64,000 nucleotides of DNA from Candidatus Nomurabacteria bacterium (GTDB taxonomy: Bacteria > Patescibacteriota > Minisyncoccia > Phycocordibacterales > UBA9973). The translations under genes and the position numbers were made by a program. The notes beneath the pieces are model-generated. The model did not search any database and had not been told where the DNA came from. It saw nothing but the letters and a program-made list of their open reading frames with translations. Shown one piece after another: positions 1 to 64,000 of this stretch. Where the stretch lies: contig CALRFQ010000001.1 of the NCBI GenBank assembly GCA_943356675.1, forward strand, positions 4,147 through 68,146, given 5' to 3'. Within the stretch, counting starts at the first letter, position 1; the number at the start of each line of letters is the position of its first letter.

Positions 1-455
1 ATGATATATATATTCTTTTTGTGTAGCATCTCTGTGAGAGCCTTTATATCCTTAATGCGCTTCTGGTAAGAACCATATGCTTTAAGTGTAGGGTCTGTAA
101 CTTCGTAAGATATATATCCAGTTGAATCTTTAATATCGATCACGATTGAGTTAAGTTCTGTGGAATCAATAAGTGAGATAATACGATCTCTTGGCACGGC
201 AGATCCGGCAGTCCATGCTGATACGTATACTGCCCTTACTTCATTAGGTGTACTTATGTGTGTGACTGGTGGTGGTACAGGGACCGTAGGCACTACTTGT
301 GCTGAACTCGCCTCACCTTTCAATGAATTTCCATCCGTATTATCTGTCTCAAAAGTATGTGTACCAACTTTAAAGTTTAAATATAAAAAAGTCCCGCCAC
401 TTAGTATTACTAGTGCGATTATTATGTACCAAAAATGTTTCCCGAAATATTTCAT
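1..455 (-). CDS. membrane-anchored putative glycoside-hydrolase-like TIM-barrel protein (DUF4015-like); only the N-terminal part, gene runs off the window start
   Basis: Hand translation of minus strand from ATG at 455..453: MKYFGKHFWYIIIALVILSGG (TM) ... RAVYVSAWTAGSAV ... IDSTELNSIVIDIKD. Absent from the ORF track because it is truncated by the window edge. Confidence 0.4.
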   Translation of the reverse strand, partial: MKYFGKHFWYIIIALVILSGGTFLYLNFKVGTHTFETDNTDGNSLKGEASSAQVVPTVPVPPPVTHISTPNEVRAVYVSAWTAGSAVPRDRIISLIDSTELNSIVIDIKDSTGYISYEVTDPTLKAYGSYQKRIKDIKALTEMLHKKNIYI

Positions 456-457
456 TA

Positions 458-685
458 TTAAACTCGCGGTGCGATATTATCTACAAAACTTTCCATAATA
501 TTTTCTTTTGGAATGCGAGCCTTGTTCTGCTTATAGAATAGGTATGCTAAATAAAATATACAAATCCCTGTAAGCATAAAAAGGATTTTACGCCAGCTAT
601 TTGGGAAGCCTAGGAATGGTAAAAATATAATCCAAATTGCAAGTATAAAAAGTGTTTTTTCTTTTCTCATATGTTTATTATACAT
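458..685 (-). CDS. small membrane protein (2 predicted TM helices), function unknown
   Basis: 75-aa ORF immediately downstream of rsmI on the same strand; hydrophobic segments LFILAIWIIFLPFLGF and FMLTGICIFYLAYLF. Confidence 0.4.
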   Translation of the reverse strand: MYNKHMRKEKTLFILAIWIIFLPFLGFPNSWRKILFMLTGICIFYLAYLFYKQNKARIPKENIMESFVDNIAPRV

Positions 686-688
686 TAA

Positions 689-1381
689 TTATAATGGTGC
701 TACAATCACGACAAACTCCCCTTTCTGCTTATTGGTATCACCTTCGAGAATTCTAAGTAATTCATCTGGCTTTCCAGTAAGGAATTCTTCATAAAACTTC
801 GTAAGCTCTCTTGCAATAGTAACCTTCTTATCTGGGCACACCTTTATCATTGATTCTAATGCCTTAAGAATTCTGTGAGATGACTCATAGAACACCATAG
901 GTCTTTCGCTAATAGCTATTTCTTTAAAGAGGGTTTCTCTACCCTTTTTATGAGGGAGGAAGCCGAGAAATATGAAATCAGCGACAGATACTCCGCACGC
1001 AGAAAGTGCAGTAATGAGAGCAGATGCTCCTGGAATAGGCACAACCTTTGCCTCATTACCGAATTCACTTTTGATTTGTGAGATAAGTAGTACTCCTGGG
1101 TCTGATATGCAAGGTGTGCCAGCGTCTGATACTAGTGCCAAATTCTTGCCATCACGTATAAGCTCAAGTATTGCATTTGCTTTGCCTTCGGTGCTGTGAG
1201 TGTGGTAGCTTATGCACTTAGTTTTAATCTCGTATTTATTTAAGAGCGTGTGAGTTGTGCGTGTGTCTTCACATAGAATAATATCCACTTCTTTAAGTAT
1301 GCGAAGAGCACGAAGTGTGATATCTTCTAGATTTCCTATGGGAGTTGCTACTACATAGAGTGTGCCGATTTCATTTTCCAT
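689..1381 (-). CDS. rsmI: 16S rRNA (cytidine1402-2'-O)-methyltransferase RsmI (tetrapyrrole-methylase fold)
   Basis: 230-aa ORF; YVVATPIGNLEDITLRALRILKEVDIILCEDTR and DAGTPCISDPG motifs typical of RsmI. Confidence 0.85.
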   Translation of the reverse strand: MENEIGTLYVVATPIGNLEDITLRALRILKEVDIILCEDTRTTHTLLNKYEIKTKCISYHTHSTEGKANAILELIRDGKNLALVSDAGTPCISDPGVLLISQIKSEFGNEAKVVPIPGASALITALSACGVSVADFIFLGFLPHKKGRETLFKEIAISERPMVFYESSHRILKALESMIKVCPDKKVTIARELTKFYEEFLTGKPDELLRILEGDTNKQKGEFVVIVAPL

Positions 1382-1396
1382 AGGGCTATTATAACA
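1379..1396 (-). promoter_or_regulatory. extended -10 promoter fused to start codon (TGTTATAAT-AGCCCT-ATG), leaderless rsmI
   Basis: Minus-strand reading of 1396..1379 gives TGTTATAATAGCCCTATG. Confidence 0.45.
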
Positions 1397-1443
1397 TAAA
1401 ATCCCCTCAATTAAATGAGGGGATTTTTGCTAATAGTTAAGTA

Positions 1444-1788
1444 TTAGTATAGGAACATAAGGATAGCACCGATGAGTGCTAGGTTCTTCATGAAGCCGAT
1501 CTTTTCAGCTTCATGGCCTGCCTTCCAGAATGCGTGCATAGCGAATGTTGTAGGTATCATGAAAATAAGAAGTAGTACTAGTGATTCCTGAACATAAGTG
1601 TTTAGGAGTAATCCTGCACCGCCTACGATAAGCAACACCCCTGTACCCATAACTGCGAGCTCAGCAGCTGGGATACCTTTACTCTTAGCATATCCTGCCA
1701 TTCCCTTTCCGTTTGTAAAATGACTAATTCCAGAATACAAAAAATATCCTGCAAAGAGTACGCGTCCTATAAGTGTAAGTGCTAACAT
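1444..1788 (-). CDS. DoxX-family membrane protein
   Basis: 114 aa, 3-4 TM helices, GYFLYSGISHF ... MHAFW pattern resembling DoxX. Confidence 0.55.
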   Translation of the reverse strand: MLALTLIGRVLFAGYFLYSGISHFTNGKGMAGYAKSKGIPAAELAVMGTGVLLIVGGAGLLLNTYVQESLVLLLIFMIPTTFAMHAFWKAGHEAEKIGFMKNLALIGAILMFLY

Positions 1789-1799
1789 ATTTGTTTTAT

Positions 1800-2774
1800 T
1801 TATGCCTTGCGTGTGTGCTTCGGCAATCTTAATCTATTAATAATATTTTCATTATACCACCATTTTAATTTACAAGAAAGATTACAATACGCAACTCCTC
1901 CTGATGGATGGTTTGGTGGGTTTGATTCCAGGCAGTTCTCGCAACAGATGAAGTGATCATGACAATTTAAGTTTGCGCAGTTCACATAGTGCTCGCTAGC
2001 TGCACCACACTTCTTGCATTTACCGATGATCTCATGCTTACCAGGCTCATCAAAATTTACAGCAATTCTTTTGTCGAAGACATAAAGTGATCCTTTGAAA
2101 TTTTGGCCTGGATATTTCTCCATATATGTGACCATTCCGCCATCGAGCTGGTAGACATCTTTGAATCCTTCACGCACGAGGAGTCCTGATGCTTTCTCGC
2201 AACGTACTCCACCTGTGCAGACTGTGAGGACAGTCTTGTCTTTCAATTCTTCAATCTTTTTTAAATTTCCTTTAAGGTCACGGAAATTATCTAGCTCTGG
2301 GAAAACCGTGCCTTCGAATTTACCAACTTCAAGCTCGTAGCCATTTCTCATATCCACGATGTGGAATTCTTTACCTTGCTCATACCACTTGTGAAGTTCC
2401 TCAGGCTTGAGATGAACACCAGTAATTTTATTTGGATCAATATCTTCCTCTTCCCCAAGGTGTAGTGACACGATCTCTGGGCGGACTCGCACGCGTAGTC
2501 TTGGGAATGCTGTGCCATCAACAGTGCCCTTGCTTACCTTCCAGTGAATATCGGCAAAGCGAGGGTCTGCTTTCATCATTTCCTGATACTCCTTGCAGGC
2601 TTCATTTGTGCCCTCAATAGTGCCATTTATACCCTCTTTGGCTACTATGATGCGCCCGCACAGCTTGCGCTCCTTACAGAAGGCAATTTGAGCGTTTTTA
2701 AGGGCTTCTGGGTCCTCTATGTTGGCGTATTTATAGTACAAAAGTACTGAATATTTGTGTGCTTTATTCTCCAT
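1800..2774 (-). CDS. trhO: rhodanese-domain protein of the UPF0176/YceA family (tRNA U34 hydroxylase TrhO-like) with C-terminal Cys-rich tail
   Basis: 324 aa; VLLYYKY...GRIIVAKEGINGTIEG N-terminal region, rhodanese active-site loop TVCTGGVRCEKAS. Confidence 0.7.
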   Translation of the reverse strand: MENKAHKYSVLLYYKYANIEDPEALKNAQIAFCKERKLCGRIIVAKEGINGTIEGTNEACKEYQEMMKADPRFADIHWKVSKGTVDGTAFPRLRVRVRPEIVSLHLGEEEDIDPNKITGVHLKPEELHKWYEQGKEFHIVDMRNGYELEVGKFEGTVFPELDNFRDLKGNLKKIEELKDKTVLTVCTGGVRCEKASGLLVREGFKDVYQLDGGMVTYMEKYPGQNFKGSLYVFDKRIAVNFDEPGKHEIIGKCKKCGAASEHYVNCANLNCHDHFICCENCLESNPPNHPSGGVAYCNLSCKLKWWYNENIINRLRLPKHTRKA

Positions 2775-2908
2775 ATTTTTGTATTATAGCAGATTTAAGA
2801 TTATTCATTAATCCCCTTATTTATATTGCTAAGATAGAAAATAAGTAGTATAGTTTTAAAAAAGCTGAATAGTGATTCAGATTCAATAACATTTAAAAAA
2901 TTCGAGAT

Positions 2909-3523
2909 ATGGAAAATGAACCTCATTTCAATCTTATGTCTGCTGAGACATCACCTCAATCTGGTTATTACTTTTCTTCACAAAATGGTGCTATTAAAAG
3001 CTCAATATTCCACTGTAAAAAAGATGGGTTTGAGATTTTTAAAAAATTTTGTGATGAAAATAGCCTAACGCCTCAGACTCAATTACATCTCTTGCATAAG
3101 CTTATGAGCAGAAAGATGTGTAATACTATCGCGGAAGTTGATAGTAATTTTTATCTGGATCGTGAAGCTGAGAATGACTTTATTCTTGATATCACAGAGT
3201 ACTATAGTAGAGTGGAAGGTGCCATTGAATTCGCTACTAAGGAGTACTCTACAATGCTTAAAGAAGGTAAAAACCTGTGCATTAAGAAAGTTGACCTTTA
3301 CTTCAAGGATTTAAGTCACGAGGGTGAAGGTATGATTACCGAGATTCGTGAATTTAAATCGAAAGAGCAATTCCTACATTGGCTATCATCTCCTGAAGCG
3401 GTGAATAAGATTTCATTCGATGACAGAAAAAAGCTTGGGAAGATGATTCGGAATTCAGCTATCGAGGAATTTTCTAACGAAGAAGAAATCCCCTCATTTT
3501 TACCCAATGTTGTTGGAAGTTAG
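2909..3523 (+). CDS. hypothetical protein
   Basis: 204-aa ORF on the opposite strand from its neighbours, followed by a bidirectional terminator; no recognisable motif. Confidence 0.45.
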   Translation: MENEPHFNLMSAETSPQSGYYFSSQNGAIKSSIFHCKKDGFEIFKKFCDENSLTPQTQLHLLHKLMSRKMCNTIAEVDSNFYLDREAENDFILDITEYYSRVEGAIEFATKEYSTMLKEGKNLCIKKVDLYFKDLSHEGEGMITEIREFKSKEQFLHWLSSPEAVNKISFDDRKKLGKMIRNSAIEEFSNEEEIPSFLPNVVGS

Positions 3524-3544
3524 TTACACTAAAACTGTTAAAAT

Positions 3545-3581
3545 AAAAACGCGCAAACTTTATAAGCTTGCGCGTTTTTTA
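3545..3581. terminator. bidirectional rho-independent terminator (for 2909..3523 and atpC)
   Basis: ACGCGCAAaCTT-TAT-AAGcTTGCGCGT stem flanked by A-run and T-run. Confidence 0.6.
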
Positions 3582-3595
3582 TGTACCAAATTAAA

Positions 3596-4042
3596 CTATT
3601 TACGATACTTTTTTGTTTTCCACTTGTCTGCAATCTTCACACGAGTCAGTGACCGTTCAAGTTCAGATGCGAAGTGCTCGTAATCCACCACCTCCTTATT
3701 TTCTGCAAGTTTACGAAGCTCTTCAGCTTTTGCTTTCGCCTTTTCAATTTCTGCATCTGTGATAGCGCTCACATGCTCGGCGAAGTCGGCAAGAATTGCA
3801 ACGGTAGTGATTCCATTTTCTTTCTTCACTTCAATGAATCCGCCAGAGACAGCCATCGGGATGTGCTCGCCGTTCTCAAATGCAACAATGTCGCCTGATG
3901 CGAGAGATGCTATCAGTGGCACATGGTCCGGCATGATAGTAATCTCCCCTTCTGTAGTGGGAAGTGTTACAAATTCCACCATTTCTTCAAGAATGAGTCT
4001 CTCTGGTGTGACTATTTTTAGTTGTAATTTTTTTATTGACAT
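3596..4042 (-). CDS. atpC: F0F1 ATP synthase epsilon subunit
   Basis: 148 aa; LKIVTPERLILEEMVEFVTLPTTEGEITIMPDH; directly downstream of atpD. Confidence 0.85.
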   Translation of the reverse strand: MSIKKLQLKIVTPERLILEEMVEFVTLPTTEGEITIMPDHVPLIASLASGDIVAFENGEHIPMAVSGGFIEVKKENGITTVAILADFAEHVSAITDAEIEKAKAKAEELRKLAENKEVVDYEHFASELERSLTRVKIADKWKTKKYRK

Positions 4043-4298
4043 TTTACTTTTATGATTATATAATGAAGTCCATTTTAAAATGATAACGCCATGTTTGACT
4101 ACAATGCTCTTTTGGAACTTTTAGATCCGAAACCAATAAGTTTCTATCTATTTTTTGGAATCTGTAGTTTTTTATACTACAGTATCGCCCCATTCTTTTT
4201 TCTTTCTATGCTAAATGCACACCAGAAAAAAAATTAAACCAAATTCTAATCATTTAACAGAGATTGCTTTTACCTTAAAAGTTATCTCTGTTTTTTTA

Positions 4299-5672
<1,374 letters not shown>

Positions 5673-5864
5673 TTAATAATGTTTTAATAATTTTCTTGTA
5701 AAAAATACGATTAAGGCGATGATTGTGAGTATCAGAGTATCCATTGGAGTATTGAAAATAAATTCATGGCCTTCTGGAGTGAAAAGAAATTTAATAATAT
5801 ATATTAGTGTAAAAATTAAAATACATATTATTAAAATAAAACCATATTTTTTAAATTTCTCCAT
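5673..5864 (-). CDS. small 2-TM membrane protein inserted between atpG and atpD
   Basis: 63-aa ORF, two hydrophobic helices (FILIICILIFTLIYIIKFLF; LILTIIALIVFF), tightly packed 5870/5864 and 5673/5657. Confidence 0.4.
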   Translation of the reverse strand: MEKFKKYGFILIICILIFTLIYIIKFLFTPEGHEFIFNTPMDTLILTIIALIVFFTRKLLKHY

Positions 5865-5869
5865 ATACT

Positions 5870-6796
5870 TTAACTTACACTTGCCATACCGGCACTAATT
5901 TCTGATATCTCCTGCGTGATCGACGCTTGGCGGGCTTTGTTGAATGCTAAGGTGAGGTCGTCTATCATTTCTCCTGCGGCTTCCGAGGCGTTCTTCATGG
6001 CTACCATTCGGGACGATTGTTCAGAAGCATTTGATTCAAGGAGCATTTGATAAATCTGCATTCGGGATAATTTCTCAGCTAAGCTTCCGATGAGTGCCTC
6101 TTGGTCGCCTTCGAAGGTGTAATCCGTTTTCCCTCTCTGGATAGAGGTCGAACCTCTATCTTCAGATAGAGGTTCGACCTCTATCTCTTCCACCAATTCT
6201 TTAATTTGCTCTTTTGATATTGGTAGGATTTGTTTGATATTTGGCTTTTGTGATAGAGCGGAAACGAAGTCGGTGTATGCTATTAAAATTTTATCGTATT
6301 TATTTTCTTTGTATTGGTCTACTACGAATTTCGATATCGGGACCACATCATTTAGATTTATATTGTCCGGCAATTCGGTGAATGTAGCAATGATATTCTT
6401 CCCTATTCTTCTCATTGCTGTGTCACCTTTCTTTCCGACTGTGACAAAATCAATTTTTGCATTATTTAAATTTACATCTGATGTTTTAAGGAGTGCCAAA
6501 ACCTTTTTTGTTACTTGCGCATTGTATGCTCCACAAAGTCCGCGGTTTGAAGTGATGAGGACAAGGAGCACATTTTTTACTTCGCGTTGAACGAATAGTG
6601 GATGTGTAATTTCCTGTGTACTATTTGCAATAGAAGTAAGAATCTCCCAAGAGTATCCAGCATATAGGCGGGATGCAAGTGTGGAAGAAACCGCGCGCTT
6701 CATCTTGGAAGCCGCCACGAGCTCCATAGCTTTCGTGATCTTTTTCGTGTTCTTCACACTCTTTATTCTTCTTTTGATTTCTTTTGTTCCTGCCAT
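5870..6796 (-). CDS. atpG: F0F1 ATP synthase gamma subunit (contains in-frame palindromic insertion)
   Basis: 308 aa; MAGTKEIKRRIKSVKNTKKITKAMELVAASKMKRA N-terminus and C-terminal SRMVAMKNASEAAGEMIDDLTLAFNKARQASITQEISEI. Confidence 0.9.
   Translation of the reverse strand: MAGTKEIKRRIKSVKNTKKITKAMELVAASKMKRAVSSTLASRLYAGYSWEILTSIANSTQEITHPLFVQREVKNVLLVLITSNRGLCGAYNAQVTKKVLALLKTSDVNLNNAKIDFVTVGKKGDTAMRRIGKNIIATFTELPDNINLNDVVPISKFVVDQYKENKYDKILIAYTDFVSALSQKPNIKQILPISKEQIKELVEEIEVEPLSEDRGSTSIQRGKTDYTFEGDQEALIGSLAEKLSRMQIYQMLLESNASEQSSRMVAMKNASEAAGEMIDDLTLAFNKARQASITQEISEISAGMASVS
6140..6185. repeat. 46-bp perfect palindromic unit (21 nt, TTCA, reverse complement of the 21 nt) in-frame inside atpG
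   Basis: GATAGAGGTCGAACCTCTATC TTCA GATAGAGGTTCGACCTCTATC. Confidence 0.8.
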
Positions 6797-6805
6797 AAAT
6801 TAAAA

Positions 6806-8308
6806 CTATTTCATGAATCCTGCTTTGAAGTCTGTAAGTGCTTTCTTGAAAGCTTCCTCACTTGCATCTTCCCACATTTTCTTCTCGCGGATATCTTTGA
6901 AGAATTGTGGAGCAGAACGCTCTGTGTATTCCACTAGGCCCTGCTCGAATTCTTTAATCTTATCCACCGGCACATCATCCATGTAGCCCTTCACGAGAGC
7001 GTATAGGATTGCCACTTGGTGCTCCACGATAACTGGTGCGTATTGTGGTTGCTTTAGTACTTCCACTGCGCGCTTTCCACGCTCAAGCTGGCGCTTTGTA
7101 GCGTCGTCGAGGTCGGAGCCGAATTGTGCGAAAGCTTCAAGTTCACGGAATTGTGCAAGGTCGAGCTTGAGAGTTCCAGCCACTTTCTTCATAGCTTTAA
7201 TCTGAGCAGATGATCCCACGCGAGACACTGAGAATCCCACGTTTACCGCTGGGCGGATACCTTTGTAGAATAAATCTGTTTCTAGGAATATTTGTCCGTC
7301 TGTAATTGAGATCACGTTTGTAGGAATGTATGCAGAGATATCGCCAGCTTGAGTCTCGATAATTGGGAGTGCTGTGATTGAACCGCCACCGTATTCCTTA
7401 TTTCTTCGGCAAGCACGCTCTAGTAGTCTTGAGTGCAAATAGAACACGTCTCCAGGGTAAGCTTCGCGTCCTGGTGGGCGGCGGAGTAGGAGTGAGATTT
7501 CGCGGTATGCTACAGCGTGTTTGGAAAGATCATCGTAAATGATGAGCACATCTTGGCCTTTATCCATAAAGTATTCAGCGATAGAAACTCCAGTATATGG
7601 AGCGATGTATGAAAGCGCAGCACTTTCTGATGCGCCAGCTGAAACGATGACTGTGTATTCCATAGCACCACCTTCTTCAAGACGAGCTTGGAGCTTGCGC
7701 AATTTAGAATCTTTTTGACCGATTGAAACGTAAACACAAACCATGTTCTGGCCCTTTTGGTTTAGGATTGCGTCGATAGCGATGGCAGTCTTTCCTGTCT
7801 GGCGGTCACCGATGATGAGCTCACGCTGTCCACGGCCGATAGGGATAATGGCGTCGATAGCTTTGATACCTGTGGAAACTGGTTGGTCCACACTTTGACG
7901 AGTGATAACTCCAGGAGCAACTTTCTCGATAGGATTTGTTTGTGTGGTTTTGATTGCACCTTTTCCATCAATCGCATCTCCGCGGGCATTCACCACACGG
8001 CCGATTAGCGCATCGCCTACATTTACCTCCAATATCTTTCCTGTTGCACGAACTTCGTCGCCTTCTTTAATATCTGCAAATTCTCCGAGAATAATAACTC
8101 CAACGAATTCTTCTTCAAGGTTGAGCGCAACTCCCACGACTCCTGTTGGGAATGTCACCATTTCTGATGCTTTGATATCTGAAAGTCCTGAAATTTTTGC
8201 AATACCGTCGAACACTTCCACGACTTTACCCACTTTCTCAACTGCCACTTCAGAAGTGAAGTTTTCGATTTGCTTTCTTAAATTGTCTACAATGTTATTT
8301 TTGGCCAT
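6806..8308 (-). CDS. atpA: F0F1 ATP synthase alpha subunit
   Basis: 500 aa; Walker [10 protein letters not shown]. Confidence 0.95.
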
Positions 8309-8312
8309 ATAA

Positions 8313-8720
8313 TTAATTTCTTAGTAACTTTGCTTGTAATTGATGAATTTTGTTTGATATCGTTAGGTCTAGCACATCCTCACCTACTTGTATTTTCGCA
8401 CCGCCGATTACTCCTTTATCTATCTCACTTTTTATCTCAACTTTGTCTACATCATAATAATGTTTAAGGAAGTGAATGATATCCGTGTGGCTTTTCTCAG
8501 CTAATTCTCTACTTGTCGTGACTGTGGCTGTGAGGTTTCCTTCTTCTTCATCCTCAATCTTTCTGATTTTCTCTAGCAACCTTTTCGATTCTTTCATTAG
8601 TCTGTGCTTCGCGAGGAACTTCACCACATTCTCATTGATTTTCGCACGCTCAGAAGATGATGCATCTTTACTTGCATCATATACCGCTCTTGCTATGTCA
8701 TTGAGTTTAAATGTGGCCAT
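8313..8720 (-). CDS. atpH: F0F1 ATP synthase delta (OSCP) subunit, short form
   Basis: 135 aa, position between atpF and atpA, OSCP-like C-terminus. Confidence 0.7.
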
Positions 8721-8728
8721 ATGCTAAA

Positions 8729-9223
8729 TTAAGAAATCTTACTAATTCTTTTTGTTACTTTTGTGTCGATACTGTCGTCTGTGATGTCTGTAATCAATTT
8801 CTCCGTAGCAGAAACTACAAGAGAAACAATCTCTCTCTTCGCATCTTCCATCATCTTTGCTTTTTCAGCTTCAAGATTCTTCTTACCAGAGGCTACCATA
8901 GCTTCCACATCTTTCTTTGCTTCTTCAAGCATAAGAGCTTTCTTCTCTTCTGCTTCCTTCTTGCCTTCTTGGAAGATAGTGTGAGCTTCTGCACGAGCAT
9001 CTGCTATGACTTTCGCATATTCATCCTTTGTAGTCTTTAGTAGTTCTGCATTTCTCTTCGCATCTTCCACTCCGCCCTTTATAGAGTCCGCACGCTCAGC
9101 CATGAGCTTGCGTAGTGGCTTGAGCACTAAGAAGTAAAGAATAATAAGTACTATAACGAAGTTAATCGCTTGAGCGATTATTATTTTCCAGTCGATATGA
9201 AATGTAGTGATGAATGAATCCAT
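8729..9223 (-). CDS. atpF: F0F1 ATP synthase subunit b
   Basis: 164 aa; N-terminal TM then long charged coiled coil. Confidence 0.8.
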   Translation of the reverse strand: MDSFITTFHIDWKIIIAQAINFVIVLIILYFLVLKPLRKLMAERADSIKGGVEDAKRNAELLKTTKDEYAKVIADARAEAHTIFQEGKKEAEEKKALMLEEAKKDVEAMVASGKKNLEAEKAKMMEDAKREIVSLVVSATEKLITDITDDSIDTKVTKRISKIS

Positions 9224-9327
9224 AAAATAGGTTTTAGCTTAAAGGTTTTAGGTTATAGTAATAAAATTCTGCATATTTAGCAGTATGTAGGCTTAAGGAT
9301 AGAGCTTAAACCTATAACTACTAAATA

Positions 9328-9564
<237 letters not shown>

Positions 9565-9590
9565 TTAATTAATAATGTTGACCTCTAATT

Positions 9591-10517
9591 TTAATGCACA
9601 TCTTTGTGCTCACCACCCTCACTTTCTTCATGATGCTCATCATCATGATCTTGTGATGCTATTGTGTAGTACACAAGAGTAAGGATGGCGAAAATGAATG
9701 CTTGTATCACACCGACGAAAACTTCAAGAAGAAGAAATGGTGTCGGTAGTACGTAAGCGATAATGGCTCCCATAGATGCGAGGAGAACCTCTCCTGCAAA
9801 TACGTTTCCGAAAAGACGAAATGACAGTGATGCAATCTTAGCGAATTCTCCGATAAGTTCGAGTGCACTAACGAAAACCATGATTGGAGCAGTAAGTAAT
9901 ACCATTGGTTCCTTACGAATTTTCGTAAAAATCCCTCCAATTGCCTTCAGATTAACATATTTGTTGAAAGTTTTCCAGAGACCTATAGATATAACTCCGA
10001 AGATGTTTGCACCTAGAACTGAGAGGATGGCGAGTGGTAATGTGCCGTTAATATCGGCAGTACCTGAGCGGATAAATGGGATGAATGCTCTGCCGTGCTC
10101 CCCTGCTTCTATAAGGCCAAATCCGCCGAGTGGCAATATTCCAAGCCAGTTGTTGAGTAGTACTACAAAGAAAACTGAGAATACTATAGGGAAAGCTTTG
10201 TTTGTGATCTTGCGACTGTTTGTGACTTGGTCACAAAGGTCTAGTGCTCCGTCGATAACTAGCTCAAAAAGATTTTGAATTCCTTTTGGAATCTTCTTGA
10301 GTGATAGGCGAACAGCAAGTGCGATTATAAAAATGATGACTACTACTATCCAGCTTGTGAATAGTGAGTTTGTGATAGTGAAATTGCCAATGTGAGCTAT
10401 CGGCTCTGCGTATAGAGTAGACTCGTGAGTGATTTCTGTATTTGCTGTTTCAGTAGGTGCTCCAGTTTCGGAATTAAGGTTTGTATTAAGTTCTGTATTA
10501 TTTATTTCTTGTGTCAT
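9591..10517 (-). CDS. atpB: F0F1 ATP synthase subunit a, with N-terminal extension and His/Glu-rich C-terminal tail
   Basis: 308 aa; conserved LSFRLFGNVFAGEVLL region. Confidence 0.85.
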   Translation of the reverse strand: MTQEINNTELNTNLNSETGAPTETANTEITHESTLYAEPIAHIGNFTITNSLFTSWIVVVIIFIIALAVRLSLKKIPKGIQNLFELVIDGALDLCDQVTNSRKITNKAFPIVFSVFFVVLLNNWLGILPLGGFGLIEAGEHGRAFIPFIRSGTADINGTLPLAILSVLGANIFGVISIGLWKTFNKYVNLKAIGGIFTKIRKEPMVLLTAPIMVFVSALELIGEFAKIASLSFRLFGNVFAGEVLLASMGAIIAYVLPTPFLLLEVFVGVIQAFIFAILTLVYYTIASQDHDDEHHEESEGGEHKDVH

Positions 10518-10776
10518 GTTCGGTATCTTTCTTTTTAATATTTATCTCTGCTTCATGAATGTATTTGATCGCGAGCCTGCCTATTCCTATCATTGATATC
10601 GTGAAGGCAAAACCCATACTTACAACGAATGCCCATGGAGCTGTATCAAACCTTTTATCTAGGTACCTTCCTAGGTAAAGTCCGATGATTACAGGGACAG
10701 CAATGAGTCCTGACATTTTTGTAAACATCATTACCCCTGGCTTCCACCATGCTTCGTTTTTATCATTTTCATTCAT
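10498..10776 (-). CDS. AtpZ/AtpI-like small membrane protein (start moved to internal ATG at 10776..10774)
   Basis: 2 TM helices, GRYLDKRFDTAPWAFVV resembles AtpZ; the annotated upstream part of the ORF (to 10872) overlaps a tRNA gene. Confidence 0.5.
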   Translation of the reverse strand: MNENDKNEAWWKPGVMMFTKMSGLIAVPVIIGLYLGRYLDKRFDTAPWAFVVSMGFAFTISMIGIGRLAIKYIHEAEINIKKKDTEHDTRNK

Positions 10777-10802
10777 AAATAACAAAAGGCCAAAATGCCT
10801 TG

Positions 10803-10874
10803 TGAGTGTGGATGGAATCGGACCATCGACCTCTGTCTTATCAGGACAGCGTTCTACCACTGAACTACACACTC
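10803..10874 (-). tRNA. tRNA-Ile (anticodon GAT)
   Basis: 72-nt cloverleaf: acceptor GAGTGTG/CACACTC, D stem GTTC/GAAC, anticodon stem CTGTC/GACAG with loop CTGATAA, T stem GATGG/CCATC; T-loop is TCCGATT (C where the near-universal T55 is expected). Confidence 0.8.
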
Positions 10875-10971
10875 ATTTGATTTAAAACAGCAATTACTTA
10901 ACCTTTACACTATAAAAGGCTCTTTTTCTAAAGAGCACTTAAAATATACCAAAAATTAAGCTTTTATGCAA

Positions 10972-11007
10972 TAAACGAAAATGCTGAACCTTTCAGGGTC
11001 CAGCATT
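10972..11007 (-). terminator. candidate rho-independent terminator downstream of 11027..11680
   Basis: AATGCTGgACC...GGTtCAGCATT hairpin followed by TTTCGTTTATT on minus strand. Confidence 0.35.
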
Positions 11008-11026
11008 ACAATAATTATGGCAATTC

Positions 11027-11680
11027 TTATGTTTTTACAAAATTCCATCTAATCCCTATTGGATACAGGAACTCCTTCTCTCTTCTTTCGAAATCGAACC
11101 TTTCGTTTATACCAAAGAGGAGATTTAGTCTTTTGTAGTTGATGCCTAGAGCAAAATTGATTTGGTCATCAATTTTTTGATTGAATTTGTTACTCGCTTC
11201 AACAAATCCATTAAAAATACCAAGTGGTAACATTTTTGTTCTGAGTTTTGCATCGATAGCAATTTCCTTCTCAAAAGAGGTAAATATGCCAACATGCAAA
11301 AACTTGAATGGTGTTTTTTCACTCAACTCTTCAAGTTCGAATTCGGCACCGATTCTAAATGGCTCCTTCTCTATGCTTGAAAAATTTTTCTGAAATGCAA
11401 GAAAAATTGGAAACTTCTTCATTCCAAACTGAATTACATTTTCAGATGTGAAAATATTTGGGTCAAAACCAAAATTAATTTGATTCTCACCTTTAATGAT
11501 CACTTTCCCTATTGGTAATCTGTACCAGATTTCCGGAAAGATTTGCTTAGTACTTGTGACCGTTAGGTCTAGTATCTCAATCTTGAATTTCTCCTCAGTG
11601 CTATCCTCTTGCGAAGATGCAATAAAAGGTGAAAAAAATAACGCAATAAGCGTCATCGCGAAGGTAAATTTTCTTGCCAT
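11027..11680 (-). CDS. hypothetical secreted protein (signal peptide)
   Basis: Start moved to MARKFTFAMTLIALFFSPFIASSQ (signal-peptide-like); beta-rich, no recognised domain. Confidence 0.45.
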   Translation of the reverse strand: MARKFTFAMTLIALFFSPFIASSQEDSTEEKFKIEILDLTVTSTKQIFPEIWYRLPIGKVIIKGENQINFGFDPNIFTSENVIQFGMKKFPIFLAFQKNFSSIEKEPFRIGAEFELEELSEKTPFKFLHVGIFTSFEKEIAIDAKLRTKMLPLGIFNGFVEASNKFNQKIDDQINFALGINYKRLNLLFGINERFDFERREKEFLYPIGIRWNFVKT

Positions 11681-11743
11681 TGTTAATAAATAATTTGAAT
11701 TTGAGAACATTATAGCAGAAAAATGACTATATGTAAATACCAA

Positions 11744-11776
11744 TAAAAATACCCTGCAAATGCAGGGTATTTTCTA
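11744..11776. terminator. rho-independent terminator after RRM-protein gene
   Basis: ACCCTGCA-AA-TGCAGGGT perfect 8-bp stem with flanking A and T runs. Confidence 0.6.
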
Positions 11777-11790
11777 ATAATACGAGAGTA

Positions 11791-12078
11791 TTATCTGTCT
11801 CCACGGAAACCACCGTTTGATGGGCGAGCTTCCATTGGGCGTGCTTCATTCACTGTAAGATTTCGACCTTCGAAATCCTTGCCGTTAAATGTTGAGATTG
11901 CAGCATCTGCGTCGCCATCATTTGTCATTTCAACGAATCCAAAGCCTTTTGATCGGCCTGTCATCTTATCCATGATAATAGTAGCACTACTAACAGCACC
12001 TGCACTCTCGAACAAGCTTTTAAGCTCATCGTTAGTAGTCTTGTAAGGAAGACCACCAACATACAATTTCTTTGCCAT
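11791..12078 (-). CDS. RNA-binding protein with single RRM domain
   Basis: 95 aa; RNP-2 LYVGGL and RNP-1 KGFGFVEM motifs, C-terminal RG-rich tail. Confidence 0.8.
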   Translation of the reverse strand: MAKKLYVGGLPYKTTNDELKSLFESAGAVSSATIIMDKMTGRSKGFGFVEMTNDGDADAAISTFNGKDFEGRNLTVNEARPMEARPSNGGFRGDR

Positions 12079-12328
12079 AATGACAATGTACTTCTCCGAA
12101 TTGTACTTACATACAAATCTTTGAAGGAAACTAATTTATAAATGTAATCGCATATGCCGATTTTCATTTACATACTTTATGTTTAACACAGCGAAGTATG
12201 AAACAAATACCAAAACCTAAGCTAACTACTAATCGTGAGTATACCACATTTGGGCAAAAAGTGGCAAGTGAACAGCAAATATTCTGCACAAGTACGACTT
12301 GTGCAGATTTGATGCAAAAAGGAAAAAA

Positions 12329-12796
12329 ATGATACAATTAGGACAAAATATAACTCCCACTCCAACCATGAAAAAGTTCATAATTATTGTTGCCTTGATA
12401 ATACTATTTATCATCGCAACTTCTTTTAAAAAGGTATTTGTGCCTAAAGCCATAATTCATTATGGTGACAATCAGACATTATTACTTCACAATAATAATG
12501 TAGCCAATCAGGAAAGCTGGCAAACTTCGTGTGGAACTTTTGCCATCATAAACTTCTGGGACCCAAAAACTAGAGATTTATTTTCAGTCTTTGCTGAGAT
12601 TAAGCAAACTGATAGTACAAAGGACTATTACGAAATTAGGCCACCTATCACTTCTAACAGATACGATTGGTGGTATGTGGAGGATATGAGAATGATTATT
12701 GATTCAGAAAACTTTGGTTTTCAGATGAAAAACTCCTTAACAGGAGATTCAATATATTATTCATATAATTGTTTTTTAAAGGAATGTGGTATGTAA
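12329..12796 (+). CDS. hypothetical membrane-anchored/secreted protein
   Basis: Start chosen at ATG 12329 (AAAGGA 5 nt upstream); an alternative start is 12368 (MKKFIIIVALIILFIIATSF). Confidence 0.4.
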   Translation: MIQLGQNITPTPTMKKFIIIVALIILFIIATSFKKVFVPKAIIHYGDNQTLLLHNNNVANQESWQTSCGTFAIINFWDPKTRDLFSVFAEIKQTDSTKDYYEIRPPITSNRYDWWYVEDMRMIIDSENFGFQMKNSLTGDSIYYSYNCFLKECGM

Positions 12797-12807
12797 CCAT
12801 CTACCCA

Positions 12808-12852
12808 AAAATAAAAAAAATACACTAACAGAAATGTTAGGGTATTTTTTTA
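12808..12852. terminator. bidirectional terminator between convergent genes
   Basis: A-run, CTAACA-GAAA-TGTTAG hairpin, T-run. Confidence 0.4.
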
Positions 12853-13824
12853 TTCCTCGTCTTCGGCTTCGCCTACGACTCCTGATGACATTGCGTCGAG
12901 GATTTTATCGATTTTGCCAGACATAATTCCGGGGATGTTGGACCATGATTGGCGGATACGGTGATCTGTAACGCGGTCTTGTGGGAAGTTGTATGTGCGA
13001 ATCTTCTCACTTCTATCCCCCGTTCCTATTTGGCCTTTGCGATCTGCAGAATATTTCTTGGCTTCTTCTTCATCCTTTAAGACTTGTAATTTTGCCATAA
13101 GGATAATCATAGCTTGCTCGCGGTTCCCAAGCTGGTTTCTCTCTGTAGTACATCTCACATCTATGCCTGTGGGTTTGTGGATAAGGCGCACTGCTGTCTC
13201 CACCTTGTTCACGTTCTGTCCGCCTGCACCTCCTGCTCGAGAATATTCCATATCAATATCAGCCGGATTGATTTCAATTTTAGATTTCTTACGGAGTGGA
13301 AGAATTGCCACTGATGCAGTGGATGTATGTATGCGCCCGTTCTTCTCAGTAGCGGGAATTCTCTGCACACGGTGCACGCCAGTCTCATATCGAAGTAGTT
13401 TATACACATCCTTACCTCTAATTTCAAAAGATGCTTCTTTGTATCCACCCACTTCATTCATAGATTCGTTTAAGGTTTTCGAAGACCAGCCCTTAGCTTC
13501 AGCATATAGCTCATACATATGTGCGAGCTCGTATGCGAAGAGTGACGCTTCGTCGCCTCCTGCACCAGCGCGAACTTCTAGAATTATTTCATTTGGAAAT
13601 TCTTCCTCCTCTTTTTCAGACTTTTGCATTTCTTCAATTTGGCGCTCCAAGCCTTCTTTTTGGAAAGTAATATTCTGAAGTTCTTCCACAGCGAGCTCTT
13701 TCATGCTCTCATCTTCTGCCACCATATCATTAATCTTCTTTTCTTCAGACAAAAGACGCTCGTATTCATTTGCGAGGTAGCTTGTCTTGTGATTCTTTTT
13801 TAATTCTTCTAAATCGAAGTTCAT
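12850..13824 (-). CDS. prfA: peptide chain release factor 1
   Basis: 324 aa; GGQ motif ([12 protein letters not shown]) and PAT tripeptide (RF1-type PxT). Confidence 0.9.
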
Positions 13825-13891
13825 ATATTTATTCTACCTCACCCCCTACCCCCTCTCCAAATTTTTCAAATTTAGCGAGGGGAAAAAGAAA

Positions 13892-14034
13892 ATCCCAAAT
13901 TAGTTCTTAAGAAATGCCTTGCGCAGAAGCTTAGAAAATAAATGAGGTAGTCTGATTACTATTTTCTTGAGCGACGAGCAGAGAAATTTTCTAAAAAGAA
14001 AATATTCGTGCATTTCGAGAGAAGCTAATTGGGA
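13892..14034. repeat. intercistronic inverted-repeat element, divergent member of the ATCCCRTTAG family (between rpmE and prfA)
   Basis: Arms AAAATCCCAAATTAGTTCTtaaGAAATGC (13889..13918) and GCATTTCGAGAGAAGCTAATTGGGATTTT (14009..14037), about 27/30 complementary. Confidence 0.6.
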
Positions 14035-14042
14035 TTTTATAG

Positions 14043-14261
14043 CTATTTTTTAGTTTTAGTGCCGGCTGCTGCGCGCTTCTTGAAGCGGTCCACACGTCCT
14101 GCTGTGTCGAGGACCTTTTCGTTACCAGTATAGAATGGGTGGCATTGACTGCAGATTTCCACAGCGATTGTATCCATAGTTGAACCAACAGTAAATTTCG
14201 CTCCACATGCGCAAGTGATAGCTGATGCTAAGTTGTATTTTGGGTGTATTTCTTTCTTCAT
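14043..14261 (-). CDS. rpmE: 50S ribosomal protein L31 (Zn-ribbon type)
   Basis: 72 aa; MKKEIHPKY start, CxC...CxxC cysteines. Confidence 0.85.
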
Positions 14262-14285
14262 AAAAGCTATATTAGCACAGGTTTA

Positions 14286-15638
14286 TTAGTTTTGCAATAC
14301 GTCTATCATAGTAGTTTGGATCTTTGTAGCCTTGGCCATCACCTGCTTTCCGTAAGCACAAGAAGTGCCTCCAGTGCCATAGTATTTACACGCAGCCTTG
14401 ATTTCCGCAGTATAGCTACCGTTTACACCTCCAAGCTCCTTAAGGAATAAGGCTGAAGCCATAAAGGCGTCCGGAGCATTCCAAGGGTCAGGGTTTGCTT
14501 TGCCAAGTGCAGCAGATATCTTCTTTTTCATGCCCATCCATGTGGAAGGAATGAATTGTGCAGGTCCCATGGCTCCGCCCCAGCTACTTGTTCCTGCAGA
14601 TGCTATAGGGCAAGAAACTAGTGTCTTGTATGGGTCACGCCCTGCACCCGTCGCTATTTCTATGAATGGTCCCACATCGCGAGATGGCTTCATTACATTT
14701 GGGAAAGTTTTGCCGCTTCGTGAGCTCACTCCTGCACCGGTTTCTTGGTTTGTGAGGTAGCAGGAACCTTGGTCAGTTCCTAGGTTACTTTCCTGTGTGA
14801 TAATTGCGAGTATGAATGCTACTCGAACTCCAGTGATTTTGCTTGCAGAGTTTGCATAGTCGAGCGCACGGCCGAATGGGATGGCTCCTGTGTCACGCAA
14901 GTTGAAAAGTACGGCAAGAATTTCTGCACGACGCTTGGCTTTGTCCGCAAGAACTTTATTGTATTCAGATTCTTTATTTTTACTTATTGAAAGGAGTTGC
15001 TGTTTATCCTTTTCATTTGTCTCAACTTTTTTCTTTTCATTTTCGAGTGCTACTTTCACATCTATAGCTTGATTCTTCTTTTGCTCAAGAGCCTTCTTCT
15101 CTGCTTCTGTCTCAGTACGGTCACCACGGATTAGGTCTACAGATTTCTTTATCGCACCCTTTAGTGAATTGAAATTATCCACATCACTATAAGTGTCTGA
15201 TAAGCTATTCCTAGAAAGTAGGAGTGACACCATCGATATCTCATCTATCTCTCTATTCTTTCTTATAAGCTGTGAGAGTGATTCCTTTTCAAGCTCGATC
15301 TTCTCTGTGAGAGTCTGAATAGTGCTGTTCTTCTGGGTTATTTCCCCACCGAGCTTAGTGATCTGGAGGTTCTTAGACTTTATGTCGAGCTTAGACTTCG
15401 CTATCTGAGTAGTGAGTATGGCTATGTCGCGTGAAAGTGAAGTGGACTGGCCTTTCTGCGCAGAAAGCTCCTTTTGTTTTTGAGCGATCTCTTGCTCGAG
15501 TCCTGAGAGCTCTGATTCTAGGCGCGCTCTGTCTGCCTGTGCTTGGTCGAGCTCAGCGCTGGCAAAAGAAATATGTGCGCTAGAGAGTAGCATACACAAA
15601 ATCAAAATACCCGTTATAAAATTATTTCTAAAACGCAT
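14286..15638 (-). CDS. secreted coiled-coil protein with C-terminal lytic-transglycosylase-like (MltB/GH23-like) domain
   Basis: 450 aa; signal peptide, about 230 aa heptad-rich region, then AIITQESN and SWGGAMGPAQFIPSTW motifs. Confidence 0.6.
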   Translation of the reverse strand: MRFRNNFITGILILCMLLSSAHISFASAELDQAQADRARLESELSGLEQEIAQKQKELSAQKGQSTSLSRDIAILTTQIAKSKLDIKSKNLQITKLGGEITQKNSTIQTLTEKIELEKESLSQLIRKNREIDEISMVSLLLSRNSLSDTYSDVDNFNSLKGAIKKSVDLIRGDRTETEAEKKALEQKKNQAIDVKVALENEKKKVETNEKDKQQLLSISKNKESEYNKVLADKAKRRAEILAVLFNLRDTGAIPFGRALDYANSASKITGVRVAFILAIITQESNLGTDQGSCYLTNQETGAGVSSRSGKTFPNVMKPSRDVGPFIEIATGAGRDPYKTLVSCPIASAGTSSWGGAMGPAQFIPSTWMGMKKKISAALGKANPDPWNAPDAFMASALFLKELGGVNGSYTAEIKAACKYYGTGGTSCAYGKQVMAKATKIQTTMIDVLQN

Positions 15639-15702
15639 TTACTTATTATAGCATAAGAAAACCCATACAGAATGTGTATGGGTTTTCTTTATCAAAATTA
15701 AA

Positions 15703-16347
15703 TTATTTTGCTTCTTCTCCTGCACCTTCCTCTTCTTTCTTACCTTTCTTCTCAACTTCAATAGCTGATAGGTCTACTGGTGCTGCCTCCTCTTCCTTCT
15801 CAGCCTTTGCTGGAGCTACGAGAGCGACAACTTCCATACCATCAGTGAGTAATGTAATTCCAGCTGGAAGTACGATATCTTTAGCGTGAATTTGGTCTGC
15901 AAGAGTTGCAAGTGGTGAGATGTCCACAGCGATAGTGTGAGGAAGATCTTTTGGAAGACCCTTGATCTCTACTTCGTGAAGTACTTTCATAAGTGATCCT
16001 AGTCCTGATTTCTCAGCTTGTGATACACCTGTGAATTCGAGCTCAATACTAACCTCGATTGGCTTGTTCATATCCACTGCTAGGAAGTCTGCGTGAAGCG
16101 GATGGCTCTTTACAGGGTCGAACTGTACGTCATGAATGAGTACGTCTACTTTCTTACCTTCGATATCGACTACTAATGTGCTTGATTCCCCTGCGTCCTT
16201 GAAAGCTTTGATGAAGTCGATGCTAGAGACAGAGATTGGGGTATTCTCCACGCTAGCGCCATAGACAACAGCTGGGATCATGCCTTTTGCACGCACGTCA
16301 CTAAGCTTGTCTGTCTTACTTCGCTTTGTTGCGATTAATGTTTTCAT
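15703..16347 (-). CDS. rplY: 50S ribosomal protein L25 / general stress protein Ctc
   Basis: 214 aa; L25 fold signature plus acidic C-terminal tail. Confidence 0.85.
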   Translation of the reverse strand: MKTLIATKRSKTDKLSDVRAKGMIPAVVYGASVENTPISVSSIDFIKAFKDAGESSTLVVDIEGKKVDVLIHDVQFDPVKSHPLHADFLAVDMNKPIEVSIELEFTGVSQAEKSGLGSLMKVLHEVEIKGLPKDLPHTIAVDISPLATLADQIHAKDIVLPAGITLLTDGMEVVALVAPAKAEKEEEAAPVDLSAIEVEKKGKKEEEGAGEEAK

Positions 16348-16412
16348 AGGTCAAATCCTAGCATAAAATCTCATTTTGGGCAAATGCTAGTAGCCATAAT
16401 ATACATACAGTA

Positions 16413-16441
16413 TTGACTTTACTATCTACTTCTGCTATAAT
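16413..16441 (+). promoter_or_regulatory. sigma70-like promoter TTGACT-N17-TATAAT
   Basis: TTGACT at 16413..16418, 17-nt spacer, TATAAT at 16436..16441, 36 nt upstream of ATG 16478. Confidence 0.5.
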
Positions 16442-16477
16442 GTGCAAAATTTCTATAACAATCTAAATTCTTTTATT

Positions 16478-16894
16478 ATGCTTAAAAAAAATCAAATCCA
16501 GTATTATCTGGCAATCGCTTTGATGGCTACCGCAGCTCTATTTCCACTAATTGCTGTATTTTTCCCACACTCGCAATTTGTTAATAATGACATTTACATG
16601 GCGGTACTATCTGTGTCTGGAATTATGGGAATAACTGGTGGCTATTTCTTAGGTCAACATCATTTTCAGAAAGTAATTAAAAATACTTATGAGATTGATG
16701 ATTTTAGTGACGGGACTAAATTCACAGTTCTCAGCTTAAATACAGAACTAACTGAAACCCCCGCCGGTGAGTATGCTAAAGTTCAAGCTGAAAAAAGAGG
16801 AGAAACAATTGATTGTACCCTTCATCTTAAAAAACCAAATGCATTAGTAAATATGGTTTATTTTAAAATTCAAGGTCGCCTCTTTGTAGAGTAG
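16478..16894 (+). CDS. hypothetical membrane protein
   Basis: Start moved to ATG 16478 (MLKKNQIQYY...) because the track start overlaps the -10 box; 2 TM helices. Confidence 0.45.
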   Translation: MLKKNQIQYYLAIALMATAALFPLIAVFFPHSQFVNNDIYMAVLSVSGIMGITGGYFLGQHHFQKVIKNTYEIDDFSDGTKFTVLSLNTELTETPAGEYAKVQAEKRGETIDCTLHLKKPNALVNMVYFKIQGRLFVE

Positions 16895-16904
16895 ATGGTT
16901 TAAA

Positions 16905-16943
16905 TGAAAAAAGAGCTTAGTCTTTACTAAGCTCTTTTTTTTT
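16905..16943 (+). terminator. rho-independent terminator
   Basis: AAGAGCTTAGT-CTTT-ACTAAGCTCTT perfect 11-bp stem followed by T9. Confidence 0.7.
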
Positions 16944-17029
16944 GTACCCAAATATTGCTATATATTTTAAATTAGTGGTATTATTAAGGTAATAGTTTTC
17001 TCTAATTTTGAACCTTAATAATCGTTATC

Positions 17030-17371
17030 ATGAACCAATCAAATTCATCTAAAGTAATTTTATACTTGCTTACAAGTGTATTATTCATCTTACTGTCTGT
17101 ATCTTATTTCCCTAATTTGAAGGGAATAACCTTAACTCTTCTTGCAACAGTATTTGCTGTTATGTCTATTGTAGAATTTGGTGCAAATGTATTCCCGTAT
17201 GCATTGTTACCAATTTTCATACACCTTATGTACCTTGCGATATGTTACTTGTTTAAGGATCAGTGGCCAATGTATCACCTGATCAGAATAAGTTGCATAT
17301 TTTCTACACTTGTACTTGTGCTAGGATGGTCATATGCACTATCCACTCCTAAATTAAAGATTTCTTCATAA
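17030..17371 (+). CDS. hypothetical membrane protein (3-4 TM)
   Basis: 113-aa hydrophobic ORF followed by terminator. Confidence 0.45.
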   Translation: MNQSNSSKVILYLLTSVLFILLSVSYFPNLKGITLTLLATVFAVMSIVEFGANVFPYALLPIFIHLMYLAICYLFKDQWPMYHLIRISCIFSTLVLVLGWSYALSTPKLKISS

Positions 17372-17385
17372 TTGATAATTTCGAC

Positions 17386-17425
17386 ACAAAAATAAGCATC
17401 CCGAATGATGCTTATTTTACTTTTT
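17386..17425. terminator. bidirectional terminator
   Basis: AAGCATC-CCGAAT-GATGCTT hairpin between A-run and T-runs. Confidence 0.5.
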
Positions 17426-17428
17426 ATA

Positions 17429-19186
17429 TTATATTTTATGAGACTGACTATGACCCTCGTCTATGATATGAGTCTTTATGTATTCCTCAGTTCCCGCTCC
17501 ACTCTCCCCTAGTGCAACTTTTTTACCAGGATTGAAAATGTTTTTTGGATCAAAAATTTTCTTTGTTTCCACAAATAATCCATAAATTCCTTCACCATAC
17601 ATTTGCTTGAGGAATGGTGTGCGGATGAGTCCGTCATTGTGCTCAGCAGTAGTCGAGCCTTTGTATTCTAGGACTAGGTCATAAACTTTCTTGGATAAAT
17701 CTAAAATAATTTTTGAAGTATTTACATCCTTGAAATCCATAAGCGGGATAATATGGAAGTTTCCATTACCAGCATGGCCTGCGATGGTGTAAGTAATCGG
17801 ATATATATTTAGTATCTTCTGCAGTTTAGGAAGGAATTCTGGGAGTGTCTCTGGTCGGACTACGATATCGTCGATAAATGGTGCTGTGTGCTTGTCCTTC
17901 ACATGTTTGCGGAGTAGTGCGAAACTCTCACGACGGATATCCCAGTACTTATTTGCGTCAGTTTTACTTCTTGTAATTCTGGCATTGAAATTAAAAGGAG
18001 CAACTTTCTCAATTAGTTTCTTTGCATCTTTTGTAATTTCCTTTTCACTATCACCTGCAAATTCCACAAGCAAGATTAGCTTAGGCATTCCGCTTGTAAG
18101 CATCATTATAGCCTCAGGCCAGAAGCTCCACATAAAACGGAGCATTCCCCACAATCCTTTATTCTTCAAAAAGTCTGGGAAGAATTTAATAGCGAGCTTC
18201 ATTGTGGCATCGTCATAACTCTCGATACTTTCTGGGTTGAATGGCAAGATAGTGTCCACAAGTTCTCCGAGGCGAGATAAATCCTTCATGAATATTACAG
18301 CGAGCTTACTTTCCTTCTTAACATCTACTAAGTGAAATGTTGCTTCTGTCACTATTCCAAATGTACCTTGTGAGCCTACAATAAGCTTAGGTAGGTCGAA
18401 GACTTCAGTCTCAGGGTTCCAAACATTCCATAAGAAGTATCCAGCAGAATTTTTTGAAACATTTGGCTTAGCTTTTTCAATCTCTGCAAAATTATCTTTA
18501 ATAAGTGCATATAGGTTTTTGTATAAATCACCTTCATAGTCACCTTGAGCAATTTTTGCATAAAGTTCTTTCTTGGAAAGTGAGCTCACTGTGTATTCGC
18601 GTCCATCAGAAAGTACAATCTTCACTTCTTTTAAGTAATCTTCTGTTTTTCCGTAGTTTAGAGTCTTCTCACCAGCAGAATTATTGCCCACCATACCACC
18701 CATAGCATTTATACTCTTCGATGCTGTGTAGCAAGGGAGCAATAAATTCTCTTTGAGTGTAGCCATTTCGAAATCTCGATAGAAGCATCCGGGCATAACT
18801 ATCCCACTACCTGTTATTTTTACATTATGAGCATTTGGATACTTCGGAAGTATTTCAAATGGTGTAACTCTTTCCACACTTTTGATTTCATTCATATACT
18901 TTGTGAAATCTAGTATTATTGATTCACCAATTGCTCCGCCAGCCATGCATGTGCCAGCTGAGCGTGCTGTAATAGAATATTTACCACCTTTAACATTTTC
19001 TTCATTTACCCACTTCACCAAATTACATACATCTTCTTTATTTTTTGGGAAAATTACAACTTCAGGCCTTACTTCAAGTAAGCTAGCATCGCGGGAGTAT
19101 TTTGTAAGCACTTCGTCACTATTTTCTACATCACCTTTAATAAAATTTTTGAGTTCTTTTGCTAATTCCATGCATATAGTATACAC
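17429..19186 (-). CDS. FAD-binding oxidoreductase (FAD-linked oxidase/GlcD/D-lactate dehydrogenase family)
   Basis: 585 aa; FAD-binding PCMH-type region near N-terminus, C-terminal oxidase domain. Confidence 0.7.
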   Translation of the reverse strand: MYTICMELAKELKNFIKGDVENSDEVLTKYSRDASLLEVRPEVVIFPKNKEDVCNLVKWVNEENVKGGKYSITARSAGTCMAGGAIGESIILDFTKYMNEIKSVERVTPFEILPKYPNAHNVKITGSGIVMPGCFYRDFEMATLKENLLLPCYTASKSINAMGGMVGNNSAGEKTLNYGKTEDYLKEVKIVLSDGREYTVSSLSKKELYAKIAQGDYEGDLYKNLYALIKDNFAEIEKAKPNVSKNSAGYFLWNVWNPETEVFDLPKLIVGSQGTFGIVTEATFHLVDVKKESKLAVIFMKDLSRLGELVDTILPFNPESIESYDDATMKLAIKFFPDFLKNKGLWGMLRFMWSFWPEAIMMLTSGMPKLILLVEFAGDSEKEITKDAKKLIEKVAPFNFNARITRSKTDANKYWDIRRESFALLRKHVKDKHTAPFIDDIVVRPETLPEFLPKLQKILNIYPITYTIAGHAGNGNFHIIPLMDFKDVNTSKIILDLSKKVYDLVLEYKGSTTAEHNDGLIRTPFLKQMYGEGIYGLFVETKKIFDPKNIFNPGKKVALGESGAGTEEYIKTHIIDEGHSQSHKI

Positions 19187-19228
19187 CTTTTATATATTAT
19201 TGATAAGTTTTAGACTTCGTGCTTGCTA

Positions 19229-19246
19229 TGGTATAATCTCTGCATG
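19229..19246 (+). promoter_or_regulatory. extended -10 promoter fused to start (TGGTATAAT-CTCTGC-ATG), leaderless
   Basis: TGgTATAAT at 19229..19237, ATG at 19244. Confidence 0.45.
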
Positions 19247-20233
19247 AAGCATATACAATTTTTAGGTTTAGGAGATATTGTGACTGATGTTTTTATTACA
19301 TTAAAGGATGCCACAGTAAATTGTGATATAGATAATCATAATTGTAAATTGTGCGTAGACTTCGGTGCGAAGATACCTTATGAAGATGCTACAGAAGTGC
19401 AAGCTGTGGGTAACAGTGCCAATGCTACTGTATCCGCATCACGCTTAGGACTTTCATCGGCTCTTGTTGTAGGTATCGGTAAGGATTTTCATGGCGACAA
19501 CTGTATCACAGCTCTAAAGAAAGAAAATATTGATACAAGTTATATTTCAGTATCAAGTGAATACCCTACAAACTATCACTATGTACTTAAATACGGCCCA
19601 GAGAGAACTATCCTCGTGAAGCATGCTCCATTTCTTTACACACTTCCAGAAGATGCGACTGTAGATATGCTCTATTTTAGCTCTATCGGCTCACATGCTA
19701 TAGCATTCCACGATGAAGTAGTTAAATGGCTTGCTAAGCACCCTGAAACAAAGATGGCTTTCCAGCCAGGTACTTTCCAGATCATTGCTGGTAAGGAAAA
19801 GTTGGCAGAAGTATACAAAAATACATATTTATTTTTCTGTAATGTGGAAGAAGCTCAAACTATTCTCGGAACACAAGAGAAAGATATAAAGAAATTGCAC
19901 GATATGATGCGTGCATTAGGACCAAAATATATCGTAATCACAGATGGGCCAAATGGTCTTACTGGTAGTGATGGAGAAAAATACTATAGTCTTCCAATGT
20001 ATCCTGATGAAAAGCCTCCCTTTGATCGCACAGGAGCTGGTGATGCTACATCTTCTACTATTGCAGCAATGATGGCCCAAGGACTTCCATTTACTGAGGC
20101 ATTAAGATATGGACCTATAAATTCTATGAGCGTAGTGATGTATATGGGTGCACAAGCAGGACTACTTCCTAAAGAAAAGATTGAAGAGTATTTAGCAAAA
20201 GCTCCAGCAAGTTATATAGTTACTGAAATTTAA
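19244..20233 (+). CDS. PfkB-family carbohydrate kinase (ribokinase-like)
   Basis: Start moved to ATG 19244 (track start is TTG inside the -10 box); GAGDATSS anion-hole motif near C-terminus. Confidence 0.75.
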   Translation: MKHIQFLGLGDIVTDVFITLKDATVNCDIDNHNCKLCVDFGAKIPYEDATEVQAVGNSANATVSASRLGLSSALVVGIGKDFHGDNCITALKKENIDTSYISVSSEYPTNYHYVLKYGPERTILVKHAPFLYTLPEDATVDMLYFSSIGSHAIAFHDEVVKWLAKHPETKMAFQPGTFQIIAGKEKLAEVYKNTYLFFCNVEEAQTILGTQEKDIKKLHDMMRALGPKYIVITDGPNGLTGSDGEKYYSLPMYPDEKPPFDRTGAGDATSSTIAAMMAQGLPFTEALRYGPINSMSVVMYMGAQAGLLPKEKIEEYLAKAPASYIVTEI

Positions 20234-20245
20234 TTATTTAAAATG

Positions 20246-20279
20246 ATAAAAAGCACGGGACTTATCCTGTGCTTTTTAG
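20246..20279. terminator. bidirectional terminator
   Basis: AGCACGGGA-CTTA-TCCtGTGCT hairpin between A-run and T-run. Confidence 0.5.
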
Positions 20280-20506
20280 TGATAGTTTTGCCTTTTTTCA
20301 GCAATTTTAAATGCTTGATCTAGAGCTTCAACTGGATTTAGTATTTTATTTACCAATTTAGACTTTATTGTTTCGAATGCTACTCTTTCGAAATCTGCGG
20401 CACCTTCAGTGAGAGCCTCTTGTTCCATCTCAGAGATTCTATTGTATGCTTCAGAGCTCGTTGGTAATATACTATCCTCTCGTGGTACTTGTTTTTCTAT
20501 TTTCAT
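20276..20506 (-). CDS. hypothetical small protein
   Basis: 76-aa ORF downstream of tkt on the same strand; no motif. Confidence 0.3.
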   Translation of the reverse strand: MKIEKQVPREDSILPTSSEAYNRISEMEQEALTEGAADFERVAFETIKSKLVNKILNPVEALDQAFKIAEKRQNYH

Positions 20507-20566
20507 ATATTGTTCTTTTTTATATTATTATAATACTTTTCTGATAAATCTGCACTAAAAATATAT

Positions 20567-21571
20567 TTATTTTATAATTTCTTCTACTGCTTTTGTAATA
20601 CCCTTTACACCCATACCGTAGTGCTCTATAAGCTCTTCTGGCCTACCAGACTGGCCGAATAGGTCTTGCACTCCGATGAATGCCATCTTTGTAGGGTAAA
20701 CTTTTGCTAAGTATTCAGCAATTGCAGAGCCCATTCCTCCGGCCACTTGGTGCTCTTCTACTGTCACAATTTTATTGGTCTCTTTTGCAAGAGCAAGAAT
20801 CGCTTCTTCGTCGAGTGGTTTGATGGTTGCTAGGTTTAGAACCTTCACCTTAATTCCCTTCTCTTCTAAATCCTTCGCAGTTTTAATAGCATTGTGAAGT
20901 AGCGGCCCGCAAGCTACTATTCCAACGTCTGCATTTCCCTCTGGTGCAAATACTGTTTGCGCCTTTCCAATTTCAAATGGAGTATCTAGAGTAGTCATTA
21001 TAGGAGTCTTCTCACGAGCGAGGCGAAGGTATGTAGGCTCTTTCGTCTTCGCACATGCTATTGTCGCCTTCTTGGCCTCAATAGCATCACAAGGATAAAT
21101 AACAGTCATATTTGGAAGCACACGCGTAATAGCGATGTCTTCAATAGCTTGGTGGGTTCCACCATCAGGTCCTACAGATACACCTGCATGTGAGCCTACG
21201 ATTACTACCTTGCTATTATTGTAACAGCAAGTAGTACGTATCTGCTCCCAGCTACGTCCTGGAGAGAACATTGCATACGAAGATGTAAATGGAACTTTGC
21301 CCATTGCCGCCATTCCAGCTGCAACTGTGACTAGGTTCTGCTCAGAGATTCCCACTTGCACGAAACGCTCTGGGAATTTCTCTGCGAAAATATTCATCAT
21401 TGTAGATCCTGTAAGATCTGCACAAAGTGCAACCACATTCTTATCCGCCTCACCAGCTGCGAGTAGTCCCTCACCGAAACCTTTTCTTGTAGGCACTTGC
21501 TCTACATCCTGATCAAACATTTTGGTATTTAGTTTTAGGTTTGAATTAAGCATATTATTTTCCTTCTTCAA
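20567..21571 (-). CDS. transketolase, C-terminal subunit (pyrimidine-binding + C-terminal domains)
   Basis: 334 aa; split-transketolase arrangement, 17-nt overlap with the N-terminal subunit gene. Confidence 0.85.
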   Translation of the reverse strand: MKKENNMLNSNLKLNTKMFDQDVEQVPTRKGFGEGLLAAGEADKNVVALCADLTGSTMMNIFAEKFPERFVQVGISEQNLVTVAAGMAAMGKVPFTSSYAMFSPGRSWEQIRTTCCYNNSKVVIVGSHAGVSVGPDGGTHQAIEDIAITRVLPNMTVIYPCDAIEAKKATIACAKTKEPTYLRLAREKTPIMTTLDTPFEIGKAQTVFAPEGNADVGIVACGPLLHNAIKTAKDLEEKGIKVKVLNLATIKPLDEEAILALAKETNKIVTVEEHQVAGGMGSAIAEYLAKVYPTKMAFIGVQDLFGQSGRPEELIEHYGMGVKGITKAVEEIIK

Positions 21572-22448
21572 CTAGTTTGTAAAATGTTTTAAGTTCTAGG
21601 AGTGCGACTTCTGTTTGCTTATCTTTAGCGACTTTATCTGTCGGTCCAGATCCTGGAGGATTCCCATGCCAACGATAATCGTATTCAAATGGTGTGACAC
21701 CTTTACTTGCGATTGTGCGTGCAATGATACATGAAGGCTTGTCTGGAATAGCTTTTGCGCGGTTTATTGCATTGTTTATATCTTCTACATTGTGCCCATC
21801 TATTTCTTCTGCATGCCAGCCGAATTCCTCATACTTCTTCGCCATGTCACCAAGGGGGAGTACGTCTTCAGTATTTCCATCAATCTGGATATGGTTGCGG
21901 TCAACTATAGCAATTAAGTTTCCTAATTTTTCTTTACCAGCGAGGAGAACTGCTTCCCATATATTGCCTTCATCATGCTCACCGTCTCCCATCACGCAGT
22001 AGAAGAACTTGCCAGAATTTCTGCCATGATCCATATTCTCAGCGATAGCCATACCGACTGCTTGTGAGAGTCCAGAACCAAGTGGCCCTGAAGAAGTCTC
22101 TACCATTGGTAGGAATTCGCGGTGAGGGTGGCCTTGTAGTCTTGATCCTAATTTTCTGAGAGTTAATAGTTCTTCAACAGGAAAATATCCAGAGTGCGCC
22201 ATTGCAGCATACATAACAGGGCAAATGTGGCCTGCGGAAAGTATAAAGCGATCACGACCCTCCCAGAAAGGCTCCGATGGATTGTGATTTAATTGATGAA
22301 AATAAAGCACAGCAAATACATCTGCCATATCAAGCGGTCCGGCAGTGTGGCCACTCTTCGCCTCTGTAAGCATTTCAATGATACTGATGCGGATTTTTGT
22401 CGCTAGTAATTTGAGTGTTTTGATTTTTTCGTCTGTAAGATTTTCCAT
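21555..22448 (-). CDS. transketolase, N-terminal subunit (TPP-binding)
   Basis: 297 aa; GHxxxxL...GDG(E)xxEG TPP-binding motif (VMGDGEHDEGNIWEA). Confidence 0.85.
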   Translation of the reverse strand: MENLTDEKIKTLKLLATKIRISIIEMLTEAKSGHTAGPLDMADVFAVLYFHQLNHNPSEPFWEGRDRFILSAGHICPVMYAAMAHSGYFPVEELLTLRKLGSRLQGHPHREFLPMVETSSGPLGSGLSQAVGMAIAENMDHGRNSGKFFYCVMGDGEHDEGNIWEAVLLAGKEKLGNLIAIVDRNHIQIDGNTEDVLPLGDMAKKYEEFGWHAEEIDGHNVEDINNAINRAKAIPDKPSCIIARTIASKGVTPFEYDYRWHGNPPGSGPTDKVAKDKQTEVALLELKTFYKLVEEGK

Positions 22449-22557
22449 CCCGTTAGAAGCAGATCGCGATCACTCGCTTCTTACTTGTTAAGTTATTAAT
22501 ATTTATTATATTTGTTTTCATGTTGTTTAATTTCGCGATCGCGGCTTCTAACGGGAT
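22447..22557. repeat. 111-bp intercistronic inverted-repeat element, family A copy 1 (rpe / tkt)
   Basis: Terminal IRs ATCCCGTTAGAAGC (22447..22460) and GCTTCTAACGGGAT (22544..22557), AT-rich centre. One arm contains the rpe stop codon and the other ends in the AT of the tkt start codon. 46 nt are identical to copy 2. Confidence 0.8.
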
Positions 22558-23264
22558 AAATTTTGAAATTCGTGATAAGTTTCGACGATATCCTCACTTT
22601 TTAATAATGCGCTTCCGACTACGAGTTTCGATACTCCACTCTCTACTAATCTCGGGGCGGTCTCGGTGTTTACACTACCATCGACTGCTATAACTAAATC
22701 CGGATAATGTTCTTTAAGGTATGATATGTGCTGGAAAACTCTTTCATCAAATGGCTGACCTTGCACTCCAATCTTTGGTATTCCCATACATTGCACATAG
22801 TCTAAGTAAGGTAAGAGCGGTGCAAGTGTACTTATAGGTGTTGTTGTATTTATTGCTACTCCTATTTGTACTGTGTCGCGAATATATGGGTCAATGGCTT
22901 CTAGAAATTCCTTGAATTCTTCCAAATTATTTTCTTCTTCAATCTGAAATACTACACTTTTAGGTCCGAGTTTCAAGAATGTACTAAAGAATTTACTACC
23001 ATCCTTTACCATGAAGTGGAATTCGTAGTCAATTTCTTCCCAAAAAGGCATTCCCTCTTCTTCATTCAAAATTTTAAGGAAATTGTAGTCAGTTATGTTG
23101 CCTTCAGTATCAACTCCACTTGCGTAGGGCCAAGTTTTAGACGGGACGAATATACCATCACAAAAATCAATTTGTACCATCTTAGCTAATCCGAGAACAC
23201 TCTCCACATGGTCCTTCATTTCACCATAAGTCTTATCTAAGATTGCAGGTATTACATCAGTCAT
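22548..23264 (-). CDS. rpe: ribulose-phosphate 3-epimerase-like protein (with about 35-aa insertion)
   Basis: 238 aa; N-terminal VIPAILDK...QIDFCDGIFVP and C-terminal AVDGSVNTETAPRLVESGVSKLVVGSALLKSED resemble Rpe. Confidence 0.55.
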   Translation of the reverse strand: MTDVIPAILDKTYGEMKDHVESVLGLAKMVQIDFCDGIFVPSKTWPYASGVDTEGNITDYNFLKILNEEEGMPFWEEIDYEFHFMVKDGSKFFSTFLKLGPKSVVFQIEEENNLEEFKEFLEAIDPYIRDTVQIGVAINTTTPISTLAPLLPYLDYVQCMGIPKIGVQGQPFDERVFQHISYLKEHYPDLVIAVDGSVNTETAPRLVESGVSKLVVGSALLKSEDIVETYHEFQNLSR

Positions 23265-23267
23265 ATA

Positions 23268-23762
23268 TTATTTATTATCTATTTTATTAATTCTTCTATC
23301 GTGTCTTTCTATATTTTTCCACTCTATACTTAAAAAAATCTTTATCGCTTCTTTCATTTCTTCTGTTGTTAGAAAGCGTGTACCAAAAGAAATTATATTT
23401 GCATTATTGTGCTCGCGAGCAAGCTTCACTATCTCGTACGGATCAGTCGACATATTGCCTTCAATGTCCACAGCACCTTTCGCGAGTACCCCTCCGTAAA
23501 AGACTGCTGCACGCACACCTGGCACTCTGTTTGCACTCATAGCCTCACCTTGGCCTGAGCCGCCAAATATAACACCGAAGCTACCCTCATCGCTAGCTAC
23601 TGCTTCCGCACAAGGGCGTATAAAGTCTGGATAATCATCTTCTTTATCAAAAAGAAAAGGCCCTCTATCTATTGGCTCGTATCCTAGAGATTTTATATAT
23701 ATCACTATTTCTTTTTTGAGTTCAAAACCTGTGTGGTCAGATGCTATATATACATTTTTCAT
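23268..23762 (-). CDS. rpiB: ribose-5-phosphate isomerase B
   Basis: 164 aa; RpiB/LacAB family (VYIASDHTGFELK, GGSGQGEAM). Confidence 0.85.
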   Translation of the reverse strand: MKNVYIASDHTGFELKKEIVIYIKSLGYEPIDRGPFLFDKEDDYPDFIRPCAEAVASDEGSFGVIFGGSGQGEAMSANRVPGVRAAVFYGGVLAKGAVDIEGNMSTDPYEIVKLAREHNNANIISFGTRFLTTEEMKEAIKIFLSIEWKNIERHDRRINKIDNK

Positions 23763-23824
23763 ATGAGTATTATAACCTGCTCATAATTTTTATACAATGG
23801 GAATATAATGCTTATATTTTATCT

Positions 23825-24517
23825 TTACTTATCCTTCTTGTAGTACCCAGTGGCGAATTCTCCGACAGGCTGAGGCCCATCGATAACATAATTGGCAACC
23901 ATAGTACCTTCTGGGGTGGTAAAATCAATTCGGAATTTTTGCTTACTATTATTATTAATTAAACTAATGTTAGGATATTCGTTATACTCCCATGACCCAG
24001 ATTCAACTATTTTATTTTCGTGTTGCATGGTGTAGGTTTTCTTCCCATCTTTATCCGTAAATTCGATATCTTGTCCGAGAATTTCACCATTAGTATTTTT
24101 GTCTATTGCTACCCATTTACCGAGCAGCCAATTCCCTACTAGTGCATCTGGCCTTTTTGTTGATGTGCTTACTTCACTTTTTGTGATCTGAAAAGTCTTA
24201 GCTTTTCCTCCAGCAACCTCGTATTCACTGTATTGGTACTTTTCACCAGTTTTTTTATCTACAGCATCATAATGCACCTCAGTCCCATCATACGAGTTCT
24301 CTCCATATGAAAAATTTGAAGAAATTTCAGAAGCCTTATCAATTATCAATTTATCTTTAAATTCTATGAAATCCTTTTCTGAAAGTATAAAATCATCAAT
24401 TTTATAAATGTAATTAATCATTTTTGTTATATTTTTTTTAGAATTATTTGAACGCTGAAACATTATTCCAGCAATGATAATTATAATGATAATAGAAAAT
24501 GCCACGATATTGTTCAT
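23825..24517 (-). CDS. hypothetical membrane-anchored protein
   Basis: 230 aa; N-terminal TM IVAFSIIIIIIIAGIMF, rest Lys/Glu-rich. Confidence 0.4.
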   Translation of the reverse strand: MNNIVAFSIIIIIIIAGIMFQRSNNSKKNITKMINYIYKIDDFILSEKDFIEFKDKLIIDKASEISSNFSYGENSYDGTEVHYDAVDKKTGEKYQYSEYEVAGGKAKTFQITKSEVSTSTKRPDALVGNWLLGKWVAIDKNTNGEILGQDIEFTDKDGKKTYTMQHENKIVESGSWEYNEYPNISLINNNSKQKFRIDFTTPEGTMVANYVIDGPQPVGEFATGYYKKDK

Positions 24518-24532
24518 AAAATGATTATATCA

Positions 24533-25846
24533 TTAATCAAGCCCACTACCACTTTTAAACATTTTAGTAGTTGTCTTTGGAAGGTATAGTAATGGATCTA
24601 AGTATGCGTTTACTGGAGCGACTGGCATTATGAAGGTCTTACCAGAGCAACTTAGGCTTGGAAGTGTTTTTACACCAGCCCCTTGGCTTGCGTAAACGGT
24701 AACGTGTAGGTGCGGACCTGTCGAGTGGCCAGTGTTGCCAGAAAGGCCTACCACATCTCCTGTTTTTACTTTGTCCCCAGCTTTAGCTGAAATGGCTGAC
24801 AAATGTCCAAAAGTACTAGACAAACCATTGTTGTAATCAATATATACCCATTTCCCAAAAGATGCGCCCTTACAATATAAATCTGTGTCCCCAACGCCAA
24901 TAACTGTGCCACTCGCCATAGATTTCACTTCTGTACCCACTGGAGCTCTGAAATCCACACCACTATGACTACCTGATACATATAGCCTCTTGGATGCAGA
25001 AGTTTTACCAAATAGCTGAGTAATAAGCACATAATCAAGTGGCCAAGAAAGTACACCGCTCCCTGCAGTTGGAAGAAGCTTAGTATTTAAAATAAATTTT
25101 AATTGCGCCTCGTAATCACTAAGCTCTTTCTCGAAAGCATCTCTCTTCTTCTGCTGTTCAATCAATAATTTTTGATATTCACTTTCCTTGTTTTGTGTAT
25201 CTTTCAGTAATGTATCTTTTTCTTTCTTTACAACTTCCACGCTTTTCTTGTCGAGATCCAATTTATTTTTAAGTTTCGTCAAATTCTCTTTCTCAACTTT
25301 TTTTTGACCTAAGTTCTTCTCTAGATTTGTTTTTACATTACTGAGGTCATCAGACAAGCTTCTTGTGCTTGAGTTTATAGATGCACGAGCAATAATCTCA
25401 TCTGTTAGTGTGAGATTATCATTTGAAATTATGAATTCGGCAAAGGTTTTATCACCAGCCTGGTACATTCGATATATTGAAGATTTTAAAGCCTCCCTAA
25501 GTAGTACTATCTCTTTTTCTTTCTCAGTGATTGTATTGTCCAGAGATTTTATCACAGTGCCAGTGGCTTGAATTTTTTTACTCGTTTGCTCGACTTGTTT
25601 TAATAACTTACTTCTTGTAAGAGTAAGCTCAGCTATAGCGCTCTTCAGCGTTGTGCCAGTTTGATGGGTTTTATCTATCTGATCTTGGTATATCTTTATT
25701 TGAGCATTAATCTTTTCAATTTCTTTGTTTGTGTCCGCAATCTGCTGGCTTACTTCATCGGCACTTGGAAGACCGTATGCCACAGTTGGCATACAAATTG
25801 CAATTAGTATAAAGATTACTATTAAATTTAAGTATTTTTTTTGCAT
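24533..25846 (-). CDS. M23-family peptidoglycan metalloendopeptidase with N-terminal coiled coil (EnvC-like)
   Basis: 437 aa; HSGVDF ... GHLS ... GNTGHSTGPHLH (LytM/M23 zinc ligands). Confidence 0.8.
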   Translation of the reverse strand: MQKKYLNLIVIFILIAICMPTVAYGLPSADEVSQQIADTNKEIEKINAQIKIYQDQIDKTHQTGTTLKSAIAELTLTRSKLLKQVEQTSKKIQATGTVIKSLDNTITEKEKEIVLLREALKSSIYRMYQAGDKTFAEFIISNDNLTLTDEIIARASINSSTRSLSDDLSNVKTNLEKNLGQKKVEKENLTKLKNKLDLDKKSVEVVKKEKDTLLKDTQNKESEYQKLLIEQQKKRDAFEKELSDYEAQLKFILNTKLLPTAGSGVLSWPLDYVLITQLFGKTSASKRLYVSGSHSGVDFRAPVGTEVKSMASGTVIGVGDTDLYCKGASFGKWVYIDYNNGLSSTFGHLSAISAKAGDKVKTGDVVGLSGNTGHSTGPHLHVTVYASQGAGVKTLPSLSCSGKTFIMPVAPVNAYLDPLLYLPKTTTKMFKSGSGLD

Positions 25847-25851
25847 TAATA

Positions 25852-27333
25852 TTAATTTGTAAGTATCTCTATAGCTTTTTGAATACGCTTAATTGTTTCC
25901 TCTTTTCCAAATATCTCTGCGAGTAAGAATGGGTCTGGAGATTTATCTTTACCAGATAGACTATATCTGAGTGGCCAAAATACATCACCACGCCCAACTT
26001 CTTCTGCATAACTAGATAATTTTTCTTTAATATTATCTTTATTAAACTCCTTATTATCTATTTGAGATAAGATTTCAACTACGTGTGTTAAATATTCACT
26101 AAGCTTTTCATACTTACAATCCTCGGCTAATTTAGATGACTTGAAGCAAAGTGCATCCTTTATATATGACGGCTGAGTAAAGAAATATGACAGATTTCCT
26201 TCTTCTTCCATTTTTATAATATCCGCGCCACAAGTTATGTGCTCCATTATTACTGGAGTAATATTGTGAATTATTTCATTTGAGTAAGTTGGAAGTGATT
26301 TAATATTCTCTGATATGAATTTCTCTATATATTCCTCTTGCTGTTCATAAGACAATCTCTTTAAGTGCTCTTTGTTTATCCAGCCGAGCTTTTTCTCATC
26401 GAATCCTGCACCAGAGCGTTGAATACGGTCAATATCGAAGGATTCTATGATCTCTTCTACGCTCATAACTTCCCTTTCGTCACCAGGATTCCAACCAAGT
26501 AGTGCAAGGAAGTTAATCATAGCTTCTGGTAAGTATCCATCCTTTCTGTAGTCTAGTATATCCTTTGCACCGTCACGCTTACCTAGTTTCTTTTTGCCAC
26601 CTTCTGCCATTATGGATGGCAGAGTCACAAATTCGGGTGGTGTGGCACCAAATGCTTCGTAGACTGAGAGAAACTTCGGAGTAGAAGCTATGAATTCTTG
26701 GCCACGCATTATATGAGTGACTCCCATCTCCATGTCGTCTACGATGTGTGCGAAGTTGTATGTAGGATAACCATCACTTTTAATAAGAATGAAGTCATCA
26801 AGTGCTTCTTCACCTGCGGATAGATCGCCGTATACATGGTCAAACCAATCCCATCTTTTAATTGTAGGAACTTTAAAACGAAGTGGCTTTGTGCCATCCC
26901 AAGCCTCAGTTACTTCTGGGCGATGGTTACGATAAAGGAATGCTTCCTTCTTTTCATCAGCAAGCTTTCTGAATTCAGACACTTCCTCTTCTGTGTACGG
27001 ATCAGCATATGCAAAACCTTTGTCGATAAGTACTGCTGCGTACTCGCGATACTTCGCCAAACGCTCTGATTGTAAGTACGGCGCATTAGGACCTTCTTTG
27101 TGTGGACCTTCGTCGTAGTCAGCTCCAATCCATTCTAGTGATTCAATGATATGGTCAATAGAGCCAGATACTTCACGCTCCTTGTCTGTGTCCTCAATAC
27201 GAAGTATAAATGTACCCTTATTCTTTCTTGCCCATAGATATGAGAATAATGCAGTGCGAAGATTACCTACATGGATATATCCAGTAGGACTTGGTGCAAA
27301 TCTTGTTACAACTTTTTTGTCTTGATTATTCAT
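25852..27333 (-). CDS. gltX: glutamyl-tRNA synthetase
   Basis: 493 aa; class I HIGN (PSPTGYIHVGN) and KLGKR (KMSKS-equivalent) motifs. Confidence 0.9.
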   Translation of the reverse strand: MNNQDKKVVTRFAPSPTGYIHVGNLRTALFSYLWARKNKGTFILRIEDTDKEREVSGSIDHIIESLEWIGADYDEGPHKEGPNAPYLQSERLAKYREYAAVLIDKGFAYADPYTEEEVSEFRKLADEKKEAFLYRNHRPEVTEAWDGTKPLRFKVPTIKRWDWFDHVYGDLSAGEEALDDFILIKSDGYPTYNFAHIVDDMEMGVTHIMRGQEFIASTPKFLSVYEAFGATPPEFVTLPSIMAEGGKKKLGKRDGAKDILDYRKDGYLPEAMINFLALLGWNPGDEREVMSVEEIIESFDIDRIQRSGAGFDEKKLGWINKEHLKRLSYEQQEEYIEKFISENIKSLPTYSNEIIHNITPVIMEHITCGADIIKMEEEGNLSYFFTQPSYIKDALCFKSSKLAEDCKYEKLSEYLTHVVEILSQIDNKEFNKDNIKEKLSSYAEEVGRGDVFWPLRYSLSGKDKSPDPFLLAEIFGKEETIKRIQKAIEILTN

Positions 27334-27334
27334 A

Positions 27335-28462
27335 TTATGATTCGTGGTCTAGGATTATATTAATGGCTTCCTGTGCGATTGCGTGTGCTGCGTTTGGAGT
27401 GGCAAACTGTAGAGCTTTCTCGTGCATATTACTCATCTTGTCTTTGTTTTCGAGGATGTTATTTATTTCAGCGAGTAGTAGGTGTGGTGTGAGATTGGAT
27501 TCCTCTATAACTTCACAAGCACCAACGCGAGCGTAGTTGAAAGCGTTCTTTCGCTGGTGATTACCATTAGAATTTGTAATTGGAATAATAATAGATGGTA
27601 TGCCCCATGCTGCAATTTCAAATATTGTAGATCCAGCACGAGAAATTACTAGCTTTGAAATGCCGTAAGCCATTCTAGTCTCTAAGTTATTTAAATATGA
27701 ATAAGGTCTGTATCGGTTTTTATGAGGATGCTTCTCGAGTATTAGATTTGAACGTATCGATACGTCTTCCATAAGTGTCGGACCTATCTGGTGAATTACT
27801 TGATATTTATCAAGTAATTCTGGAAGTATACGAAGTATTGTGTCATTTATCTTCTCAGCACCATGCGATCCACCCACAATGTAAATAATCGGAGTGATCG
27901 GATCAAATTTAAAAACATCATAAGCGCCGTCAGCGCCACCTTCTATAACTTCTCTTCGTACGGGCTGGCCTGTGAGAGCAACTTTATCTTTTGGGAAAAG
28001 TTCACCAGCTTCAGCATAAGATACTGCAATATGGTCTGCAAATTTAGATGCCCATAGATTCACTCTTCCTGGCGCAGAATCTGATTCGTGAATAATGAGT
28101 GGAATGTTTAAAATTCGTGCTGCGAAAACTGCAGGAAATGCAGCATAGCCACCTTTAGAAATAATTACATCTGGATAAATTGTGAAAACTTTAACTAAGC
28201 CTATAATAGCGCCAATACCCGCAGAAAACATATCAAAAAAGTTTTGAATTGAAGAGTAAGTTCGGATTTTTCCAGCTGGGACTCCGACGAATGTAATGCC
28301 ATTGTTAAATAATGCCTGCTTGTCGTACGGAGCGTCTGAAACATAATACATCTTAATGTCTAGTATTTTTTCCTTTGCTGTAATAGCATTTATCTCTTCA
28401 GCTATAGCAATAAGTGGGTAAAAATGCCCACCAGAACCACCCCCTGTAAGTACTATTCTCAT
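27335..28462 (-). CDS. murG: UDP-GlcNAc:undecaprenyl-PP-MurNAc-pentapeptide GlcNAc transferase
   Basis: 375 aa; GGGSGGHFYPLIAIAEE N-terminal glycine loop. Confidence 0.85.
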   Translation of the reverse strand: MRIVLTGGGSGGHFYPLIAIAEEINAITAKEKILDIKMYYVSDAPYDKQALFNNGITFVGVPAGKIRTYSSIQNFFDMFSAGIGAIIGLVKVFTIYPDVIISKGGYAAFPAVFAARILNIPLIIHESDSAPGRVNLWASKFADHIAVSYAEAGELFPKDKVALTGQPVRREVIEGGADGAYDVFKFDPITPIIYIVGGSHGAEKINDTILRILPELLDKYQVIHQIGPTLMEDVSIRSNLILEKHPHKNRYRPYSYLNNLETRMAYGISKLVISRAGSTIFEIAAWGIPSIIIPITNSNGNHQRKNAFNYARVGACEVIEESNLTPHLLLAEINNILENKDKMSNMHEKALQFATPNAAHAIAQEAINIILDHES

Positions 28463-28505
28463 ATAGTGCTTATTTTACACCATTTCAGCTTATTTTTCTA
28501 GTGGA

Positions 28506-29606
28506 TTACACTTTCTTTTGGGATTGGGACACATTTAAGATTATACCCATAGCGCCGAGAGCAATCATCAGCGACGTGCCTCCTTGCGAAATAAAAACTA
28601 GAGGCACTCCCGTCAAAGGAAATACACCGATGATTGATGCAATATTCATAAATGATTGCGTAATAAAAAGAGTTATAAATCCGACAACTAAAAGTTTAGA
28701 AAAAGAATCGGGAGAGTAATATGCAATTTTGTAACCTCTAAATGCATAAGAAATATATAAGAGAATAAGTGCTATGCATCCTACGAGTCCTAGCTCTTCA
28801 CCAATAACTGCGAATATAGAATCACCTTGAGGTTCTGGTAAGTAGTTGAATTTTTGTATGCTTTGCCCGAGGCCTCTACCAAATATTCCACCAGAGCCAA
28901 TCGCAATGAGAGATTGCTGAAGCTGATAAGAAGATCCGCTAGGGTCGTGACTTGGGTGCAGAAATGTATTCACTCGATCTCTTAGGTACGGAGTGACAGA
29001 TACAAGCATAGCAGCACCTACAAGGCAAACAGAAATCATAATAAAGATGTGCTTATAGGAAACTCCCGAGACAAATAGCATGGCAAAAGCAGAAACTGCC
29101 ATAAGGATCACACTTTTTGTGTCTGGTTGTTTAAGAAGTAACCCACCGATAAGTGCGATAAAGATTACAAGTGGTAGTATTCCCCATTTCATATCTCTGA
29201 CTTTAGTCTTGACCCATGATAGCCATGCAGCAAAATAAATTATAAATCCTACTTTAAGAAATTCAACAGGCTGAATCGAAACCCCAAAAATATTTATCCA
29301 TCTCCTAGCACCGCCGTGAGCAAAACCGATATGTGGCACGAACACAAGTGCAGTAAGCAGGAGTGATGCTATGAATATTATGAGTGAGTATTCTCTCCAG
29401 AACTTGTACGGAATGCGTGTGGCTAAATACATTGCTATAAAACCTCCAAGAAGGCCAAAAAGTAGCTGACTCATAAGTACTCCATAGAACTTCGCTTCAT
29501 TCTTTGCAAGTATGCCTAGAGATGCGGATACAAACATTACAATACCACCAAGTGTTAGTGCTAGAACTATACCTAGGAAAATTTTATCAACCTTTGTACT
29601 TTTCAT
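28506..29606 (-). CDS. ftsW: SEDS-family peptidoglycan polymerase FtsW/RodA
   Basis: 366 aa, about 10 TM helices, position between mraY and murG. Confidence 0.8.
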   Translation of the reverse strand: MKSTKVDKIFLGIVLALTLGGIVMFVSASLGILAKNEAKFYGVLMSQLLFGLLGGFIAMYLATRIPYKFWREYSLIIFIASLLLTALVFVPHIGFAHGGARRWINIFGVSIQPVEFLKVGFIIYFAAWLSWVKTKVRDMKWGILPLVIFIALIGGLLLKQPDTKSVILMAVSAFAMLFVSGVSYKHIFIMISVCLVGAAMLVSVTPYLRDRVNTFLHPSHDPSGSSYQLQQSLIAIGSGGIFGRGLGQSIQKFNYLPEPQGDSIFAVIGEELGLVGCIALILLYISYAFRGYKIAYYSPDSFSKLLVVGFITLFITQSFMNIASIIGVFPLTGVPLVFISQGGTSLMIALGAMGIILNVSQSQKKV

Positions 29607-29607
29607 A

Positions 29608-30657
29608 TTAAAAAGATAGTGCGATTATTACACCAAGACTTGTGGTGATAATACTGACGACCCAGTAACGCATTGTTACTTTATATTTTGGCCATCCTAG
29701 AGCCTCGAAGTGATGATGCAGTGGTGCTACAAGGAAAACTTTCTTCCCATTACGAAACTTTCTTGAAAGCATTTGAATAATACTAGATAGTGATGTGATA
29801 AATAGTGGGAATGCAATTATTGGTAGTAGAAGTACTGTGTTTGTAAGGAATGCAATCACGGAAATAGTCACAGTAAGGCCAATCATTCCGGTCTCACCCA
29901 TATAGAATCTCGCAGGAGGAATATTGAACCATAGGAATGCGAGTATTCCTGAAGCCACAACTGCACAGAAAGCAGATAGGTCATACTGACCATTTCCAAA
30001 TGCAATCACAGCGTAACCCGCGAATATGGAAGCAAGCACTCCACCTGAGAGGCCGTCGATTCCGTCAATCACACTCGATGAGAATACAGCAAGCATAATG
30101 ATTATAAAAAATGGCAAGAATAAAATGCCAAGAGTGAAAAATCCAAATCCTGGCACAAACACATAATCAATTCCTAGTTTTGAGTAGAACCACCAACCGA
30201 TAATTATTCCGAGCGATACTATGATTCCAATTTTGAGCCAACGAAGGAACATTGGGTCATTTGAAAATCTTCCAGTTGCAAAAATTTGAATAAAATCATC
30301 ACCGAGCCCTATAAGCGATGCAATGATGAGAGTGAAAAATGGAAGTAAGGTTTCTTTACGAGAAATAAAGTTCAAATTATTCTCAACAGAGCTTCCCCAA
30401 AAAATACCTATAATCCAAATCAATAGTAGTGAAAAAATTACTGAAATCCAAACAATCATACCACCAACTCTAGGTGTATGAAGCTCACTATTCTCATCGT
30501 GAATAGCGTGGAATGCTGGCTGAGTGCCAGTACTAGCCCTCGATACTCTACGCCAGAGCTTGTATTTATAAAAGTAGTGTGTGAATACTGGTGTAAGAGA
30601 AATGCCAGACACGAAGCACAAAATAACCGGCACTAAAATTTTTATTGCATTACTCAT
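29608..30657 (-). CDS. mraY: phospho-N-acetylmuramoyl-pentapeptide transferase
   Basis: 349 aa polytopic; HTPRVGGM and DGIDGLSGG motifs. Confidence 0.8.
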   Translation of the reverse strand: MSNAIKILVPVILCFVSGISLTPVFTHYFYKYKLWRRVSRASTGTQPAFHAIHDENSELHTPRVGGMIVWISVIFSLLLIWIIGIFWGSSVENNLNFISRKETLLPFFTLIIASLIGLGDDFIQIFATGRFSNDPMFLRWLKIGIIVSLGIIIGWWFYSKLGIDYVFVPGFGFFTLGILFLPFFIIIMLAVFSSSVIDGIDGLSGGVLASIFAGYAVIAFGNGQYDLSAFCAVVASGILAFLWFNIPPARFYMGETGMIGLTVTISVIAFLTNTVLLLPIIAFPLFITSLSSIIQMLSRKFRNGKKVFLVAPLHHHFEALGWPKYKVTMRYWVVSIITTSLGVIIALSF

Positions 30658-31210
30658 TGATATTATTTTCTTGATTTGTAATTGCTTTCTCGAGCTCTTC
30701 CACTACTTCTTTGTATTTAGGAAGCATGGTGATGTCGCTGACTCCCATAAATAGAAGTAAATCAATTGTAGGTGTGTATATAAATCTACGAGAGTCGGTA
30801 GCGTCTACCTTTTTATCAATTAATCCGCGTATGAGTAAGTTGCGGAGAATAAAACTAGAATTAACACCACGAATATAATCAATTTCATTTCTTGTTACTC
30901 CATTCTTATCAGGACCATTTTTATATAAAATAATTGAGAGTGTTTCAAGTGTTGCCTTCGATAATTCTTTAGTAATTTCATCTTTCCTCAATTTCTCAAG
31001 GAAAATACTTGCCTCTTTATTTGTGCCTAGAGTTACTTCGTTCTCAGTTTTAATTATTGTAAGACCCGTGCCTTCCTTCTTGGTACTAAGTGTATCAAGA
31101 GAAGCTACTACTTCTTCAATACTTACTTCCAAAATCTCTGCAATCTTTTTGATTGCAACTGGTTCACCTTTAAAGAAAAGTAATGCTTCAATTTTTGCGT
31201 CTAGTTCCAT
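30650..31210 (-). CDS. scpB: segregation and condensation protein B
   Basis: 186 aa; tandem winged-helix pattern, ALLFFKGEPVAIKKIAE. Confidence 0.8.
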   Translation of the reverse strand: MELDAKIEALLFFKGEPVAIKKIAEILEVSIEEVVASLDTLSTKKEGTGLTIIKTENEVTLGTNKEASIFLEKLRKDEITKELSKATLETLSIILYKNGPDKNGVTRNEIDYIRGVNSSFILRNLLIRGLIDKKVDATDSRRFIYTPTIDLLLFMGVSDITMLPKYKEVVEELEKAITNQENNINE

Positions 31211-31319
31211 CCCGTTAGAAGCAGATCGCGATCACTCGCTTCTTACTTATTAAACTATTAATTTTAATTTTATAAATTTTCATCATGTGTGTTTACGTGA
31301 TCGTGGCTTCTAATGGGAT
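31209..31319. repeat. 111-bp intercistronic inverted-repeat element, family A copy 2 (scpA / scpB)
   Basis: ATCCCGTTAGAAGC at 31209..31222 and GCTTCTAATGGGAT at 31306..31319. Positions 31205..31250 are identical to 22443..22488. The distal arm lies inside the scpA 3' coding end. Confidence 0.8.
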
Positions 31320-32082
31320 CCATACCTGTCATATTAATATCTTCAAAATTACTATTTTGAACAACATCAATTATTCCCTCTCTGACTAATTCTAGCATAG
31401 CAAGGAATGAAACAATAACATTCACTCTAACTTCCCTCTCACTACTATCAGGGCTACTCATTGAAAAGTCCTTAAACGACATATTTAATGATTTTTGAAT
31501 TCTGTTTGTAAGACGGTCTATCATTTCCTCAATATTTATGACAGTTTTTACTTCTACTTCTGGCAGTGGTATAGCTTTCTTCGGTAAACTTATAAGTACA
31601 TCATTTATGGCATTACTTAGCGTCTCAACCGTCAGAATTTGGTCTGGGCTAAAGATTACATTGTCCCACTTTCGCTCTGGTGCTGAGAAAATTATTTTTG
31701 TACCGAAATTACTCTTGATATCAACGCTAGCATTTTTAATGATTTGATAGAGTCTTAGTCTTGATTCAAGATCTTCAATTTTATCTTCTTCATCGTCTGT
31801 GAGTTCTAGGTTTGGAAGTAGTGATTTGGATTTGATCAGTATGAGTGTTGCGGCGATAACAATAAAGTAAGATATGTCGTGAATTTTTTTGTCGATAGAA
31901 ACATCTTCGGAATTATTACTCTGAAGACTTTTAATATATGAAATATATTCACTTGTAACTTCAGCAAGAGAGATTTCGTTGACAAATAACTTCCTACTTT
32001 CGATGAGTGAGAGAAGCAGCTCAAGTGGCCCCTCGAATGAGCCAGACTTAACTTTATATGTTTGTATAGTATTCTCTTCCAT
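31270..32082 (-). CDS. scpA: segregation and condensation protein A
   Basis: 270 aa; FEGPLELLLSLI motif; C-terminal 16 aa are encoded by the repeat arm. Confidence 0.8.
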   Translation of the reverse strand: MEENTIQTYKVKSGSFEGPLELLLSLIESRKLFVNEISLAEVTSEYISYIKSLQSNNSEDVSIDKKIHDISYFIVIAATLILIKSKSLLPNLELTDDEEDKIEDLESRLRLYQIIKNASVDIKSNFGTKIIFSAPERKWDNVIFSPDQILTVETLSNAINDVLISLPKKAIPLPEVEVKTVINIEEMIDRLTNRIQKSLNMSFKDFSMSSPDSSEREVRVNVIVSFLAMLELVREGIIDVVQNSNFEDINMTGMDPIRSHDHVNTHDENL

Positions 32083-32093
32083 TATAGATATAA

Positions 32094-33443
32094 TTAATAT
32101 CCATCCTCAGTTAGGCGCTCATCGATTCTATTCATATCTCTTGGGAACATACAAGCTTCGCGGATATTCTTCAGGCCCAAGATTTGCATTGTGAGGCGCT
32201 CTGCACCGAAAGCGAATCCTCCTTCAGGTGGCACACCATACTTAAATGCTTCTAGGAACATTTTTATTTTATTTGGGTCCATATTCCATTCCTTCACTTG
32301 CTCTTCTAGTTGATCGTATTTATTTACTCTTCTTCCGCCTGAAAGCCATTCTACTCCACGACAGATAAGGTCCACTCCCTCGTTAAATTCAGGATTTTCA
32401 GGATTTGGGTATACATAAAATGGTTTCTTCTTTGTGGGGTATCCATATACGAATACAAAGTCTGATCCAGTTTCATTCTTTACTATTTCACAAATCTCTC
32501 TTTCATCTTGTGCATTGAGATCTTTCTCACCACGCACATCACGCCCGTTCTTTTCAAAAATCATATTCTGAGCCTCAGTAAGTGAATATGTAGGAGTCTT
32601 TTCTATCATTACTGGGAGTGTGGCATCGAGCAATTTCAAATGTTCAGAATTTTTCTCTTCGATTTGTTTAAGGATATATCTTACAGTTTCCTCTGCCATA
32701 TCACGCACATCACGCCATGAATCGATGAAGGCCATCTCTGCATCGAGTGACACTATTTCAGTAAGATGGCGAGTTGTAGAAGATGGCTCAGCACGGAAAA
32801 CTTTGTTTACGGAGAAGCAACGCTCAAATGCGGACATAACAATTTGCTTATAAAGCTGAGGTGATTGAGATAGGTATGCTTTCTTGTCGAAATAGTCTAG
32901 CTGGAAAACTTCAGCACCACCTTCGGCAGTAGCAGGCACCATAGAAGGTGCTTGGAATTCGAAGAACATATTCTTTTTCATAAATTCACGGAATGAATCG
33001 ATAATTGTCTCGCTCACTTTGAATACCGCTTGTACTTTTGGCTGGCGTAGTACTAGTGCGCGGTTATCTAGCTCTGTAGTAAGCTCTAGGTTGTATCCAG
33101 TAAGTGACATGTCGAAAGGAAGTGTCGCAGCTTCTGCTAGGACCTCAATTTCTAGTATTTCAAGCTCAAGCTCACCGTTTAGTACACCAACCTTCACATT
33201 TCTTTCTGGGCGTGGATTTACTTTACCTTTTACTTTTACAACGAATTCACTACGAAGAGTTTTACCTACTTCAAGAGTTTCTGTGTAGTTTGGAAGGATT
33301 ACACCTTGCACCTTTCCTGTCATGTCACGGAAATCAAGGAAGATCATTTTACCTTGATCACGACGCACATCTACCCAGCCACCGATAATAACCTCTTTAC
33401 CCATATGCTCTTTTAAATCTTTTATAAATATTCTTCCTGTCAT
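32094..33443 (-). CDS. aspS: aspartyl-tRNA synthetase, archaeal/eukaryal (non-discriminating-like) type class II
   Basis: Start moved to MTGRIFIKDL (ATG 33443); motif 2 FRAEPSSTTRHLTE and motif 3 GFAFGAERL. Confidence 0.75.
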   Translation of the reverse strand: MTGRIFIKDLKEHMGKEVIIGGWVDVRRDQGKMIFLDFRDMTGKVQGVILPNYTETLEVGKTLRSEFVVKVKGKVNPRPERNVKVGVLNGELELEILEIEVLAEAATLPFDMSLTGYNLELTTELDNRALVLRQPKVQAVFKVSETIIDSFREFMKKNMFFEFQAPSMVPATAEGGAEVFQLDYFDKKAYLSQSPQLYKQIVMSAFERCFSVNKVFRAEPSSTTRHLTEIVSLDAEMAFIDSWRDVRDMAEETVRYILKQIEEKNSEHLKLLDATLPVMIEKTPTYSLTEAQNMIFEKNGRDVRGEKDLNAQDEREICEIVKNETGSDFVFVYGYPTKKKPFYVYPNPENPEFNEGVDLICRGVEWLSGGRRVNKYDQLEEQVKEWNMDPNKIKMFLEAFKYGVPPEGGFAFGAERLTMQILGLKNIREACMFPRDMNRIDERLTEDGY

Positions 33444-33448
33444 ATATT

Positions 33449-33667
33449 TTAGTGTAAATTCATTGTTAATAATTCGTAAGGATAAGATATGATTGTGACG
33501 ATTCCGACGTATATCCAATAAAATGGTGCGAAGCAGATGTAAATTACCTTATCTTTCTTCCACATCGGCAGGTACCAAGCTTGTATTTTCATTAGGAGTG
33601 CATTTAGTGGAATATAGAGGAGTGAAAATGCAACCGCTAGGACGTATCTAATAAATCTAATTATCAT
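33449..33667 (-). CDS. possible small membrane protein between trpS and aspS
   Basis: 72-aa hydrophobic ORF; overlaps the trpS stop by 11 nt; uncertain. Confidence 0.25.
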   Translation of the reverse strand: MIIRFIRYVLAVAFSLLYIPLNALLMKIQAWYLPMWKKDKVIYICFAPFYWIYVGIVTIISYPYELLTMNLH

Positions 33668-34640
33668 ATAATTGTACGCCGACAGCTTTTCTCACATCGG
33701 TAATTTTACTATTAACTAAATTGTGAATTTTACTTTTTCCCTCCTTTAGTATATCGAGCACTAATCCTGGATTCTCTTCGTACATCTTTCTCTTCTCTCT
33801 CATTGGTGTGAAATACTTTTCAATCTCATCAAATAGCATATCTTTTGATTCTTTGTATCCTAATCCACCGTCTAAATATCTTTTCCTTAGGTTATCTAAT
33901 TCGTCACCATGTAAAAATAATTTGTGAAGTGCAAAAATATTACAAGTTTCTGGATCTTTCTTTTCGTCGGGAGTCTTCGAATCAGTTACGATACTCATCA
34001 CAGCCTTCTTTACTACAGCGGAATCAGCAAAAAGTGGAATAGTATTGCCGTAACTCTTACTCATTTTCCTTCCGTCTACTCCGGGGACTATTGCAACTTC
34101 CGCCATTATCTTTGCAACAGGCAATTTGAAAGTCTCGCCGAAAATATTGTTGAACTTCTGTGCAGTGTCACGCGCATACTCCACATGCTGCTTTTGATCA
34201 GAGCCGACTGGTACGATGTCTGCATCTTGGATGAGAATATCCGCAGCCATAAGCATTGGGTAATCAAAGAGTCCTACAGTCACCTCCTTCACCTTTTGAT
34301 TTGCATCTTTATACGATGTAGCACGTTCGAGGAATGGCATTGTGGTAATACAATTGAAGTACCATGTGAGCTCTGTGACTTCTGGTAGATCTGACTGCTT
34401 GAAAAGAACAACCTTTTTTGGGTCAAGTCCGCAAGCCAAATAATCCATAATAATGTTTAAAATTCCGCTTGATAGTTTGTCTTTATCTTGTACAGTTGTA
34501 AGTGCATGAAAATCTGCAATAAATACACGAGTGTCGTATTCGTCTTGCATATCTACAAATTGCTTGAGTGCCCCGAAATAGTTACCTATATGAAGCGCTC
34601 CTGAGGGCTGAATGCCCGAAAGTAGTATCTTTTTAGCCAT
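33657..34640 (-). CDS. trpS: tryptophanyl-tRNA synthetase
   Basis: 327 aa; GIQPSGALHIGNY (HIGH) and KMSKS motifs. Confidence 0.9.
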   Translation of the reverse strand: MAKKILLSGIQPSGALHIGNYFGALKQFVDMQDEYDTRVFIADFHALTTVQDKDKLSSGILNIIMDYLACGLDPKKVVLFKQSDLPEVTELTWYFNCITTMPFLERATSYKDANQKVKEVTVGLFDYPMLMAADILIQDADIVPVGSDQKQHVEYARDTAQKFNNIFGETFKLPVAKIMAEVAIVPGVDGRKMSKSYGNTIPLFADSAVVKKAVMSIVTDSKTPDEKKDPETCNIFALHKLFLHGDELDNLRKRYLDGGLGYKESKDMLFDEIEKYFTPMREKRKMYEENPGLVLDILKEGKSKIHNLVNSKITDVRKAVGVQLYDN

Positions 34641-34709
34641 TTAAATATAATACCAAAAATATGAAAGTTTTGCACATATTCTACACAGGGATATCCGAAA
34701 AATGCTTGC

Positions 34710-34745
34710 TTGCAAATTTGATCTCTGTGATACAATAGCCCTATG
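34710..34745 (+). promoter_or_regulatory. promoter TTGCAA-N15-TGATACAAT fused to the dnaB start (leaderless)
   Basis: TGaTACAAT-AGCCCT-ATG; the 6-nt spacer AGCCCT is identical to that of rsmI. Confidence 0.45.
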
Positions 34746-36161
34746 GCAAAAGATACACACACACCAATAAAGCAAAAAGTCGGAATGAGAATTCCTCCAC
34801 AAAGCTTGGATTCAGAGAAAGCAGTTCTCGGATCTATTATGCTTCGCCCAGGAGCACTCCACGAAATTACAGACGTGCTAAATCATGAAGGATTTTATGC
34901 TGGTAAACACAGAGAAATATTTAAAATAATGCTAGAGCTATCTAGTAAGGGTGAACCGATTGACTTACTCTCACTATCTCAGCGTTTATCTGAGCGCGGA
35001 ATGCTTGAATCTGTGGGCGGCACTGTTTATCTCACTGAGCTCGTTTCTTCTGTGCCTGCTTCAACAAACATTCGTCACTACGCAGACATAGTCGAGAAGA
35101 AAAATATTTTAAGAAATATTATTGATGCTGGCGGAGATATATCTGAACTCGGATTTAATGAAGACGTAGAAGATGTGTACGAAGTACTTGATCAAGCAGA
35201 AAAAAGAATGATGAATATTGGTAATCCTTCTCGAGGAAAGGCCTTCGTAGCACTTAAGGACACTCTTCCTGAAGCTTGGGAGCGACTAGAGAGACTACAT
35301 GAGACTAAAGGTGAACTTCGCGGTGTTCCTACTGGTTTTCGAGATTTAGATCAATATCTCTCTGGTATGCAAAAGTCTGATTTAATAATTCTTGCTGCTC
35401 GTCCATCTATGGGTAAAACTACTCTTGCTCTTGATATCGCTCGCCAAGCAGCGACAAAGCACAACATACCTGTAGTTATATTCTCACTTGAAATGAGTTC
35501 ACAACAGCTTGTGGATAGAATGCTTGCAGCTGAGGCACGCGTGAATGCATGGAATCTGCGTACTGGAAACTTATCAGCAGAAAGCGAGTTCTCAAAAATT
35601 CGCGATTCTCTAGATAGGCTCGCAAAGGCTCCGATATTTATTGATGACCAAGCTGGAAACTCTATTGTGAAAATGCGTTCCGTGTGCCGAAGAATCAAGG
35701 CGGAGCATGGTATAGGACTCATTATTGTGGACTACTTACAGCTTATGTCGACTTCCAAGAATTATGACTCTATGGTGAACCAAGTTACAGAAATTTCTCG
35801 TTCACTCAAAGGTCTTGCAAAGGAGTTTGATGTGCCAGTCATTGCACTATCACAGCTATCTCGTGCCGTGGAAGCTCGTGGAGGACGCCCAAGACTATCT
35901 GACCTACGTGACTCAGGATCTATCGAGCAGGATGCGGACGTAGTTATGTTTATCCACCGTGAAGATAAGGGTAAGGATGAATCAGAGAGGACAAATATTG
36001 CAGAAATACTTATTGAAAAGCACAGAAATGGACCAGTCGGAAAGGTGGATCTATTCTTCGATGAGAAGATGACAACATTCGTGACTATTGAGAAAGGAAA
36101 TTCTGATGGATTCCAAGCTCTCGCGAATTCTTCTTCAGGTACAAATATTGATCAATTTTAA
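34743..36161 (+). CDS. dnaB: replicative DNA helicase
   Basis: 472 aa; Walker A GARPSMGKTT, DnaB N-terminal domain. Confidence 0.9.
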   Translation: MAKDTHTPIKQKVGMRIPPQSLDSEKAVLGSIMLRPGALHEITDVLNHEGFYAGKHREIFKIMLELSSKGEPIDLLSLSQRLSERGMLESVGGTVYLTELVSSVPASTNIRHYADIVEKKNILRNIIDAGGDISELGFNEDVEDVYEVLDQAEKRMMNIGNPSRGKAFVALKDTLPEAWERLERLHETKGELRGVPTGFRDLDQYLSGMQKSDLIILAARPSMGKTTLALDIARQAATKHNIPVVIFSLEMSSQQLVDRMLAAEARVNAWNLRTGNLSAESEFSKIRDSLDRLAKAPIFIDDQAGNSIVKMRSVCRRIKAEHGIGLIIVDYLQLMSTSKNYDSMVNQVTEISRSLKGLAKEFDVPVIALSQLSRAVEARGGRPRLSDLRDSGSIEQDADVVMFIHREDKGKDESERTNIAEILIEKHRNGPVGKVDLFFDEKMTTFVTIEKGNSDGFQALANSSSGTNIDQF

Positions 36162-36168
36162 TTATGGC

Positions 36169-36287
36169 TCCCGTTAGAGATGTGCTGTTCATATGTTTGT
36201 TAAATGTTAAATATAGATTATAGTGTATATATTAATTATTAGTTAATAAGAAACGGAAGTCTAAAGACTTCCTATCTCTAACGGGAT
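36169..36287. repeat. 119-bp intercistronic inverted-repeat element, family A copy 3 (dnaB / recR)
   Basis: TCCCGTTAGAGAT at 36169..36181 and ATCTCTAACGGGAT at 36274..36287 ending in the AT of the recR ATG. Inner hairpin GGAAGTC-TAAA-GACTTCC. Interior carries TTGTTA-N16-TATAGT. Confidence 0.8.
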
Positions 36288-36906
36288 GGACCCGATAAAT
36301 ATTCTCGCAGAAAAATTTAAGGAATTCCCAGGTATTGGTGAACGCCAAGCAAAGCGTTTCGTGTATTTTCTGCTTCATAAAAATCCTAGCTTCGTAAAAA
36401 TACTCGGCGAGGCAATCATTTCTATTAAAAGCCAGATTGCCGAGTGTGAATCTTGCCACATATTCTTTCAAATAAAACCTCATCAGGATAAGCTCTGTGA
36501 GACTTGCGCAAATCCTCAAACTGATCAATCTTCCCTACTTATCGTCGAGAAGGATGCAGATATGGAGACCATAAAGCGCACGAAGACATATAAAGGATTA
36601 TATTTTGTACTTGGTGGTCTTGTACCTATAGTGACTAAGGATACTCCTACTTTTGTTCGCACAAACGAACTTCAAGCTGTTGTAAAAGACCGTATTAAGA
36701 ATAAAGTTCTAAAGGAAATTATATTAGGTCTTTCTATTAATCCTCACGGTGAACATACAGATTTATATCTACGTGAATTACTCCACCCACTTATAGAAAA
36801 CACAAATGTTAGAATTGTATCTTTAGGTAAAGGCCTCTCCACAGGCACTGAGCTCGAATACTCCGACTCCGAAACTATCAAAAACGCTCTCAAAAACCGC
36901 GGCTAA
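36286..36906 (+). CDS. recR: recombination protein RecR
   Basis: 206 aa; HhH FPGIGERQAKR, C4 zinc finger CESCH...CETC, Toprim LIVEKDADME. Confidence 0.85.
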   Translation: MDPINILAEKFKEFPGIGERQAKRFVYFLLHKNPSFVKILGEAIISIKSQIAECESCHIFFQIKPHQDKLCETCANPQTDQSSLLIVEKDADMETIKRTKTYKGLYFVLGGLVPIVTKDTPTFVRTNELQAVVKDRIKNKVLKEIILGLSINPHGEHTDLYLRELLHPLIENTNVRIVSLGKGLSTGTELEYSDSETIKNALKNRG

Positions 36907-36910
36907 TCCC

Positions 36911-36930
36911 CGCCTAGGTCGGACCTAGGC
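36911..36930. repeat. GC-rich palindromic hairpin CGCCTAGGTC-G-GACCTAGGC (family B copy 1) right after the recR stop
   Basis: 9-10-bp perfect arms; near-identical copy at 47446..47466. Confidence 0.7.
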
Positions 36931-36957
36931 ACAACGCAATTATGTATATTGTAAAAT

Positions 36958-36990
36958 AAAAAATACCCTCGAGTGAGGGTATTTTTTATT
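36958..36990. terminator. bidirectional rho-independent terminator (rplU on minus strand / recR on plus strand)
   Basis: AAAATACCCTC-GAGTG-AGGGTATTTTTT. Confidence 0.65.
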
Positions 36991-37357
36991 ATTTGATTGC
37001 TGAAATTTTCACTTCTGCAAAAGGCTGTCTGTGGCCATTTCTTTTTAGGTAACGAGATTTTTGTTTGAATTTAACAACTTTAACTGTTTTGTTGCGGCCT
37101 GCTTTCTGGAATAATGCTTCTACCTTTGCGCCTGCGATGTATGGAGTACCGATTGTAGTGTCATTACCATTGTCTACTAGTACAACCTTATCAAATAGCA
37201 CCTTGTCGCCCATTGCGAACTCGCCTGCTAATTTTTCAATCTTAAGCACTTCGCCAACCATGACTTTGTATTGCTTTCCGCCAGTTTCGATAACTGCGAA
37301 TTCACCTGTCTTAGGAGCTGATACTTTCTTTGCTTTTGTTGTTGTTTTTGTAGCCAT
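36989..37357 (-). CDS. rplU: 50S ribosomal protein L21
   Basis: 122 aa; FAVIETGGKQYKV. Confidence 0.85.
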   Translation of the reverse strand: MATKTTTKAKKVSAPKTGEFAVIETGGKQYKVMVGEVLKIEKLAGEFAMGDKVLFDKVVLVDNGNDTTIGTPYIAGAKVEALFQKAGRNKTVKVVKFKQKSRYLKRNGHRQPFAEVKISAIK

Positions 37358-37416
37358 ATAATTTTATCCTTAAGAATAAGCTTCTCTCGGGAATAGACAT
37401 ATACTACCGGAAAGTT

Positions 37417-37453
37417 TTGAAAAAAGCAAGTACCACGCTATAATTGGCGTATG
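37417..37453 (+). promoter_or_regulatory. promoter TTGAAA-N16-TATAAT-TGGCGT-ATG, leaderless cysS
   Basis: TTGAAA at 37417..37422, TATAAT at 37439..37444, ATG at 37451. Confidence 0.5.
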
Positions 37454-38806
37454 TTACTTAAACTATACAATACATTATCTCGCGAAATTGAGGATTTTAA
37501 GCCAAATAGCGAAAAGGAGGTTACTTTATATACTTGTGGCCCAACTGTCTACAATTATGCCCATATTGGCAATTTCAGAGCCTATGTGTTTGCCGATATC
37601 CTGAAAAGAACCTTATTTTATAATGGTTTTAACGTAAAACACGTTATGAACATCACTGATATTGACGACAAGACAATAAGAGATTCTATTAAGGAAGGCA
37701 AGAATTTGAAGGAATTTACCGAGTTTTACACAAAGGCTTTCTATGAGGATAGGGATTCCTTAGAGATCATGCCTGCAGGTATCTACACAAAAGCTACGGA
37801 TTTTATTCCCCAGATGGTGAAAATGATCGAAAAATTGATCTCGAATGGTTATGCATATAAGGGTGAGGATGGTTCTGTGTATTTCGATATTCGTAAGTAT
37901 AAAGAATATGGAAAATTATCCAGATTTAAACTATCTGATTTAAAGGAGAATGCAGACGGCAGACTAAAAAAGGATGAATACGAAAAAGAGAATGCACAAG
38001 ACTTCGCACTTTGGAAAGCATGGGATGAAAATGACGGTGAAGTATTTTGGGAAACAGCACTCGGCAAAGGACGCCCTGGCTGGCACATAGAGTGCTCTGC
38101 TATGAGTGTGGAAGAGCTTGGAGATAGCATCGATATTCATACAGGAGGTGTGGATCTTATATTCCCTCATCATGAGAATGAAATCGCGCAATCAGAATGC
38201 GCAACTGGAAAAGAATTTGTAAAATATTGGATGCACAACGAGCATTTACTTGTAGACAATAAAAAGATGTCGAAGTCACTCGGCAATTATTACTCTCTTC
38301 GTGATCTTGAGAAGATAAATGTCTCCCCGCTTGGATTCCGCTACTGGCTACTTACGGCAGATTATCGCTCTCCTATCAACTTCACTATCGAGACTCTCCA
38401 AGGTGCGGAAACTGCACTTAAACGCTTATACGAGGCGTATAATGAGCTAGAAGATGGTGGTATTGCCGACGCTACATACACACAAGAATTCAAAAACTAT
38501 ATCAATGATGATTTGGGCACACCAAAGGCTCTAGCTCTAATGTGGAAATTGCTTAAAGATGAGAATGTAGCGAGCGCTACAAAGAAAGCTACACTTCTTG
38601 ATTTTAATAAAGTCTTTGGTCTTGGGATCGATAAAGAAAAAATAGAAATTGAAATTCCAGATGAAGTAGTTAAGCTTGCACAAGACCGTGAATACGCTCG
38701 ATCTCAAAAAGATTTTGCACTGTCGGATATATTACGAGCAAAAATCGAAGCTCATGGCTATATTGTAAAAGATACAGATAAGGGGCAAAAGATTTCAAAA
38801 ATATAA
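37451..38806 (+). CDS. cysS: cysteinyl-tRNA synthetase
   Basis: 451 aa; HIGN and KMSKS motifs, zinc ligands. Confidence 0.9.
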   Translation: MLLKLYNTLSREIEDFKPNSEKEVTLYTCGPTVYNYAHIGNFRAYVFADILKRTLFYNGFNVKHVMNITDIDDKTIRDSIKEGKNLKEFTEFYTKAFYEDRDSLEIMPAGIYTKATDFIPQMVKMIEKLISNGYAYKGEDGSVYFDIRKYKEYGKLSRFKLSDLKENADGRLKKDEYEKENAQDFALWKAWDENDGEVFWETALGKGRPGWHIECSAMSVEELGDSIDIHTGGVDLIFPHHENEIAQSECATGKEFVKYWMHNEHLLVDNKKMSKSLGNYYSLRDLEKINVSPLGFRYWLLTADYRSPINFTIETLQGAETALKRLYEAYNELEDGGIADATYTQEFKNYINDDLGTPKALALMWKLLKDENVASATKKATLLDFNKVFGLGIDKEKIEIEIPDEVVKLAQDREYARSQKDFALSDILRAKIEAHGYIVKDTDKGQKISKI

Positions 38807-38809
38807 ATA

Positions 38810-38840
38810 AAAAATGCAGGACAAGTCCTGCATTTTTTAT
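38810..38840. terminator. bidirectional rho-independent terminator (cysS / histidine kinase)
   Basis: AAAAATGCAGGAC-AA-GTCCTGCATTTTTT. Confidence 0.7.
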
Positions 38841-38843
38841 TAC

Positions 38844-40529
38844 CTATTTTGCGATATTCAATTCCACAAAGAATGTTGATCCGAGTCCGTCGCCCGGTGA
38901 TTCGATCCAAATTCTTCCACCGTGAGCGGCTGTAATCTCTTTACCTAGATATAATCCAAGTCCAGATCCAGTAGTATTGTATCTTCCGCCGTTCCCTCTT
39001 GAAAACTTTTGGAAAAGAGAATTTTTAATTTCTTCTGTCATACCAATACCAGTATCCTTCACTGCAAATAGCATCTTGTCGCCCACCTGCTTTACAGAAA
39101 CCCAAATATTACCTGCCTTTGTGTATTTAATGGAATTGTCTATTAGGTTGAGAACCACTTGTCTAAGTTTTTCTTTATCTCCCTTCACCATGTGATTACC
39201 TTCATCTTGAGTGTATTCCAATTTGATACCTTTCTTGTCTGCTGCCAAAGATAAATCTGTGGCAACTGATTTAGATATTTCAGCGAAATCAAAATTCACT
39301 TTCTCGTACTTCATTCCACCTGATTCAATCTTTGAAACGTTCAAGAAGTCTTCCACAACAATTGCTAGGTTCTTACTAGATTGATAAATGCGGTCTATAG
39401 CTTCCTTTGCTTGGTCTCCAATAGGACCGAAATCTCCATCTACTACCATAGATGCATAACCCTTAATTGCAGTAAGTGGGCTTCGTATTTGGTGTGTAGC
39501 AAGTGAAAGGAATTCAGTTTTAAGTTTATCGAGCTCTTTAAGCTTATCATTTGCAGCCTCGAGCTTCATATTTGTACTTTCAAGCCTAAGCTTGGAGTCG
39601 GCAAGATCCACAGAAAGCTTTTCAATATGGAGTCTCTGGTCAGTTTCCTTTTTGAAATTTCGGAAAATAATAACACTGAGACCAAGTGTTAATGCGACGG
39701 AAAGAATTGTCAGGAATCTATCTGACGCACTACTTATGAAGAATAACTGGCCACCGGACAATATAACAAGACCAACTACCAAATACTGTGTACCTAAAAT
39801 ATCAAAACGGAATATATCCAGCTCAAACACAGCATATATAATTGTGATCAAGAATATCGGAAGTATGAATAGACTATAAAGATTGTATTCATATACTCCT
39901 GTAATTGAAGAAATATATTCTGTTGCACCAAAAACTGTCAGGAATAATAAAATAGAACTTATAACAATAATATCAGCCTTTCGACTTGCGTAGTCTTGGA
40001 ATTTAAAGAATGATCTTATTAAGTAAAATACTATTGCAGAAACTATAACGCCTTCCACGATCAATTTATATGTATCGAGCCAAGAATTGTTACCCGCCTC
40101 ACACACGGATTGATTAAATCCTGTAACTGATTGGCCATTTACTGTCATAATGAATGGTATTAAAAGTATCGCTAGGAACAATAATTTTGTGTACCATTTT
40201 GCATCTCGTTCATGTACGAAAACTATAACGAAGTATAGGCCTAATATAAAGAATATGAGCTCTATATATACAAGTGTAGACCAAATAAAATAGATAAGAT
40301 TGTAATTATTTGAACCCCATGTGATTAAGTCCCCTAATAGCCACAATGAGAATGAAACCGTAAATGCTAAAAATATCTTCGAGAAAAGATTAAATTTTGC
40401 TTTAAAGAATACGAAGAATGATAAAGTAAGTGAAAGTAGGACTGGTATTATATGAGAATAACCAGCAATAACTCTAGTATCTAAAGTAAGCTCATAACAT
40501 GTATTCAAAATTGTATTTATTTCATTCAT
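38844..40529 (-). CDS. sensor histidine kinase with polytopic N-terminal membrane domain
   Basis: 561 aa; H-box ATHQIRSPLTAIKGY, N/G1/G2 boxes (DNSIKYT, DTGIGM, GSGLGL). Confidence 0.8.
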   Translation of the reverse strand: MNEINTILNTCYELTLDTRVIAGYSHIIPVLLSLTLSFFVFFKAKFNLFSKIFLAFTVSFSLWLLGDLITWGSNNYNLIYFIWSTLVYIELIFFILGLYFVIVFVHERDAKWYTKLLFLAILLIPFIMTVNGQSVTGFNQSVCEAGNNSWLDTYKLIVEGVIVSAIVFYLIRSFFKFQDYASRKADIIVISSILLFLTVFGATEYISSITGVYEYNLYSLFILPIFLITIIYAVFELDIFRFDILGTQYLVVGLVILSGGQLFFISSASDRFLTILSVALTLGLSVIIFRNFKKETDQRLHIEKLSVDLADSKLRLESTNMKLEAANDKLKELDKLKTEFLSLATHQIRSPLTAIKGYASMVVDGDFGPIGDQAKEAIDRIYQSSKNLAIVVEDFLNVSKIESGGMKYEKVNFDFAEISKSVATDLSLAADKKGIKLEYTQDEGNHMVKGDKEKLRQVVLNLIDNSIKYTKAGNIWVSVKQVGDKMLFAVKDTGIGMTEEIKNSLFQKFSRGNGGRYNTTGSGLGLYLGKEITAAHGGRIWIESPGDGLGSTFFVELNIAK

Positions 40530-40533
40530 ATTA

Positions 40534-41337
40534 TTAATTTGGGATTATTTTTTTAATTTCTTGATGGTAGGATATCCAGTGGCTATCAGTTTCCATATCC
40601 AGAGGGCCGATGGGGACAATTAAGGGTTTTAATCCGGTCATAGCAATAGCAAAATCTATCGATGGGAGAACAATATTTTGAGTAAATAGCGCATCGTCAT
40701 CATTTAGTAAAAAGTTTTCAAATAATACACCGTTGCAAATCAAGAGTAAAAAAAAGTTTTTATAATATTCCTTTGCGGTCCCACCGTTTCTGTGTAGCCA
40801 TTCTGACGCATCGTAAAAAGTTATATCATCAATATTATGTTTATGAACCTTAAATAATTTTCTATGGAAATCTTGTAATGGTTCATTCCATACAGTAAGC
40901 ACATCTCGCAATTTCTTGCCGTCGTGATTCGCGAAATCAACAATAGTAATTTTCTCTATAGGGTAACTATCGTTCTTATTTACTTCCCCATGAATTCGAA
41001 GTTGACCTAGTGAGTGCTTGAATTCATTGTTTGAGGTAAATTTATCATCTAGATATTCAAAAAATACAGGTTTTAAACCATTGTCTGTAGTGATAGAAAG
41101 AAAATGGCGCGCATCGTGGTTCGGTGTAGCAATTTGTCTGAATTGAATACCACAAATATTATCTTTAAGTACTTCGGGTATATCACCTTTAAGTAATTCC
41201 TCAATTTTTGCGACTATACTTGGATCGTTCCTTCTTTCCCTTATGATATTTAGAGCTTCTGAAAGTGGAGTGTAAACAATACTATTAAAAATATTACGAT
41301 CCGACATTATTATATTATAGTCACCGATGGAGCTCAT
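40534..41337 (-). CDS. hypothetical protein
   Basis: 267-aa soluble ORF; 4-nt gap to the kinase gene; no motif. Confidence 0.4.
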   Translation of the reverse strand: MSSIGDYNIIMSDRNIFNSIVYTPLSEALNIIRERRNDPSIVAKIEELLKGDIPEVLKDNICGIQFRQIATPNHDARHFLSITTDNGLKPVFFEYLDDKFTSNNEFKHSLGQLRIHGEVNKNDSYPIEKITIVDFANHDGKKLRDVLTVWNEPLQDFHRKLFKVHKHNIDDITFYDASEWLHRNGGTAKEYYKNFFLLLICNGVLFENFLLNDDDALFTQNIVLPSIDFAIAMTGLKPLIVPIGPLDMETDSHWISYHQEIKKIIPN

Positions 41338-41338
41338 A

Positions 41339-41779
41339 TTATTTTTTAGTATTTAATTTAGAACTCTTTAAAGTATCTTTAGTTGGTACTGTGACTATTG
41401 GCTCAGGTACAGGTGCTGGGATTTGTGCCAAGCATGATCCTTGATTGAAATCATCTTCTGTACATTCAGTCTTAATACAATTTATAGATTCACTCTTACA
41501 TACTTCTGTACAGTCGTCGTTCTTACAAGATGCGAAATCAGAAGCGTTTATTGTGTATTCATTATATAAAGAAAGATTGTTGGGTGGACATTCACCATCA
41601 ATACCACAATCCCTGTATCTACATGATTCCTGAGTGTTGTCACAGGAAGTCTCTACTACGAAATCATAATCTTTTTGAACGTAGAAAATATAATAAGAAA
41701 CATATATAACTGTAATACAACTTAAAATAATTACGTATAGGAAATAATTATGTCCTTTTTGTTCTTCTTCTTCTGGCAT
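41339..41779 (-). CDS. Cys-rich membrane-anchored protein
   Basis: 146 aa; N-terminal TM, about 18 Cys in the ectodomain, Pro-rich tail. Confidence 0.4.
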   Translation of the reverse strand: MPEEEEQKGHNYFLYVIILSCITVIYVSYYIFYVQKDYDFVVETSCDNTQESCRYRDCGIDGECPPNNLSLYNEYTINASDFASCKNDDCTEVCKSESINCIKTECTEDDFNQGSCLAQIPAPVPEPIVTVPTKDTLKSSKLNTKK

Positions 41780-41798
41780 ATAATTATTTTAGCATAAA

Positions 41799-42731
41799 TT
41801 ATTTAAAAAGTATCACACTACCCAGTATCATCACTCCGATTGCAATAATCTTTGGCACTAGCACCCTTATTGAAATATTCTCCTTCACGATATTCGGGAA
41901 GAATTTGGTACAGAAGAGTGTGATGAACAAGACGAGTGCTGGCTGGAAGCTACCTACAAGGTAGACCATGGTGACTGGCGCGATGACCAATGCGAAATTC
42001 GTGAGCAAGTTCCCTATTATTGTGGCAAATTCACTAAGAGTGTTTAGTACAAAGATCCGAACACCGCCATTTTTGTTCATAGCTGTGAATTCGCGGCGAT
42101 ATTTAGGCACAAAAATATAGATAAACAGTCCGATTATTCCGAGTCCAAAGTATTCCCAGAATGAAGACACCCAGAAATTCTCACCGATTGTTACGTATTT
42201 AAAGATTACTCCGCTAAGTGCGATCATCAAGCAAGCGGAAAGCATGTAAAGTACGGGCTTCCACTTGAAACTTCTTTTATTCGCAGTGAAATCTATGGAA
42301 ATAATTGCTACACCTAGTAATACAATGGCGGAACCAATCATTTGATTCATTGTGAGAGTTTCTCCTAGAAAAACAAACCCAAGAATATATCCAAAAATAG
42401 GAACAGTAAGGAACCATGGCACTACAGCCGAAACATCTTCGATTTCAAGAGTGAATAAATAGAGTATTATCCACGCTATGGACAGGCCTCCGGTAGAAAT
42501 TAGGAGTAATTTGTCTATAAATGAAATATCAAATACTCCTACAGTGAAGAATGGAATAATAAGTGCGACAAATACACCGATAAGACTAGAAAAAAGCACA
42601 AGGCCACCAGAGCCGTGCTCACCCTTCGAATAATGCTCAACTAAGTATTGATCTGATATGTTTACGAGAGCCCAGAGGAACGGTGCACCCAGTGCGATGA
42701 AAAACCATGTCATATTGCAATATGATAGCAT
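41799..42731 (-). CDS. EamA/DMT-superfamily transporter
   Basis: 310 aa, 10 TM helices, two EamA-like repeats. Confidence 0.65.
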   Translation of the reverse strand: MLSYCNMTWFFIALGAPFLWALVNISDQYLVEHYSKGEHGSGGLVLFSSLIGVFVALIIPFFTVGVFDISFIDKLLLISTGGLSIAWIILYLFTLEIEDVSAVVPWFLTVPIFGYILGFVFLGETLTMNQMIGSAIVLLGVAIISIDFTANKRSFKWKPVLYMLSACLMIALSGVIFKYVTIGENFWVSSFWEYFGLGIIGLFIYIFVPKYRREFTAMNKNGGVRIFVLNTLSEFATIIGNLLTNFALVIAPVTMVYLVGSFQPALVLFITLFCTKFFPNIVKENISIRVLVPKIIAIGVMILGSVILFK

Positions 42732-42770
42732 TTTCTGTACTATTACACCATATAATTAACATATAATTTT

Positions 42771-43661
42771 ATGGTAGATTCAATAATTAATACAAAGAAA
42801 ATTGAAGACGCAGATGTAGTGATACTCTCTGCAGCATATGAGAAGACTGCATCTTCTAGGAAAGGCACAGCGACTGGCCCAAAAGCAATTATTAAAATGC
42901 TCACCAGCAAGCTTGAGCTTTTCGATCGTAACTACAAGAAGAATGTATCAGAGTTTGTAAAAATTGCCGAGAAAGATTCTGGAAATATTAGCGTCCTAAC
43001 TCCAAAGAAAGCTCTAGATAAAATTACAGCGGAATCAAGAAAGATTTTAGAGAAAAATAAATTCGTTTTCCTTCTTGGTGGCGAGCACTCAGTATCTCTC
43101 GGATTGCTAACTGCACTTAAAGAAAATTGGGATCCAAAGGATGTGACAGTGTTACAAATAGACGCGCACTGCGACCTACGCAATGACGACTCTGATTATA
43201 ACGATGACCCTACAAATTTGGCCCATTCTTGCGTTCTAAGACGTGTAAACGAGCTTGGCTACCCTCTCGTACAAGTTGGAATTCGCACATACTACAAGGG
43301 AGAATATGAATACTTCTCAAATCCAAAGAATAATGTAAAAACATTTGAATGGGGCGCTGGTAAAAAGGTGCCATCGGTGGACGAAGTCTTGAAATCTATA
43401 AAGACAAAGAATGTATATATCACTATAGACGTGGACGGCTTCGACCCTGCCTATATGCCAGGCACTGGCACACCAGTGCAAGGAGGCCTAGAGTGGTGGT
43501 ACGGAGTAGAACTCATCGAGAAAGTAATAAAATCAAAGAACTTAATCGGCGCAGATATCGTAGAAGTGGCTCCACAAAAAGAATCAGTCCTTACTGAATA
43601 CGGCGCCGCTCAGCTTCTTTACACTATGATTGCTCACAAATTTCGAAATAAACTTAAATAG
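42771..43661 (+). CDS. speB: agmatinase (ureohydrolase family)
   Basis: 296 aa; GGEHS, DAHCD, IDVDGFDPAYMPGTGTP Mn-binding motifs. Confidence 0.8.
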   Translation: MVDSIINTKKIEDADVVILSAAYEKTASSRKGTATGPKAIIKMLTSKLELFDRNYKKNVSEFVKIAEKDSGNISVLTPKKALDKITAESRKILEKNKFVFLLGGEHSVSLGLLTALKENWDPKDVTVLQIDAHCDLRNDDSDYNDDPTNLAHSCVLRRVNELGYPLVQVGIRTYYKGEYEYFSNPKNNVKTFEWGAGKKVPSVDEVLKSIKTKNVYITIDVDGFDPAYMPGTGTPVQGGLEWWYGVELIEKVIKSKNLIGADIVEVAPQKESVLTEYGAAQLLYTMIAHKFRNKLK

Positions 43662-43667
43662 AAATAA

Positions 43668-43707
43668 TAAAATCCCACATGTCATACATGTGGGATTTTA
43701 TTATTTT
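43668..43707. terminator. bidirectional rho-independent terminator
   Basis: AAAATCCCACATGT-CATA-CATGTGGGATTTT perfect 11-bp stem. Confidence 0.7.
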
Positions 43708-43710
43708 ATA

Positions 43711-44730
43711 TTAAGCTGAGTATTTTTCGATTAGTTTATTTGCTTCTGCGGGATTTGCTTTCATTTCAAGTAGTGCTGTGAGCATAAGAGGCACAACGAT
43801 TGTGGCATCGGACTCCACGACGAACATTGGAGTGTCTTTTGTGAGCTTGTCCCAAGTGATCTTTTCATTTGGAGTAGCACCTGAGTATGATCCGTATGAA
43901 GTAGTTGAGTCTGAAATCTGACAGAAGTATGCCCAAGGCTTAACTTCTTGCTCCATATCGTATTTAAGTGATGGCACTACGCATATTGGGAAGTCTCCAG
44001 CGATACCTCCACCGATTTGGAAGAAGCCAATTCCCTCTCCCTCAGAAAGCTTTTGGTATTGGTCATAAAATTCTCCCATGTATTCGATACCACTCTTTGC
44101 GATAGAAGCTGATGCATCTCCATGCTTTACGTGAGATGCGAAAATGTTTCCAAATGTTGAGTCTTCATATCCTGGAACTACTATTGGTATGTTGTTCTCA
44201 GCTGCAGCAAGTAGCCAGCATTCTTCTGCTTTACCTTCATGCTTATCTTTATCGATAGCTTGAATCAAGTCATAGAAGTACTCATGCCAGAATTTGCGAG
44301 TGCCATTCTTTGTAGCTTCTTCCCAAACTGGCACAATGTGTTTCTCCACAGCGCGGAAAGCTTCATCTTCAGGGATACTTGTGTCTGTAACGCGGCGCAT
44401 ACGATTCTCGAGTATCTTTGTGTCATCCTCTTTTGTGAAGTATCTGTAATCTGGAAAATCTTTGTATGAATCATGAGCAACGAGGCGGAAAAGTGATTCC
44501 TCAAGGTTCGCACCTGTGACAGACATACCACTGATAAGTCCTGCGCGGATAGCTGGGGCAAGCACGATACCAAGCTGTGCAGAAGACATAGCTCCAGCTA
44601 CCGCCCAAAACATCTTGCCTCCTTTTTCTGCATGGCGCCAGTAAGCGATAAGCGCATCGCGAGTAGCACGAGCATTGAAGTTCTTGTAATTTTTTAATAT
44701 AAATTCTAATGTGTTTAAATTATTTTGCAT
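43711..44730 (-). CDS. deoxyhypusine synthase-like protein (possible homospermidine/spermidine-forming aminobutyl transferase)
   Basis: 339 aa; N-terminal Rossmann region MFWAVAGAMSSAQLG...MSVTGANLEESLF aligns with the DHS-family TSNLISSGLR...VTTAGGVEED. Confidence 0.65.
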   Translation of the reverse strand: MQNNLNTLEFILKNYKNFNARATRDALIAYWRHAEKGGKMFWAVAGAMSSAQLGIVLAPAIRAGLISGMSVTGANLEESLFRLVAHDSYKDFPDYRYFTKEDDTKILENRMRRVTDTSIPEDEAFRAVEKHIVPVWEEATKNGTRKFWHEYFYDLIQAIDKDKHEGKAEECWLLAAAENNIPIVVPGYEDSTFGNIFASHVKHGDASASIAKSGIEYMGEFYDQYQKLSEGEGIGFFQIGGGIAGDFPICVVPSLKYDMEQEVKPWAYFCQISDSTTSYGSYSGATPNEKITWDKLTKDTPMFVVESDATIVVPLMLTALLEMKANPAEANKLIEKYSA

Positions 44731-44833
44731 CCCGTGTGAAATTTATTAATTAAGTAATATTGTAATTATAGCGTAATTTAACTTTTTGTACATTCCAAAT
44801 AGATTTATAGTTATTATAAATTTCTATCGGGAT
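44729..44833. repeat. 105-bp intercistronic inverted-repeat element, degenerate family A copy 4 (decarboxylase / DHS-like)
   Basis: ATCCCGTGTGAAATTTAT (44729..44746) and ATAAATTTCTATCGGGAT (44816..44833). One arm starts with the AT of the DHS-like ATG and the other ends at the decarboxylase stop codon. Confidence 0.6.
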
Positions 44834-46212
44834 TACCAGCCGAAGTTCTTACCCACCTCATCTGGAGTTTCTCTCTTACGTGCTACTACGATGTGTCCAT
44901 TCTCAGCCACGATCTTAAGTGGTGAAGAAAGCATACAGTGGTGTGCAGCGAGTGGGTCTTGGTATGCACCAGTATCGAGCACAGCTATATACATAGGCTC
45001 TCCATCATTCATATCGTAGTCTGGAAGTGTTACAGAGCCATGCACTCCTGTATAAATATCATCAGAATCACAAGATGACCCTGCTAGCCAAACATCCTGT
45101 AATTTATCATCGCGCTTATTATTTAGTGGAATCACAGACCATTTCTGCCCGATAGCCCAAGTATCGAGAAGGTCATTCATGAAGCTACCATCTATCACAT
45201 ACCACTTCTTGGCGTCAGCCTTTTTGCTTGAGATAAGTTTACTATCAATAATTTTAAAGATTGTGATTTGCGCTGGTGCTACTATGTAGCGGCCCCACTC
45301 ACACACGAGGTTTGGATGTGGCATTCCGCGCTTCTCAGACTCCTTCACAATAAGTGTGAAAATCTTATCCATCAATTTATCCACTGGGTAGCTACGATTG
45401 CGAGTGTAAGGGATAGGCATTCCTCCACCAATGTCGAGAGTATCAAGAGATGGATTCTTTTCTTTCACCTTGAAGTACACATCGAGTGCGTATTTTATCG
45501 GGCCGATCACATCAGAAAGCTTCTCAATCTGAGAGCCTATGTGGTAGTGAATTATTTTCAAATTCTTAAAGCTTCCCATATCAATGATCTCCTTTGCAGA
45601 AAATCCGAAGCGGTCTATCGGCTTGTTCCAGTACGAAGCAGCCTTCACTGGCATGTCTAGGCGGATACCCACATCATACTTTGAGTGCTGAAGGAATTTG
45701 AGCTCATTTGGGCCTTCAATAAGTGGGAAGATTTTCACACCTTTGTGCTGTAGATCGTCGATGAGGTTTATGTATTTGTCTGTCTTAGGACCTGAGCAGA
45801 GTATGCGGATGTTTGGGTTGAAAGATTCTTGCTCAAGCATCTTCTTCACGAGCCAGAGGTCGTTGAAAGATGAAGTCTCGAGATGAGCACCTTCAGATAC
45901 CATAGCCATAACCACTTCTTTATTTTGGTTCACCTTCATTGGGTAGTGGTAGAAGAACTTACCTTTATAACCTACTTTCTTTGAAAGTTGGAATGACAAG
46001 TCTAGGAAGTCCTCAATTCTTTCCTCAATAATGAATGGAAAAAGGATCTCAAGAGATGTGCCCATCTTCTCAGCTAAATAACGAATGTTGTAAATATTAT
46101 TTCCTTCTTTTACTACAAGGTCACCGTCTTTATTAAAGTCGAAATATTGTGTATTCCAATCTTTAGATCCGAGCTTCCATAATTTTCGGGAAGCAGATAC
46201 ATTTTTGTGCAT
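44833..46212 (-). CDS. PLP-dependent Orn/Lys/Arg decarboxylase (fold III), likely arginine decarboxylase
   Basis: 459 aa; HIGSQ and GGG-loop motifs; neighbour of agmatinase. Confidence 0.65.
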   Translation of the reverse strand: MHKNVSASRKLWKLGSKDWNTQYFDFNKDGDLVVKEGNNIYNIRYLAEKMGTSLEILFPFIIEERIEDFLDLSFQLSKKVGYKGKFFYHYPMKVNQNKEVVMAMVSEGAHLETSSFNDLWLVKKMLEQESFNPNIRILCSGPKTDKYINLIDDLQHKGVKIFPLIEGPNELKFLQHSKYDVGIRLDMPVKAASYWNKPIDRFGFSAKEIIDMGSFKNLKIIHYHIGSQIEKLSDVIGPIKYALDVYFKVKEKNPSLDTLDIGGGMPIPYTRNRSYPVDKLMDKIFTLIVKESEKRGMPHPNLVCEWGRYIVAPAQITIFKIIDSKLISSKKADAKKWYVIDGSFMNDLLDTWAIGQKWSVIPLNNKRDDKLQDVWLAGSSCDSDDIYTGVHGSVTLPDYDMNDGEPMYIAVLDTGAYQDPLAAHHCMLSSPLKIVAENGHIVVARKRETPDEVGKNFGW

Positions 46213-46332
46213 TATTTATCACGCTGGAGCAGTACCTAGAACTTTTTAGGGCTCTCATTCCTGTTCATACGCACTAACGATTAATAAATTAATAATAGCA
46301 GAAATCCTTGAAAAGTAAATAGATTCGGCATG

Positions 46333-46370
46333 AAAAAAGCCGCGTTCCTTTTGGGAAGCACGGCTTTTCT
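46333..46370 (-). terminator. rho-independent terminator downstream of 46377..47348
   Basis: AAAAGCCGtGcTTCC-CAAAA-GGAAcGCGGCTTTTTT on minus strand. Confidence 0.5.
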
Positions 46371-46376
46371 AAGTTT

Positions 46377-47348
46377 TCAATCAATGAAGTTGTTAAATAC
46401 CCAAAATGATCTCTCATTATACGGACAAACCTTACAATTAACAGCTTGGATACTGTCACAAGTACAATCTCTTACCATGCTAGGAATAATTAAATACTCT
46501 TCCGGCATATCCTCAACCAACTTGGCTATATCCTTGTAAACAAGATCCATGAGCTTATTTTTCGTTACAGCAATAGGAAAGAAATTATTATTGCGACAAA
46601 ATTCGAGTCTCATGTGAACTAATGTGGATGCGATGTTGTACTCACGAAATTCATTATCAACATAAACTCCAAACAGTTCTACTAGTTGTCGTTGCTTAAA
46701 GTTTGCAATAGCACCACTCTCAACAACATGTTTTTTAATTCCACCGGCTCCAACGATCCTGTTGTTTACTAACGCAAACACTGCGCAGATTGAATCATTC
46801 TTTAGATCATTGGTACTTCTATTTAAAAGATTCACTTCAGTTTCAGTTCTTTTTGACCACCAGTATAGAATTTCTTCCAACCTAGCGTTTTGAGTTTTGA
46901 AATTTGTGTAAATAAGATACTGAACCTTATCGACATTTTTAGTGATAAATTTGCGTGGATTAATATTCACAGAAAATTTTAGAGCAAATTCTCGATTTCT
47001 CGAATGAAGAACTGTTACCACGAAATGCGGCTTAAAGAAGGATTGCGCACTACGAGTAATGTGATTAATGAATGCGTTTGAATCATAATATCTCGGGTCA
47101 GTTATGATATCAGGATAGAGCTTGGTAATAGGTAATTTCTCTATTTCAACATCCCATTTTTTAATCAAACCACGTCCATTACTGTACTTAGGGTTCATTA
47201 ACTCTTCTACAATCGATTCAGGTGTAAAATTTTTTTTCGCCTGTTCAAACGTTTCGAGCCAAATTTTTGACTCATTATTATTCTCATTTAGGTGTGAAGA
47301 AATTTCACTCAGAATAACATTTTTAGGGGCTAGTAATCTTGTTGGCAT
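46377..47348 (-). CDS. hypothetical protein with possible GNAT-like C-terminal half and Cys-rich tail
   Basis: 323 aa; IVGAGGIK ... ELFGVYVDNEFREYNIASTLV weakly GNAT motif-A-like; CTCDSIQAVNCKVCP tail. Confidence 0.4.
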   Translation of the reverse strand: MPTRLLAPKNVILSEISSHLNENNNESKIWLETFEQAKKNFTPESIVEELMNPKYSNGRGLIKKWDVEIEKLPITKLYPDIITDPRYYDSNAFINHITRSAQSFFKPHFVVTVLHSRNREFALKFSVNINPRKFITKNVDKVQYLIYTNFKTQNARLEEILYWWSKRTETEVNLLNRSTNDLKNDSICAVFALVNNRIVGAGGIKKHVVESGAIANFKQRQLVELFGVYVDNEFREYNIASTLVHMRLEFCRNNNFFPIAVTKNKLMDLVYKDIAKLVEDMPEEYLIIPSMVRDCTCDSIQAVNCKVCPYNERSFWVFNNFID

Positions 47349-47445
47349 AAATATATTGGTTTTTGATTTTAGAACTATAATATACTATTCTCACCAAAAC
47401 ACAATATGTGGATAAAGTAAAACACCCTTTCGGGTGCCTTATCTC

Positions 47446-47466
47446 CGCCTAGGTCGGACCTAGGCG
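47446..47466. repeat. GC-rich palindromic hairpin CGCCTAGGTC-G-GACCTAGGCG (family B copy 2) right after the dnaJ stop
   Basis: Perfect 10-bp arms; followed on the minus strand by a GCACCC-GAAA-GGGTG-TTTT terminator (47411..47436). Confidence 0.7.
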
Positions 47467-47467
47467 C

Positions 47468-48586
47468 TTATATTCCCTCTTTTTTAAGATCTTCGAGGAG
47501 TTCTTTTGATTTCTTTGAGAGCTTCGTTGGCATCTTTATTTGGATGCGGAGAATGATGTCGCCACGGCGAGACATACTGCCACCTTGAGGCACGCCTTTG
47601 CCTCGCACACGTAGGAGCTCACCATGATTCACACCTTCAGGGATTGTGACGTCCATATCACCATCAAGAGTCTTCAGTTTATATTCAAAACCGAGGATTG
47701 CATCTGTGAGCTTGATCGGCAAATCCATAATCAAGTTTGAACCATCGCGTCTGTAAATTGAATGCGGCTTCACATTTACTTTTATGTATAGGTCGCCAGT
47801 TTGGCCATGAGAGATTGCTTCACCTTTGCCAGTCATTCTTATCATCTCGCCATTATTTATGCCTGCTGGGATTGCGATGCTAATGTCTTCCTGCTTATTG
47901 TGCACGCCTTTGCCTTTACACTCACTGCATTTCTCATTTGGAATTTTCCCTGCGCCGTGACAATGCTCACACACACGAGCAGTTTCGAACGTGCCGAGGA
48001 TTGAACGCTTCATCTCACGCACCTGGCCTTTTCCATTACAAGTTTTGCAAGTGTCCATCTTGGTGCCAGCTTTCGCTCCGCTACCACTACAAGTATCGCA
48101 TGTGGACTGCTTACTAATGAGCACAGAGCGCTTCACGCCGAAAATTGACTCCTCAAAGGAAATATCTATCTCTGTAGAAATATCGCGTCCACGGGCCTGC
48201 TGGCTTCTTCCACGGCCACCCATGCCTCCACCTCCGAAAAATTCTCCGAAGATATCGCCAATGTCGCCCATATCAAACTCCACTCCGCCTCCTTGCTGGA
48301 AGCCAGAGAAATCAAATCCTCCGAAGCCTCCTGCACCTTGATTGAATCCGCCGTATCCTTGACCTCCGCCCATATTTGGGCCGGCACTTCCGAATCTATC
48401 GTACTGAGCACGCTTGCCATCGTCCGATAGGGTCTGATAAGCCTCGTTCACTTCTTTGAACTTCGAATCATCACCCTTATTTTTATCAGGATGGTATTTA
48501 TGCGCGAGTTTATGATAGGCCTTTTTCATTTCGTCCTTACTCGCACCTTTATTTACACCCAATATTTCGTAGTAATCTTTTGCCAT
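47468..48586 (-). CDS. dnaJ: chaperone DnaJ
   Basis: 372 aa; J domain with HPD, G/F-rich linker, four CxxCxGxG repeats. Confidence 0.9.
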
Positions 48587-48828
48587 ATTTTAATTATACT
48601 TATTTATACTTAAATTGACAAATTATTATTTTAATGTTAATTTTAATATAAAATTAATTTTATATTTTTATGTGGTTTAAAACAAAATCCCCGAAAAAGT
48701 CTTCTCCGGAATCCTATGATTTAGTAGAGTACGGAATGGTTAAGCTTGAAATAATAGTTACCCTTGCTTTGATATTAATTTTAGGATCTGCATTCGGAAT
48801 CTATGTTCATTTCAATCCTTAAGTACAA

Positions 48829-48869
48829 TAAAAGCGGTCTCTGTCTGAAAACAGTACCGCTTTTATTTT
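48829..48869 (-). terminator. rho-independent terminator downstream of dnaK
   Basis: GCGGTaCTG-TTTTCAGA-CAGaGACCGC then TTTTATT (minus strand). Confidence 0.45.
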
Positions 48870-48872
48870 TAC

Positions 48873-50765
48873 CTATTTCTGTTCTCCACTCTCTTTTGCT
48901 TCAGCATCCTTTATTTCTTCAGCTTGAGGTTCTGCAGTTGTGCCGGCTTCAGGAGTAGCGCCGGCTTTTTGCATTGCTTCGCCGATTTTAGACATTTCTG
49001 ATGAAAGATCTTCCACTGCTTTCTTGATAGCATCGATATCTGTGCCACCATTTGCTACACGCACCGCTGCAATTTTCTCTTCCACACTAGCCTTCAAACT
49101 TGCATCCACTTTGTCGCCATATTCTTTGATAGATTTCTCAGCAGAGAAGATTATCATTTCTGCAGAATTCTTTTCATCTACGAATGCTTTCTTCTTTGCA
49201 TCTTCATCAGCGTGAATTTCTGCATCCTGTTGCATTTTCTTGATGTCGGCATCAGTAAGTCCTGAGCCGGCTTCAATGCGGATTGTCTGCTTCTTGCCAC
49301 TTGTCTTTTCCATTGCAGTCACATTTAAGATACCGTTTGCATCCACATCAAATGTAACTTCTACTTGTGGCATTCCGCGTGGTGATGGTGTAATACCATC
49401 GAGGATGAATTTACCGAGAGATTTGTTGTCGCTCGCCATTGGGCGCTCACCTTGAGTGATATGAATTTCCACACTTGTCTGATTGTCCGCAGCTGTAGAG
49501 AAAATTTGAGACTTTGAACTTGGGATAGTTGTATTTCTTTCAACTAGCTTCGTTGCCACACCTCCAAGAGTTTCAATTCCTAGTGATAGCGGAATCACAT
49601 CAAGCAAGAGCACATCCTTCACATCACCTTGTAGCACACCTGCTTGCACTGCAGCTCCGAGAGCCACCACTTCATCAGGATTGATTGAGCGATTTGGCTC
49701 TTTGCCGTTGAATAATTTCTTCACAGCTTCCACTATCGCTGGCATTCTTGTCTGACCTCCTACCATTATGATTTCATTTATTTCACCGATCTTAAATGGA
49801 GATGCGTCCATAGCGCGCTTTGTGATCTCTATAGATTGATCGATAAATTCTTGTGAGAGTGATTCAAGCTGAGCACGAGTCATCTTCTGCACTAGGTGCT
49901 CTGGACCATTTGCACCGCTTGTAATGAATGGAATATTCACTTCTGTTTCTGGAGTTGTAGAAAGCTCAATCTTTGCCTTTTCAGCTGCTTCGTCTAAGCG
50001 CTGTAGTGCAAGAGGATCTTTACTGATATCAAGGCCAGTAGACTTCTTGAATTCTTCTGCAAGCCAGTTGATAATCTTCTGGTCGATATCGCGGCCTCCC
50101 ATGTGTGAGTCACCATCTGTGGACTTCACTTCAATCACATCGTTTGAAACTTCAAGGACAGACACATCAAATGTACCTCCACCGAAGTCGTACACCACAA
50201 TCTTTTCTTCTTTCTTACTATCAAATCCGTATGCGAGAGCGGCTGCTGTAGGCTCATTGATGATTCTCTTCACATCAAGTCCGGCTATAAGCCCTGCATC
50301 CTTTGTGGCCTTTCTTTGTGAGTCGTTGAAGTACGCAGGCACTGTGATGATAGCCTCGGTAATTTTCTCACCAAGCTTCGCTTCCACGTCTGCCTTAATC
50401 TTCGCAAGAATCATTGCAGAAATTTCTTCCGGGCGCTTGTATTCGCCACCGATAGCTACTTCCACTCCGCCATCCTTACCAGCCTGAATTTTAAATGGAG
50501 CAGTCTTCTGTGATTTCTGAATTTCTGGATCTTCGTAGCGGTGACCCATGAATCTCTTGATACCGTAGATAGTATTCTGCGGATTTGTAACTGCCTGACG
50601 CTTCGCAAGAAGGCCCACCAAGCGGTCGCCATTCTTTCCGATCGCCACAATAGAAGGTGTGGTTCTTGCACCCTCAATGTTCTCGATTATCTTTGGCTGT
50701 CCGCCTTCGATTATCGCTACTGCACTATTTGTTGTACCCAAGTCTATACCAATTATTTTACTCAT
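48873..50765 (-). CDS. dnaK: chaperone DnaK (Hsp70)
   Basis: 630 aa; [18 protein letters not shown] signatures. Confidence 0.95.
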
Positions 50766-50816
50766 ATGTTTATAAAGCGTAGCAAATTATTTTATGAAAA
50801 ATGTCTGGCCTGCCTG

Positions 50817-50832
50817 CGATTCAGCAGAATCG
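50817..50832. promoter_or_regulatory. candidate operator palindrome CGATTC-AGCA-GAATCG in the dnaK / paaX-like divergent region
   Basis: GC-rich palindrome embedded in a 50-bp GC-rich patch (50803..50855) in otherwise AT-rich spacer; half-site resembles the PaaX box TGATTC. Confidence 0.3.
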
Positions 50833-50972
50833 GCTGGACAGGAGATCCGAGGACTTTTTTCAGAATATAATTTGTGTAGCTTAATTACCTATTAATGTTT
50901 TAATAATAATGTATTTTACATGTATTTAGTGGTCACGAAATACTTGTATAATTAGAGTATATATTATAAGAT

Positions 50973-51536
50973 ATGTGTATGTCAAATAAGAGTGATAATT
51001 CTAAGAAAATCATTAAAATACTTAGCCAAAAGCCAGCTGTTGCAGTGAGTGAAATTACAAAGAGTCTGTCCCAGGAAATTGCGCAAGAACAGTTCTTGCG
51101 CCAAAGGAAGAATTCGTATGCAATAACTCGTTCAATAAAAGGCCTAGAAGAGGCAGGATTGATAGAGAATATATCATCAGGCCAAGGATTCTTCGCTCGC
51201 CTCACAAAGGAAGGCAAGAAAAAGGCTATGAGCATTAAGCTTGAGAGCGAGGATAGCCTCGTAAATACTACTTGGGACGGATACTGGCGTGTGATACTCC
51301 TAGACCTCCCAGAAAGTCGTAAGAGTGAGCGTGAATCTCTCCGCTACCTACTCAAGAAAGCCGGCTTCGTGTGCCTAAAGAATTCTGCATGGATCTCCCC
51401 TTACCCATTTGAGCACCTATTCACAAATATTAAAAAAGATCTCGGCCTTACAACCGAGCTTATGATACTAGTCACTCGCCATGTAGACGAAATGACGGAA
51501 TCTTCCCTCTTTGATCTCTTTGGATTTCATAAATAA
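50973..51536 (+). CDS. PaaX-family transcriptional regulator (wHTH + PaaX C-terminal domain)
   Basis: 187 aa; WDGYWRVILLDLPESRKSERESLRYLLKKAGFVCLKNSAWISP matches the PaaX-family core W.G.W..v.f..pe..r..R..lr..L...GF..l...vWv.P. Confidence 0.55.
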   Translation: MCMSNKSDNSKKIIKILSQKPAVAVSEITKSLSQEIAQEQFLRQRKNSYAITRSIKGLEEAGLIENISSGQGFFARLTKEGKKKAMSIKLESEDSLVNTTWDGYWRVILLDLPESRKSERESLRYLLKKAGFVCLKNSAWISPYPFEHLFTNIKKDLGLTTELMILVTRHVDEMTESSLFDLFGFHK

Positions 51537-51539
51537 TAG

Positions 51540-51579
51540 TTGGCTGATATTTTTAACATATGGTAAAAATATCAGCCAA
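51540..51579. terminator. perfect 16-bp AT-rich hairpin between paaX-like and grpE (convergent); candidate bidirectional terminator
   Basis: TTGGCTGATATTTTTA-ACATATGG-TAAAAATATCAGCCAA. Confidence 0.4.
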
Positions 51580-51587
51580 AAATAAAT

Positions 51588-52202
51588 TTACTTTCTATAT
51601 TCAAAAACTACCACGCGGGCTGGGCGGATTATTTTTTCGCCGATTTTGTAGCCGGATTGAGTGACAGATGAGATGGTGTGATCTTTAGATTCATCAGAAG
51701 TTTCTGCTGTGCTGATGCTCTCATGAAGATTTGGATCGAATTTAATTCCAGTCTGGTTTATTGGAGCCACGTTATTGTCCTCTAGAACGCGGTAGAATTG
51801 CGAGCGAATATACTCTATTCCGTTTCTCCAATTCGCATCAACTTTCTCCCAAGCTTCCTTGTTGCCCATTGCCATATCGAAGCTATCTAGGACTGGAAGT
51901 AAGTCCTCTATCATTGCTGTAGTTACATGAGTACGGAGCTCCTTATATTTCTCTCCTTCACTCTTTTGAAGGTTCACATAGTCAGCCTTCGCTCTCTGCC
52001 ATCCTGTGAGGTACTCTTCCTTCTCTTTGCGAGTAAGCTTTAGGTCTGCACGGAGCTTCTTCACCACATCTTTCGTAGGAAGTGCGTCACCATCTTCGTT
52101 GCTTTCTTCATACACCAAATCCTGCTCCGGAATATCTACATGGAGGGCTTCAAGAATTTCTTGGTCAACATCTTTAGTTGTATCTTCATCATTCGTATTC
52201 AT
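51588..52202 (-). CDS. grpE: nucleotide exchange factor GrpE
   Basis: 204 aa; coiled-coil N-terminus and GrpE beta-domain (GYKIGEKIIRPARVVV). Confidence 0.85.
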   Translation of the reverse strand: MNTNDEDTTKDVDQEILEALHVDIPEQDLVYEESNEDGDALPTKDVVKKLRADLKLTRKEKEEYLTGWQRAKADYVNLQKSEGEKYKELRTHVTTAMIEDLLPVLDSFDMAMGNKEAWEKVDANWRNGIEYIRSQFYRVLEDNNVAPINQTGIKFDPNLHESISTAETSDESKDHTISSVTQSGYKIGEKIIRPARVVVFEYRK

Positions 52203-52217
52203 ACGCGCATTATAGCA
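52200..52217 (-). promoter_or_regulatory. extended -10 promoter fused to the grpE start (TGCTATAAT-GCGCGT-ATG), leaderless
   Basis: Minus-strand reading of 52217..52200; lies between the rpsI terminator and the grpE ATG. Confidence 0.5.
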
Positions 52218-52229
52218 AAAATTGGTTAA

Positions 52230-52253
52230 AGAAAAAACCCTCTTTCGAGGGCA
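52230..52253 (-). terminator. rho-independent terminator of the rplM-rpsI operon
   Basis: GCCCTC-GAAA-GAGGGTTTTTTCTTT on minus strand. Confidence 0.6.
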
Positions 52254-52271
52254 TTTCTTCGTGTAATATAA

Positions 52272-52682
52272 TTAACGCTTACTCCACTGTGGAGCTTTGC
52301 GGGCCTTCTTCATACCGAACTTCTTACGTTCAACTTGACGAGGATCACGCTTAAGCATCTTTGCTTTCTTGAGAGTTGTGCGGAGTTCTGCGTCGTGTTC
52401 TACGAGTGCGCGAGAGATTCCGTGGCGAACTGCTTCAGCTTGAGCATGTGAGCCACCACCTTTTGTAGTAACTACTACTTCAAACTTTGGAGTACCACCT
52501 ACTGCTGTGAATGCATCGTTTATGATCTTCTTTAGTTCTGCTGTTGGGAAGTATACTGCGAAGTCTTTGCCGTTTATTGTGTATGAAGTCTTACTAGCTG
52601 GAATGAGCTTCACTACAGCAGTAGCAGTCTTACGACGGCCGATTGCGCGAATGTATTCTTTTGTGTTTGCTTTCTTTTCCAT
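52272..52682 (-). CDS. rpsI: 30S ribosomal protein S9
   Basis: 136 aa; GGGSHAQAEAVRHGISRAL and C-terminal KKFGMKKARKAPQWSKR. Confidence 0.9.
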   Translation of the reverse strand: MEKKANTKEYIRAIGRRKTATAVVKLIPASKTSYTINGKDFAVYFPTAELKKIINDAFTAVGGTPKFEVVVTTKGGGSHAQAEAVRHGISRALVEHDAELRTTLKKAKMLKRDPRQVERKKFGMKKARKAPQWSKR

Positions 52683-52686
52683 AATA

Positions 52687-53052
52687 TTATTCTGTTACTG
52701 TTAAGTTCTTCATCATACCATCGCGTAGTTTGTTTGCTGGAAGCATGTTGAATATCGCGAGCTTGTATAGCTCTACGAAGCCTTTGTGAGTGATGATTGT
52801 AGCATTACTCTTAAGCTTAAGTCCTCCTGGACGTCCAGAATACTTTTCATGCATTGTTTCAAGCTTTCTTTTCTCAGTCATCTTAGTCTTACTTGCGTTT
52901 ATGATTGTAACTTTTGTCTTTGGAGCAACGTTTGGAGAATAGTCTGGTGAATCCTTACCCATAAGCATTTTAGCTACCTCGGATGAGAGACGACCTAGAA
53001 CTTTATCTGTTGCATCAACTGTGATTGTTTTGTTTGTCATATAATTATACAA
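52687..53052 (-). CDS. rplM: 50S ribosomal protein L13
   Basis: 121 aa; VDATDKVLGRLSSEVAKML. Confidence 0.85.
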   Translation of the reverse strand: MYNYMTNKTITVDATDKVLGRLSSEVAKMLMGKDSPDYSPNVAPKTKVTIINASKTKMTEKRKLETMHEKYSGRPGGLKLKSNATIITHKGFVELYKLAIFNMLPANKLRDGMMKNLTVTE

Positions 53053-53398
53053 ATTCTATTACAGCCATCTTTGCAGCGTCACCGGCGCGTCTTGGCAATT
53101 TAGTAATACGAGTGTAACCTCCTGTGCGATCCTTGTACTTTGGGGCAATGATATCGATAAGCTTTCCAGCCTCTGCGGTAAGGTTGTAAAGGCGAGCTAT
53201 CACAAGACGGCGTGAGTGGATAGTACCTCCGTTTGCAGTCGTAATGAGCTTCTCAATGTGTGGGCGGAGTTCCTTTGCTTTCGCTTCAGTAGTCTCGATA
53301 CGGCCGTGAGCAATAATAGCAAGCATCAAACCCTTAAGTAGAGAGTGACGTTGGTTTCTTGTTCTTCCGAATTTTCTGTTATGGTTGTGATGTCTCAT
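53045..53398 (-). CDS. rplQ: 50S ribosomal protein L17
   Basis: 117 aa; MRHHNHNRKFGRTRNQRHSLLKGL. Confidence 0.85.
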   Translation of the reverse strand: MRHHNHNRKFGRTRNQRHSLLKGLMLAIIAHGRIETTEAKAKELRPHIEKLITTANGGTIHSRRLVIARLYNLTAEAGKLIDIIAPKYKDRTGGYTRITKLPRRAGDAAKMAVIEFV

Positions 53399-53423
53399 AA
53401 ATTAATTTCTAATGTTTTAATAA

Positions 53424-54404
53424 TTATTCTTTAAGTGAAATTCCGTATGCAGTCAAAACTTTCTTGATTTCTTGAATGCCTTTCTCACCTATTCCTTCGA
53501 TCTCAAGAAGGTCTTCTTTCTTCTTGCGAGCGATACCACCTACAGTGCGGATGTTTGCACTCATAAGTGAATTTAATGTTCTTGTTGAGAAATCAAGTGT
53601 GTCGATACGAGTTTTCAAGATGTCAGTGAATTCACCACCTTCTTCTTTACTATCTTTATCTTCCTTCTCACTATTTGTATCATCGTGAGCAACTTCCTTC
53701 GCTGTGTTTCGGCTCACGCTAAAACCAACGATTGATTCTAATTGCTGTACCATGATTGAAATAGATTGCTCAAGAGCTTCACGAGGTGTAAGAGTACCGT
53801 CTGTCTCGATAGTCATACGTAGACGGTTGTGGTTTGTCTTGTCTCCCACGCGCATGTTCTCTACTTCGTAAGCAACACGGCGGATAGGAGTGAAGATTGC
53901 GTCTACTGAGATAGATCCGATGTCAGTCTTCATTTTCTGGTGCATATCCTTTGCAACGAAACCAAGGCCTTTCACGATTGTCATTTCAATATTCAAATTT
54001 GCCTTGTCTGTTATCTCTGCAATGTACAAGTCTTTGTTTAGAACTTCTACTTGTCCAGAAACTGTAATATCACCTGCAGTAACTAGCTTTGGGCCTTTTA
54101 CTGAAAGTGTCACTGTCTGAGGCTCGTCTGTAAACAAACGAAAACGAACCTGCTTAAGGTGTAGAAGCATTGTTATCACATCTTCTTTCACACCGTCTAG
54201 CACTGAGAATTCATGCTCAACACCATCAATCTTAAGTGAAGTAATAGCTGCACCTGGTAGAGATGATAGGATAATACGGCGTAGTGAATTACCTAGAGTA
54301 TGTCCATACCCAGGGTAAAGTCCGTCTATTTCATAGATGCCTTTTTTTGCATCTTCAGAAACGACTGCTAATTTAGATGGTAACAAAACTTGTATATCAG
54401 ACAT
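53424..54404 (-). CDS. rpoA: DNA-directed RNA polymerase alpha subunit
   Basis: 326 aa; N-terminal dimerisation domain and C-terminal alpha-CTD (HhH). Confidence 0.9.
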   Translation of the reverse strand: MSDIQVLLPSKLAVVSEDAKKGIYEIDGLYPGYGHTLGNSLRRIILSSLPGAAITSLKIDGVEHEFSVLDGVKEDVITMLLHLKQVRFRLFTDEPQTVTLSVKGPKLVTAGDITVSGQVEVLNKDLYIAEITDKANLNIEMTIVKGLGFVAKDMHQKMKTDIGSISVDAIFTPIRRVAYEVENMRVGDKTNHNRLRMTIETDGTLTPREALEQSISIMVQQLESIVGFSVSRNTAKEVAHDDTNSEKEDKDSKEEGGEFTDILKTRIDTLDFSTRTLNSLMSANIRTVGGIARKKKEDLLEIEGIGEKGIQEIKKVLTAYGISLKE

Positions 54405-54467
54405 ATGATTTTGGCAGCCGAAGCTGCATATATATTTATTATTTATTAAAAATAACCATACGCTCTA

Positions 54468-55076
54468 TTAACGACTATAGAACTCAAGCACAGTTGGAAG
54501 ATCAAGATACCCTTCAGTATTCTTCATCTTACCTTGAACGACTCCTGATAAAGTAGCGACATTAAATGTTAGCCAGTTTGGAATTGTGTAGTCTTTCTGC
54601 TTCTTATCCATTTCAGCGAATAGTGGACTCTTCTTACTACCTTCGCGAACTGCGATTACATCACCAACGCGAACTCTTTGTGATGCAACTGTAGTCTTCT
54701 TACCATTTACTGTAATGTGACCGTGAGATGTCATTTGGCGAGATAGACGGCGTGTGTGTGCTAGTCCTAGGCGGTATACAACGTTATCAAGTCTTGATTC
54801 TAGAAGTTCAAATAAGTAGTCAGCTGCAATTACTCCCTTGTGAGCAACTGCTTCGTTGATGTAGTTTGAAAATTGCTTTTCTGAGATACCATAAGTAAAA
54901 CGAACTTTCTGCTTCTCGATGAACTGAGCAGCATATCCAGAAAGTGCCTTTGGGCGCTTGTCTTTCTTACCTTTATCATGACGAGCTACAGATGCGACGA
55001 ATTTAGGTGTTTGACATTTTTCAAACACACCTGGACCTAATCTTCTACAAATTTTATATTTTTGGACTGTTTTCAT
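54468..55076 (-). CDS. rpsD: 30S ribosomal protein S4
   Basis: 202 aa; S4 domain. Confidence 0.9.
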   Translation of the reverse strand: MKTVQKYKICRRLGPGVFEKCQTPKFVASVARHDKGKKDKRPKALSGYAAQFIEKQKVRFTYGISEKQFSNYINEAVAHKGVIAADYLFELLESRLDNVVYRLGLAHTRRLSRQMTSHGHITVNGKKTTVASQRVRVGDVIAVREGSKKSPLFAEMDKKQKDYTIPNWLTFNVATLSGVVQGKMKNTEGYLDLPTVLEFYSR

Positions 55077-55081
55077 ATGTT

Positions 55082-55531
55082 TTATACGCGACGTGGCTTC
55101 TTAGGCTTTGGACCATTGTGTGGCACTGGAGTGACATCTCTGATTGTTGAAATCTCGATGTCAAATGCCATAAATGCACGAATAGTTGGCTCTCGTCCTG
55201 AACCTACACCTTTAACTACTACATCTACTTCCTTGATTCCAAGAGCTTTTGCCTTTTCACCAAGTACATTTCCTACCTTTGATGCTGCGAATGGAGTTCC
55301 CTTCTTTGCGCCTTTAAATCCTAGGCTACCTGCTGATGATGAGAATATAGTATTGCCTTGCTTGTCGGAAACAACTGCTTTAGTGTTGTTAAAAGTAGCT
55401 TCAATATGGAGAGTTCCAGCGACCACCTTTTTCTTTGGTGACTTACCAGATGTTTTCACTACCGGTGCTGCTACTACTCCTTCTACTACCTTCTCTTCCT
55501 CTTTTTTAGTTGTAACTTTTTTTGTTGGCAT
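55082..55531 (-). CDS. rpsK: 30S ribosomal protein S11 (Lys-rich N-terminal extension)
   Basis: 149 aa. Confidence 0.9.
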   Translation of the reverse strand: MPTKKVTTKKEEEKVVEGVVAAPVVKTSGKSPKKKVVAGTLHIEATFNNTKAVVSDKQGNTIFSSSAGSLGFKGAKKGTPFAASKVGNVLGEKAKALGIKEVDVVVKGVGSGREPTIRAFMAFDIEISTIRDVTPVPHNGPKPKKPRRV

Positions 55532-55545
55532 AATATTATTTAAAA

Positions 55546-55926
55546 TTATTTCTTAGCTTCCTTTCGGCGACCGGATGCCATTGTCTTTCTAACGTTTCCA
55601 CGAACTGTACGAGAGTTTGTCTTTGTGCGCTGGCCATTTACTGGAAGCTTTCTCATATGTCTTACTCCGCGGTAAGCTTTGATGTCCTTCAAACGCTTAA
55701 TGTTTGCAGAAATTTCACGCTTAAGGTTACCTTCAATACTAAAACCTTCTATGATCTTTCTGATAGCGTTCTCTTCATCTACAGTAAGAGTGTCGCCCTT
55801 TGTACGAGGGTCGATCTTTACTTCTTTCAAAACTTTGCGGGCACGAGATAGACCAATACCATAAAGCGCTGTGAGCGCGATATCTAAATGCTTATCATTA
55901 GGAATGTTTATACCGAGTATTCTCAT
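55546..55926 (-). CDS. rpsM: 30S ribosomal protein S13
   Basis: 126 aa; MRILGINIP. Confidence 0.9.
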   Translation of the reverse strand: MRILGINIPNDKHLDIALTALYGIGLSRARKVLKEVKIDPRTKGDTLTVDEENAIRKIIEGFSIEGNLKREISANIKRLKDIKAYRGVRHMRKLPVNGQRTKTNSRTVRGNVRKTMASGRRKEAKK

Positions 55927-55929
55927 AAA

Positions 55930-56040
55930 TTATTGCTTTTGTTTATGCTTAGGGTTCTCACAAATAACAAGAACATGGCCAGCTCTCTTGACCATTTTAC
56001 ATTTCGCACAAATTTTTTTAACTGCTGATTTAATTTTCAT
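55930..56040 (-). CDS. rpmJ: 50S ribosomal protein L36
   Basis: Hand-translated 36-aa [39 protein letters not shown] (C-x2-C-x12-C-x4-H zinc ribbon); below the ORF-track size cutoff. Confidence 0.8.
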
Positions 56041-56171
56041 TGGTAATAAAATAACGTATAAAATAACGAAAGAAAATATAGGGTTTTAACCCTGTATTTG
56101 TGATTCGGGATATATGGGACTATAATACACTATATCTTTATTTAATGCAAGCCCTTGTGTGTGGACCCATA

Positions 56172-56387
56172 TTAAACACGCTTGATGATCCTTCCTTTTC
56201 CACCGTAAGGGTCGATAAGCACCTCAACTCTGTCTCCTACAAGCACCTTAATGCGGTGCATTCGCATCTTACCAGAAAGATAAGCGATGATTAATTTATC
56301 ATCGCCTAAATCTACTCTGAAAAGAGTATTTGGGAGTGCCTCAGTTACCGTCGCCATTAAAGTATTGTTTTCGTTTTGTTGATTCAT
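56172..56387 (-). CDS. infA: translation initiation factor IF-1
   Basis: 71 aa; S1-like fold LSGKMRMHRIKVLVGDRVEVLIDPY. Confidence 0.85.
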   Translation of the reverse strand: MNQQNENNTLMATVTEALPNTLFRVDLGDDKLIIAYLSGKMRMHRIKVLVGDRVEVLIDPYGGKGRIIKRV

Positions 56388-56434
56388 GAAATAGTTAGTA
56401 CATAATACTAAACTAATGAGGAATAGTCAATATA

Positions 56435-57835
56435 TTATTCTACTGAAATCTTTATGTGAGAGATATCCTCTGGTAATTTTGACTGCCATGGTGGGCGGAA
56501 GATGGCTCTCGCCTTTGCTATGCCTGGATCGCTTAAATAAAATGTATCTAGTGATTCCTTGTCAGTACCAATTATCTTATTTTTTAAAATATCTACATAC
56601 GGCTTCCAAAGCAGTGTATCCTCTCCAGTTAAATTGAATTTAAAATTAGTAGTAGATTTATTTATCAAAGTATTTGTATCCGTATACGCAAACACAAATT
56701 CTTTCATTTTCTGTGAATATATCTCCTTCACCTCTTCATCCTTCACATCAGAATAAGTGGACCGAATGAGTGCAACATTCAATTCGTCAATTTTAAATAT
56801 AGGAGCTGAAAGCGTGCCAGTGATAGTCACAGTACCTTCTGGAGTCTTCGATTCAAAAACTTCATCACTGATTTTCTTTGAGAACTGCATGCTTCCTGTG
56901 TATACGATGTATCCGGGAGGCACTTGAGCCTGAAGCTTCTTTACAAGCTTGTTGTATAGAGCTGTACCAGAATCCACTATCACCTTTCCCTTGTCTTGAG
57001 CTGAGAGCATATAATATTGCCCTGTTCTACCTAGAGAAAGCGATCCATTTGACCTCGCGTATATCTTCGTAGCTTTCGTCGTGCCCTTAAAGCCTACAAT
57101 GGAGAAGTCTCTGGGCTCACCATTGTATTTTTCACCAGCAAGAGCTGCTGTCACATTTACTGCAATACTCCCAGGTATGATTTTTGTGCCACTTGTCTTG
57201 TAGCCAGGAATAGATATTTCTTTATCGGTGAGGTAAACATTCAGCTTGTCATCAATTAATTTTGTATTTATCAATAATTTTTGAGGTTTCGTACTGAATT
57301 CGTTGTAAATATAAACTTCACCCTTAGCTTTTGTAGATACATCTTTGCTTTCAGTGAATACAGCATCTTGCTTATCCTCACCATCTACTATCATTATCTC
57401 GAAATGTAGTGGCATATTTTCCGCCTTACTCGCAGTAAAACCTTCCTTGCTTAATGTGTAAGCCTGAGTTTTTGGAGTAATATCAATATATACATATGAA
57501 AAGTATTTGTTTATCAATAAAACTACACCGAGAACAAATAGGACTGCAATTACAATAATAAAGATAAGTTTTTTATTCACATTATTCCTTCTTTGAGGAA
57601 CATATTTTTCTGGAGTAATAATTTCCACCTTCGGTAAGATATTTACGATAGGTTCGGGCTGAGGTTTTGAACTTAGGTCTTCTTCGTATTCAGATCCTGT
57701 GATTTTTACCGCGGGTGTCCTTAGCTCCTCAATCTTTATCTTCTCGATATTTGGAATTTTCCTGCCACCTTGTGGCACTATATCTTGAATAATACTATTT
57801 TTCATAATTTGTTCTCGAAGCAGCGATGGCTTCAA
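56435..57835 (-). CDS. hypothetical bitopic membrane protein (possible PilN/PilO-like pilus assembly partner)
   Basis: 466 aa; about 90-aa cytoplasmic N-terminus, one TM (LIFIIVIAVLFVLGVVLLI), large beta-rich ectodomain; overlaps the upstream PilM-like gene by 41 nt. Confidence 0.45.
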   Translation of the reverse strand: MKPSLLREQIMKNSIIQDIVPQGGRKIPNIEKIKIEELRTPAVKITGSEYEEDLSSKPQPEPIVNILPKVEIITPEKYVPQRRNNVNKKLIFIIVIAVLFVLGVVLLINKYFSYVYIDITPKTQAYTLSKEGFTASKAENMPLHFEIMIVDGEDKQDAVFTESKDVSTKAKGEVYIYNEFSTKPQKLLINTKLIDDKLNVYLTDKEISIPGYKTSGTKIIPGSIAVNVTAALAGEKYNGEPRDFSIVGFKGTTKATKIYARSNGSLSLGRTGQYYMLSAQDKGKVIVDSGTALYNKLVKKLQAQVPPGYIVYTGSMQFSKKISDEVFESKTPEGTVTITGTLSAPIFKIDELNVALIRSTYSDVKDEEVKEIYSQKMKEFVFAYTDTNTLINKSTTNFKFNLTGEDTLLWKPYVDILKNKIIGTDKESLDTFYLSDPGIAKARAIFRPPWQSKLPEDISHIKISVE

Positions 57836-58985
57836 TCATAATAAATGGATCACAATTCCCGTCTGTAATCTTGCATACATCGAGAAATAACTGCCCACCA
57901 AGAGTAGTAACATTGAACTTCTTCTTTTCTGTACCGCTTCCTATCTGAATACCGTTTGCCACAACTTCTCGGAACCAAAGTGCAGTATCTATATCTGTAA
58001 TCAGAAATATCATAGAAGGCACTGCAATAGTCTTTGGCAGTAGTGCGATGGACTTTTCAAACATAACACTCCAAGACTTTTGCACTTGCTCTATAGTAGG
58101 GGCAATTTCATCTTTCGATTTATCATCTAGCATATTATTGGCATGAAGTGATATAAGCGACTTCGCTTGATCCACAGGCATACCAAACTCACGAAATGCG
58201 CGAACTATCCCATACTTTCCTATCGGGAATGAAATTGTGGATATAAGAACATCTCCAGATACTATGGCAATGTCTGTGAGCTCACCTCTTATGTCTATTA
58301 AGAAATATGCATCATTATCCTCGAAGCGCTCTCTCGCACCTGTATAAATAGATGTAAGGAATGTCGAAAACGATATCGGAGTATGATGGAACACCTTCAT
58401 CAAGCTATCCTTGATACGAGTAAGGCAAATCTCTGGGCTGATACTCACGAACAAATGAATATCTAGGGTTTTAGCCTTTTTACCAATTGGATCATCTGTC
58501 TTGTATCCATTTAGCCTACTTTGGAAGATTTTACTCTCTATGAGAATAGATTTCCCTTCTATGTCCTCATATTTCTTTTTATATATATCTACTAGGTTTT
58601 TGAGCTCATCAGAGACTAAATCGTCAATCATACCTTTTGTAATATAAAAAGGTTCAGGCTTCTCTATATGAAGTTCTCTAGTTTCTCCGATGAACCATGG
58701 TGAAGCAAGCACGCACATTATTTCCTCTGGTGCACCAAGCTTCGCATTGTATATCTCCGTCGCAGACTGATACAATGACTTCTGCATATCGACAAAAAAT
58801 GTTTCAAAATCGAGCTCATCTTGAAAAGCGATATCTACTCTTGATTGTGTAATTATAGTTGGAGACTTTTGAATGCCATCAATTTTTGGAAATATTTTTA
58901 CAAGTGCACCGCCTACGCTCCCAGAACCAATATCAAATATTGCAATAATTTTTTCTTTATTTTTATTTCCACCAAAAAATCCCAT
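57795..58985 (-). CDS. actin-like ATPase of the PilM/FtsA family
   Basis: 396 aa; phosphate-1 IAIFDIGSGSVGGALV and phosphate-2 FLIDIRGELTDIAIV motifs; no ftsZ/ftsQ nearby, so PilM is favoured. Confidence 0.55.
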   Translation of the reverse strand: MGFFGGNKNKEKIIAIFDIGSGSVGGALVKIFPKIDGIQKSPTIITQSRVDIAFQDELDFETFFVDMQKSLYQSATEIYNAKLGAPEEIMCVLASPWFIGETRELHIEKPEPFYITKGMIDDLVSDELKNLVDIYKKKYEDIEGKSILIESKIFQSRLNGYKTDDPIGKKAKTLDIHLFVSISPEICLTRIKDSLMKVFHHTPISFSTFLTSIYTGARERFEDNDAYFLIDIRGELTDIAIVSGDVLISTISFPIGKYGIVRAFREFGMPVDQAKSLISLHANNMLDDKSKDEIAPTIEQVQKSWSVMFEKSIALLPKTIAVPSMIFLITDIDTALWFREVVANGIQIGSGTEKKKFNVTTLGGQLFLDVCKITDGNCDPFIMIEAIAASRTNYEK

Positions 58986-58998
58986 ATAGTTTATTATA
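58983..58998 (-). promoter_or_regulatory. -10 box fused to the start (TATAAT-AAACTAT-ATG), leaderless PilM-like gene
   Basis: Minus-strand reading of 58998..58983. Confidence 0.4.
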
Positions 58999-59077
58999 CT
59001 ACAGACTAGGTTCTAGTAGCTAGTGACTAGGTTGCCTTTTTAAGAATTTTATTTTGTTTTTTCTAGAAACTAGAACC
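58997..59077. repeat. inverted repeat CTAGGTTCTAG ... CTAGAACCTAG-like arms flanking 55 bp, between alaS and the PilM-like gene
   Basis: ACTAGGTTCTAGTAGCTAGTGACTAGG ... CTAGAAACTAGAACCTAACTACTAGAAACTA; CTAG-rich. Confidence 0.5.
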
Positions 59078-59090
59078 TAACTACTAGAAA

Positions 59091-60836
59091 CTAATCCAAT
59101 ACTGCTTTAATACGGCGGATGCCAGCTGCTACTGCTTCTTCTTTTTGAATTTTGAAATACCCAAGTTCTTTTGTATTTGTGACGTGTGGTCCTCCGCAGA
59201 ATTCTTTTGAGAATTGATTGCCACTTTCGTCTTCGACGAAGTATACAGATACAGTTTCAGGATACTTTGCTCCGAATTCCATCTGTGCACCAATCTTCTC
59301 CGCCTCAGCAAGCGGCATTTCTCGGCGAATTACATTCAGTCCTGCACTTATCTTCTCATTTACGAGGTCTTCCACCTTCTTTTTCTCTTCATCTGTAAGT
59401 TTGTGGTCGCACATGAAGTCTATACGTAGTCTCTCTTCTGTAATATTACTTCCTCTTTGCTTAATATCAGGGCTCACAACTTTCTGCAGTGCTGCTAAAA
59501 GCAAATGATGTGCGGTATGCAAACGAATTGTCTTCTCATTGTGATTTGCAAGTCCACCTTTAAACATTCCCGCAGAAGAAGTTTGTGATAGTTTCTGGTG
59601 CTCCGCCATTTTCTGATTGAAATCTTCTAAATTAATTTCAATTCCTTTTTCCTTAGCAATTTCGAGTGTAAGTTCTATTGGAAAACCGTAAGTAGTAGCT
59701 AGAACAAATGGATCTGTACCTTTTTCGAATTCTTTGAGTCCATTTGTGAGTGTTTGTCGGAATTTAGACTCTTCATTTGCAATTTCTTTCTTAATTACTT
59801 CACTATTTGAAAGTAGTTCTGGGTATACATCCTTGTACTGCTCTATAATAATGTCGACAATTTGAGAAAGCGCTTCATTTTTGAAGCCCAAAGTATCTGC
59901 AAACCTTACTGCACGGCGAAGTAATCGGCGTAGGATATATCCGCGTCCTGTGTTTCCGGGAATTGCACCGTCTGCCATTATAAATACGCTTGTACGAATA
60001 TGATCAGCTACAATTCTTTTTGCTTTTGTATTATCTACTGTTGAGTGTTCGTTTATTTTAGAAATAATATTTGAAAATAGATCAGTATCAAAAATATTAT
60101 TTTTACCCTGAACTGCCATAACGACACGCTCAAGTCCTGAGCCAGTGTCTACGTTCTGTTGAGATAATTTTCCGACAACTTTCCCATCCTTTTTCACATA
60201 CTGCATGAAAACATCGTTCCAAATTTCTACAACTTTCTGAGACTCATCGGCTTTCATGTATTCTTCCTTTGTAAGGTCACCAAGCCCTTCTGTTGTGACA
60301 TCATAAAACATCTCAGTGTCTGGTCCGCATGGGCCATTATCTCCCACACTCCACCAGTTTGACTTCGCTCCCATGAAATAAATTCTATTCTCAGGAATAA
60401 ACTTTTTCCAAATCTCAAACGCTTCTGTATCCTTTGGAGAATTTTCGTCACCCTCAAACACAGTTACATAAAGTCTATTTGGATCAAGCCCAAGTCCTTC
60501 ATCTTTTGAAGTTAGAAATTCATAGCTCCATGCTATGGCCTCATCCTTGAAATAATCTCCTAGAGACCAGTTACCCATCATTTCGAAAAATGTGTCATGA
60601 GTATTGTCACCTACTTCATCTATATCTTGAGTGCGGACGCATTTCTGAACGTTTACAAGCTTAGTTCCTAGTGGATGCTTCTCGCCCATTAAATACGGCA
60701 CAAGAGGCTGCATACCAGCAGTGTTGAAAAGCACAGATGGATCGTTCTCTGGCACGAGTGATGCTGAAGGTATTATTTTGTGGCCGCGCTTCTCAAAAAA
60801 TGTTAGGAAGCGAGAGCGGATTTCATTTGATTGCAT
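59091..60836 (-). CDS. alaS: alanyl-tRNA synthetase, compact form (catalytic + tRNA-recognition + editing domains, no C-Ala domain)
   Basis: 581 aa; class II motifs, editing-site HTAHHLL and CGGPHV. Confidence 0.9.
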   Translation of the reverse strand: MQSNEIRSRFLTFFEKRGHKIIPSASLVPENDPSVLFNTAGMQPLVPYLMGEKHPLGTKLVNVQKCVRTQDIDEVGDNTHDTFFEMMGNWSLGDYFKDEAIAWSYEFLTSKDEGLGLDPNRLYVTVFEGDENSPKDTEAFEIWKKFIPENRIYFMGAKSNWWSVGDNGPCGPDTEMFYDVTTEGLGDLTKEEYMKADESQKVVEIWNDVFMQYVKKDGKVVGKLSQQNVDTGSGLERVVMAVQGKNNIFDTDLFSNIISKINEHSTVDNTKAKRIVADHIRTSVFIMADGAIPGNTGRGYILRRLLRRAVRFADTLGFKNEALSQIVDIIIEQYKDVYPELLSNSEVIKKEIANEESKFRQTLTNGLKEFEKGTDPFVLATTYGFPIELTLEIAKEKGIEINLEDFNQKMAEHQKLSQTSSAGMFKGGLANHNEKTIRLHTAHHLLLAALQKVVSPDIKQRGSNITEERLRIDFMCDHKLTDEEKKKVEDLVNEKISAGLNVIRREMPLAEAEKIGAQMEFGAKYPETVSVYFVEDESGNQFSKEFCGGPHVTNTKELGYFKIQKEEAVAAGIRRIKAVLD

Positions 60837-60851
60837 ATTTATACTATAGCA
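60834..60851 (-). promoter_or_regulatory. extended -10 fused to the alaS start (TGCTATAGT-ATAAAT-ATG), leaderless
   Basis: Minus-strand reading of 60851..60834. Confidence 0.45.
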
Positions 60852-60861
60852 AATAATGGCC

Positions 60862-60893
60862 TAAATTAAAATCACCCCAAGCTGGAGTGATTA
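60862..60893 (-). terminator. rho-independent terminator after the mgtC-family gene
   Basis: AATCACtCCA-GCT-TGGgGTGATTTTAATTT on minus strand. Confidence 0.5.
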
Positions 60894-60899
60894 TAATTA

Positions 60900-61391
60900 T
60901 TACTGACCAATGTCTTGAGAATTCTGAGGCATTTCTTTGAAGAATCTTGATTTACGTAGTTGCTCTTCAATGAACCAAAGCACGATAAATATGAAAAGAG
61001 TAAGGATTGTCGCAATAGTAGCTAGATTGTAAAGTCCGAAGCCAGATGCCATACCAATACCTGCCGAGACCCAAAGTCCTGTCGCTGTAGTAAGACCCAT
61101 AAGTTTATTCTCTTTAGTGAAAATAAGTCCCGTGCCGATGAACCCAACACCCACGATTATCTGAGATACAATCATAGTAGGATTGAGCCCTGGAAGTCCT
61201 ATATACATCTTCACAATCTCCTCTGACACAAGCACAAAAAGTGCTGAACCCATAGCTACGAGCGCATATGTGCGCATACCGGCTGTCTTGTGAGCCCAAA
61301 CGCGTTCTATACCGATAATCATTCCTAATATTAAAGCTACACCAAGATGAGTAAGGATATCTAAATTAATAGGGTTTAATAAATTTTGCAT
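60900..61391 (-). CDS. MgtC/SapB-family membrane protein
   Basis: 163 aa; ILGMIIGIERVWAHKTAGMRTYALVAMGSALF signature. Confidence 0.75.
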   Translation of the reverse strand: MQNLLNPINLDILTHLGVALILGMIIGIERVWAHKTAGMRTYALVAMGSALFVLVSEEIVKMYIGLPGLNPTMIVSQIIVGVGFIGTGLIFTKENKLMGLTTATGLWVSAGIGMASGFGLYNLATIATILTLFIFIVLWFIEEQLRKSRFFKEMPQNSQDIGQ

Positions 61392-61440
61392 ATTTATATA
61401 ATATCAAATTTTTAAACTATTTGTAATACTAGATGTTGAT

Positions 61441-61475
61441 AACGAAAAAGCACTACGGTCAGTAGTGCTTAACAA
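61441..61475 (-). terminator. rho-independent terminator after 61485..61895
   Basis: AAGCACTAC-TGACC-GTAGTGCTTTTTCGTT on minus strand. Confidence 0.55.
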
Positions 61476-61484
61476 ATGTGATTC

Positions 61485-61895
61485 TTAATGTGCAGAAGGT
61501 ATTTCTTTAGGTAATTCTGCAAGTACTTCAGGTGTGTAATGTTCAAATCTTTTCTTTAAATATTCAATCTCACTTTTAGTTACAGATTCATTAAAGAAGT
61601 TTTCAATAACATTAACAGCTCGAAATGAATTGTATTTGTGAGATACGTTTCTTTTTTCAAGAGGTAAATTATTCAGTATCCGCTTTTCGATTATGGATAC
61701 TACTTTCTGAAGGTCACCTCTATGAATAGTCATGTCGAGATGATGCTCCTCGTCGGTTCTTCTTATTGTTGATCTAATTCCTTCAAAATTTAGCGCATTT
61801 GCTACGTGAGGAAATTCAGTCTTTATATTATGTATGAATACAATAAGGTGTTGATAGGTTTTGTTCTGGTCTTCTTTAAAACTGTGATGGTGCAT
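61485..61895 (-). CDS. hypothetical protein
   Basis: 136-aa soluble ORF, no motif recognised. Confidence 0.4.
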   Translation of the reverse strand: MHHHSFKEDQNKTYQHLIVFIHNIKTEFPHVANALNFEGIRSTIRRTDEEHHLDMTIHRGDLQKVVSIIEKRILNNLPLEKRNVSHKYNSFRAVNVIENFFNESVTKSEIEYLKKRFEHYTPEVLAELPKEIPSAH

Positions 61896-61948
61896 ACGAA
61901 TATTTTTTTAATTTAAAATATTGTAGAACAAAAACTCAAAAAAGTCAA

Positions 61949-63139
61949 CTATTTTACCACACCACCACCCAAGCAAATATCTTTATCGTATAGAACCACT
62001 GATTGCCCGCTTGCAAGTGCACCATCTGGCTTTTCAAATTTAATTTTTATTTCGTTTCCATTAACTTCAAGAATTTCAACTTTAAGAATTTCGCCATGGT
62101 AGCGAACTTGTGCTAAATATTTTTGCCCAATTTTAATATTTCCACGAATAACGGCATTTGTAAGTGTGACAAATTCATTATTTTTTTTATTTAAATCTTT
62201 ATCATGTGACACAATAAGGGTATTGTTATTTATATCTTTGGCCACGATGTAGTAAGGTGTATCGTTTGGTGTGGTCTTTATGATAGTAAATCCATGTCTT
62301 TCACCAAGTGTGTATAAGAGGACTCCATCGTGAGTGCCTATCTCTTCCCCATCCTCTGTTACCACATTTCCACTGCGCACATTTATGTAATGCTTAAGGA
62401 AGTCCTTCATATCAAGTGGGCCGAGGAAGCACACACCTTGCGAATCTTTCTTTGTAGCTGTCGGTAGATTATATTTTTCTGCCAATTTCCGTACTTCACT
62501 TTTTTTCATATGACCAATAGGAAAAAGTGTATGGGAAAGATCTTCTTCTGTAAGTGTCCAGAGAAAATATGATTGATCTTTTGTAGTATCTTGTGAGCGG
62601 AAAAGAAAATAGTTTTTCGATGCCTCCGCAGGCGCGTAGCTTGGTGTCGTCAAGAGTACTTCTCTTGACGACGAAGCGCCGAGGACTAAGCGAGGACTCC
62701 GCAGGAGCGGCTGAGCGGGCTGAGAAGAATTATTTTCTTTTCCGCTCACAACAGCATAGTGCCCAGTGGCAATAAAATCTGCACCATGCTCTTTTGCAAA
62801 TTTCCAAAAGACACCAAATTTCACTTCGCGATTACACATTACATCAGGATTTGGAGTGCGTCCTTCTTTATATTCTCTTATCATATAATCCGCCACGCCA
62901 CGCTTGTATGCATCTTCTGCATCACACTCAAGGAATGGCACATCTAGTGCTGCACACACCCTCATAGCATCACGCCTTTCATCTTTCCAAGTGCATTCTA
63001 TAAAGTCTGGAGTCCAAGTACGAATAAACACACCGACTACATTGTAGCCAGCTTCTTTAAGAATCGCTAAAGAGACAGAGCTATCAACCCCACCCGAGAC
63101 TCCTACAAATACAGTTTTATTTATCACTTTTCTCTTCAC
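61949..63139 (-). CDS. mnmA: tRNA-specific 2-thiouridylase MnmA (contains in-frame GC-rich palindromic insertion)
   Basis: 396 aa; PP-loop SGGVDSS, catalytic Cys (CNREVKF, GVCFLG), DQSYFL motif. Confidence 0.85.
   Translation of the reverse strand: MKRKVINKTVFVGVSGGVDSSVSLAILKEAGYNVVGVFIRTWTPDFIECTWKDERRDAMRVCAALDVPFLECDAEDAYKRGVADYMIREYKEGRTPNPDVMCNREVKFGVFWKFAKEHGADFIATGHYAVVSGKENNSSQPAQPLLRSPRLVLGASSSREVLLTTPSYAPAEASKNYFLFRSQDTTKDQSYFLWTLTEEDLSHTLFPIGHMKKSEVRKLAEKYNLPTATKKDSQGVCFLGPLDMKDFLKHYINVRSGNVVTEDGEEIGTHDGVLLYTLGERHGFTIIKTTPNDTPYYIVAKDINNNTLIVSHDKDLNKKNNEFVTLTNAVIRGNIKIGQKYLAQVRYHGEILKVEILEVNGNEIKIKFEKPDGALASGQSVVLYDKDICLGGGVVK
62595..62747. repeat. 153-bp GC-rich palindromic element inserted in-frame in mnmA
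   Basis: 24-bp terminal IRs GAGCGGAAAAGAAAATAgTTtTTC / GAAgAAtTATTTTCTTTTCCGCTC. Internal perfect palindrome GTCGTCAAGAG-TACT-CTCTTGACGAC. About 60% GC against about 35% background. Both strands translate to SGKEN...SSR(E)VLL(L)TT...KNYFLFRSQ. Confidence 0.8.
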
Positions 63140-63175
63140 TCTCTAAAAATACATTAATTATGCTAATATGTCTAT

Positions 63176-63757
63176 ATGGGACGAGCTAATATACTATTTT
63201 CCATATTCCTATTCATTATCTTAATAATTGGCGCAAGAACAGTTCTTGCGCAAACTTATGATTCAAAATCATTTACAGGCACCTGGATACGAGTATCTAC
63301 CACTGGTTCCAAATTATATTTAATGAAAGATCAAAAAGTTGTTAGAACTTATCCTATTTCAATTTCTAAACACGGCATAGGTAACATTTCTGGCAGTAAT
63401 AAAACTCCACTTGGGTTACACGAGATTAAAAAGAAAATTGGTAGCAAATTACCAATCAATTCTATAATCAAGGGTGGTGTCTCAACTGGTAAGACTGCTA
63501 AAATTATAAGTGAACCGATATCAGTAAACACCGACTTAGTCACTACCAGAGTTATGTGGCTCTCAGGGCTTGAACCTGGAAAAAATAAAGGTGGAAAGGT
63601 AGATAGCTACAATCGCTTCATATACATTCACGGCACACCAGAAGAAGGCCTCATAGGCCAGCCAGCATCCCACGGTTGTATCCGAATGTACAACAAGGAT
63701 GTAATTGAACTCTTCAACCTCGTCTCTATAAATACAAAAGTTTTAATTGAAAAATAA
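63176..63757 (+). CDS. L,D-transpeptidase (YkuD domain) with signal peptide
   Basis: 193 aa; catalytic HGT...SHGCIRM motif. Confidence 0.75.
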   Translation: MGRANILFSIFLFIILIIGARTVLAQTYDSKSFTGTWIRVSTTGSKLYLMKDQKVVRTYPISISKHGIGNISGSNKTPLGLHEIKKKIGSKLPINSIIKGGVSTGKTAKIISEPISVNTDLVTTRVMWLSGLEPGKNKGGKVDSYNRFIYIHGTPEEGLIGQPASHGCIRMYNKDVIELFNLVSINTKVLIEK

Positions 63758-64000
63758 TTATTTTTTCTGCCACCTAGCGAAAATACCACAAGGAAGAATT
63801 CTGTTTGTTTCTGATTCTTCGATCCCTAGCTCGCCTATTTCTATAGAGCCTTTATGAGAGCCCATTACGTCTATTAAGCAGTTTTCGTAAGCAATTGGTG
63901 AGTATCCAGCTGTGTAGCCGTTTATGAGTACAAACAGTGGGTCGTCAGACAGGACTTCCTTACACAAATCCATTAGCTCTATGAAGTGCTCTTCAATTTT
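63758..64000 (-). CDS. hypothetical protein, partial (may continue past the window end)
   Basis: 71-aa ORF ending at 63758; the start cannot be fixed because of the window edge. Confidence 0.25.
   Translation of the reverse strand, partial: KIEEHFIELMDLCKEVLSDDPLFVLINGYTAGYSPIAYENCLIDVMGSHKGSIEIGELGIEESETNRILPCGIFARWQKK

Follow-up and report, generated by a model that had tools for sequence, protein, structure and literature searches.

Bacterial MITEs found inside operons are represented by the Correia elements of Neisseria, the ERIC/IRU elements of enterobacteria and RUP of pneumococcus. Insertions are tolerated in coding regions as well, by translation-level means, as in the bypass of T4 gene 60, the 'byp' elements of Magnusiomyces mitochondria and the palindromic elements of Rickettsia. 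Adjacent genes may be coupled by termination-reinitiation at neighbouring or overlapping stop and start codons, as at ATGA and TAAnnnnATG operon junctions. The ends of IS1380 begin with CC, and to our knowledge no start-codon specificity has been described for IS1380/ISEcp1-type or Tn3-type insertions. The intergenic spacer analysed here is probably the aged and mutated remnant of a MITE-like inverted-repeat element, small and non-coding, which in many uncultivated bacteria lands on start codons and duplicates them.

The window, i.e., the whole stretch of 64,000 nucleotides that was analysed, carries on its minus strand a gene for a PLP-dependent Orn/Arg/DAP-type decarboxylase (44833..46212; ORF with Pfam PF02784 at 1.5e-20 and PF00278), followed on the same strand by a deoxyhypusine-synthase-like (DHS-like) gene of 339 aa (43711..44730; ORF with Pfam PF01916 at 3.9e-39). 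The decarboxylase stop codon TAA (44835-44833) and the DHS-like start codon ATG (44730-44728) are separated by a spacer of 102 nt. The decarboxylase C-terminus ...FGW* was kept across about 30 relatives, and the N-terminus MQNNLNTLEF of the DHS-like protein was common to relatives, which indicates the same start. Directly 3' of TAA lies the 5' arm TCCCGATAGAAATTTAT (17 nt, 44816..44832, minus strand, read 44832-44816), followed by an AT-rich core of 69 nt (44747..44815, unstranded) and the 3' arm ATAAATTTCACACGGGA (44730..44746, minus strand), the final A of which is the A of the DHS-like start codon; the stretch ATAAATTTCACACGGGAT (44746-44729, minus strand) overlaps this ATG. The sequence and coordinates given for the two arms by the sequence-only reading were thereby confirmed. 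The repeat search returned an inverted repeat with 18-nt arms, 15/18 complementary, at a separation of 69 nt. RNA folding of the spacer reproduced the proposed pairing (a 6-bp helix, then a 3x3 internal loop, then a 9-bp helix). The outer helix takes in the final A of UAA together with the first two bases of AUG, so the arms are able to pair with UAA facing AUG. In a transcript across the whole spacer the three bases of the AUG were predicted to be paired with probabilities of 0.99/0.97/0.77, and the predicted energy of the arm duplex was -17.5 kcal/mol. The TATAAT-like boxes noticed earlier are present in the core, and a candidate promoter, TGTACA-N16-TATAAT, is directed toward the DHS-like gene (44765..44792, minus strand, 44792->44765; 10/12 matches). 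It is the one full sigma70-like site found on the gene strand, against a shuffle mean of 1.2, i.e., no excess, and a transcript from this candidate would be without the 5' arm. No terminator-like site was found in the spacer.

The bare hairpin folded no better than chance: its z-score lay between -1.0 and -1.8, and among 200 shuffles 12-31 folded equally well. The placement of the spacer in a repeated family, as proposed by the sequence-only reading, was upheld by a paired-ends test, in which the ends TCCCGTTAGA/TCTAACGGGA had to match at >=17/20 positions, with a complementary inner triplet and a spacing of 60-125 nt. Exactly four places in the window passed (22448-22556, 31210-31318, 36169-36286 and 44730-44832), and none in 100 shuffles. 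The decarboxylase/DHS-like copy matched with 8/10 and 9/10 at its ends (17/20), with the inner triplet AAT/ATT and a span of 103 nt. Its 5' arm (44832-44816) agrees with the family end T-CCCGTTAGAAAT at 12/13 positions, while its 3' arm is two positions off the family end ATTTCTAACGGGA, by which the built-in TAA is gone. The motif TCCCGWTAGAA with 0 mismatches was confined to family copies. At 44734-44728 the sequence CGGGATG joins the 3' end CGGG to the ATG of the 339-aa DHS-like ORF, as it does in the family. A full covariance model (R1), built from 108 foreign copies, gave this copy 11.8 bits (E about 3), at full length, on the right strand and with the right ends, as compared to 67-84 bits for the other three window copies. 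By the covariance model it is thus indistinguishable from noise, and membership was judged by both ends together with the length and the ATG junction; in view of the low score it is a degenerate member, the most degenerate of the four in the window. No resemblance between its core and those of the other copies was detectable. The flanks read GGTAA-T on the 5' side and ATGCA on the 3' side, so this copy lacks the ATGNN direct repeat and has kept nothing of a residual spacer, which makes it necessary to assume that it either arose non-canonically or suffered a secondary deletion.

The other three window copies are canonical and form very stable hairpins, with fold z-scores from -4.8 to -8.2. The copy between rpe and the gene for the transketolase N-terminal subunit (22448..22556, minus strand; 84.3 bits, E 3e-17, fold z-score -8.2) takes in the rpe stop codon, TAG, within its 5' arm, while the transketolase ATG forms the end of its 3' arm. 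The copy between scpA and scpB (31210..31318, minus strand; 71.4 bits) has the direct repeat ATGGA on both sides, and the scpA reading frame passes the upstream ATG and enters the element. The third copy is placed at the start codon of recR (36169..36286, plus strand; 66.6 bits), where the layout is dnaB TAA-tt-ATGGC-T[CCCG..CGGG]ATGGA. The site is filled in the window, with the sequence ..TTTTAATT ATGGC T[element]ATGGA CCCG, and a close relative with RecR 91% identical (L221) has the empty site ..TTTTAATT|ATGGACCCG, which proves the insertion. In another locus (L212) the RecR protein is identical and the element is absent, and in two further loci (L222 and L223) a different subfamily occupies the same recR ATG. 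The agmatinase loci L026 and L027 were considered as an empty/filled pair and rejected, as their 5' UTRs differ and the insertion is not clean. The cyanobacterial repeat HIP1 was also considered and rejected: GCGATCGC occurs within the copy at 22447, but the window has only two such sites and the host is a Patescibacteria-type genome.

The family has the ends T-CCCGTTAGA(nnn)...(nnn)TCTAACGGG-A and a length of about 80-125 nt. A metagenome scan found it on at least 120 further contigs; the search pattern demanded an A after CGGG, which enriches ATG junctions, though only by the TG that must follow. Among the metagenome matches listed, one end was CGGG|ATG in 111 of 145 distinct copies, and with about seven exceptions this ATG opened an ORF that was long or continued past the end of the contig. 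Of these 111 listed copies, 69 were flanked by a perfect ATGNN direct repeat of 5 bp, and 14 more matched in 4/5 positions. Positions 4-5 of the repeat agreed in 76/111 of the matches listed, as compared to 39.6 after shuffling (maximum 51), and the upstream ATG was lost in 32/111. In canonical copies the insertion lies exactly after base 5 of the gene, and a T follows the 5' ATGNN. Since each insertion duplicates ATGNN, a 3' arm that leads straight into an ATG is the signature of the family. The idea of stop and start codons at the two feet of the helix therefore stood in its second half only: the start codon at the 3' foot is a family trait, but a stop codon abutting T-CCCG at the 5' foot was present in just 4/111 other copies among the matches listed. 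In 29/111 of these the stop of the upstream ORF was at most 10 nt from the 5' arm or inside it.

The arms covary. Three arm positions, which were not fixed by the search, were 93-99% Watson-Crick with four pair types each, and double-sided changes numbered 134 vs 40 in shuffles, both among the matches listed. G-T was not preferred over A-C among mismatches (3 vs 9 in the outer helix, 12 vs 18 in the inner helix). Judged from these alignments, such Watson-Crick-only covariation is what would be expected of transposon ends and not of a selected RNA helix. The orientation relative to the gene is fixed, with covariance model scores of 84/71/67 bits in sense vs 45/36/36 bits in antisense, and related cores were in the same orientation in 14 cases to 2. 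The cores are hypervariable across the family, without a conserved catalytic core. Promoter-like sites occurred in 25/112 cores in sense and in 38/112 in antisense among the matches listed, with no fixed position, so that a conserved promoter in the element core was rejected. The Rfam scan of the window returned only a tRNA at gathering threshold, and at a permissive E-value only chance hairpin matches far below threshold. A search of 1.55 Mb of loci for an autonomous partner, via solo arms and long end pairs, gave no long pairs of these ends, no transposase partner and nothing convincing. Viral contigs, scanned without the required A, gave 10 matches, only one of which was canonical (L232). 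The family spans phyla, from Patescibacteria to an Acidobacteria-like contig of 65% GC. ATGAA sites in the same contigs were located at ORF starts in 241 cases, outside ORFs in 656 and inside ORFs in 2055, and the start-codon specificity is not accounted for by this distribution. The family possesses MITE traits, being small, non-coding and present in many dispersed copies with terminal inverted repeats. Target-site duplication and empty sites were likewise found for the family; the decarboxylase/DHS-like copy is without the repeat, though relatives without the element exist. Incomplete as its coverage was, a literature search for the motif, start-codon MITEs and candidate-phyla repeats found no description of the family, which is weak evidence of novelty.

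Among the matches listed, the core was stop-free in the frame of the upstream ATG in 42/79 copies, in the other two frames in 12/79 and 11/79, and in antisense in 14/79. Where the upstream ATG was lost, only 5/32 of the listed cores were open. The short ORF ended with TAA at -7 in 22 of the copies listed and with TGA overlapping the ATG in 16 (38/79 in total), and about half of the short ORFs stopped early in the core. Element lengths that keep the frame were rare (13/79 of the matches listed). Taken together, a short ORF that is kept open and TAA/TGA built into the 3' arm suggest that termination-reinitiation keeps the host genes expressed. Strict Shine-Dalgarno motifs preceded only 11% of starts. 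Rescue of the downstream ATG by a Shine-Dalgarno sequence was rejected, an SD-like motif being present in only 8/79 of the copies listed, all of the AGG/CCT arm subfamily. A -10 box was placed 4-10 nt before the upstream ATG in 43/79 of the copies listed, whereas background ORFs had one in 29% and random positions in 12% of cases.

The decarboxylase-to-DHS junction was compared in 27 syntenic loci. Their spacers ranged from 22 to 260 nt, were unrelated and had no such arms. In the closest other species (DHS 94% identical) the arms were absent as well, and a different repeat element was situated at that junction. A search for close relatives of the arms (GAAATTTAT) yielded none beyond the species of the window itself. 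In four additional assemblies of this species the 160 nt that were compared across the spacer did not differ, and no presence/absence or inversion polymorphism of any of the four copies was seen among the assemblies compared. Covariation of the arms at orthologous loci, on which the sequence-only reading had rested its own test, was thus not found, the arms being absent there. The hairpin is not a conserved regulatory switch of the operon. One locus with the same junction (L009) has an analogous but non-homologous CCCG...CGGG element, and its inverted-repeat-flanked spacer contains TTGCTA-N16-TATAAT, as read from the sequence.

If the spacer is a copy of a start-codon element, the two arms would be its terminal inverted repeats, and their complementarity would have arisen at the DNA level and not as a helix evolved for the operon. 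On insertion the native ATG with its promoter would remain 5' of the element, and a regenerated ATG with the intact gene would follow the 3' arm; by this duplication of ATGNN the 3' arm would always meet a start codon. In the family, ribosomes may start at the upstream ATG, often in a leaderless-type manner, and translate the short ORF across the element, melting the hairpin as they go. They would then stop at the TAA at -7 or at the TGA overlapping the ATG, both in the 3' arm, and presumably reinitiate at the regenerated ATG. The decarboxylase/DHS-like copy would have lost the upstream ATGNN and the original spacer, by which the 5' arm came to abut the decarboxylase TAA, and three substitutions would account for the 3x3 loop and for the missing TAA in the 3' arm. 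There are two candidate routes of DHS-like expression. Firstly, ribosomes finishing the decarboxylase might sit on the 5' arm and thereby unmask the AUG; such coupling between the two genes is physically plausible for this copy. Secondly, a transcript might begin inside the AT-rich core and be without the 5' arm. Expression would depend on either route or on both. We also put forward, tentatively and with somewhat less than even confidence, that the family is an undescribed 'stealth' start-codon element, with ATGNN duplication, open passage for ribosomes and stops for reinitiation, distributed across phyla and perhaps directed to leaderless targets. The spacer would in that case be a domesticated remnant, where the decarboxylase stop replaces the short ORF.

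The sequence-only reading implied a dedicated coupling helix, possibly an exapted remnant, which would hide the DHS-like AUG and be opened only by ribosomes terminating at the decarboxylase UAA. The geometry was confirmed, the AUG is predicted to be paired (0.77-0.99) in an arm duplex of -17.5 kcal/mol, the spacer has no terminator-like site, and four other family copies have a stop abutting T-CCCG. With the low use of Shine-Dalgarno motifs the accessibility of the start codon should also matter. However, the orthologous spacers lack the arms, and in 16/27 relatives a -10 box precedes the DHS ATG by 4-10 nt, a sign of an independent, leaderless-type promoter. The fold is not above shuffles, three substitutions weaken the helix as compared to the family consensus, and the promoter-like site in the core would yield a transcript without the 5' arm. 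We therefore consider this explanation unlikely. An RNA processing or stability element, i.e., a hairpin cut by a double-strand-specific RNase so that the cistrons are separated or their half-lives altered, is still more doubtful. It would agree with the very stable canonical copies (z -4.8 to -8.2) inside operons, with the upstream stops at or in the 5' arm in 29/111 of the matches listed, and with the general analogy to Correia and ERIC elements. Yet the arms have no G-U tolerance and thus do not look selected for pairing as RNA, the open short ORF argues that the RNA is translated through and not cut, and the helix of the decarboxylase/DHS-like copy is weak.

Inverted repeats around an AT-rich segment with a promoter-like site could also be taken for an invertible promoter (inverton), in which a site-specific recombinase flips the core and switches DHS-like transcription; the comparable L009 spacer with TTGCTA-N16-TATAAT would fit as well. 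This is very improbable, since five independent assemblies of the species have one orientation, family copies keep one orientation relative to genes, and the arms are mismatched and only 69 nt apart, while direct repeats and the empty site point to transposition and not to inversion. Similarly improbable is an intron-like excision at the RNA level, by which the hairpin and one ATGNN would be removed at the base of the helix and a single start codon restored. The 5-bp direct repeats do lie exactly at the helix base, and removal in any register would restore the gene. Against it stand the hypervariable cores without a conserved catalytic core, the absence of an Rfam match, the Watson-Crick-only pairing of the arms and the decay of the upstream ATG in 32/111 of the matches listed, as well as the upstream frame kept open through the element, which is sensible only if translated. 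A chance inverted repeat within an AT-rich spacer has next to no probability: the fold is not above shuffles and the window holds 41 inverted-repeat pairs of >=14 nt at most 200 nt apart, but both ends fit a family consensus otherwise found at three bona fide copies only and in 0/100 shuffles, and the length and the ATG junction match the family too. An integron attC site, which is recognized by an inverse core RYYYAAC by the upstream gene, GTTRRRY at the 3' end and a mobile cassette array, was rejected, as the order is reversed here (GTTAGAA 5', TTCTAAC 3') and the flanks are syntenic housekeeping genes.

For annotation, the hairpin of this locus, with its stop opposite its start, should not be recorded as a regulator conserved among polyamine genes. 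Many small inverted-repeat elements exist, but insertion precisely at a start codon would represent a new way for a mobile element to live in very compact genomes. Gene calling in uncultivated bacteria would be affected, as a second ATG lies about 120 nt from the first and upstream genes get extended into the element, like scpA and rpe in the window, and so is assembly, with contigs breaking inside the element. The copies also lend themselves, as natural experiments, to the study of leaderless initiation and of reinitiation in organisms that hardly use Shine-Dalgarno sequences.

Like Correia, ERIC and RUP elements, which are non-coding repeats of about 100-150 nt with terminal inverted repeats and many copies per genome, the family is situated between co-transcribed genes, may form a long hairpin in the transcript and has short target duplications. 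Unlike them, it inserts at the start codon itself in a fixed orientation, keeps a short upstream ORF open and duplicates 5 bp, ATGNN, instead of TA; it has no sequence relation to these elements, and Rfam finds nothing. ISEcp1 has been reported to duplicate TATGA (PMC2887853). The 5-bp AT-rich target duplication is shared with IS1380/ISEcp1-type and Tn3-type insertions, whereas the ends are not alike those of IS1380/ISEcp1 beyond CC, and by analogy this likeness may serve as a lead only. Invertons have in common with the family the inverted repeats which bracket an AT-rich segment beside a gene start, and differ from its single orientation, direct repeats, empty site and lack of a conserved promoter. 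T4 gene 60, byp and the Rickettsia elements resemble it as small mobile or palindromic insertions at or in a coding sequence which the gene survives, with repeats at the edges, being take-off and landing codons in bypass systems and ATGNN here. The family is, however, placed at codon 2 and not within the protein body, and it has no evidence of ribosome hopping; the statistics favour translation of the short ORF and then reinitiation. As in known termination-reinitiation junctions, the 3' arm TCTAACGGGATGA puts TAA at -7 and TGA over the ATG, with the difference from ordinary operon junctions that this one would function on a mobile element, after a short ORF which the element itself encodes.

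The decarboxylase ORF (44833..46212, minus strand; PF02784/PF00278) stops with a TAA at 44835-44833, and the DHS-like ORF (43711..44730, minus strand; PF01916) begins after a 102-nt spacer. On the minus strand, TCCCGATAGAAATTTAT lies directly 3' of the TAA, ATAAATTTCACACGGGAT comes 69 AT-rich bases later, and the DHS-like ATG is formed by the final two bases of ATAAATTTCACACGGGAT and the following G. The repeat search found an inverted repeat with 18-nt arms, complementary at 15/18 positions. The predicted RNA fold of 6 bp, a 3x3 loop and 9 bp agrees with the sequence-only reading, which placed the stop and start codons at the helix feet: the TAA adjoins the 5' arm and the 3' arm enters the ATG. 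In RNA folding the outer helix includes the last A of UAA plus the A and U of AUG, and the AUG pairing probability is 0.99/0.97/0.77 in the ensemble of the spacer-spanning RNA. The computed arm duplex energy is about -17.5 kcal/mol. Taken as a whole, the fold is matched by shuffled sequence, its z-score lying between -1.0 and -1.8. A single sigma70-like site, TGTACA-N16-TATAAT, is directed towards the DHS-like gene; shuffles contain the same number. No terminator-like sites were found within the spacer.

The gene pair lies near dnaK, dnaJ, a GNAT-domain gene, agmatinase and an EamA transporter gene, and the closest named DHS-like homologues are encoded in metagenome-assembled genomes of Candidatus Nomurabacteria and Paceibacterota. 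The DHS-like protein comparison covered 80 genome loci, and the 27 clean syntenic decarboxylase-to-DHS loci were used. Their spacers are 22-260 nt long and cannot be aligned; short ones are plain AT-rich sequence, and many long ones contain different hairpin or inverted-repeat elements (at least four kinds, one found in both orientations). Over the 160 nt compared across the spacer, four further assemblies of the species match the window exactly, whereas in the closest other species, whose DHS is 94% identical, a different repeat occupies a spacer of 207 nt. Orthologous loci thus show no conserved helix with co-varying arms, the outcome that the sequence-only reading had named as its refutation. 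Since a TAnnnT box precedes the DHS ATG by 4-10 nt in 16/27 relatives, the DHS gene would usually have its own leaderless-type promoter.

In relatives this junction is a hotspot: ten of their loci (L003, L005, L010, L011, L020, L035, L039, L050, L054 and L086) have unrelated hairpin repeats there, and a GCGAAGCAAATTATTTTATGAAAAAATGTCTGGCC... repeat family was found in both orientations at relatives' decarboxylase-DHS spacers. In L009 (3850-3986; DHS 93% identical) a different element occupies the junction, TAG followed by A-CCCGCACACTTATTTTTAT...ATAAAAATAAGTGTGCGGG-T, with a fold z-score of -6.7 and a core in which TTGCTA-N16-TATAAT can be read. Other CCCG...CGGG families are carried by L108 and L134, and units resembling CTAGGTTCTAG are found in runs close to the ends of genes, at window 59004-59096 and in the spacers of L010, L054 and L086.

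We read the spacer as a degenerate member of a MITE-like start-codon element family with ends T-CCCG...CGGG-A. TCCCGWTAGAA occurs four times in the window with zero mismatch; together with three one-mismatch sites these matches make up three inverted pairs about 105-118 nt apart and the 5' arm at the decarboxylase-DHS spacer. The three pairs lie between rpe and the transketolase N-terminal subunit gene (22448-22556), scpA and scpB (31210-31318), and dnaB and recR (36169-36286). With the spacer copy (44730-44832) included, the 3' arm reads ...CGGG directly followed by ATG at the downstream gene start in 4/4 window copies. A metagenome scan by exact pattern gave at least 120 contigs and, among the matches listed, 145 distinct copies on contigs of 31% to 65% GC. 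One host gene, nitrite/sulfite-reductase-like, has its nearest named homologues in Acidobacteria, so the family is not confined to Patescibacteria; this canonical copy (L137, 7644-7746) has an ATGCG repeat, and its contig is 65% GC. Rfam yielded no match, and no published description was found in the literature searched.

One end enters an ATG in 111/145 copies among the matches listed, a class somewhat inflated because the pattern demanded an A after CGGG, though the following TG was not imposed; in a viral-contig scan without the terminal-A requirement, canonical copies were 1/10 matches. All but about 7 of these ATGs open a long ORF or one leaving the contig end. The opposite flank reads ATGNN-T and then CCCG, with NN identical: 69 of the 111 direct repeats are perfect and 14 more agree at 4/5 positions, repeat positions 4-5 agreeing in 76/111 against 39.6 (maximum 51) when shuffled. 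Copies away from an ATG also have 5-bp repeats, e.g., GTAAA, ATAAA and ATTTA. The favoured pentamer is ATGAA (63% of copies, 27% of background starts). At recR the empty site of L221 (RecR 91% identical) reads ...CAATTTTAATT directly followed by ATGGACCCGATAAAT, and the filled site of the window ...CAATTTTAATT-ATGGC-T(CCCG...116 nt...CGGG)-ATGGA-CCCGATAAAT. L212 encodes an identical RecR protein and lacks the element, while L223 and L222 (RecR 83% and 85% identical) have a different subfamily at the same ATG, in L223 with a perfect ATGGA repeat. The recR comparison shows that the element was inserted and its target duplicated, and that a single start codon has been used more than once.

Some copies are tandem, sharing the middle ATGAA, or nested (L207 2605-2837; L093 8814-8937; L204 2792-2934), the pattern expected of new insertions into earlier ones. 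In three groups (L111/L174/L178, L120/L130, L122/L126) homologous genes 36-47% identical have a copy at the start codon in different organisms, which suggests either that these genes were hit repeatedly or that the insertions are very old; judging by N-terminal sequence only, one group may encode ribosome hibernation factors. Several public contigs, from this species and from related ones, start or end inside the element (L212, L215, L216, L219, L220, L222), 24-62 nt from the gene start, so the repeat fragments short-read assemblies.

At the three arm positions left free by the search pattern, 93-99% of pairs are Watson-Crick and four pair types occur at each, whereas shuffling gives about 50%; double-sided changes number 134 against 40 in shuffles (0/500 reach 134), and in the CGCG subfamily a second helix co-varies too. 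Two ends bound by one transposase would co-evolve in the same manner, so the co-variation does not demonstrate a selected RNA helix and is consistent with terminal inverted repeats. There is no preference for G-T over A-C mismatches (3 vs 9 in the outer helix, 12 vs 18 in the inner). The cores are hypervariable and have no positionally conserved promoter (sites in 25/112 sense, 38/112 antisense). Orientation is fixed: scored with a covariance model of 108 copies from outside the window, the three canonical window copies reached 84, 71 and 67 bits in gene orientation vs 45, 36 and 36 in reverse, and related cores share orientation 14 to 2.

A short ORF (MNPVR...) runs from the upstream ATG into the element. 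The core is stop-free in this frame in 42/79 copies, compared with 12/79 and 11/79 in the other frames, 14/79 in antisense frames and just 5/32 where the upstream ATG has decayed. The canonical 3' arm TCTAACGGGATGA includes a TAA at -7 and a TGA overlapping the ATG, at which 22 and 16 short ORFs end, respectively, 37 ending earlier; in-frame element lengths are under-represented (13/79). Strict Shine-Dalgarno motifs precede 11% of starts in element-bearing contigs and likewise 11% of upstream ATGs, and 43/79 copies have a -10 box 4-10 nt ahead of the upstream ATG, the corresponding figures being 29% for background ORFs and 12% for random positions. Across L089-L208, 29% of long ORFs have a leaderless-type arrangement in which TAnnnT ends 6-7 nt ahead of the ATG. 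Many copies sit at tight operon junctions, the upstream gene ending in the TGA of ATGAA in 13. Insertion has altered gene calls at window 31270-31323 and 22548-22556: scpA continues through the upstream ATG for 17 additional codons, and rpe terminates at a TAG within the 5' arm. These statistics suggest that the native start, often leaderless, may still recruit ribosomes, which would translate through the element, melting the hairpin, stop beside the regenerated ATG and reinitiate there. Such reinitiation would explain why essential genes (recR, scpB, transketolase, HPF-like genes) have kept insertions in their start codons.

The spacer copy belongs by its ends to the AAT/ATT arm subfamily. 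Its 5' arm CCCGaTAGAAAT matches the family at 11/12 positions and its 3' arm is ATTTCacACGGG; the arms-only test gave 4 window matches vs 0 in 100 shuffles, and the full covariance model only 11.8 bits (E ~3). Three substitutions make the 3x3 loop and remove the TAA of the 3' arm. The copy lacks the upstream ATGCA repeat and residual spacer, and its 5' arm adjoins the conserved ...TGG TAA; the old spacer, with its promoter, was probably lost in a secondary deletion. A stop codon abuts T-CCCG in only 4/111 other copies, so the stop at the helix foot is an accident of this copy. Any regulatory role of the helix is putative and probably secondary. Two routes are candidates for present DHS-like expression. 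In one, classical coupling by unfolding, a ribosome terminating at the UAA would cover about the first 12 nt of the 5' arm, unmasking the AUG; in the other, transcripts would begin near 44758 from the core promoter-like site, without the 5' arm.

Two further inverted repeats in the window were noted. The segment at 13889-14038, between the rpmE stop and a release-factor gene, has 29-nt arms, AAAATCCCAATTAGC.../...GCTAATTGGGATTTT; its ends (ATCCCA) resemble those of the start-codon family, yet it is distinct. The repeat at 62591-62751, within the MnmA gene (ORF 61949..63139, minus strand), has a GC-rich centre and 45-nt arms that are 80% complementary. It contributes about 50 in-frame residues between GHYA and DTTKDQSYFL, interrupts the PF03054 match, which falls into two parts, and is similar to palindromic insertions that lie in frame in Rickettsia genes.

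No transposase partner was found when long end pairs were sought in 1.55 Mb of loci. The start-codon element is MITE-like in kind, and its closest analogues are Correia, ERIC and RUP elements inside operons. Its 5-bp AT-rich duplication recalls IS1380/ISEcp1 and Tn3-type elements; for ISEcp1, duplication of TATGA is reported (PMC2887853). The insertion point at the start codon, the ATGNN duplication, the fixed orientation and the open short ORF with built-in stops set the family apart from every described family found.

What the first reader, a model, noticed from the sequence alone, without database searches (positions are those of the whole stretch)
50766..51536. Heat-shock locus without HrcA/CIRCE: PaaX-family regulator and GATTC palindrome between grpE and dnaK
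No CIRCE inverted repeat (TTAGCACTC-N9-GAGTGCTAA) is present upstream of grpE, dnaK or dnaJ, and no hrcA is nearby. Instead, a PaaX-like winged-helix regulator gene is inserted divergently between grpE and dnaK. The shared spacer contains a conspicuously GC-rich patch (50803..50855) with CGATTC-AGCA-GAATCG, whose half-site matches the PaaX box TGATTC. On the dnaK mRNA strand the same patch can fold into a hairpin of about 13 bp. This is a candidate alternative chaperone-regulation circuit: a repressor operator, or an RNA thermometer-like leader.
Basis: partly seen in the sequence, partly recalled or inferred. Interest (0 to 1): 0.6.

Follow-up and report, generated by a model that had tools for sequence, protein, structure and literature searches.

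The report
Candidate dnaK repressor and operator in Patescibacteria

Summary
The sequence features are real. There is no CIRCE or hrcA in the 64-kb window. A 185-aa wHTH + Cas2-like (PaaX_M) protein lies divergent from dnaK. CGATTC-AGCA-GAATCG (50817-50832) caps a long hairpin (50772-50885; z about -4).

That hairpin is not the conserved element. It is unique in the window and absent from the closest relative. It is shared with only three of about 200 related loci, and many relatives have a 24-48-nt unstructured dnaK leader.

What is conserved is a palindrome, consensus TTGACAAGTATTTCGYG-RY-CRCGAAATACTTGTCAA (window 50913-50952). It is present in 79/81 genome loci and 82 metagenome loci, always next to dnaK and/or the regulator and never elsewhere. 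Its arms keep one consensus without covarying, which fits protein half-sites. It overlaps near-consensus promoters for dnaK and for a leaderless regulator mRNA. Homologs down to 29% identity are still paired with grpE/dnaK and a related palindrome.

Best reading: an autoregulated repressor dedicated to the dnaK operon, analogous to HspR/HAIR or RheA but built on a truncated PaaX scaffold. I found no description of it in the searchable literature. The signal it senses, and whether hrcA is absent genome-wide, remain untested.

The parts
50913..50952 (.). Conserved palindromic operator candidate. Core arms are 50917-50931 and 50934-50948 (TACATGTATTTAGTG-GT-CACGAAATACTTGTA); the centre lies between 50932 and 50933. 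Family consensus: TTGACAAGTATTTCGYG-RY-CRCGAAATACTTGTCAA.
   Evidence: Inverted repeat I2, 19-nt arms, 84% complementary. Unique in the window. Present in 79/81 genome sequences and 82 metagenome loci, always beside dnaK and/or the regulator. The arms do not covary.
50979..51536 (+). [quoted passage not shown] The true start is most likely ATG 50979 rather than 50973.
   Evidence: Pfam PF20803 72.9 bits. AF2 model pLDDT 89.3. Foldseek top hit is PaaX 8a39, E 3.7e-5 over 182 columns. Homolog alignment starts at MS.K. There is a -10 hexamer 6 nt upstream of the ATG.
50944..50972 (+). Predicted regulator promoter P_reg: -35 TTGTAT 50944-50949 (the outer end of the right operator arm), 17-nt spacer, -10 TAAGAT 50967-50972, then 6 nt to ATG 50979 (leaderless mRNA).
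   Evidence: Consensus TTGTMA-17-TAnnAT-6-ATG across relatives. The distance from the -10 hexamer to the ATG is 6 nt in 57/78 loci. Leaderless TGnTATAAT-N6-ATG promoters are the norm in this window.
50956..50985 (-). Predicted dnaK promoter P1: -35 TTGACA 50985-50980 (overlaps ATG-TCA-A of the regulator), 18-nt spacer, -10 TATACT 50961-50956. The predicted start site is about 50949, inside the right operator arm.
   Evidence: 11/12 match in the promoter scan. In the 118 unique loci selected for TGTC[AT]A 30-60 nt from the palindrome centre, 116 read TTGACA and 114 have a -10-like hexamer 16-18 nt from it (TATACT 62, TATAAT 27, TATATT 23). TGTCAA is kept even in the clade where it lies upstream of the start codon used.
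50772..50885 (-). Long imperfect hairpin in the dnaK 5' leader. A U5 run follows on the mRNA strand and a T6 run on the other strand. It is lineage-specific.
   Evidence: z -4.0 / -4.3. Outer stem shared with L032, L064 and L065, with 3 compensatory pairs in L032. Inner motif GTCTGG..CCGAGGAC also lies 3' of dnaK in L009. No Rfam match. No other copy in the window.
48873..50765 (-). dnaK (630 aa), the predicted regulated gene.
48830..48860 (-). Intrinsic terminator-like hairpin plus T-run directly after dnaK. In this organism dnaK therefore looks monocistronic.
   Evidence: Read from the sequence.
47468..48621 (-). dnaJ (47468-48586) with its own leaderless-type promoter: TTGTCA 48621-48616, 17 nt, TATAAT 48598-48593, 6 nt, ATG 48586. 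No operator.
   Evidence: No PWM site there.
51588..52217 (-). grpE (51588-52202) with its own TGCTATAAT promoter (52209-52217) 6 nt from the ATG. No operator.
51540..51579 (.). Hairpin between the convergent 3' ends of the regulator gene and grpE (a bidirectional terminator candidate).
   Evidence: Terminator scan, 16-bp stem.

Best explanation
The 185-aa protein is a truncated PaaX-type DNA-binding protein: a winged HTH plus a Cas2-like dimerisation/sensor domain, without the effector-binding C-terminal domain. It most likely acts as an autoregulated repressor dedicated to dnaK. A dimer, or a dimer of dimers, binds the conserved palindrome of about 40 bp at 50913-50952.

The palindrome's right outer end is the -35 box of the regulator's own leaderless promoter. 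Its right arm also contains the start site of the near-consensus dnaK promoter P1. Occupancy would therefore shut both divergent, interdigitated promoters. In most relatives, but not in this window, the left outer end is also the -35 of a second dnaK promoter, P2.

In this organism grpE and dnaJ have separate, operator-free promoters. In more distant lineages the same operator precedes a grpE-dnaK(-dnaJ) operon.

Shown: the domain architecture, the conserved synteny, the operator conservation and its exclusivity, and the promoter-like geometry. Inferred: binding, repression, and the inducing signal. The signal is most plausibly heat or unfolded protein, sensed either by intrinsic lability or by titration through DnaK, as for HspR.

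The GC-rich GATTC hairpin is a separate, lineage-specific structured insertion in the long dnaK leader. At most it modulates termination or mRNA stability.
For: Synteny:
- In 80 genome loci (regulator 60-89% identical) dnaK lies divergently upstream in essentially every locus with enough flank.
- Of 120 metagenome loci retrieved by the DNA motif, 82 carry the full palindrome. Of these, 67 have both genes within 2 kb, 15 have one gene (contig ends), and none has neither.
- Distant homologs are still divergent from dnaK or grpE-dnaK and still have a related palindrome: 41, 40, 36, 34 and 29% identity.

Operator:
- 79/81 sequences have the site, and no second site occurs in the window or in about 0.8 Mb of flanks.
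- The arms share one consensus but do not covary; for example only 50/106 pairs are Watson-Crick at position 9.

Promoters:
- P1 is TTGACA, 16-18 nt, then TATACT/TATAAT/TATATT, in 114/118 unique loci.
- P_reg is TTGTMA-17-TAnnAT-6-ATG.
- P2 is present in 95/118 unique loci.

Protein:
- PaaX_M hit at E 2.4e-20.
- AF2 pLDDT 89.3, with a wHTH plus a beta-alpha-beta-beta-alpha-beta fold.
- Foldseek best hits are the PaaX-type structures 8a39, 3kfw and 3l09, and Cas2 5zyf matches the C-terminal half.

Context: no CIRCE or hrcA in the window.
Against: - No binding, expression or start-site data exist; everything is comparative.
- The regulon test used a stringent pattern, so degenerate sites (for example upstream of groESL, which is absent from all sequence held) would be missed.
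- The palindrome is also the predicted 5' end of the dnaK mRNA, so an RNA-level role cannot be excluded.
- One locus (L031) has the regulator without palindrome or dnaK nearby.
- hrcA/CIRCE or sigma-32 may exist elsewhere in the genome and co-regulate.
- Nothing shows that heat is the signal.
- The TTGACA count is partly circular, because loci were selected for TGTCAA within 30-60 nt of the palindrome centre.
Confidence: 0.7

Rival explanations
1. One reading: the CGATTC-N4-GAATCG palindrome in the GC patch is the operator of the PaaX-like protein.
For: The palindrome exists and one hexamer resembles the E. coli PaaX half-site TGATTC.
Against: It is unique, and 15/100 shuffles give a match with 1 mismatch or fewer. 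It is absent from the closest relative L001 and from almost all of about 200 loci; even the three loci sharing the hairpin lack this tip. The E. coli box has N27 spacing, not N4. A different, universally conserved palindrome sits at the promoters.
Confidence: 0.04
2. The long hairpin is an RNA thermometer, or an attenuator, that controls dnaK translation or transcription in this lineage, on top of the repressor.
For: The fold is far better than shuffles. The outer stem is kept by three compensatory pairs in L032. A U5 run follows it on the mRNA strand. In an organism that is otherwise largely leaderless and lacks Shine-Dalgarno sequences, dnaK has an unusual leader of about 184 nt. GC-rich hairpins of other sequence occur in 27/95 related leaders.
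Against: It is predicted to stay folded from 10 to 55 C; P(unpaired) of its 3' arm moves only from 0.23 to 0.29. It ends 12 nt upstream of the AUG and masks no SD. Only four sequences share it. The inner motif also occurs 3' of dnaK in L009. There is no Rfam family. The terminator scan did not call it.
Confidence: 0.2
3. The hairpin is a neutral or selfish GC-rich palindromic insertion (MITE-like, or a relic intercistronic/terminator hairpin) with no regulatory role.
For: It has imperfect terminal inverted arms of about 30 nt. In L032 and L064 the same element follows an extra small ORF, and in L009 its core follows dnaK. The window holds other repeated GC palindromes, including one inside two ORFs. 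The dnaK-regulator spacer is highly plastic: 24 nt to 1.7 kb, with assorted inserted ORFs.
Against: There is only one copy in 64 kb. The compensatory changes suggest the stem is maintained.
Confidence: 0.45
4. The conserved palindrome works mainly as RNA, as a 5'-terminal stem-loop that sets dnaK mRNA stability, rather than as a protein-binding DNA operator.
For: The predicted P1 start puts the whole palindrome at the 5' end of the transcript. From general knowledge, CIRCE has such a dual role in Bacillus.
Against: There is no covariation, and about half of the sequences have mismatches at several stem positions, while each arm stays close to the same consensus. In most relatives promoter P2 starts downstream of it. 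It also overlaps the regulator's own -35.
Confidence: 0.1

Closest known systems
PaaX (E. coli / Pseudomonas phenylacetate catabolon repressor; TIGR02277, PDB 8a39)
   Same: N-terminal winged HTH followed by the Cas2-like central domain (PF20803). It is the best structural match. PaaX is also autoregulated and uses inverted half-sites.
   Different: 185 aa against about 305-316 aa; the C-terminal domain that binds phenylacetyl-CoA is missing. It scores 31.6 bits against the 264.55 cutoff. No paa genes occur in any of about 200 loci. The operator sequence and spacing differ (TGATTC-N27-GAATCA in E. coli).
HspR / HAIR (Streptomyces, Mycobacterium, Helicobacter)
   Same: A repressor dedicated to the dnaK operon, encoded at the dnaK locus, autoregulated, with an inverted-repeat operator at the promoter.
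   Different: HspR is a MerR-family protein encoded as the last gene of the dnaK operon, not divergently. HAIR is unrelated in sequence. HspR's use of DnaK as co-repressor is established; here that is only a hypothesis.
HrcA / CIRCE
   Same: A palindromic operator at or just downstream of the start site of chaperone operons; the element is also transcribed into the mRNA 5' end.
   Different: Different protein family. No CIRCE (up to 3 mismatches) in the window or in 1.5 Mb of related loci, and no HrcA domain in the window. HrcA normally also controls groESL; here only dnaK-linked sites were found.
RheA-hsp18 (Streptomyces albus) and CtsR
   Same: A small autoregulated repressor that needs no small-molecule ligand. 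For RheA the gene is divergent from its single heat-shock target and shares one operator region.
   Different: Unrelated folds and operators. Their thermosensing is demonstrated experimentally; here it is not.

Membership tests
PaaX family (TIGR02277 equivalog / Pfam PaaX, PaaX_M, PaaX_C) | Central Cas2-like domain PaaX_M (PF20803) | tested here: met
   72.9 bits against cutoff 24, residues 99-177. AF2 gives a beta-alpha-beta-beta-alpha-beta fold and Foldseek also hits Cas2 5zyf.
PaaX family (TIGR02277 equivalog / Pfam PaaX, PaaX_M, PaaX_C) | [quoted passage not shown] | tested here: met
PaaX family (TIGR02277 equivalog / Pfam PaaX, PaaX_M, PaaX_C) | C-terminal helical effector (phenylacetyl-CoA) domain, PaaX_C | tested here: not met
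   The protein ends right after PaaX_M. There is no PaaX_C hit, and TIGR02277 aligns only profile positions 37-138 of 279.
PaaX family (TIGR02277 equivalog / Pfam PaaX, PaaX_M, PaaX_C) | Equivalog trusted score | tested here: not met
   31.6 bits against 264.55.
PaaX family (TIGR02277 equivalog / Pfam PaaX, PaaX_M, PaaX_C) | Linkage to paa (phenylacetate) catabolic genes | tested here: not met
   Neighbours are dnaK, grpE, dnaJ and rpsI-rplM in about 200 loci.
PaaX family (TIGR02277 equivalog / Pfam PaaX, PaaX_M, PaaX_C) | Operator TGATTC-N27-GAATCA | tested here: not met
   The literature box is in PMC9493321. The window has CGATTC-N4-GAATCG, which is not conserved. The conserved palindrome has a different sequence.
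HrcA/CIRCE heat-shock regulon | CIRCE TTAGCACTC-N9-GAGTGCTAA upstream of dnaK/groE operons | tested here: not met
   0 matches with up to 3 mismatches in the window, and none in 1.5 Mb of related loci.
HrcA/CIRCE heat-shock regulon | hrcA gene in the genome | tested here: inconclusive
   No HrcA Pfam domain in any of the window ORFs of 186 aa or more that were scanned. The rest of the genome is not available.
Dedicated autoregulated heat-shock repressor with shared divergent operator (functional class: HspR, RheA) | Regulator gene conserved next to the chaperone target | tested here: met
Dedicated autoregulated heat-shock repressor with shared divergent operator (functional class: HspR, RheA) | Conserved inverted repeat overlapping both promoters | tested here: met
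   This is promoter-consensus geometry only; no start sites are mapped.
Dedicated autoregulated heat-shock repressor with shared divergent operator (functional class: HspR, RheA) | Protein binds the repeat and represses; derepression by heat or unfolded protein | not testable with these tools
   Needs EMSA or footprinting, reporters or transcriptomics.
RNA thermometer (ROSE / fourU type) | Structure masks the SD or AUG and melts in the physiological range | tested here: not met
   The hairpin ends 12 nt upstream of the AUG. There is no SD (6/61 genes have an SD-like motif). It is predicted to remain folded from 10 to 55 C. No Rfam hit.

The most novel reading that the evidence does not exclude
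Mini-PaaX is the proteostasis sensor for the dnaK operon across Patescibacteria and takes the role that HrcA, HspR or sigma-32 play elsewhere. Its extremely conserved Cas2-like domain would be the sensor module, either as a DnaK client/co-repressor interface or as an intrinsically heat-labile dimer. This would close a minimal feedback loop of one repressor, one operator and one chaperone in genomes with very few regulators.
Probability: 0.3. Interest if true: 0.8.

Novelty: new variant of a known kind. Interest (0 to 1): 0.62.

Why it matters
Almost nothing is known about gene regulation in the Candidate Phyla Radiation, which is a large share of bacterial diversity and mostly uncultivated. 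This finding gives a concrete, testable repressor-operator-promoter triplet for a core stress gene. It is conserved across hundreds of MAGs and built on a protein scaffold (truncated PaaX, wHTH + Cas2-like) that has not been linked to chaperone control in any paper I could find. It also corrects an annotation trap. These proteins are labelled 'phenylacetic acid degradation operon negative regulatory protein PaaX' in public records, although no relative has paa genes nearby. Finally, the operator sequence can serve as a probe for the dnaK locus in Patescibacteria metagenomes.

Tried and rejected
- **Second operator sites.** A 44-nt PWM scan of the window and about 0.8 Mb of flanks found none. 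One metagenome scan with CAAGTWTTTMGYGRNCRCNRAA gave 82 true palindromes, all dnaK-linked, and 38 one-arm chance hits in unrelated contigs. Many of those contigs are high-GC, and most of the low-GC hits checked lie inside ORFs; L112 is a HIP1-like (GCGATCGC) site next to a histidine-kinase-like ORF.
- **Other heat-shock genes.** The groESL regulon question therefore could not be addressed, and because the queries were from memory this negative is weak.
- **CIRCE scan.** Only non-palindromic 4-mismatch hits.
- **RNA families.** Rfam gave nothing for the hairpin or the palindrome, on the region at E up to 1 and on the whole window at gathering thresholds.
- **Protein databases.** PDB sequence search gave nothing significant. 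PADLOC and PHROGs gave only marginal wHTH noise.
- **First AF2 model.** Built from 26 close homologs, it was poor (pLDDT 63.6). It was replaced by a 60-sequence alignment (pLDDT 89.3).
- **Hairpin as a repeat family.** No other copy in the window.
- **Second dnaK promoter P2 in the window.** Absent here (ATGTAA..CATTAA), although present in 95/118 unique relatives.
- **Proteostasis theme among ORFs inserted between operator and dnaK.** Only L001 has a trypsin-like peptidase. Others are a P-loop kinase, a weak DUF3467 match, an LMW phosphatase or unknowns.
- **Literature.** Searches for PaaX with dnaK, Patescibacteria, Parcubacteria or Cas2, and for hrcA with CPR, found no relevant paper.

Full report
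**Observation**

The window is a low-GC (about 39%) segment whose closest relatives are Patescibacteria MAGs labelled Paceibacterota or Nomurabacteria.

- The gene order on the minus strand is rpoA-rplQ-rplM-rpsI-grpE, then a plus-strand ORF, then dnaK and dnaJ on the minus strand.
- The plus-strand ORF (50973/50979-51536) hits Pfam PaaX_M (PF20803, 72.9 bits). It reaches only 31.6 bits on the PaaX equivalog TIGR02277, whose cutoff is 264.55.
- CGATTC-AGCA-GAATCG is at 50817-50832.
- It is the tip of an imperfect hairpin of about 114 nt (50772-50885) that folds far better than shuffled sequence on either strand: z = -4.0 and -4.3, with 0/200 shuffles as good.
- There is no CIRCE with up to 3 mismatches and no HrcA domain in any scanned ORF of 186 aa or more.

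The hexamer palindrome alone is not statistically remarkable, because 15/100 shuffles give a match with 1 mismatch or fewer.

**Comparative genomics moves the focus**

The regulator has more than 2000 close homologs of 170-200 aa. Where a source names the organism, the names are nearly all Patescibacteria-group taxa.

- A scan of one genome per species returned 80 loci with the regulator 60-89% identical. Wherever the flank suffices, dnaK lies divergently upstream. grpE follows at a variable distance and is itself preceded by rpsI-rplM.
- The dnaK-regulator spacers share none of the GC patch. They do share a palindrome immediately upstream of the regulator, with consensus TTGACAAGTATTTCGYG-RY-CRCGAAATACTTGTCAA. 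The window copy is at 50913-50952.
- A PWM built from 70 sites finds the element in 79 of 81 sequences. L017 lacks upstream flank. L031 is a genuine exception, with another ORF upstream.
- The PWM finds no second site in the window or in about 0.8 Mb of flanks.

**Independent retrieval by DNA**

- 82 carry the full palindrome. Of these, 67 have both dnaK and the regulator within 2 kb, 15 have one of them (contig ends), and none has neither. Regulators in this set are 44-79% identical to the window's.
- The other 38 are one-arm matches in unrelated contigs. Many are high-GC, and most of the low-GC ones checked lie inside ORFs.
- If a second consensus-quality site existed per genome, for example at groESL, it should have appeared. 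It did not. Degenerate sites cannot be excluded.

**DNA operator or RNA stem**

Across 106 distinct sites the two arms keep the same consensus but vary independently.

- Position 9 is Watson-Crick in only 50/106 sites and position 5 in 54/106.
- The Y/R pair at position 3 shows all four combinations.
- This is the signature of two protein half-sites, not of a selected stem. Each half-site has two conserved blocks, CAAGT and TTTCGYG.

**Promoter geometry**

- This organism is essentially free of Shine-Dalgarno sequences: 6/61 genes have a weak SD-like motif. Many first genes, including grpE and dnaJ, carry TGnTATAAT 6-7 nt from the ATG, which implies leaderless mRNAs.
- The regulator fits this pattern. 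Its -35 TTGTAT (50944-50949) is the outer end of the right arm; 17 nt further is the -10 TAAGAT (50967-50972), and 6 nt beyond that is ATG 50979. The 6-nt distance holds in 57/78 relatives.
- On the other strand, TTGACA (50985-50980, overlapping ATG-TCA-A) followed 18 nt later by TATACT (50961-50956) scores 11/12.
- Among the 118 unique relatives selected for a TGTC[AT]A 30-60 nt from the palindrome centre, 116 read TTGACA and 114 have a -10-like hexamer 16-18 nt from it. In the clade whose start codon lies downstream of TGTCAA, the promoter is a perfect TTGACA-17-TATAAT. The TTGACA count is therefore partly circular.
- The predicted dnaK start (about 50949) lies inside the right arm.
- In 95/118 relatives the left arm end (TTGTCA/TTGCTA/TTGCAA) is also followed by TATAAT at 16-17 nt. 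This is a second dnaK promoter, P2. The window lacks it.
- One bound repressor would therefore occlude the regulator's -35, P2's -35 where present, and the P1 start. All of this is consensus geometry; no start sites are mapped.

**The protein**

- A 60-sequence alignment gave an AF2 model with pLDDT 89.3. It shows a winged HTH (H3-17, H23-35, H42-58, wing 62-75), a linker helix, then a beta-alpha-beta-beta-alpha-beta domain.
- The protein stops where PaaX's effector domain would begin. It has the PaaX core but fails several defining tests for PaaX proper: the C-terminal domain, the trusted score, paa linkage and the operator.

**Depth of the association**

- A search of 1.8 billion cluster representatives finds 2687 clusters at E up to 1e-3 but only 12 at E up to 1e-30. 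The dnaK-linked group is therefore a tight orthologous set inside a large superfamily of mini-PaaX proteins of about 180-200 aa.
- Contexts of distant members:
  - P0125 (41% identity): divergent from grpE-dnaK-dnaJ.
  - P0128 (40%): divergent from dnaK.
  - P0134 (34%): divergent from grpE-PBP-dnaK-dnaJ.
  - P0138 (36%): divergent from grpE.
  - P0142 (29%): divergent from grpE-dnaK.
- Each of these has a recognisably related palindrome (TTGACAA.TATT...).
- P0149 (27-30%) sits next to a T4SS-like gene instead, so it is a paralog.

- It has no other copy in the window and no Rfam match.
- It is absent from L001, whose dnaK is 98% identical. L001 instead has a trypsin-like peptidase and a small ORF between the operator and dnaK.
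- Only L032, L064 and L065 share its outer stem, with three compensatory pairs in L032. Its inner motif also follows the dnaK stop codon in L009.
- Among 114 relatives, the distance from palindrome to dnaK ATG is 24-48 nt with no structure in 23. It carries GC-rich patches of unrelated sequence in 27/95 leaders of 320 nt or less, and exceeds 320 nt (extra ORFs) in 19.
- In silico the hairpin stays folded from 10 to 55 C and ends 12 nt before the AUG.
- It is therefore not the operator and is a poor thermometer candidate. It is either a neutral palindromic insertion or a lineage-specific modulator of termination or stability. It is followed by U5 on the mRNA strand and T6 on the other strand.

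**Comparison and novelty**

Functionally this looks like HspR/HAIR or RheA-hsp18: a dedicated, autoregulated repressor at the chaperone locus. In operator placement it resembles HrcA/CIRCE. The protein scaffold is a truncated PaaX. Searches of the held literature found no paper connecting PaaX-like proteins with dnaK or Patescibacteria, and none on hrcA in CPR. Public records call these proteins PaaX or hypothetical. I rate it a new variant of a known kind.

**Open points**

- Binding and repression are not shown.
- The inducing signal is unknown.
- Whether hrcA, CIRCE or rpoH exist elsewhere in these genomes is untested.
- Whether groESL carries a degenerate site is untested.

Noticed in passing
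window 22449-22555, 31211-31317, 36170-36285: Three intergenic elements of about 108-115 nt, bounded by inverted CCCGTTAGA...TCTAACGGG. Two copies are 84% identical. Each abuts the ATG of a neighbouring gene and holds internal GC hairpins (for example AGAAGC..GCTTCT). This may be a MITE-like repeat or a structured leader; there is no Rfam hit.
   Followed up: partly
window 51081-51101 and 63231-63251; L001 about 5106: The same perfect 21-bp palindrome GCGCAAGAAC-A-GTTCTTGCGC lies inside two unrelated ORFs. One is the variable loop between HTH helices of the regulator; the other is the N-terminal region of a YkuD L,D-transpeptidase. L001's regulator has a variant with compensatory changes (GCGCAAGGAC-T-GTCCTTGCGC). 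These look like in-frame palindromic insertions, reminiscent of Rickettsia palindromic elements.
   Followed up: partly
whole window (61 gene starts): The organism almost lacks Shine-Dalgarno motifs (6/61). Many operon-first genes have TGnTATAAT 6-7 nt before the ATG, which implies widespread leaderless mRNAs. dnaK, with a leader of about 184 nt, is the exception.
   Followed up: partly
window 36903-36930 and 47438-47465: A repeated GC-rich hairpin, CT(A/T)ATC(C/T)CCGCCTAGGTCGGACCTAGGC, lies at the 3' ends of recR-like 36286-36906 and of dnaJ. It is a shared terminator-type element.
   Followed up: no
L001 3541-5006 and other loci (L004, L128, L159, L032, L064, L194, L151): The space between the operator and dnaK is a hotspot for inserted minus-strand ORFs that would be co-transcribed with dnaK. 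These are a trypsin-like peptidase plus a small membrane protein (L001), a P-loop kinase (L004/L128/L159), an 88-aa protein with a weak DUF3467 match (L032/L064/L128/L194), and an LMW phosphatase (L151).
   Followed up: partly
related loci (95 of 118 unique); absent at window 50880-50916: Most relatives have a second dnaK promoter, P2 (TTGTCA/TTGCTA-16/17-TATAAT), whose -35 is the left end of the palindrome. The window and the short-leader clade have lost it and rely on P1 only.
   Followed up: yes
L031 640-870: This is the one locus where the regulator homolog (66-67% identity) follows another ORF in the same orientation, with no palindrome and no dnaK in the 2.3-kb contig. It may be a rearrangement, a second copy or a chimeric contig.
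   Followed up: partly
window 42771-46212: A cluster of an arginase/agmatinase-family gene (+), deoxyhypusine-synthase-like DS (-) and an Orn/Arg/DAP decarboxylase (-). It is probably a polyamine (homospermidine-type) module in a reduced genome.
   Followed up: no
window 20567-22448: Transketolase is split into separate N-terminal (21555-22448) and C-terminal (20567-21571) ORFs that overlap by 17 nt.
   Followed up: no

Follow-up and report, generated by a model that had tools for sequence, protein, structure and literature searches.

A hairpin-forming, GC-rich DNA module in frame in mnmA of a Patescibacteria-like genome is probably a selfish element of the RPE or MITE kind

Results

The window, by which we mean the whole 64-kb stretch of DNA that was analysed, carries on its minus strand (61949..63139) the gene mnmA, listed among its open reading frames, whose 396-aa product is a tRNA 2-thiouridine(34) synthase. 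The product matches the Pfam tRNA_Me_trans HUP, PRC-barrel and C-terminal domains (E 1.6e-70) and MnmA structures in the PDB (E 1.8e-77), the latter in an alignment interrupted only at query residues 137-177. Homologues annotated by name as Nomurabacteria or Paceibacterota indicate a Patescibacteria-like host. As the first-pass annotation had pointed out, MnmA is lengthened between its ATGHY and KDQSYFL motifs, which are separated by 58 residues here, whereas MnmAs of known structure have 19-20 between them and the shortest among close relatives 14-15; the insert amounts to ∼40–43 extra residues at the tip of a β-hairpin. An AlphaFold model places it in a loop at that tip, with residues 134-175 (pLDDT 25-32) lying between strands 130-133 and 177-180. 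Modelled as a disordered loop, the insert appears to occupy a structurally permissive surface position and is apparently tolerated by MnmA.

The palindromic, GC-enriched, in-frame segment that had been reported in this gene is present and extends over 161 bp (62591..62751), in which an outer AT-rich stem encloses a GC-rich core and a central hairpin. It is the strongest long inverted repeat within the window, with arms of 45 nt that are 80% matched (I1) and that include a perfect 21-bp repeat (62591-62611/62731-62751); the 24-bp inverted repeat with two mismatches described earlier was correct, although this shorter perfect repeat is the better one. The predicted RNA fold has a free energy of −73.3 kcal/mol (z = −7.5; reached by 0 of 200 shuffles) and the DNA fold one of −49.5 kcal/mol (z = −8.7). 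The core (62612..62730, minus strand, 119 bp), here called the family A module, translates to NSSQPAQPLLRSPRLVLGASSSREVLLTTPSYAPAEASKN; modules of this family measure ∼115–130 bp, are GC-rich and in frame, have CCTCGCTTAGTCCTCGRCGCTTCG and GTCAAGAGAAGTACTCTTGAC as their sequence blocks, and retain in distant carriers the part corresponding to 62615-62707. GC content is 58.8% in the core and 53.6% in 62595-62747 as compared to 38.4% in the remainder of mnmA, an enrichment that is genuine but that had been overstated at about 60% against 35%. The central stem (I2, 62646..62672) is a perfect 11-bp stem, GTCGTCAAGAG-TACTT-CTCTTGACGAC, of which zero are expected by chance; its perfection had been recognized, but the loop consists of the five nucleotides TACTT and not of TACT. 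The repetition of CTCCGCAGG was likewise recovered, the two copies (62624..62632 and 62697..62705) lying inside the copies of a 19-nt direct repeat, D1 (62618-62636 and 62691-62709).

Exactly one frame on each strand of the element is free of stops, so the opposite strand is open as claimed. The two strands do not, however, encode near-identical peptides: 24 of 53 positions match, and 9 of 38 within the core, identity being confined to the terminal arms, such that symmetric coding from an overall palindrome holds for the arms and fails for the core. No promoter- or terminator-like signals were found within the element, and no Rfam family reached or approached the threshold with family A or with the sister family B/C considered below. 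REP/BIME sequences, mobilised by RAYT, are 20-40-bp extragenic palindromes tagged with GTAG/CGTC; the element is four to five times longer, intragenic and without a GTAG/CGTC terminal tag.

Because at least five independent assemblies (Logan, NCBI and ENA) contain an identical 396-aa product and identical DNA of the element, the segment is real and a mis-join is excluded. Close variants of the element are present in further samples, and MAGs holding the window DNA are GCA_943353695.1 and GCA_965047985.1. The possibility of an assembly or chimeric artefact is thus refuted.

The arms of the perfect repeat, which had been taken for the termini of the element, proved to be something else. The gene-downstream arm (62591..62611, minus strand) consists of native mnmA codons, (N)YFLFRSQ, and not of element DNA; these codons are also present in the sister locus L006 (96% identity) and are orthologous to NNFLMRS in the insert-free protein P0028 and to NNFLFKG in P0023. 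The gene-upstream arm (62731..62751, minus strand; codons VVSGKEN) is an exact reverse complement of 62591-62611 and is found only in the sub-lineage of the window and P0001. At the same position, L006 (92% amino acid identity) and the outgroups L008 and L010 share AQNI/AQNM, and this stretch is 46% identical to L008, the arms of which are imperfect and ∼16–20 bp long. The derivation of the upstream arm, by inversion, from native codons downstream points to template switching as the likely source of the perfect terminal repeat, a feature specific to this lineage.

A single codon position in mnmA is an insertion hot-spot in Nomurabacteria/Paceibacteria-like Patescibacteria and is filled by many modules: the site is expanded in 79 of 116 such MnmA orthologues, with several recognizable module types. 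Near-identical orthologues differ by the clean gain or loss of a module, and modules decay through internal deletion. The orthologue alignment proposed in the first-pass annotation gave clean filled and empty alleles among orthologues of 95–97% identity. P0028 is 97% identical to the carrier P0011, yet it is cleanly without the 45-aa insert, and P0012 (89% identity) carries a family A insert; P0035 and P0036, at 94.7% identity, differ by a clean 23-aa indel; and in L007 a remnant is left that comprises only the final 18 nt of the module. On the tree, the various insert types are intermingled, with at least five gains or losses required for six carriers, and mosaic mnmA genes exist. Short direct repeats flank some inserts (CTGAAA, L013 vs L014; NF..NF, P0011 vs P0028; VFVGV..VFVGV at a second insert) and are equally compatible with target-site duplication and with microhomology-mediated deletion. 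The element in the window lacks a clear target-site duplication, and the loci examined showed no apparent transposase or recombinase close to any of the copies.

Every insert seen at the mnmA site, and at a site in tgt, is in frame and stop-free in either orientation, and its frame is the sole open one on its strand. This implies translation, and we infer that the insert is part of the protein, from which the tryptic peptides LVLGASSSR and EVLLTTPSYAPAEASK would be predicted; a family-specific peptide is common to P0001, P0002, P0011 and P0012, with a diverged version in P0014. One could instead envision a segment that is never translated, owing to programmed translational bypassing or to removal as an intron or intein. 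A GC-rich hairpin in AT-rich coding sequence does resemble the GC clusters, double-hairpin elements and byp elements of fungal mitochondria, which are mobile GC-rich palindromic hairpins that reside in AT-rich genomes and can occupy coding genes. However, byps are skipped by the ribosome, as is the bypassed segment of T4 gene 60, and need not keep the frame, and spliced inserts would be under no such constraint either, in contrast to the uniformly in-frame, stop-free Patescibacteria inserts. Given also that matching take-off and landing codons are lacking, as are Rfam intron or ribozyme matches and intein motifs, an untranslated segment is very improbable.

The family A core is conserved to an extent that the surrounding gene is not. 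It is 97% identical to that of L006 over 135 nt and 93.5% identical to those of L008, L009 and L012 over 93 nt. When compared to L008 alone, identity is 87% in the core (84% at third codon positions) as against 46–67% in the sequence directly adjoining it and 46% at third positions across the whole gene; overall, cores are 87–93% identical, with sharp boundaries, between mnmA genes that share 70% amino acid identity. A broad recombination tract as the source of the similarity between the window and L008 was rejected because identity drops immediately beyond the core. Seven pairs in family A stems show double changes, and in the central stem a compensatory change from C:G to U:A distinguishes L008/L010 (alignment columns 92/114).

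Copies of this core have so far been seen in mnmA only, all in one orientation. A 21-mer from the middle of the central stem had two matches among one genome per species (185,579 species), both in mnmA; the core was not found in 120 TGT homologues or in 339 kb of related DNA, and a scan of viral contigs with two family A blocks returned nothing. At the protein level, the HMMER library consists of 50% representatives, behind which insert-bearing members may be hidden, and a word-indexed peptide search was uninformative, missing even known carriers. The sole HMMER match to the 40-aa insert, P0121, is spurious, being a protein of a eukaryotic retroelement in which SSSREVGLTFPAHFYHQ is tandemly repeated. 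A reversed family A module in P0008 and P0010 was ruled out by DNA alignment, which revealed a different small hairpin.

At the DNA level, the family C insert at the mnmA site is the reverse complement of family B, so both orientations of one module (B/C) are represented there; the same module occurs in frame and in both orientations in tgt, and again in the rnpA-yidC intergenic spacer. Modules other than B/C are also common to the mnmA and tgt sites. In the B/C stems, 95.5% of cells are paired, as compared to 79% in shuffles and 42–55% with partners slid, and double changes affect 20 of 34 pairs. The stems covary, and the blocks for which no pairing is predicted show 100% conservation; the ends are conserved as AAAATAGTTTT..GA and ..GAGAAAAGCTATTTT, and the outer stems vary from copy to copy with complementarity kept. 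Two orientations, residence in mnmA, tgt and a spacer, and strongly covarying stems mark B/C as a dispersed element of the RPE or MITE type. A covariance model of B/C found no copy within the window. The one viral-contig match to B/C and three of the metagenome matches were attributed to chance, the DNA having 65–71% GC.

Another hairpin element of this architectural class (13881..14050), resembling family H, lies in the window in the intergenic spacer between rpmE (14048-14263) and prfA (12850-13824), both on the minus strand. Its fold has a free energy of −49.3 kcal/mol, and its alignment to an intergenic segment of L035 (7250-7382) scores 51 (shuffle mean = 18, maximum = 28). Intergenic relatives were recovered by covariance model, and one is present in the window; family H is intergenic in L035, L038 and the window. 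Paired left and right end motifs derived from other families occur in the 64 kb only at the mnmA and rpmE-prfA elements (0.25 expected); taken individually, matches of single termini to the consensus ends of B/C and H fall short of significance, and an ungapped motif search misses them. The terminal sequence GGAAAAGAAAAT does not recur beside the rpmE-prfA element as had been asserted, since its exact match is at the mnmA element only and 13882 carries GAAAAAGAAAAT, with one mismatch. Pairwise alignment of family A to family H is not significant, and the likeness of family A to B/C comprises just 16 AT-rich nt, partly host-derived.

Discussion

We consider 62591-62751 to be, probably though not with certainty, a non-autonomous, hairpin-forming selfish DNA module (family A) of an RPE- or MITE-like kind. 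The first-pass annotation had proposed a selfish insertion resembling Rickettsia palindromic elements (RPEs), which an essential gene would tolerate owing to its frame neutrality. As to class, this is borne out at the level of the sister module B/C, of which other copies exist; mobility of the family A core itself is not, as its copies have so far come from one site, and family A would presumably have moved by the B/C route. For this core, the absence of further copies that the first-pass annotation had listed as grounds for refutation holds so far. The lack of a second locus for the family A core in the scans above and its weak likeness to the dispersed families tell against a selfish module, and recurrence at a single site could reflect evolution in situ together with homologous recombination.

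On the selfish-module reading, the module would have inserted in frame at the tip of the MnmA β-hairpin, with AT-rich quasi-palindromes of the form AAAAT/ATTTT, which typify Lys/Asn-Phe/Leu turns, as a candidate target. After insertion, the hairpin has been maintained and has even grown into host coding sequence; in the sub-lineage of the window, an inverted copy of the native downstream codons replaced the upstream flank, yielding the perfect 21-bp repeat. Such lengthening may proceed by hairpin-templated strand switching. In quasipalindrome correction (the Ripley model), a single step rewrites one arm of an imperfect hairpin as the complement of its partner, which fits both the upstream arm in the window and the apparent covariation of outer stems. 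This is, however, a mutational process that explains arms and not the origin or spread of GC-rich cores.

The same process could be taken further, with the entire palindrome made locally by template-switch (fold-back) replication errors and the families being their divergent products. The starting point would be an AT-rich quasi-palindromic, turn-coding sequence in which an inverted duplication was repeatedly extended. Consistent with this, the upstream arm was copied, inverted, from native downstream codons, the insert-free site of L019 is itself a perfect 11+11 AT palindrome, and outer stems that differ by copy remain complementary. However, the 59% GC core has no source in flanks of 38% GC and is not an inverted duplication of mnmA, and family A cores stay 87–93% identical, within sharp boundaries, in mnmA genes that share 70% amino acid identity. 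Because identical B/C cores are shared by unrelated loci, local origin can explain the arms but not the core, and as an account of the whole element we regard it as highly unlikely.

Alternatively, the module could be a resident, vertically inherited and non-mobile insertion in mnmA, selected for a function at the DNA or RNA level, with its patchy distribution due to repeated loss. The segment might, for example, be bound by a protein, or form a structure in the mRNA that affects its translation or stability. The confinement of the family A core to one site of one gene in one orientation would be expected under these circumstances, as would silent sites far more conserved in the core than in the gene, compensatory changes in the stems, and the L007 remnant, which shows that loss happens; in B/C, invariant blocks of predicted unpaired sequence beside covarying stems are likewise what functional structured nucleic acids display. 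On the other hand, a function tied to mnmA mRNA fits poorly with sister modules that use the same site in both orientations and also reside in other genes and in spacers, and the clean absence of the insert at 97% identity, together with the number of gains or losses required for six carriers, bespeaks rapid turnover. With neither an Rfam match nor a promoter or terminator signal in its favor, a resident insertion seems to us unlikely, if worth keeping in mind.

A further possibility, and a doubtful one, is that the modules go beyond passive selfish DNA and form a site-specific hairpin-cassette system, in which a dedicated recombinase or host factor would recognize cassettes of structured DNA or RNA and insert, invert and swap them at hot-spots. 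It is compatible with the invariant, putatively unpaired blocks flanked by covarying helices and with the preference of the modules, in the data gathered, for genes for modification of the wobble position of tRNA (position 34), namely mnmA and tgt. If true, such a system would diversify or regulate the position 34 enzymes.

If the element is a selfish module, RPEs are its closest parallel. RPEs (Ogata et al. 2000, 2002) are, according to the passages on them in PMC10969869, PMC1779305 and PMC1166351, palindromic modules lying in frame in housekeeping genes, with 728 copies in the R. felis genome of roughly 1.5 Mb. As those passages describe RPEs, both systems consist of 100-150-bp palindromes in coding and intergenic DNA of reduced genomes, both lie in frame in unrelated housekeeping genes at positions where the protein tolerates an insert, and both comprise several families, each with a conserved peptide. 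Our element is not a member of RPE-1 to RPE-10, being set apart by a Patescibacteria-like rather than Rickettsiales host and by an apparently unrelated sequence. The Patescibacteria elements also differ in having GC-rich cores in an AT-rich genome; in their low density, two in 64 kb here vs the 728 copies given for R. felis in the same passages; in the reuse of one codon position by many families in both orientations; in stems that reach into host coding sequence; and in that the family A core is so far in one gene. Prokaryotic MITEs offer a second comparison, since in-frame fusions are known from intragenic ERIC, BOX and cyanobacterial MITEs (reviewed in PMC10969869). Our modules share with these their short length, lack of autonomy and hairpin formation, as well as terminal inverted repeats, in-frame insertion and presence/absence polymorphism, although one arm of the perfect 21-bp repeat in the window is host sequence. 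In contrast to MITEs, neither a clear target-site duplication nor a parental IS or transposase sharing their ends came to light in the loci examined, and in-frame residence, occasional in MITEs, is the rule at the sites in mnmA and tgt.

Protein-coding palindromic elements have been regarded as peculiar to Rickettsia and a few other genomes. In keeping with the earlier statement that they are not characterized in CPR-like genomes, we found no description of them for Patescibacteria in the searchable literature, and an RPE-like system in this group has apparently gone undescribed so far. The finding points to an analogous but apparently unrelated system in the ultra-small, reduced genomes of Patescibacteria, one with tractable biology: reused positions in mnmA and tgt, both orientations, filled and empty alleles, remnants, and hairpin-templated rewriting of the host gene. 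It bears on how selfish DNA persists in streamlined genomes and on the origin of disordered surface loops in essential enzymes. For annotation, it suggests that length variation of 20–70 residues among CPR orthologues, and likewise local spikes in GC content, can be derived from such elements and need not represent error.

Results

The mnmA gene (minus strand, 63139 to 61949; 396 aa, with all three MnmA Pfam domains present) contains at 62591-62751 a segment that forms one long hairpin, in which a perfect 21-bp inverted repeat (62591-62611 and 62731-62751) makes up part of the outer stem, the central stem (62646-62672) pairs perfectly over 11 bp around a 5-nt loop, and CTCCGCAGG is present twice. 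The element core is 58.8% GC, as compared to 38.4% for the remainder of mnmA, and the element folds at -73.3 kcal/mol as RNA (z -7.5) and -49.5 kcal/mol as DNA (z -8.7), with no shuffle equally stable in either case. Each strand has one stop-free frame, and mnmA reads one of them. The first-pass annotation had placed a palindromic segment at 62595-62747; the ORF, repeats and fold bear this out in essentials, and the observation is genuine but overstated in two respects. The peptides of the two strands, described there as near-identical, have only 24 of 53 residues in common, and 9 of 38 in the core. A chimeric assembly is ruled out, since at least five independent assemblies contain this protein and the element DNA in identical form.

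Alignment to solved MnmA structures is unbroken except at residues 137–177, which lie opposite a 3-residue stretch. An AlphaFold model based on 55 homologues gives a confident structure for the enzyme and pLDDT values of 25–32 for residues 134–175, a loop joining short strands 130–133 and 177–180; in the model the insert thus caps a surface β-hairpin of the PP-loop domain and is predicted to be disordered.

The insertion position is a hot-spot. Of 116 close MnmA homologues, those with names being Nomurabacteria/Paceibacterota, 15 have a TGHY-KDQSYF spacer of 14–18 residues and 79 one of at least 28 residues, and several recognisable peptide families occur at the expanded sites. The core of the window element (family A) is carried by the query and the homologues P0001, P0002, P0011 and P0012, and in diverged form by P0014. 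In P0003-P0006 (83% identical to the query) only APAEAS is left; in DNA terms this is the module's final 18 nt, and so a deletion remnant. P0028 is 97% identical to the carrier P0011 (342/352 residues) with the 45-residue insert cleanly missing, while P0012, 89% identical in the same comparison, carries it; P0035 and P0036 (94.7% identical) are a similar filled/empty pair for a different module. Composite inserts are found, for instance, in P0020, P0047 and P0093. In a single-protein NJ tree with the insert masked, which is only a rough guide to change counts, the six family A carriers require at least five changes, and a sister module at the same site, termed B or C according to orientation, switches orientation at least 10 times among 32 carriers.

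When reverse-complemented and translated, the family B insert gives the family C peptide, and the C-insert DNA of locus L017 aligns with the B inserts of L013 and L018 solely as the reverse complement, with two 100% identical blocks, AGCGACGGGTGGGGGCGTGCCGT and ATGGGGTTAAGGAGCTT, around a variable hairpin. A metagenome scan with one such block returned 24 loci: 16 in mnmA, in both orientations; two in frame in the tRNA-guanine transglycosylase gene tgt (Pfam TGT, E 1e-129 and 1e-138), one per orientation; three in the rnpA-yidC spacer, on contigs near-identical to one another; and three that were discarded as chance matches in high-GC DNA. The ends are conserved in all three contexts, and the TGT site, with a base state of 30 residues, expansions up to 99 and modules in common with mnmA, behaves as the mnmA site does. 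On these comparisons B/C is a dispersed element used in both orientations. Its hairpin is maintained: across 17 copies, 95.5% of cells pair versus 79% in column shuffles and 42–55% with slid partners, and double changes occur in 20 of 34 pairs.

In L027 (contig Ga0209211_10000343), TGT carries a further insert, PEPLLRKEGRNSSRPAKGEWPEAEGVGS, at another site (ORF residues ~137–165) that resembles the mnmA insert of P0102, GRKNFSPPAKGEMPEAEEV. In both L027 and L031 a second segment common to the two loci accompanies the B/C module, and one tgt gene has the entire composite in the opposite orientation to the other. Both genes with B/C in frame (L020-L043) encode enzymes modifying tRNA wobble position 34 (mnmA, s2U34; tgt, queuosine-34), a notable coincidence that comes from one scan only and may be due to sampling.

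A covariance model from B/C copies led to two more elements in intergenic DNA, whose ends are similar and whose core is of a third kind (family H). The element in the rpmE-prfA spacer (13881-14050; arms AAAATCCCAAATTAG and CTAATTGGGATTTT) is a family H relative with the same long-hairpin architecture (-49 kcal/mol), and its right half aligns with an element in the intergenic DNA preceding L035 mnmA (score 51; shuffle maximum 28). With it, the window has two elements of this architectural class.

The MnmA proteins of the window and L008 are 70% identical; in the family A core the two DNAs agree at 87% of positions (84% of third codon positions), as compared to 46% and 67% in the immediate flanks and 46% at third positions gene-wide, so the similarity is confined to the element. 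We rejected a broad recombination tract as its source because identity falls right outside the core; mosaic mnmA genes exist nonetheless, and P0013 and P0024 (L013, L014), ~93% identical over residues 1–240 and far more divergent in the C-terminal third, indicate recombination within mnmA between lineages. Compensatory base changes are seen in family A stems, and one of them turns a C:G pair of the central stem into U:A. Of about 185,000 species genomes, only two contain the central hairpin's invariant 21-mer, both in mnmA; searches of 120 TGT homologues and of 339 kb of related DNA gave no family A copy in either orientation, and the sole match in an exhaustive HMMER scan with the insert was spurious. 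Its likeness to the dispersed families is in short AT-rich ends only, for which single-end matches and pairwise alignments were mostly not significant. A joint end test (a left-end match, then a right-end match 60–170 nt on, window start to window start) singled out exactly two places in 64 kb, the mnmA and rpmE-prfA elements, versus 0.25 in shuffled windows.

The perfect 21-bp terminal repeat is a secondary feature. Native mnmA sequence makes up its gene-downstream arm (62591-62611, codons YFLFRSQ): the sister locus L006 has the same codons, which align with NNFLMRS in P0028, an insert-free homologue, and with NNFLFKG in P0023. The gene-upstream arm (62731-62751, VVSGKEN) is present in the window and P0001 only, whereas L006 (92% identical) and the outgroups L008 and L010 have AQNI/AQNM in common there, so in the window's sub-lineage ~30 nt of upstream codons were exchanged for an exact reverse-complement copy of the downstream flank. 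Quasipalindrome correction (hairpin-templated strand switching) is an established mutational mechanism; the replaced arm bears its signature, and we infer that it acted here. It would also yield one-step "compensatory" changes in the outer stems of B/C copies. In the mnmA of P0023 (L019:3001-4062), the hairpin-tip codons (TKNNFLF) of the insert-free site read AAACAAAAAAT-A-ATTTTTTGTTT, an AT palindrome without mismatch that insertions may favour as a target or that an excision may have left as a footprint.

Other hairpins and inserts were also seen. A second in-frame GC-rich mnmA insert (69 bp; L008:1752-1820 and L010), in the P0011/P0012 lineage, lies at the N-terminus directly before the PP-loop motif (VFVGV[TPKQRVLATGQAGGDKPLVFVGV]SGGVDSS), has a diverged 15-bp direct repeat on both sides, and is cleanly missing from the 97% identical P0028; the 10-mer AAGAGTACTT occurs both in this insert and in the loop region of the window element. 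The P0012 genome has a gene (L010:971-1333) with 23S_rRNA_IVP and weak bAvd Pfam matches some 9 kb upstream of its mnmA. The ATP synthase gamma subunit gene atpG (5870-6796, minus strand) contains at 6140-6185 a tandem pair of perfect 21-nt hairpins, GATAGAGGTCGAACCTCTATC and GATAGAGGTTCGACCTCTATC, of a sequence type unlike the mnmA element; they are in frame and correspond to a ~19-residue insertion, EEIEVEPLSEDRGSTSIQR, when the protein is compared with gamma chains of solved structure. At 43653-43715, between convergent ORFs (42771..43661, plus; 43711..44730, minus), a 30-nt inverted repeat with 87% complementarity and a 3-nt loop is probably a bidirectional terminator.

Discussion

Full-text literature searches returned no description of such elements in Patescibacteria. 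Rickettsia palindromic elements (RPEs) are 100–150-bp interspersed palindromes of several families, found in coding and non-coding DNA and in frame in unrelated genes (PMC1779305, PMC1166351, PMC10969869). The window element works like RPEs but stands outside their families, set apart by phylum, GC-rich cores and low density, and homology is not expected. The RPE-like selfish insertion first proposed for it is supported for the element class; for the family A core, found in mnmA only, it is plausible but unproven. MITEs resemble the Patescibacteria modules in terminal inverted repeats and polymorphism, although the modules are without a demonstrated target-site duplication or parent IS. Mitochondrial GC-cluster/byp hairpins are similar in composition; however, the universal frame preservation seen here argues that the insert is translated rather than bypassed.

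We propose that a non-autonomous hairpin module enters AT-rich quasi-palindromic DNA that codes for a surface turn, presumably through transposition or recombination machinery with some target preference, and family A may move by the same route as its sister module. Template switching would preserve and extend the hairpin, and loss would occur by deletion between short direct repeats, with remnants staying behind; new modules land in or replace older ones, as the composite inserts show. In essential genes, only insertions in either strand's single open frame would survive, which would explain why each orientation gives the same peptide in mnmA and tgt, and the product would be a tolerated disordered loop rich in Ser/Pro/Ala/Arg.
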